This document shows, piece after piece, positions 1-47,608 of a stretch of DNA of 47,608 nucleotides. How positions within the stretch are numbered: position 1 is the stretch's first letter; every line of letters starts with the position of its first letter. The notes under the pieces were generated by a model, which was not told the origin of the DNA, searched no databases, and saw only the letters and a list, made by a program, of their open reading frames with translations. A program made the translations under genes and the position numbers. The stretch is from Octopus bimaculoides (lineage: Eukaryota). The stretch lies in assembly GCF_001194135.2 (NCBI RefSeq), contig NC_069001.1, forward strand, positions 8,882,140-8,929,747, read 5' to 3'.

Positions 1-83
1 ATACATATCTATATATATATATATATATACATACATATATATATACATGTCTATATATATATATATACATATATATATACATA

Positions 84-119
<36 letters not shown>

Positions 120-270
120 TATATACATATATATATATATGCATACATATATAAGCATATATATATATACATATATACATACACATATATATATATGCAC
201 ACATATATATAAGCATATATATATATATATATATACATACATATATATACATATATATACACACACATGC
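1..270. repeat. (TA)n/(CA)n compound microsatellite
   Basis: Direct reading. Similar tracts at 4311-4410, 7545-7645 ((ATCT)n-(TA)n-(GATA)n), 38058-38640 and 47490-47608. Confidence 0.95.
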
Positions 271-760
271 ATACAAATATAAAAAGACAATGCTCATTAT
301 TATATTAGGAGATTATACATACATTTTAACACTTTACAGTATACTTAGATATATACACAATTCTATACATTGATCTGAAACAACAAGATTATTAAAGGAA
401 GACCGGAATTTAAGTGAAGAGAAAACCAAAAGGTCTCATGATATTTATTCAAGGAATTTATTTTGGACATTCTCATTTTAAAAATCACCTCCAGTTAATC
501 GTTAAGAGGACGTTGGTGTTGTGTCGGTGGAGGTTTGCACTCACAGAATGCTTGTTATTATTATTAAGGCGGTGAGCTGGTAGAATTGTTAGCCCACTGG
601 ACAAAACGCTTAGTGGTATTTTGCCCGTCACTCTGTTCTGAGTTCAAATTCTGCTGAGGTTGACTTTGCTTTTCATCCTTTCGGGCCCCTTCTCCCTCGA
701 AATTGCTGGCATTGTGCTAAAATCTGAAGTTGTTATTATTCTCATTACCAACATTAACCA

Positions 761-840
761 TCACCACCAAAGCCATCACCGCCAAAGCCATCACCACCAA
801 AGCCATCACCACCAAAGCCATCACCACCAAAGCCATCACC
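761..840 (+). repeat. 15-bp minisatellite (TCACCACCAAAGCCA) x ~5.3 within a CAC/ACT low-complexity tract to ~1130
   Basis: Direct reading of the sequence; explains the His-rich and TTKAI ORFs. Confidence 0.9.
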
Positions 841-1359
841 ATTGAAACTACCACCACCACCATCACAACTACAAAACTTGCACAAATACCAGCACTATCA
901 CCACTGCCTCAACCAAAATTATTATTGCTACTGCACCGAGCACTGCAACCAATTCTGCAATTAACACTGCCACTATCACAACCTACACTACCACTGCTAC
1001 CACAACCAATACTACAACCTCTAACACAATCAGTACTACTATCACTAATGCAAACTGCACCCTGTCCACTACCACAGCCTGGACTACCACCACCACCACC
1101 ATCATCAATTCCATCACACAATTATTATATTTTATGCATTGATTCCTGTATCTAAAGTTTTGACCAGGAGCCAGCTTCCTGTATAGAAGCAGTTTATATA
1201 CATGCATACACACACGCACACATATATCTGTACATACATATACATATATATTTATATACTCTCACACAGACATGTACATGTTTATGTGTTCAAATGAAAC
1301 AAAAGAGCACTTAGTATATGAAAATCAGTGATTTATTCCTTTGTTACTCTGAGTTTCAT

Positions 1360-1743
1360 GGAGGCACAATGGCCCAGTGGTTAGGGCAGTGGACTCGCGG
1401 TCATAGGATCGTGGTTTCAATTCCCAGACCGGGCGTTGTGAGTGTTTATTGAGTGAAAACACCTAAAGCTCCACGAGGCTCCGGCAGAGGATGGTGGCAA
1501 ACCCTGCTGTACTCTTTCACCACAACTTTCTCTCACTCTTACTTCCTGTTTCTGTTGTGCCTGTTATTCAAAGGGTCAGCCTTGTCACACTGTGTCGCGC
1601 TGAATATCCCCGAGAACTACGTTAAGGGTACACGTGTCTGTGGAGTGCTCAGCCACTTCCACTTTAATTTCACGAGCAGGCTGTTCCGTTGATCGGATCA
1701 ACTGGAATTCTCAACATCGTAAGTGACGGAGTGCCAACAACAA
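1360..1743 (+). mobile_element. Full-length tRNA-derived SINE (family 'B' in this report)
   Basis: Pol III A box TGGCCCAGTGG 1370-1380, B-box-like GGTTTCAATTCCC 1413-1425, CAA-repeat tail; 13-bp TSD ACTCTGA(G/A)TTTCA at 1346-1358 and 1744-1756; near-identical inverted copy at 13795-14168. Confidence 0.9.
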
Positions 1744-2157
1744 ACTCTGAATTTCACTCAGACATGCAAAATGTATGCAAGTGATAAGTTAGCTAATATT
1801 CTAACCCTTTTGTTACTATATTTCTGTTGGAATCCACTACCTTTGTTGCCATTAATTTTGAAAACAATGAAGAATTTAGTAGAATAGTTATGAGTATTAA
1901 GCTGATGTTTGGAACATAAATTAATAAGGAATTTTGATAGAAGGTTTTAATTTAGATTTCTAATTACAGACAGTCTTGGGTAAGTTGAGCAGGAGTTGTT
2001 ATATCATCTTATAAGACACTTGTTAAGTCTGTTCTTTCATCTGTTTATGGTGTGTAGTAGTCGTTTCTGCAATATTCCATGTTGTGGGTATGCCCAATCC
2101 CTGGTCCCTGAGTTCCAGATGTGTGGGGTTTTCAGTTTCTTTGGCTTGAATGATTAA

Positions 2158-2378
2158 CCCTTTCGTTACAAACCCGGCTGAAACCTGCTCTGGCTCTGAG
2201 TACAAATGTCTTGTTTTCATAAGTTTTGAATTAAAATCCTCCACCAAACCTTAGTCACAATTTATGTTCCTAACACTAGCTGAATGGAAATTAAGTTATT
2301 TTACTAAATTCTTTGTTATATTTAAAGTAATTGAAAGAAACACAGAGCATCTAAAAAAAAAATACAGTAATGAAAGGT
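2158..2378 (+). mobile_element. piggyBac-like MITE, second family
   Basis: TTAA|CCCTTTCGTTAC...GTAATGAAAGGT|TTAA; diverged inverted relative at ~1802-1975; end fragment at ~41810-41848. Confidence 0.75.
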
Positions 2379-3353
2379 TTAAAGATGTTGAAGGAAGCAA
2401 TTTTTGAAAATATTTGCGCTTAAATCAATATAATTCTTTTCAATATCACTTAGTGTGGTATGGCTGCTTGATCAACTTCTTTATAGATTTAGGTTCCCTT
2501 AAGTGGACAAATAGCTGTTAGCTGTAGAGGAGTGTGTTGTGTTTTTAGTTGTAGTGTTTGATCTGAGAAGAATTTTGTCTTCACAGGAATGACTCACCTT
2601 GACATTGTGTTAGTTAAAAAGTTTATGGTATTTGTGCAAAAGTGGAAAATGATATCTTTGAAAAGTTTTGGCTCTGTTTGTGCTGACTCACATTGTGTGG
2701 TGGTTTAGATTAAATTGCTTTTCTTTTCCTAGCTCAGTAACAACAAATGAGGGTTGGCAACAGGAAGGGCATCCAGCCATAGAAAATCTGCCTCAACACA
2801 TTCCATCTGCCCCATGCTACCATCGAAAAGCATACATTAAAATGATGATGATGATGGTTACAATGATAATACTTGTTCTAGATTTGCAGAATTTTATTAA
2901 AACTACATATTTATTTTAACTGCTACCCTACCCCAGCCTACTACCCCTTCACTGTTCCACTTACATATCTTTTCTTTAGTAAGTTTATAATTTTGTGTGT
3001 CTGTATACGTGTGCTAGTTCTATTTACTAATTATGTGTCTGTATATGTGTAGTAGTAGTAGTAGTTGTTATTTAGTTTATGCAGGTCAGGCCTGATCCAG
3101 CAGATTTATCTTCATAAAAAGCCTTCCAGCTGTGACATTTCCATCTGCTATTCAGACTTTGTGTATGCAACATTACATTATTTAATGAATCCTTCTGTTT
3201 TTTGGGGTTTTTTTTTTTAACACATTAGGTATGAGATCTGAGGGTGATTTGGCTGTTAGTTCTAGTGGAGTTAATGACTATATGATAGCTCTCCTCATGA
3301 TCTGAGACTTTTTCTTTGGCCTTTGGGTCCTTGGTCAACTCCTTCCTCCGTGT

Positions 3354-3385
<32 letters not shown>

Positions 3386-4311
3386 TTGTGTGATATACAT
3401 ATATATATACATATATAGCATGGTGGGTAAAATGCTTAACGGTATTTTGTCTGTCTTTATGTTTTGAGTTCAAATTCCGCCGGGGTCGACTTTGCCTTTC
3501 ATCCTTTTAGGGTTGATAAATTAAGTACCAGTTGCCTTCTGGAGTTGATTTAATCAACTGGCCCCCTCCCCCAAAATTTCAGGCTTTGTACCTAGAGTAG
3601 AAAAGAATATATATATATATATATATGTGTGTGGAAACCGACTGACTAAGGGATAGTGCCTATCCAATATGCTGCTGGTAGTGTACCCAATTATTCATAC
3701 CCAAATGCTGGTTATTGTGTGGCAATCTTGCAGTTGAGTGTCATGTATGGGCGGGGGTAAAAAGTGGTTTACCCTTAATTTATATGGCNNNNNNNNNNNN
3801 NNNNNNNNNNNNNNNNNNNNNNNNNNNNNNNNNNNNNNNNNNNNNNNNNNNNNNNNNNNNNNNNNNNNNNNNNNNNNNNNNNNNNNNNNNNNNNNNNNNN
3901 NNNNNNNNNNNNNNNNNNNNNNNNNNNNNNNNNNNNNNNNNNNNNNNNNNNNNNNNNNNNNNNNNNNNNNNNNNNNNNNNNNNNNNNNNNNNNNNNNNNN
4001 NNNNNNNNNNNNNNNNNNNNNNNNNNNNNNNNNNNNNNNNNNNNNNNNNNNNNNNNNNNNNNNNNNNNNNNNNNNNNNNNNNNNNNNNNNNNNNNNNNNN
4101 NNNNNNNNNNNNNNNNNNNNNNNNNNNNNNNNNNNNNNNNNNNNNNNNNNNNNNNNNNNNNNNNNNNNNNNNNNNNNNNNNNNNNNNNNNNNNNNNNNNN
4201 NNNNNNNNNNNNNNNNNNNNNNNNNNNNNNNNNNNNNNNNNNNNNNNNNNNNNNNNNNNNNNNNNNNNNNNNNNNNNNNNNNNNNNNNNNNNNNNNNNNN
4301 NNNNNNNNNNN

Positions 4312-4386
<75 letters not shown>

Positions 4387-4599
4387 CAAACACACACATA
4401 CACATGCACCCACATTCCCTCTCTCCCACGCAGACACTCACAGACAGACCTATCTATCTAATCAATAATGTGTTCAGGTGGTTTGGTTCAATTATTAATG
4501 TAAACGGTCATCAGCATTGATATCTGTTGCCAATAGCAACTGTTTGTTTACTTATTTAATTACTTTTATTTCTATTCTCTTCATTATATTTCGTCTTCC

Positions 4600-4646
<47 letters not shown>

Positions 4647-5037
4647 TTTAATGCTGTTACTATTAGGATCAATATTCTTTTTTTGTTTGGTAGTTTCATG
4701 CGAGTTTCTCCTGCACCACCTGGTGCACCTCCGTGCTCCTGGGGTGTGTGCAGTATTGTGTTCCCGTTTTTGTGGGGATTGGTGGGGGACTGTAGGCTCC
4801 TCCTGTTGGTGTACTGCATCAGTTTGTTTTATGGGCTTTAGCTTTTTTTATTTCTTGTTGTATTAGCTTTTGTTCAGATGTGTGTGGCGTTTGTTCTGTG
4901 GAATTGTTGTTGTTATTATTATTATTTAAAAAAATTTGGAGCAGAACCCTTTGTATATCGTCTCGTGTTGTCCTTTAATATTTTGATTTATATTAGCTCA
5001 TGTGGCCAATAAAAAGAATTATTATTATTATTATATT

Positions 5038-5256
5038 AAGGTGGCAAGATGGTGGAATCATTAGCACACGGGGAAAAAATGCTTAGCAGTATTTCATCTG
5101 TCTTTACATTCTGAGTTCAAGTTCTGCCAAGGTTGACCTTGTCTTTCATTCTTTTGGAGGTCGATAAAATAAGTACCAGGTGAACACTGGGGTCGATGTA
5201 ATCAACTAGCCCCCTCTCCCAAAATTTCAGGACTTGTGCCTATAGTAGAAAGGATT
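5038..5256 (+). mobile_element. tRNA-derived SINE family 'C' (CORE-SINE-like central region)
   Basis: AAGGYGGYRAGxTGG..GAAT..TTAGC head, TGAGTTCAA B box, GACxTTG.CTTTCATxCTTT..GG.GTCGATAAAATAAGTACCAG core. Other copies: 566-728(+), 3415-3607(+), 9701-9915(+), 13140-13345(-), 17140-17352(-), 22490-22650(-), 25100-25600(-, interrupted). Confidence 0.8.
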
Positions 5257-5257
5257 A

Positions 5258-5301
<44 letters not shown>

Positions 5302-5302
<1 letters not shown>

Positions 5303-5710
5303 GGAAAGTGAAAGTAGAGAGGGAGGTGCTGCCTTCTGGTGTGTTCGTTGAAAGGTAGACGAGTGTGGCATGACTGGTGAGACAGAATGGATCTACTCTG
5401 AGCATGCTTTTCTAAGTAGGAGGAAAGAGGCTGGAAGATGGCACTTTCCATGCCTTGGAGATGGCAGAGTAATCTGGGTCTTTTGCAAGGGGTTTACCAT
5501 CCTGTAGTACTTTAAGTTGACTGCCCTGCTATTGGGGACTCTGTTTGTTTATTAATTACTTTCAATGTATATATCCTTTGTCATATCCTTTAATGTTGTA
5601 GCGTCTCCTTTTGATGGATGTAAACTCCAATTGCTTTGTGTGTTGTGTCTCGTCTTTTGATATTGTCTTCCATGTCTTGGGCCCTTGTGACCAATAAAAG
5701 AAATCATCAT
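5302..5710 (+). mobile_element. Decayed LINE 3' end, possibly Tx1/L1-clade
   Basis: RKVKVEREVLPSGVFVER*TSVA*LVRQNGSTLSMLF* (ER..L...F..RW-like terminus with TGG>TAG and CGA>TGA decay), T-rich UTR, CCAATAAAAGAAAT end. A similar tail ends at ~5010. Confidence 0.45.
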
Positions 5711-5745
5711 CACCACCGTCATCATCAGCGTCATCATCATTGTTA

Positions 5746-5888
5746 TTATTACCTTTGCCTTAGCAAAAGTGAAAGTATTGTTTTCAGTTGTGTTTGTTTG
5801 TTTGTCCGTGGACAAGATATCTCAAGAACCCTGGATGGATTCGGATGAAACTTTCAGGGATGTTCGGCCTCGTGACTAGCACGAACTG
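5746..5888 (+). mobile_element. Helentron/DINE-1-like non-autonomous element, 5' part
   Basis: TTATTACCTTTGCC...TGTTTTC...(TTTG)n TCCGTGGACAAGATATCTCAAGAACC...GGATGAAACTTTCAGG layout; a matching type of 3' end (GGTGGAGGTTTGCACTCACAGAATGC) lies at ~440-556. Recognised from memory. Confidence 0.5.
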
Positions 5889-6013
5889 TTTCCCATTTTT
5901 TTTACTTAAATTTTGGAGTGGATTTTGTAGATTTTGTCATGAGTGGATTTTGAAAGAAACCCATCATATATATATATATGTGTGTGTGTGTATGTGTGCG
6001 TGTGTGTGTACAC

Positions 6014-6046
<33 letters not shown>

Positions 6047-6126
6047 TATATANNNNNNNNNNNNNNNNNNNNNNNNNNNNNNNNNNNNNNNNNNNNNNNN
6101 NNNNNNNNNNNNNNNNNNNNNNNNNN

Positions 6127-6175
<49 letters not shown>

Positions 6176-7545
6176 ACACACGCACATACACATATATATA
6201 TATGATGGGTTTCTTTCAAAATCCACTCATGACAGCTGTGGCAATAGTAGAAGATATGCAGTGGAATTAAACCCAGAACTATGTGGTTGGGATTAACCCC
6301 AAACTCCTTACCACAGAGTCACGCCTACTGTTGTTGTTGTTGTTGTTATTATAATAATAACCATCATCATAGGGTCAAAAATATTTTTCTTAGAAACGAG
6401 AATGAAGAAATGAGAAAGAAATATCTAATGGCCACATCACTTGTTGGACTGGTTTTCATCTGCAAGGGAGTGCTACTGCCTCTACCACTCCAACACCAGC
6501 ACCACTACTACTAACACCACCACTATCATTATCATCTCTACAAATACTAAAACTACTGCCACAGCCAACATGCTCTACTACTACCAATACCAACATCACC
6601 ACTACTACTACCAACACCACCGATACCACCATCATCATGACTACTGCTACTACTACCACCTTTACTAACACTGTCACTGCCGTCACTACCACCACTTTTA
6701 ATAACAGTACCACCACCACCACCACTACTTTTTCTATTTGTGCACATGTCACCTTTGCTACTACAACACCTGCACTACAAACAACCACCATCACCTTCAC
6801 CGTTACTGACACCATCACCACCACCACCACACCACAGCTGAAACTGCCAGTGGTCACTCAACCTGCTAGAAATAGCAGCCAGTTTCCCCTCCCTCGAATC
6901 ACACCTTTACTGTCTCAAAGAAAAGAATAGTTTATAAGATAGCTCTCTCTCTCTCCACACACACATACACACACACACACGCCTTCAATCATAATCTGTT
7001 TGGTCAGTCCTGCTACCACCACCACAACTGCTGCCACTGCCAGACTTCTTTCAGTTTCCATCTACCAAATCCACTGCCATGCAGTGGGACTGAACTCAAA
7101 ACCATGTGGTTGGGTAGAAAGCTTTTTGCCTAAAGTGGCCAGAAAGCCTCTACACAGAATCGAACCCTGTATGTTTCAAATTCAGGCTGAACATTCTGTA
7201 CCATTAAGCTAAGAACCTCCTGATGCGTGTGTGTGTGTGTGATGAAAGGAGGTGGAGACAGTAGGGTAAAAGTGGATGGAGTTGCAGTTAGAGTAGGAAC
7301 CGAACTATTTCCAGTGAACAGAGAAAGAGAAGGGGAACAGCCTGACAGACAATTTAACTTTCTCTCTCTCTCTCTCTCTCTCTCCTCTCTTTCTATTGTT
7401 ATACAAGTTCAAGTAGTACTTCAGTCCAGTGTGCTACATGTTAACATGGTTGCTTTGGCAGCAACAGATGTGTCCTTCAGTTTTTACCAATGGGGGTTTG
7501 TTATTGCAAACTTCTACGTACAGTACACACTCAGTTATACGCCAA

Positions 7546-7646
<101 letters not shown>

Positions 7647-7799
7647 CTTTTAGTTGAACAAATCGACCACAGGACTTATTTTTTGTAAGCCTAGTACATA
7701 TTCTATCGCCTCCCATTTGCCGAACTGTTAAGTTACAGCGACACAAACACACCAACATCGGTTGTCAAGCAATGAAGTAGGGACTAACACAGACACACA

Positions 7800-7831
<32 letters not shown>

Positions 7832-8455
7832 CGACGGGCTTCTTTCAGTTTCCGTCTACCAAATNNNNNNNNNNTATATATACGACGGGCTTCTTTCAGT
7901 TTCCGTCTACCAAATCCACTCACAAGGCTTTGGTCGGCCCAAGACTATAGTAAAAGACAATTGCCCAAGGTGCCCATTCCTGCATCTATATATACATATA
8001 TATCTTTATCTTTTACTCGTCTCGGTCACTAGGCTGTGGCCATGCTGGGGCACTGCCTTGAAGAACTTTCAGTCAAATGAATCAATCCCATTACTCATTT
8101 TTTTCTTTTTGAAGCTTAGGTCTTGGTCTTTTGAGGGTCTTTTGCCAAACCTCTTAGTTACAGAGACATAAGCACAACAACATCAATTGTTAAGTGGTGC
8201 TAGAAGACAAACAAACAGACACACACACACACACGACAAGCTTCTTTCATTTTCTATCCAACAAATCCACAAGAAGACACTTGCTCAAGGTGCCACACAG
8301 TAGGACTGAACCTTGTTTCTTTCTGTGTTCCTTTCTGTTGAAGAGCGTAGGCTCGAAACATTAAAGAATTTCTCTATTCCTGAGCGATATACTAATACAT
8401 ACATTTGTTGTTTACACCACCTGTCTTCGTCTGTTGTTTTTTTTTCGTAAATTCT

Positions 8456-8501
<46 letters not shown>

Positions 8502-10839
8502 AATACACACACACATGATGATGAAATGTTATTTTAATTCTACCTACCTCCTCAAATGAGGCATTATAGCTATCTAATGTGTGTTTAATTAACAGTATAT
8601 GTTTATGTTAAGGAGTTAACAAGTCTCTTTGAATGAGGAAAGTCTTTTGATTGGTGTTCTTGCTAATTAGTTCATGTGCTCACAGCCTAACTTCAGTAAT
8701 AACAGCACATGCCTATTCTTAAAGGAATTAAACTAGAATCACACTTCTTTGATGAAATCACTTTTAGAACTGGCCATTCAAGGTAAACTGTATGTAAATG
8801 TTCTGCTTATTTGGAAGAGTTTGTGTGTGTGTGTGTGTGTGCACGTGCACTTTTATATATGTAAGAATGTGTGTGTGTTTTTTTATAAGTGTTTTAGAGA
8901 AGCAAATGGAAATTTCAAAATCTTGTCAAACTTTGTTCTACTTTTTACCATTAAATCTTCCTCAAAGTGTTTTAATGATTGGTAGTGGTGGCAGCGGTGG
9001 TGGATTGTAGTATTGTATTGTTGCTAAGAGTGTACTGTATGACCCAGACTGGTAGGGTCACCTTCTCTCCATTTTACTCCTTTAAAACTGTAAAACTGAA
9101 AAAANNNNNNNNNNGTATATGCATAATATTAATTATTACAGAGAAAAGTAAGTGCATAAAATTTAAAAATTAGATGCCACAATATTTTCCTTTTACTATT
9201 AAGTTCTTTATCTTTAGGGACAGAAACCTCTTTAATCCTTTAGCGTTTAAACCAGCCATATCGGGCCCAAATATTCTACCTTGCTTTATTTTGAAACTGG
9301 CCAGATCCAGCTTCTCACAACTACTCTACAATATCATTCTAAAATGAAACAGTCACATCTTCAAAATCTTGAGGCTATGAAATAATAATGCCTGATGAAT
9401 TCAAAACAATGTGAATAAATAAGTATCACATAGGATGAAATAATCTGAATGCTAAATGCTTGAATATTCTTCACTTCCTGGTAGTGTATTGGCAGACTTG
9501 GTTGACAAAATGTTGTGTGATATCCGATTCTTATGTACTAAGATCAAATCCCACTGAAGTCAAATTTGTCTTTCATTGTCCCAGGATCAGTAAAATAAAG
9601 CACCAGTCATGTACTGGGAGGTTGAGTCAATCAGTTTTAATCCCTTCTCCAAAATTTGTGGAACCGTGCCAATTTTAGAAACTAATATTTGTCTCAGTTT
9701 AAGGCGGCAAGTTGGCAGAATCGTTAGCACATGGGGCAAAATGCTTAGTGGCATTTCATCCAGCTTTATGTTTTGAGTTCAAATTCTGCCAAGGTTCATT
9801 TTCCCTTTCATCCTTTCGGGGTCAATGAAATAAGTATCAGTTAAGCACTAGGATCAATATAACGATTTTCCCCCACCCCTGGAAATTACTGGCCTTGTGC
9901 CAAAATTTAAAACTGGTATTTACATCTCAATCTGTTTGATAACTAATTGTCATCAGATTAGAGACTGATAGAATATTTACCAGGCATTAAAAAAGATTAT
10001 GTCTAAGATGAGTTGTTCGTGTCTTTTATCTTCTCAGCCATTAGACTGAAGCCATGCTGAACTACTACACTATGGAGACATAAACAAACCAATACCGGTT
10101 GTCAAGCAGTAGTGGGACACACACACACACAGAAAATCTTCTTTCAGTTACTGTCTACCAAATCCACTCACAAAGCTTTGGTCAGCTCAAGGCTATAGTA
10201 GAAGACATTCTGCCCCAAGGTGCCACTCAGTCGGACTGAACCATATGGTTTTTAATTATTAAACTTAAAGTGGTAGGGTGTTTGGAAGGAGCTTTTTAGG
10301 CAAGTTCAAGCAGGTCAAGTCCACTATGTGGAGCCACTTCTCTCACTCTTGTTTTCATAACATCAAAGTTCAGAGAAATTACTTGATATGAATTCTGGAA
10401 AGAGATTTACATAACAATCATGAGCCTCTTTTTAGAAAATTGTTTACGTACATTTCACCCTCATTTTCCAATCACACCCACATCTCATTCTTCCTATTTT
10501 ACTCTGTGTGTGTGTGTATATATGTATATATATCTACTCTATATTATCCAGCCCTCTCTCTTTTCTCTCTGTATTATATATTCCAAAACATTATTTCTAT
10601 TATCTAATACATCTTTGTTTTGCTGTTTACTCTGAAGCTGTATGTCGACAGAGATATTGTTTTTGCAGACTGATTGGGTAATTTTGGCATTTTAACAACA
10701 TATTATTTTTATATTGGTATCATACACACACACATACACACGTAGTTGTTTGAATGTCTTTCTTGTACATGTACAGGAACCTCTTTGTAGTTGCACACAC
10801 ACACACACACACGCACTACAACAACAACAGCTTTTAGTT

Positions 10840-11420
10840 GTACAGTTTGTCCTTCTCTCAGGGAGAAAATTCCTAGCTGCCAGCAGAAGTAAAACTTCCT
10901 AAAACTTTCCACTTCCTTCCTGTTTTTCGTCTGGCTACAAAGTTTTGGAAACATTTACTCCCTTGGTTTATTAGGCCACCTGGGTAACAGAAATTATCTA
11001 TTAGTCCTTGGGACTCTTTTGGACATTTGAAGGAATTCATTTCATAACCTGGCCCCTCAGTGTGATACCTCTGTAATTGCTTCTTTTTAGATCATCACTG
11101 TTGCTCTTGTGAAATTTGACAATTATAATGCCATGCAAATCATTGGCTAAAACACCTCCTTGTATTATCTGATTGATCATGCAAGCAAGTTACTTGCTTG
11201 AGCTATACTTTACCAGATATTTTCAGTGTCTCACTGACCGTCTCTGATACGCCTGCTACGTTTTCTGTCTTCATATCTTTGATGCCCATTTTGACCATAT
11301 AACTGTCCCCTTCAGTTGCTGGTCCTTCTGTTATGTATACTTGGAGTAGTCGCTTTTCTTCACGTATACTTTCAGCAGCTACCTGAAATATCATTTCCAA
11401 ACCTTTTTCTTCTCGTTGTT
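10840..11420 (-). mobile_element. Decayed, internally deleted RTE-clade LINE reverse-transcriptase fragment
   Basis: Minus-strand peptides IKDMKTENVAGVSETVSETLKISGKV*, SDDLKRSNYRGITLRGQVMK and DNFCYPGGLINQGSKCF resemble RTE ORF segments (...KAPGPSG...NYRGIKL...F.YLG); stops and frameshifts present. Confidence 0.75.
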
Positions 11421-11565
11421 AGTGAGCGTAAGTACACTGCTGTCAGTTTGAATACAATTTTTCCCTATTATCTCTTGATTTTCCTTTATATAATACTTTA
11501 TACTCTTACCTTCTCATAACAAAACGCTACCAAACCTCTTGCTTTCTGCTTCTCTTTAACTTATA

Positions 11566-11900
11566 TATTAGGTCATCCCATAAGTAATGTGGTTTTTTCC
11601 AATTGCATGAACCAAAAGTCAGAGAAGGAGGGGATAAACTACCTGAATCAACTTGCTATAAAAATAGGTAGTAATTTTACCTTGTCCTTATTCTTAGTGT
11701 GAGTTTTGAACAGTGCAGTTCGATTTTAACAGTTATTTTTTCCAAAGTTATAATGGAAGGGGAATATTTTGTATAAAATACAGTTATTGCAATGGCCCTT
11801 CAGTTTTTTTAAGCCCTATAAAAGAACTTGAAAGGTTGGACTTCCAACCGGGCCTTTCACAATGCCCTTAAAGCCAGGAACTTTTGAGCACCCCCTTGTA
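11566..11900. mobile_element. Two Tc1/mariner-type terminal fragments (plus-strand start at 11566; minus-strand start at 11900)
   Basis: TA+TTAGGTCATCCCATAAGTAATGTGGTTTTTT and TA+CAAGGGGGTGCTCAAAAGTTCCTGGCTTT termini; partner TIRs not found. Confidence 0.55.
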
Positions 11901-13067
11901 TGTACACACATACACACACACACACACAAAATGTATGATATTGTTAAAAAATATCTTTATCTAGTAAATTCAATCTAGTTGTTCTTGACAAGTTGATATA
12001 CATATTTGCTCGGTTGGCTGGTTTTAAACAGCTAGATCGGCTCATATTTTTATGTTTTTAGTAAAGTCTTGTCTCAATTTACAAAAGAAAGACAATCTAC
12101 AAAAGAAAGACATATATATTATATAATAGAAGTGTCATTTTAGCCATTTAACAATGCACCCTATTTGTTACATTCATGTTAATCTATTTATTCCTCTATG
12201 GTATTATTTCCTGTGATGTGTCATAATGCTTTATTACACTTCAGTGAGGTTGTCATTACATAATTCCACTGCATCTACAAAAAATCAATTACTGACCAGA
12301 TTTTATATGCCTCTATTTTTTTCTTTCTCTGTTCATTTTGTTATGTTTCTAATTTCATTCACTTGAAATAGAACTCATAATGTATGTTTAAGTTGTTGAA
12401 ATTAACTACTCTCATATAACAACAGATTTAATAAAAAAAAAAAATTGTTTTTTTTTTTCTGTTATTAAATGCTTAACATGACTCTTTGATGAGGTAATTG
12501 TCTCAATCTCAGGTCAGGTTTTTAAACTGGCATGACCATGTGTTAAGAAGTTTGCTTCCCAACCATATGGTTCTGTGTTAGTCCCACTGTGTGGCACCTT
12601 GGACAAGTGTCTTCTACTAAGGCCTTGGGCTGACCAAAGCCTTGTGTGTGGATATGGTAGATGGCAATTGAAAGAAGCCTATCATATATATNNNNNNNNN
12701 NNNNNNNNNNNNNNNNNNNNNNNNNNNNNNNNNNNNNNNNNNNNNNNNNNNNNNNNNNNNNNNNNNNNNNNNNNNNNNNNNNNNNNNNNNNNNNNNNNNN
12801 NNNNNNNNNNNNNNNNNNNNNNNNNNNNNNNNNNNNNNNNNNNNNNNNNNNNNNNNNNNNNNNNNNNNNNNNNNNNNNNNNNNNNNNNNNNNNNNNNNNN
12901 NNNNNNNNNNNNNNNNNNNNNNNNNNNNNNNNNNNNNNNNNNNNNNNNNNNNNNNNNNNNNNNNNNNNNNNNNNNNNNNNNNNNNNNNNNNNNNNNNNNN
13001 NNNNNNNNNNNNNTCTAATGACTGAAACAAGTAAAAGATAAACTAAAACTCTGAGATAAATAAATAA

Positions 13068-13102
<35 letters not shown>

Positions 13103-38561: not shown

Positions 38562-39807
38562 ATATATTTATATATGTGTGTATGTATGTATATATTTATA
38601 TGTATATATATTTATGTATGTATATGTAAGCATTGTATGCATCTATGCATGCATATATCAACCATCATTTATGCTTGTTTACCTGTTCCAGCCAATCAGC
38701 TGCAGCCATGCAGGGATGTTCCCATTACTGTCACTTTTAATTTGTTATCACAGCCATTCTGTGGGTGATTTTTGGTAAATGGAGGAATTGGATATTCACT
38801 TTCTTTATTTGTGTTCTTTTCTGTAATGTAGGTTTATTTGGGCCCTCTGATAAAATGATATCTAGGTATTTTTTTGAATACACTTATCTCCATCCCTTGT
38901 ATATTTCTTTTGTGTTTTTCAGGGTAGGTATCAAAAAGTAGTGGGACTTTGAGCCATGAGCTGTTACAGTATTGGGTCCTTCTTCTAGATAAAGAGGATT
39001 GGGGCTTTGGTACTATGCAATGGAATCTTGTTTGATGATTGGTATAGTTTTCAGTCCCTAATTTTGGCACAGAATTTTCAAGATCTTATCTCTCTACCTG
39101 CCTACGTGCGAATTTGTGTGTTTTTGAGTGTATGTATAAATCTTTGTGTTAATGTATTTGTGTGTGTGTGTGTGTGTGTGTAAATATGTCAACAATCCCT
39201 TCTAAGAATATAGTTTTTTGTTTCTGTTTTATCATTGTCCTGTCACAGTGTAAAGATGGCTTGTTTGTCTACTTCAGTTTTCTGGAGTACTTAGCTCATT
39301 CTAAGTTTCTAATATTTCAGAGATTTTTACTTCCGTTATTATCAATAGATACAGGAAGGCCAAAGAGTTGGGGGTTACAGTGTCCATTCATGCAGGTGAA
39401 CAATAAGGGCAATGTTTTCTGAGTAAATTCACTATTGTCTTGCACTGAGGTTTATTCTCTTTCATTTCTTTGTTGGTTTATCCTGTCTAAGAAAGTTCAG
39501 ATCAAATTAGTAGTGACCCTTATTCTATTTATTTTCGTTTTAATTACTAGTCAGTCACTAATTCTCTGTGTTCTTGATGTTGGAGAGTGGCTGACTAATT
39601 TTATTTGACAGTATCAGTTTTGCCAATATATATATTTTTTTGCTGAACTGTTAAGTTATGGGGATGTAAACACACCAATATCATAGGTCTGCTCAGGTTA
39701 ACAACAAGAACAATAATATCTAGAGTTTACCAAGTTTTGATACCATTTCATTTCTTTTGATATAGAATTATTTGAAGCAATCGACCTTTTTCTTTTCTAT
39801 TTTATAG

Positions 39808-39897
39808 TGCTTCATAAACGGAAGAAAAGGGGAAAATTCAGTGCTATTGGTCCCTTAGCCCTGTGGCATGCTTGTCAGAGTATAGTAAAAGATGATG
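39808..39897 (+). CDS. GNL1: GNL1 exon, (V)LHKRKKRGKFSAIGPLALWHACQSIVKDD
   Basis: TTTTATAG acceptor, GTAAGT donor, 90 nt, phase 1/1. Basic patch plus xGPxxLxxAC like human GNL1 VLKKSRRRGRGWTRALGPEQLLRAC. Confidence 0.9.
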
Positions 39898-39999
39898 GTA
39901 AGTATTATATTTTAATCTATATTGTTTGCTATTAATGCATTTTGTCTGAGCCAAACAAACAGTCTGAGCTCAGACTGTTTGGCCATGTTGTTTGATTTT

Positions 40000-40220
40000 C
40001 AGAGTTAGGCCTTGCTTATTGTGTTCTCTGAAGATCTGGCTGGGCAGACACCTCGTGTAGGTCAACCACAAGCTGCATGGCCACAGTGGCTGAGAACGTA
40101 TCTTACAGAGATGGGACTCTGCTCAACAAGTTACCTGGGAGGACCTGGGAATAAACCAACAAATGGTGAATGACCCACATGTTGCAACGGTGCATTCCCC
40201 CCATACCTGTCCTGTCCTTA
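40000..40220 (+). mobile_element. Decayed LINE 3' end, RTE-like
   Basis: Peptide ...GQTPRVGQPQAAWPQWLRTYLTEMG resembles RxRGRPxxxW ORF ends; tail CCCCCATACCTGTCCTGTCCT. Recognised from memory only. Confidence 0.45.
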
Positions 40221-40485
40221 CCTGAATACATTTTTGTCTCTGCTTCTAATATTTTATTTCCTTATTGTTCTTTCTCATCTCATGCTTACAAACTGGAAGC
40301 ATTATTGGGATCTGTGTTTAAGGTTGGTTTCTGTAGCACTGATGCAGACATAGCTGTGTTCTTATGAAGTTTGCTTTGCAGTCACATGACTCAAGGTTTT
40401 ATTTCTCTCTATAGCATCTTGTGTAAAATAAAAAGAGACAAAAAAACTATAAAAATGTGGATAGTAGATTAGTATTGTGTTCTCT

Positions 40486-40581
40486 GAAGCAATTGACTTT
40501 TTCCTTTTCTATTTTATAGTGTTTCATGAAGGAAAGAAAAAGGGGGAAATTCAGAGCTATTGTCCTTTGGATTCATTATGA
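40486..40581 (+). pseudogene. Degenerate local duplicate of the GNL1 acceptor and exon start at 39774-39858 (pseudo-exon)
   Basis: 31/34 identity over the acceptor region, about 41/52 over the exon part; reads VFHEGKKKGEIQSYCPLDSL* (TGA 40579-40581). Confidence 0.85.
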
Positions 40582-40916
40582 GTCCATCAGAATGAATTTT
40601 ATTTTTCCTAACTGTTCTGATATCTTCTCTCTGGATTGTTGGATAAATTAGATACATAGATACTGCACAGCAGAACTGAACTCAAAACCATGTGGTTACA
40701 AAGTGAGCTTCTTAACCGCAGAGTTATGCCTGTGCCTATGACCAGTAAAATATGATTGTTTAAGAGATCATGCTTATAAAATGTACATGAACTGTTCACA
40801 CTTGCCCTTTGATACTTCACCCTCTGTCCTTTAAACAGTTATCTGTTACCCCATTGTCAATGCCAGAAGAAACTTGTTTCTAAACTAAATATTTATTTTA
40901 TTGTCTTTTATTGAAG

Positions 40917-41066
40917 TTGACCTCTCGTCTTGGAAGAAGAAGATTGAAGCTAACACTGGCGCAGATGAATCAGATCTTGTCTCCACCGTCCACAATGATG
41001 TACTTGACACCTGTTTCCAGAAACACGTACGCTACAAAGACGGTGTCGTTACTCTAGGATGTATTG
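40917..41066 (+). CDS. GNL1: GNL1 exon, (V)DLSSWKKKIEANTGADESDLVSTVHNDVLDTCFQKHVRYKDGVVTLGCI
   Basis: TTGAAG (AAG-type) acceptor, GTAATG donor, 150 nt, phase 1/1. VDLSSW and RYKDGVVTxGC match GNL1. Confidence 0.95.
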
Positions 41067-41256
41067 GTAATGTATTATTCAGTCATTGAAATAAAACTTC
41101 ATAGCAATTCTGTCACCTATAATTCTGTCTTCCTTTAACTAAGCCTTGCATAAAAACAAAAAACAAAAAAAAAGTAAAACTGTTTTTACCTCATCCCTTT
41201 TCTATCAGAAACCAATCAGACTTGAACAGATGTTTGTTTTTCTCTTCTTTTGACAG

Positions 41257-41309
41257 GTTACCCTAATGTAGGCAAATCTTCTTTGATGAATGGACTGGTT
41301 GGCAAGAAG
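41257..41309 (+). CDS. GNL1: GNL1 exon with G1/P-loop, (G)YPNVGKSSLMNGLVGKK
   Basis: TTTGACAG acceptor; GxxxxGKS motif; 53 nt, phase 1/0; weak donor AAG|GTTGTG. Read-through hits TAG at the 11th codon. Confidence 0.93.
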
Positions 41310-42099
41310 GTTGTGTTTTATATATACCCATATCATTTTTAGTTGCTCCCATTTATTTTAATGCTTTCTTTACTCCTGTATTGCGTTGTTTCTTGTCATG
41401 TAACGTTCTGTAGCCTATGTTGCATGACCCCTCTGGCATATTTGTAAATTTTGTTTCAAACTATTTGTGCATTACTAAGAGTTATATTTAGGAAAAAAAG
41501 TGATACTAGCATAGAAAGAAAAGAGGTTTTAGATCAGTGGTTCTTAACCTTTTTAATACACAGGCAAGATTCAAAACTCCAAGTTTTGAATCTGGCCTGC
41601 AATACTTGTTCATTCACATTATTTTGAATTAATCATGCATCATCTTGAAGCTTCAAGATTATAATGTTGCAGTTGTTTATTTTTAGAGTAACATTGTAGG
41701 GTAGATGTGAGAGGCCAGATCTGGCCAGGTTGAACATTAAAAAAAAATGTAGAATATTTGGGCCGGATATAGCCAGTTTAAATACTAAACAGTTAATGGG
41801 ATGAAGGGCAAAATATTTGAATGGAAATATGTTAACAAAAGGGTTAAAACATTTTAAGTCCATTACTTTTATTCGGCTTCATGTGTTTAATTATTGTTGT
41901 TTAACTGAAATTCCCGAATCTCTGACATCTCAAACATAGAATAATGTAGTCTTAGATACATTATAACTGAATATAAGATGAGATGGTCATACATGGAATG
42001 TTGGGTCTGCTTGACTGGAACCTGACCTGCAGCTAAGAATTAACATATTGGATTTATTTCTCTTTAATTTATGCATCGTTTTATTTCCTGAAACTTGTT

Positions 42100-42150
42100 T
42101 TCATTATTTCCTTCTTCTCTGTCACTTTATCTTTCTCCCTTGTTCTTTCA

Positions 42151-42198
<48 letters not shown>

Positions 42199-42347
42199 TT
42201 TTCTCACTCTTTTCTCTCTCATTCTTTCTCTGTCCCTTTCTGTCACTCTCTCTTTCCTCACTCACTCTTCTTCTGTCTTTCTCATCTCTTTCTCTCTATT
42301 TCTCTCTCTCTCTCTCTCTCACTTTTTCTCACTCTTTTCTCTCTCAT
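42100..42347 (+). repeat. (CT)n polypyrimidine tract upstream of the 42511 acceptor
   Basis: Direct reading; runs into the gap 42348-42504. Confidence 0.9.
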
Positions 42348-42510
42348 NNNNNNNNNNNNNNNNNNNNNNNNNNNNNNNNNNNNNNNNNNNNNNNNNNNNN
42401 NNNNNNNNNNNNNNNNNNNNNNNNNNNNNNNNNNNNNNNNNNNNNNNNNNNNNNNNNNNNNNNNNNNNNNNNNNNNNNNNNNNNNNNNNNNNNNNNNNNN
42501 NNNNTTTCAG

Positions 42511-42636
42511 GTGGTCAGTGTATCCCGAACACCAGGACACACCAAGCATTTCCAGACCATATTCCTGACTTCTACTGTAAGACTCTGTGACTGTCCAGGT
42601 TTAGTGTTTCCATCAAGGGTACCGAAACAACTGCAG
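42511..42636 (+). CDS. GNL1: GNL1 exon with G2 and G3, VVSVSRTPGHTKHFQTIFLTSTVRLCDCPGLVFPSRVPKQLQ
   Basis: TTTCAG acceptor immediately after a gap, GTAATG donor, 126 nt, phase 0/0. SRTPGHT (G2) and DCPGL (G3, hydrophobic residue in place of the Ras catalytic Gln). Confidence 0.97.
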
Positions 42637-42983
42637 GTAATGTGTACACACACACACCCTCACACGCACACACACACACACACACACACTTTTGTAAGCT
42701 TTCATAAAAGCAAAATGCAAATCAAAAATTATTACACAAACACAACATACTTGTAATAAACTTAGAACAAATGTTGAAAATGACTTGAGAAGACACATCA
42801 AGCTAAGTGCATTGTGGTTGTGGCCAGTGACACATGAAGGGTACCTAATCTGGTGACATGTAAAAAACACCCAGTACACTCTGTAAAGATGTTGGCATTA
42901 GGAAGGGCATCCACCTGTTGAAACCAAACCAAAATAGATCACTGGAACTTGGTGCAGCCGTCTTGGCTTACCAGCTCCAAACT

Positions 42984-43616
42984 GGGATCTTGTTCAAAAC
43001 GGGGGCACCAGTTTTCATTTATGTTTTATGTAGTGTTTTTGGTACTGAAAGACTTTCAAACTTCGTATACTTATCTATTTTGTGTTATAGAACAGAAAAA
43101 AATTGTCTTATTTCGATAATTTCAACCAATCACTGACAAGTATTCAGCTGTTTATACTTACTCCTTTGGCACTTTAAGCGGTGTAAAGCGTATTTAATCT
43201 CCATTACTTCTGACATTTTGCAGAGGCAACACACATGTGTTCGTTTTCCCTAACCCTAACCCTAATTGACTTGCTCCTTCCCTCAAAAACCAAGCCTTGT
43301 GCCTATAATAGAAAGGTTTATTAGCTACTGCCAATATGCTTCAGCCATTTTTTGACAAGGAAATAATAATTTTATCACCGCCTATAATCGTTTGTTTACG
43401 TAGTCAGCACTTAATTTTTACGGCTGAATGGACGTCAGTCATTGGTTGAAACTACAGAAATACGACAACTTTAACATGAAATAACTTGCGATGTACGTTT
43501 TTTTGTTAAGAAGACTAAGAGAAAAAGATGTTTTATATGACACATTCTACCAGTGTCCCAAGTTTCAAAGTGTTTTGTTAAGAAAATATTGGTGCCCCCG
43601 TTTTGAACAAGATCCC
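42984..43616. mobile_element. 633-bp non-autonomous DNA transposon, superfamily unassigned
   Basis: Perfect 27-bp TIRs GGGATCTTGTTCAAAACGGGGGCACCA (42984-43010 / 43590-43616); 6-bp TSD CAAACT (42978-42983 / 43617-43622); it splits an RTE-type tail. Confidence 0.92.
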
Positions 43617-44693
43617 CAAACTGTCTAACTCATGCTAGCATGGAAAAACAGATGTTAAATGATGATGATGAAAATGATGTCTGTAATAATGGAAAGGCAC
43701 ATTAGATTAATCTTAAATAGTCTTGTATATAAGTGCTGACCACGGTATCTCTGTGGTTGATCTGCCTGCTAAAAATAGCAGCTAAAACTACTTTACAACC
43801 ATGTTGCTTCAAATTAGGAAAGGTGCCCCCTTAGATAATGTATTTGTAGATATAGCTTTAAAAAGACAGGATGGTCACTGATGGATCAGATAAACAAGTT
43901 TAGTACAATAGCTTTGGAGCAGATAAATATGACAGAATGAAGGAAAGGATGTATGATCTAGTTGAGTAGTGTGTGTGTGTGTGTTTGACTGTGTCCTTAG
44001 TCAATGGAATGTACACAAGACAATAGACAATGGAATTCCTCATGATGATGATATTGTGATGGTGATGGTGGTGGTGGTGTTGTGAGTAATACATTTAGAA
44101 TATATGGAAGAGTGTATTTGGGGGTAGTGGACAACAGGGTGGGTGGCTAAGGAAGGTGATGAGGTGGGTTAGCAGGTGGATGCCGGTAAAGAGTAGTGGT
44201 GGTGGTTTGTAGGTGACAGAGAGGGTAGTGATGATGTGATTGTGTAGGAGGTAGTGTAATAGGATAACAACAAAGCTGATGCATGGTGACAGGGAATGCA
44301 GGTGGTGATGGTGGGAGACAAGTGAAAGTTGTGGATGGCAAGAAGTCAGTGGTGGATGCGGTGGTGGTGGTGGGGGAATAAGGGAATAACTGAATGTGGT
44401 GGTGGTCAAAGTGACAGTTAAGATTGTGGAGTGGTGACAAGGAAGGTGGCTGGGGTGCGATTATAGGAAAACAGGGGTGTCTTACAGGAAATGTGGTTCA
44501 AGAGGCACAAACAGTTCCCCCCTCCCCTGTGTCAGATTAAATACTGAACAGTTATATAGTTTTGTCCATCTATCAGTCCCACTTCACATAACACCTTGGG
44601 CAAGTGTCTTCTGTCATTCTGGATTGACTAACGCCTTGTGAATGGATATGGTAGACAGGAACTGTATGGAAGCCTGTTGTGTATGTGTGTGTG

Positions 44694-44888
44694 TATCAAA
44701 ACAGGAGGTTGAAAATGATTTTTGGTATTATTTATTCACCATTACACATGTTTCACTTACTAATAGGAGTTACAAGATTGTACATGTAGTAGAAGCATGT
44801 ACAATTTTGTAACTCATATTAGCAAATGAAACATGTAATGGTGAATAAATAAGACCAAAAAATTTTTTTCCAATCTCCTGTTTTCATA
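44694..44888. mobile_element. 195-bp fold-back element (MITE-like)
   Basis: 93-nt arms (44694-44786 / 44796-44888), about 85% complementary, 9-nt spacer, TA at both ends. Confidence 0.7.
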
Positions 44889-45379
44889 TGTTATTACTCT
44901 CCAAAATCTATGTTCCAGTATTTTTCCACTCTTATGCATACCTCACATAAATATAACATCTACATACAATTTTGGATTTCTGGAATAAGCAGATGTACTT
45001 CAAGAAGACATAGCCTGGATTATAACTATCTACATAATACATACATACATGCATGCATACTTATATATGTGTGTGTGTCCTTCTCTACCATTTGGGAATT
45101 GGTGTTAGTTTGTTTACATCCCGTAACATAGACCATGAAAATGAGTATTGGGGTTGTGACTAAACCTGCCAAGGCAGTTCCCCAGCATGGTTGTGGTCCT
45201 ATGACTGAAAAAGGGAAAAAGAAAAAGCTAGACAAAATGTCTTCTTAGTTCAAATCGGCTGTGGGCTATTATAGTAGAAGACACTTGCCCAGGGTGCCAT
45301 ACAGTGGGACTGAACTTAAAACCATGTGGTTGGGAAACAAGCTTCTTAACTGCATGGCTTGCACCTAGATGAAATTGTT

Positions 45380-45646
45380 TATACTGTGTTTGAGAAAACC
45401 TGTCACGCCCAAGTGAGATCATAGTCATGGCTGATGCCGGTGTTGCATAACTGGCACCTGTGCCAGTGACACATAAAAAGCACCCACTACACTATTGGAG
45501 TGGTTGGCGTTAGGAGGAGCATCCAGCCGTAGAAACCATGCCAAATCAGACTGGAACCTGGTGCAGCTCCCCAGCTTGCCAGTTTTCAGTCAAACCGTCC
45601 AACCCATGCCAGCATGGAAAATGGATGTTAAATGATGATGATGATG
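45380..45646 (+). mobile_element. RTE-type LINE 3' end (decayed ORF terminus, 3' UTR, (GAT)n)
   Basis: TTTGAGAAAACCTGTCACGCCCAAGTGAG resembles the EKTRQAK* terminus; ends CCCATGCCAGCATGGAAAATGGATGTTAAATGATGATG. Further decayed copies at ~2740-2860, 20290-20410, 20960-21085, 35690-35875, 42830-43670 (interrupted). Confidence 0.75.
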
Positions 45647-45748
45647 AGTTATATCTGTGTACATGTGTTATAGAATTTGTGTTCATATGTGACGAATATT
45701 TGATCCAGTCTTAAATTATTTGTACCCTATTTTTTGTTGTCATTTCAG

Positions 45749-45914
45749 ATCCTTTGTGGCATTTACCCAATAGCGCAAGTACGGGAACCTTATAGCCCCT
45801 TAATGTACCTTGCTCAACGAGTTAACTTAGTGAAACTTCTGAAGCTGCAACACCCTAATTCTGAAAGTAGTTGCCCTGAATCTCAAAGTTGGTCAGCATT
45901 TAACATATGTGATG
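45749..45914 (+). CDS. GNL1: GNL1 exon, ILCGIYPIAQVREPYSPLMYLAQRVNLVKLLKLQHPNSESSCPESQSWSAFNICD
   Basis: CATTTCAG acceptor, GTTAGT donor, 166 nt, phase 0/1. GIYPIAQxxEPY and W.AxxIC match GNL1. Confidence 0.96.
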
Positions 45915-46553
45915 GTTAGTTAATTAATGTTTATTACTTAATAAATCCTCTAATTAGTTGCTTTGCTCCTTTTTTGATGATATATTATTACTTTGATCTC
46001 TTATTACTTACTTATTACCTTTGTTTCCAAATGTGAATTATCCCAAACCCCCAAAATTCCTTTCAACGCATGGCTATGTTGCTCACCCACTACTCCTGTT
46101 CAATGATCAGAGATGCACATACTATCAACCACCGAGAGACATGCTCAACTGGTTAAGGTCAAACAACTGCAAATCTGTGGTATTGAGCAGAATATTTATT
46201 GTAACTCCACCTCCCTGCAAAAAAAATTTATGTCTTGTGTCTAGAGCAGAAAAGAGGGCGAGGGAGCAGCACTTGCCATCAAAGTAGTGCTGGGATGCAA
46301 ATATATGAATCCTTATATACTCATCATGAATACTTGTCTGATAAAAAGCACCCATGCTGGCGCCACATACAAAACACCTATGTCTATGCCCTGCAAAGAT
46401 ACATGGAACCAGCACAGGTGTTTTTGATATGGCACAAGTTCGTGAGACAAGAACCACTCAGCTGAGAGAAAAAACAAAACAATATATAAATATTTCTCAC
46501 CACAATAATTTACAAAGTTAAAAATATTTCTCTTCTTATTCTTTTACATCCAG

Positions 46554-46694
46554 CTTTGGCTCTGAAACGAAGCTTCATTACAGCTCGTACTGGCCGTCCT
46601 GATGTGTATCGTGCTGCCAACTATTTACTACGATCAGCAGTTGATGGTCAGCTTTGCTTGTGCTTTCGACCTCCTGGTTACACTGAAAATAAAG
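46554..46694 (+). CDS. GNL1: GNL1 exon, (A)LALKRSFITARTGRPDVYRAANYLLRSAVDGQLCLCFRPPGYTENK
   Basis: CATCCAG acceptor, GTAAGA donor, 141 nt, phase 1/1. DVYRAAN..LR.AVDG.L.LCF.PPGY matches GNL1. Confidence 0.96.
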
Positions 46695-47149
46695 GTAAGA
46701 AATCTTAACAATTACTATTTAAAAAGCTTTTATTCTTTTCCAATTATGGCTTTGTTTGAGTATTCAAGGTTGGATTATAATTGACAAGATTTTGAGTCTC
46801 TGAATCTTGAAGGAGCTATTTCTGCAGGAGATTTAGCTTTTAGCCACAGAACTTTCAAATTCTCTGATAAGTCATCTACAACAACAAGAAACCTTTCATG
46901 CAGAGCCTCAGTGACTTTTAGGAGAAAAAAAAAGAGGAAGAAATCATGACTTATAAATTGTTGTTGTTGTTATTGTTTTGTTTAACCCTAGGTTAGGTCT
47001 GTAAGCAAGGGTATTCCAACCATCTTTTATCTTTTATTTGTTTCAGTCATTTGGCTGTGGCTATCCTGGGGCACCCACTTGAAGGAGTTTTAGTCGAAAA
47101 GATACATATTTTTTTCTTTTTTTTCTCTATCTTTTGTATCTAATTGCAG

Positions 47150-47415
47150 ATTTCTGGAAGAACCATGCTGAAACAGAAGTGCTAAAAACTATGCAAAGCC
47201 AACACCAGCAGCGGAGAAGATCATCATCTTCAGATTCTTCTATTGTGTCAAATGTTAGCAGCGATGATGATCTTAGCTCTGATGAAGGCGCCAAACAGTT
47301 GGAAAAACAACAGAGTCATGTATCGAAGAGCAGATGCTTTGCCACTAAACAGGATGGAGACAATGAGATCAGCCTTATTTCTAAGAACCCTTTCTTAAAT
47401 CTAGATTCAGACTAG
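47150..47415 (+). CDS. GNL1: GNL1 last coding exon, (D)FWKNHAETEVLKTMQSQ...ISKNPFLNLDSD*
   Basis: TTGCAG acceptor in correct phase; W..H.ET start and terminal NPF..L motif like human GNL1 (WESHPET...RNPYALL); TAG at 47413-47415. Confidence 0.92.
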
Positions 47416-47559
47416 ATTTTAATAATTTTGTTTCTTGTTATGCTGAAGACGGCATTTGATTAAACTTAAAAACAAAAACAGAAAGCTACATATTGTATGT
47501 ATATGTATATACATACATATATACATATATGTGTGTGTATGTATGCATCTGTATATATA

Positions 47560-47608
<49 letters not shown>

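What the first reader, a model, noticed from the sequence alone, without database searches (positions are those of the whole stretch)
40473..40581. Chimeric, locally templated decoy acceptor / poison pseudo-exon inside GNL1
Seen: this ~110-nt segment is stitched from two nearby templates. TATTGTGTTCTCTGAAG (40473-40489) is an exact copy of 40017-40033. It overlaps by the microhomology TGAAG with a copy of 39774-39858, the real acceptor and first half of the exon at 39808. The copied acceptor is better preserved (31/34) than the copied coding part (~41/52, with one insertion and one deletion). Spliced in phase 1 it reads VFHEGKKKGEIQSYCPLDSL then TGA, upstream of the P-loop. It sits ~400 nt before the true next acceptor, which is a less common AAG. 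Inference: the junction resembles template-switch repair (MMBIR or Pol-theta templated insertion), and the retained acceptor could feed unproductive splicing/NMD or a truncated isoform, tuning GNL1 dose. The higher acceptor identity could also just reflect low complexity.
Basis: partly seen in the sequence, partly recalled or inferred. Interest (0 to 1): 0.7.

Follow-up and report, generated by a model that had tools for sequence, protein, structure and literature searches.

The report
Decayed partial exon copy in intron
An intron of an octopus-type GNL1-like GTPase gene holds a decayed copy of the previous exon's splice acceptor and first half; it is an ordinary relic of local duplication, probably split later by an inserted DNA block, with no evidence that it regulates the gene.

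Summary
40485-40568 copies 39773-39856, the acceptor and first half of the 90-nt exon 39808-39897, at 87% identity (E 5e-21). The 17-mer TATTGTGTTCTCTGAAG occurs exactly at 40017-40033 and 40473-40489.

The two 17-mers flank a 439-nt block (40034-40472) that contains a tRNA-derived SINE copy and an A-rich stretch. That looks more like a 17-bp target-site duplication from a later insertion beside an existing exon duplicate than a one-step, two-template synthesis. I could not settle this. The block's first 304 nt have no other copy in the window and no database match, and its last 13 nt are not a clean tail.

Microhomology-mediated copying remains plausible for the exon duplication itself (TGAAG; 12/17 imperfect homology).

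The acceptor core (-16 to +2) is identical to the real one, and a moderate donor exists at 40703, so cryptic or poison splicing is feasible on sequence. Nothing shows use or selection: acceptor versus coding identity gives p = 0.15, and the copy has frameshifts and a stop. No cephalopod comparison or RNA data were reachable. Interest is low.

The parts
39761..39777 (+). 17 nt just upstream of the duplicated parent segment (TATAGAATTATTTGAAG). It matches the 17-mer at 12/17 positions, including the terminal TGAAG.
   Evidence: family D1 runs through it; P(>=12/17) = 2e-4, and 7/12 outside TGAAG gives p = 0.02; 7/12 is also lower than the 87% of the core copy (p = 0.013-0.027).
39773..39856 (+). 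Parent segment that was copied: putative branch-point region, polypyrimidine tract and AG (to 39807), plus the first 49 nt of the exon.
39808..39897 (+). Authentic 90-nt phase-1 exon encoding LHKRKKRGKFSAIGPLALWHACQSIVKDD, with donor ATG|GTAAGT.
   Evidence: The encoded AIGPLAL region aligns with a homologous GTPase (P0001, 44% identity over 161 aa).
40017..40033 (+). First copy of the exact 17-mer TATTGTGTTCTCTGAAG.
   Evidence: D7.
40034..40472 (+). 439-nt block enclosed by the two 17-mers, the candidate inserted DNA.
- 40034-40200 is GC-richer (0.52), with a frame open to TGA at 40171.
- 40338-40459 is a short tRNA-derived SINE copy (sense) with AATAAA at 40428 and an A-rich stretch.
- The last 13 nt are GATAGTAGATTAG.
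   Evidence: The first 300 nt have no other copy in the window. No Pfam, Rfam or protein-library identity was found.
40473..40489 (+). Second copy of the exact 17-mer, directly abutting the duplicate. It overlaps the duplicate by TGAAG.
40485..40568 (+). Decayed duplicate holding the pseudo-acceptor (AG at 40518-40519) and the pseudo-exon start (from 40520). It has 11 substitutions and 2 single-base indels relative to the parent.
40579..40581 (+). In-frame TGA that ends the phase-1 reading of the pseudo-exon.
40700..40708 (+). Best candidate donor downstream of the pseudo-acceptor, AAA|GTGAGC (GT at 40703). It lies inside the antisense SINE head and would make a 183-nt cassette, 40520-40702.
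   Evidence: 5/9 matches to CAG|GTAAGT, against 5-7/9 for the real donors.
40600..40758 (-). Antisense copy of the same short tRNA-derived SINE (head about 40758-40661). With the sense copy at 40338-40459 it brackets the 17-mer and pseudo-exon as an inverted repeat. The left boundary is approximate.
   Evidence: E 2.6e-15; the arms pair in the MFE fold (z = -1.84).
40917..41066 (+). Next authentic exon, with an AAG acceptor and TTG|GTAATG donor. The P-loop exon follows from 41257.

Best explanation
This is a non-coding relic, a pseudo-exon. It most likely arose in two separate steps.

Step 1 (partly shown). About 84-98 nt holding the 3' splice site and the first half of the 90-nt exon 39808-39897 were copied into the following intron. 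The copy landed right after the sequence TATTGTGTTCTCTGAAG. The join lies at a shared TGAAG, within a 12/17 imperfect match. That fits a short backward template switch or slippage at microhomology. The copy then decayed to 13% divergence, with two frameshifting indels and a stop, and with no copy of the exon's second half or its donor.

Step 2 (inferred). A 439-nt DNA block (40034-40472) later inserted at the 5' edge of the copy and duplicated 17 bp of target. The block has a GC-richer 5' part, a short tRNA-derived SINE copy, AATAAA and an A-rich stretch. This would make the exact 17-mer pair an insertion scar, as LINE-type target-primed retroposition leaves, rather than a second template.

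Function. Most likely none. The copy keeps an intact-looking acceptor only because it is young and pyrimidine-rich. At most it acts as a cryptic 3' splice site producing rare stop-containing transcripts that would be degraded.
For: - The duplicate is real and highly significant.
- The parent exon is the conserved one, because AIGPLAL aligns in a homologue. The copy reads VFHEGKKKGEIQSYCPLDSL* with frameshifts.
- Homology does not extend beyond the 84 nt on either side.
- The exact 17-mers sit precisely at the two ends of the 439-nt block.
- 17 bp is within the 7-20 bp range of LINE-mediated target-site duplications (established knowledge).
- The block carries a sense SINE copy, AATAAA and an A-rich run near its 3' end.
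- The window is saturated with retroposons, about 25 copies of one SINE family in 47 kb. Octopus genomes have active RTE LINEs (PMC9115989).
- With the block and one 17-mer removed, the 17-mer lies in register with 39761-39777 at 12/17.
- The 17-mer pair is undiverged (0/17) while the exon copy is 13% diverged (P = 0.09 if coeval).
- There is no selective signal on the acceptor (Fisher p = 0.15).
- Local RNA folds are not unusual.
Against: - The block could not be shown to be mobile. Its first 300 nt have no second copy in the window and no hit in Pfam, Rfam or a 1.8-billion-protein library. Two metagenome scans were empty.
- The SINE homology ends at 40459, so the last 13 nt before the 3' 17-mer (GATAGTAGATTAG) are neither SINE nor poly(A). 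A clean retroposition hallmark is therefore missing.
- GC content already rises upstream of 40017 (0.43 in 39941-40016), so composition does not mark a sharp left boundary.
- The 12 nt of the 17-mer outside TGAAG match the parent flank only 7/12. That is lower than the core copy (p = 0.013-0.027), so the 17-mer is not clearly part of the duplicated homology.
- The acceptor is sequence-identical to a working one from -16 to +2, and a usable donor exists at 40703. Some splicing into it cannot be excluded.
Confidence: 0.45

Rival explanations
1. A single repair or replication event (MMBIR, FoSTeS or Pol-theta-type templated synthesis) inserted about 98 nt at 40472/40571. It copied 17 nt from 40017-40033, then switched at the TGAAG microhomology to 39778-39858.
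For: - Both pieces have nearby direct-orientation templates, and the internal junction has a perfect 5-nt microhomology.
- Multi-template insertions with 2-12 bp microhomology are documented (PMC8421209).
- The 98-nt segment lies between two inverted copies of a short SINE that can pair. Such inverted repeats are a plausible fork-stalling context.
- A perfect 26-nt palindrome lies 36 nt upstream of the first template, hinting at other template-switch-like events here.
- The 439-nt block lacks clean mobile-element hallmarks.
Against: - The left outer junction has no microhomology...CCTTGCT before 40017 versus ...AGATTAG before 40473.
- The 17-nt piece is 17/17 identical while the 84-nt piece is 87% identical, although both would be the same age (P = 0.09).
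- The 7/12 match of the 17-mer to 39761-39772 would have to be chance (p = 0.02).
- The exact flanking of a discrete block by the repeat is what an insertion scar predicts.
Confidence: 0.25
2. Whatever its origin, the retained acceptor is a selected regulatory device, a decoy or poison exon. It would divert splicing to stop-containing, NMD-targeted or intron-retaining transcripts to set GNL1 dose.
For: - The 3' splice-site core is identical to the authentic one from -16 to +2. Pyrimidine content is 18/22 in both, and the next real acceptor is a weaker AAG.
- A GTGAG-type donor at 40703 would give a 183-nt cassette with an in-frame stop.
- All three intronic differences are pyrimidine-to-pyrimidine.
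- Decoy exons that act through their splice sites are known (PMC6097662).
Against: - Acceptor preservation is not significantly above the coding part (p = 0.15).
- Three pyrimidine transitions are expected by chance, because 9 of the 11 substitutions across the whole copy are transitions.
- The original strong donor was not copied or kept.
- There is no unusual RNA structure.
- Known decoy and poison exons are highly conserved, which could not be tested.
- There is no expression evidence at all.
Confidence: 0.07
3. Remnant of a 256-nt tandem duplication of the whole exon with its flanks (unit 39761-40016). The second unit later lost its exon 3' half and donor through decay and insertions.
For: - With the 439-nt block and one 17-mer removed, the two copies start exactly 256 nt apart.
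- The second unit would end near the 3' end of the antisense SINE, giving units of 256 and 260 nt.
- A collinear weak alignment shares CAGAGTTA.GCCT at both unit ends.
Against: - Global and local alignments of the remaining 160 nt are not better than shuffles or than random window segments (p = 0.12-0.25).
- nhmmer does not detect a SINE at 39950-40016.
- 87% identity dropping abruptly to background is not expected from uniform decay.
Confidence: 0.08
4. Assembly artefact. The 17-mer repeat, or the placement of the block, results from mis-joining in a draft assembly.
For: The window is a gapped draft (13 N runs). It shows artefact-like duplicates flanking gaps: 41 nt at 7824 and 7875 around a 10-N gap, and 63 nt at 18518 and 19382 around a 454-N gap.
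Against: - There is no gap between 38058 and 42347.
- The exon copy is 13% diverged with indels, so it is not a collapsed or duplicated read stack.
- A 17-nt overlap is shorter than the k-mers assemblers typically use (general knowledge).
Confidence: 0.03

Closest known systems
Intronic pseudo-exons left by local (tandem or near-tandem) exon duplication
   Same: A degenerate copy of a neighbouring exon with its splice site lies in the adjacent intron, in the same orientation. Its reading frame is broken, and the parent exon is the conserved one.
   Different: Only the acceptor and the first half of the exon are present, with no donor. The copy is separated from its parent by unrelated sequence and a later insertion, so it is not a clean tandem unit.
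Target-site duplications flanking LINE-mediated retroposed insertions (SINEs, truncated LINEs, retrocopies)
   Same: Perfect direct repeats of 17 bp lie exactly at both ends of a discrete block of a few hundred bp. The block's 3' part carries a sense SINE, AATAAA and an A-rich run, in a genome rich in such elements.
   Different: The block is not demonstrably repetitive. It is composite, with a unique 304 nt, a SINE and 13 nt. It does not end in a clean poly(A) or microsatellite tail.
MMBIR / microhomology-mediated templated insertions (PMC8421209)
   Same: There are nearby templates in direct orientation, a 5-nt perfect microhomology (12/17 'microhomeology') at the junction of the exon copy, and a possible two-template structure.
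   Different: One required junction shows no microhomology. The two templated parts differ in divergence. The event is old and fixed, so the junctions are blurred.
Decoy exons and poison exons (PMC6097662; PMC7373989)
   Same: It is an intronic element with a strong-looking 3' splice site, a possible 5' splice site and an in-frame stop, inside an intron of about 1 kb.
   Different: Known examples are defined by junction reads, U2AF binding, reporter assays and high conservation. None of these is available here, and the donor is only moderate.

Membership tests
Pseudo-exon from local exon duplication | Significant similarity to a neighbouring exon, including its splice site, in the same orientation | tested here: met
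   87% identity over 78-84 nt, E 4.8e-21.
Pseudo-exon from local exon duplication | The copy has lost coding capacity while the parent is the conserved exon | tested here: met
   The copy has two frameshifting indels and a TGA at 40579. The parent-encoded AIGPLAL aligns with homologue P0001.
Pseudo-exon from local exon duplication | Not part of the mature mRNA | not testable with these tools
   No transcript data were available.
Target-site duplication of a retroposed insertion | Direct repeats of about 7-20 bp exactly flanking the inserted segment | tested here: met
   17/17 exact at 40017-40033 and 40473-40489, enclosing 439 nt. Only 1 of 2000 shuffles gave any exact 17-nt repeat.
Target-site duplication of a retroposed insertion | The inserted segment is a mobile element or retrocopy, with other copies or a recognisable identity | tested here: inconclusive
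   40338-40459 is a SINE copy. 40034-40333 has no other copy in 47 kb and no Pfam, Rfam, protein-library or metagenome hit. A whole-genome search was not possible.
Target-site duplication of a retroposed insertion | Poly(A) or simple-repeat tail abutting the 3' repeat | tested here: inconclusive
   AATAAA at 40428 and an A-rich run reach about 40456, but the last 13 nt are GATAGTAGATTAG.
Target-site duplication of a retroposed insertion | Empty site with a single copy of the repeat in relatives or other alleles | not testable with these tools
   No cephalopod genomes are in the reachable collections.
MMBIR / multi-template templated insertion | The inserted sequence copies nearby templates | tested here: met
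   Templates lie 456 and 712 nt upstream.
MMBIR / multi-template templated insertion | Microhomology at each template-switch junction | tested here: inconclusive
   The internal junction has TGAAG (5 nt). The left outer junction has 0 nt. The right junction is blurred by divergence.
MMBIR / multi-template templated insertion | All templated parts are of equal age | tested here: inconclusive
   0/17 differences in the 17-mer against 11 substitutions plus 2 indels in 84 nt. P(0/17 at 13% divergence) = 0.09.
Decoy or poison exon | Competent 3' splice site | tested here: met
   Positions -16 to +2 are identical to the authentic acceptor, and pyrimidine content is 18/22 in both. This is a sequence-level test only.
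Decoy or poison exon | Competent 5' splice site within exon-definition range | tested here: inconclusive
   The best candidate is AAA|GTGAGC at 40703, 5/9 to consensus against 5-7/9 for the real donors. The parent's GTAAGT donor was not copied.
Decoy or poison exon | Premature stop on inclusion | tested here: met
   TGA at 40579-40581 in phase 1. All three frames have stops before 40916.
Decoy or poison exon | Junction reads, increased under NMD inhibition, and cross-species conservation | not testable with these tools
   No RNA-seq and no related genomes were available. The internal proxy of acceptor versus coding identity is not significant (p = 0.15).
GNL1 (YlqF/YawG-type circularly permuted GTPase) as host gene | G4 motif (NKxD) upstream of the G1 P-loop, and an MMR_HSR1 domain | tested here: met
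   LNKFDL is encoded near 23640, upstream of GYPNVGKSS at 41257 onward. Pfam MMR_HSR1 matches at E 7e-6. PDB relatives are Nug1, GNL2, GNL3 and LSG1. Assignment to GNL1 specifically, rather than a paralogue, was not tested.

The most novel reading that the evidence does not exclude
The pseudo-acceptor is a selected decoy or poison 3' splice site. It would have been created by a microhomology-mediated, multi-template repair event in the loop between two inverted SINE copies. The cell would use it, possibly under control of the SINE-SINE stem that loops it out, to divert a fraction of GNL1 pre-mRNA into stop-containing, degraded transcripts. That would be a clear case of a regulatory splice element born by local templated repair.
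Probability: 0.05. Interest if true: 0.5.

Novelty: new member of a known kind. Interest (0 to 1): 0.15.

Why it matters
If the two-step reading is right, this is routine intron turnover: a partial exon duplicate later split by an insertion. It matters mainly as a caution. An exact short repeat next to a duplicated segment can mimic a template-switch junction when it is really an insertion scar.

It also marks a strong cryptic acceptor that gene-model builders and RNA-seq aligners could mistake for an alternative exon of this GTPase gene. Only if the acceptor proved to be used and conserved would it say anything about how unproductive-splicing elements arise.

Tried and rejected
- **Cross-species comparison.** A protein search with 163 aa spanning the three exons returned only 3 distant hits, at most 62% identity, and no cephalopod. 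I therefore could not fetch orthologous loci. Two metagenome DNA scans, one with a block 23-mer and one with the acceptor/exon 24-mer, found nothing.
- **Identity of the 439-nt block.**
  - Pfam on three frames found nothing, and Rfam gave only a chance hit.
  - HMMER of the 45-aa open frame against 1.84 billion representatives gave two hits. Both are tandem-repeat artefact proteins scored over 5-6 stretches, so I rejected them.
  - nhmmer and tblastn of the block against the window found no second copy.
  - My recollection that the peptide resembles a LINE ORF2 C-terminus therefore stays an untested lead.
- **Homology beyond the 84 nt.** I tested the left flanks, the right flanks, the right flank after removing the antisense SINE, and a global 160-nt comparison. 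None was better than shuffles or real-sequence controls. I do not accept the 256-nt tandem-unit model.
- **Target-site duplications of other SINE copies.** I looked for these to calibrate typical length. None was convincing, because the main SINE is composite with an internal microsatellite and its ends are unclear. Candidate decayed duplications around the two short SINE copies were not significant (p = 0.2-0.3).
- **Third copy of the 17-mer.** A degenerate copy at 40303 (11/17) occurs at background frequency, about 1.4e-3 per position. I treat it as chance.
- **Local RNA hairpins.** Pairing of the polypyrimidine tract with the purine-rich exon start gives z-scores near 0 for both the real and the pseudo copy. 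I rejected it as a feature.
- **tRNA scan.** ARAGORN found no tRNA genes.

Full report
**1. Host gene**

The window is AT-rich (34% GC) draft sequence with 13 N gaps. On the plus strand it carries exons of a circularly permuted GTPase.
- An exon ending at 23792 encodes ...LILILNKFDL... (G4 motif).
- The 90-nt exon 39808-39897 follows, then exon 40917-41066.
- An exon starting at 41257 encodes GYPNVGKSS (P-loop).
- The concatenated peptide hits Pfam MMR_HSR1. Its PDB relatives are Nug1, GNL2, GNL3 and LSG1.
- It aligns at 44% identity over 161 aa with a homologue, and the alignment includes the residues encoded by 39808-39897 (AIGPLAL).

A GNL1-like identity is therefore reasonable. I did not test assignment to GNL1 rather than a paralogue.

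**2.

- 40485-40568 is a copy of 39773-39856 at 87% identity, E 4.8e-21, with one 1-nt insertion and one 1-nt deletion.
- The intronic part is 31/34 identical. The coding part is about 41/52.
- The 17-mer TATTGTGTTCTCTGAAG is exact at 40017-40033 and 40473-40489. Only 1 of 2000 shuffles of the 3-kb region gave any exact 17-nt repeat. Complex exact repeats of this length within 2 kb are rare in the whole window.
- Read in phase 1, the copy gives VFHEGKKKGEIQSYCPLDSL then TGA at 40579-40581.
- The copy is 13% diverged, and there is no assembly gap between 38058 and 42347. It is therefore not an assembly duplicate, although such artefacts exist at gaps elsewhere in the window.

**3. Extent of the duplicate**

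Homology does not extend beyond the 84 nt. I compared the left flanks, the right flanks, the right flank after removing a SINE, and a global 160-nt stretch. None beat shuffles or real-sequence controls.

The second half of the exon and its strong donor (ATG|GTAAGT) have no counterpart in the copy. A 256-nt tandem-unit model is attractive on spacing, with units of 256 and 260 nt once the block is removed. The alignments do not support it.

**4. What surrounds the copy**

The window contains about 25 copies of a tRNA-derived SINE (nhmmer). Its true orientation puts a tRNA-like head first, followed by a body and a microsatellite.

A short relative of this element, made of the head plus an A-rich stretch, occurs three times:
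- 40338-40459, sense strand;
- about 40758-40600, antisense strand;
- 16025-16138.

The first two bracket the 17-mer and pseudo-exon as an inverted pair. They pair with each other in the minimum-free-energy fold of 40320-40760 (z = -1.84).

**5. The 17-mer: insertion scar or second template?**

The two exact copies sit precisely at the ends of a 439-nt block (40034-40472). The block has these features:
- a GC-richer 5' part (0.52), with a frame open from the 5' edge to TGA at 40171;
- the sense short SINE;
- AATAAA at 40428 and an A-rich run.

Points favouring a later insertion that duplicated 17 bp of target:
- Perfect direct repeats of 17 bp enclosing a discrete block are what LINE-type target-primed insertion leaves (7-20 bp; established knowledge).
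- The genome is rich in active retroelements (PMC9115989).
- If the block and one repeat are removed, the 17-mer lies directly upstream of the copy. It is then in register with 39761-39777, which it matches 12/17 (P = 2e-4; 7/12 outside TGAAG, p = 0.02).
- The 17-mer pair has 0/17 differences against 13% for the exon copy (P = 0.09 if the same age).
- The left outer junction required by a one-event model has no microhomology.

Points against the insertion reading:
- I could not show the block to be mobile. It has no second copy in the window and no Pfam, Rfam or protein-library identity. The two protein-library hits are repeat artefacts. The metagenome scans were empty.
- SINE homology stops at 40459. 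The 13 nt that follow are not a tail.
- GC content rises before 40017.
- The 7/12 match is also lower than expected if the 17-mer were fully part of the 87% homology (p = 0.013-0.027).

I put the two-step history (local copy, then insertion with a target-site duplication) at about 0.45.

In both histories the exon copy itself begins at a TGAAG, or at a 12/17 'microhomeology'. Such junctions are typical of template switching (PMC8421209).

**6. Function**

Sequence features that make splicing feasible:
- The pseudo-acceptor core is identical to the real one from -16 to +2, and pyrimidine content is 18/22 in both.
- The next true acceptor is an AAG.
- The best downstream donor is AAA|GTGAGC at 40703, 5/9 to consensus against 5-7/9 for the real donors. 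It would give a 183-nt cassette with an in-frame stop.

Unproductive splicing is therefore possible on sequence grounds.

Evidence for use or selection is absent:
- The higher acceptor identity is not significant (p = 0.15).
- The substitutions are mostly transitions throughout the copy.
- Local folds are unremarkable.
- Conservation and junction reads, the defining evidence for decoy and poison exons (PMC6097662), could not be examined.

I rate a selected regulatory role at about 0.05-0.07.

**7. Verdict**

This is a real but ordinary feature: a decayed partial exon duplicate (pseudo-exon) in a retroposon-rich intron. The apparent chimeric junction is most simply read as an insertion scar. 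It is a new instance of a known kind and of low interest unless expression and conservation data say otherwise. The decisive test is an empty-site comparison in related octopus genomes.

Noticed in passing
window 40338-40459 (+) and about 40600-40758 (-): Two copies of a short tRNA-derived SINE lie in inverted orientation and bracket the pseudo-exon. They pair in the predicted fold of 40320-40760 (MFE -107.6 kcal/mol, z = -1.84), looping out the pseudo-acceptor. This could be an ADAR substrate or a structure that hides the cryptic site. I did not test either idea.
   Followed up: partly
window 39956-39981: A perfect 26-nt palindrome, CAAACAGTCTGAGCTCAGACTGTTTG, lies in the intron 36 nt upstream of the first 17-mer. 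GTCTGAGC is also repeated at 39944 and 39962. There is no other copy in the window. It may be a fold-back template-switch product or a small hairpin element.
   Followed up: no
whole window, e.g. 34598-34789, 19394-19613, 12522-12692, 28801-28973, 31772-31943, 45196-45376: About 25 copies (nhmmer E < 1e-3) of a tRNA-derived SINE. It has an A/B-box-like head, a conserved body and a (TG)n/(TA)n microsatellite. At least four copies continue with a further conserved module (...CCCACCACTACTTGACA...GTTCAGCA), so the element is composite.
   Followed up: partly
window 7824-7864 / 7875-7915 and 18518-18580 / 19382-19444: Exact 41-nt and 63-nt duplicates flank N gaps (a 10-N gap at 7865-7874 and a 454-N gap at 18928-19381). 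They look like gap-edge assembly artefacts of a draft assembly.
   Followed up: no
window 40700-40708: A GTGAG-type candidate donor (AAA|GTGAGC) lies inside the antisense SINE head. This is the kind of site through which antisense SINEs become exonised.
   Followed up: partly
window 13459-13489 / 13871-13901 and 21733-21892: Other complex exact repeats: a 31-mer, TGCAAGTGGCTGAGCACTCCACAGACACGTG, 412 nt apart, and a tandem of about 115 nt near 21733-21892. They probably belong to further repeat families.
   Followed up: no
window 47083-47412 (+): An open frame encodes a serine- and acid-rich peptide (...RRRSSSSDSSIVSNVSSDDDLSSDEGAKQLEKQQ...NPFLNLDSD). It may be a C-terminal exon of the same GTPase gene. 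I did not check this.
   Followed up: no
window 39785-39798 vs 40530-40543: The purine run at the start of the pseudo-exon is 13/14 complementary to the polypyrimidine tract of the real acceptor 730 nt upstream, and also to its own tract. This follows from a K/R-rich exon sitting next to a pyrimidine tract. The local folds are not significant.
   Followed up: yes
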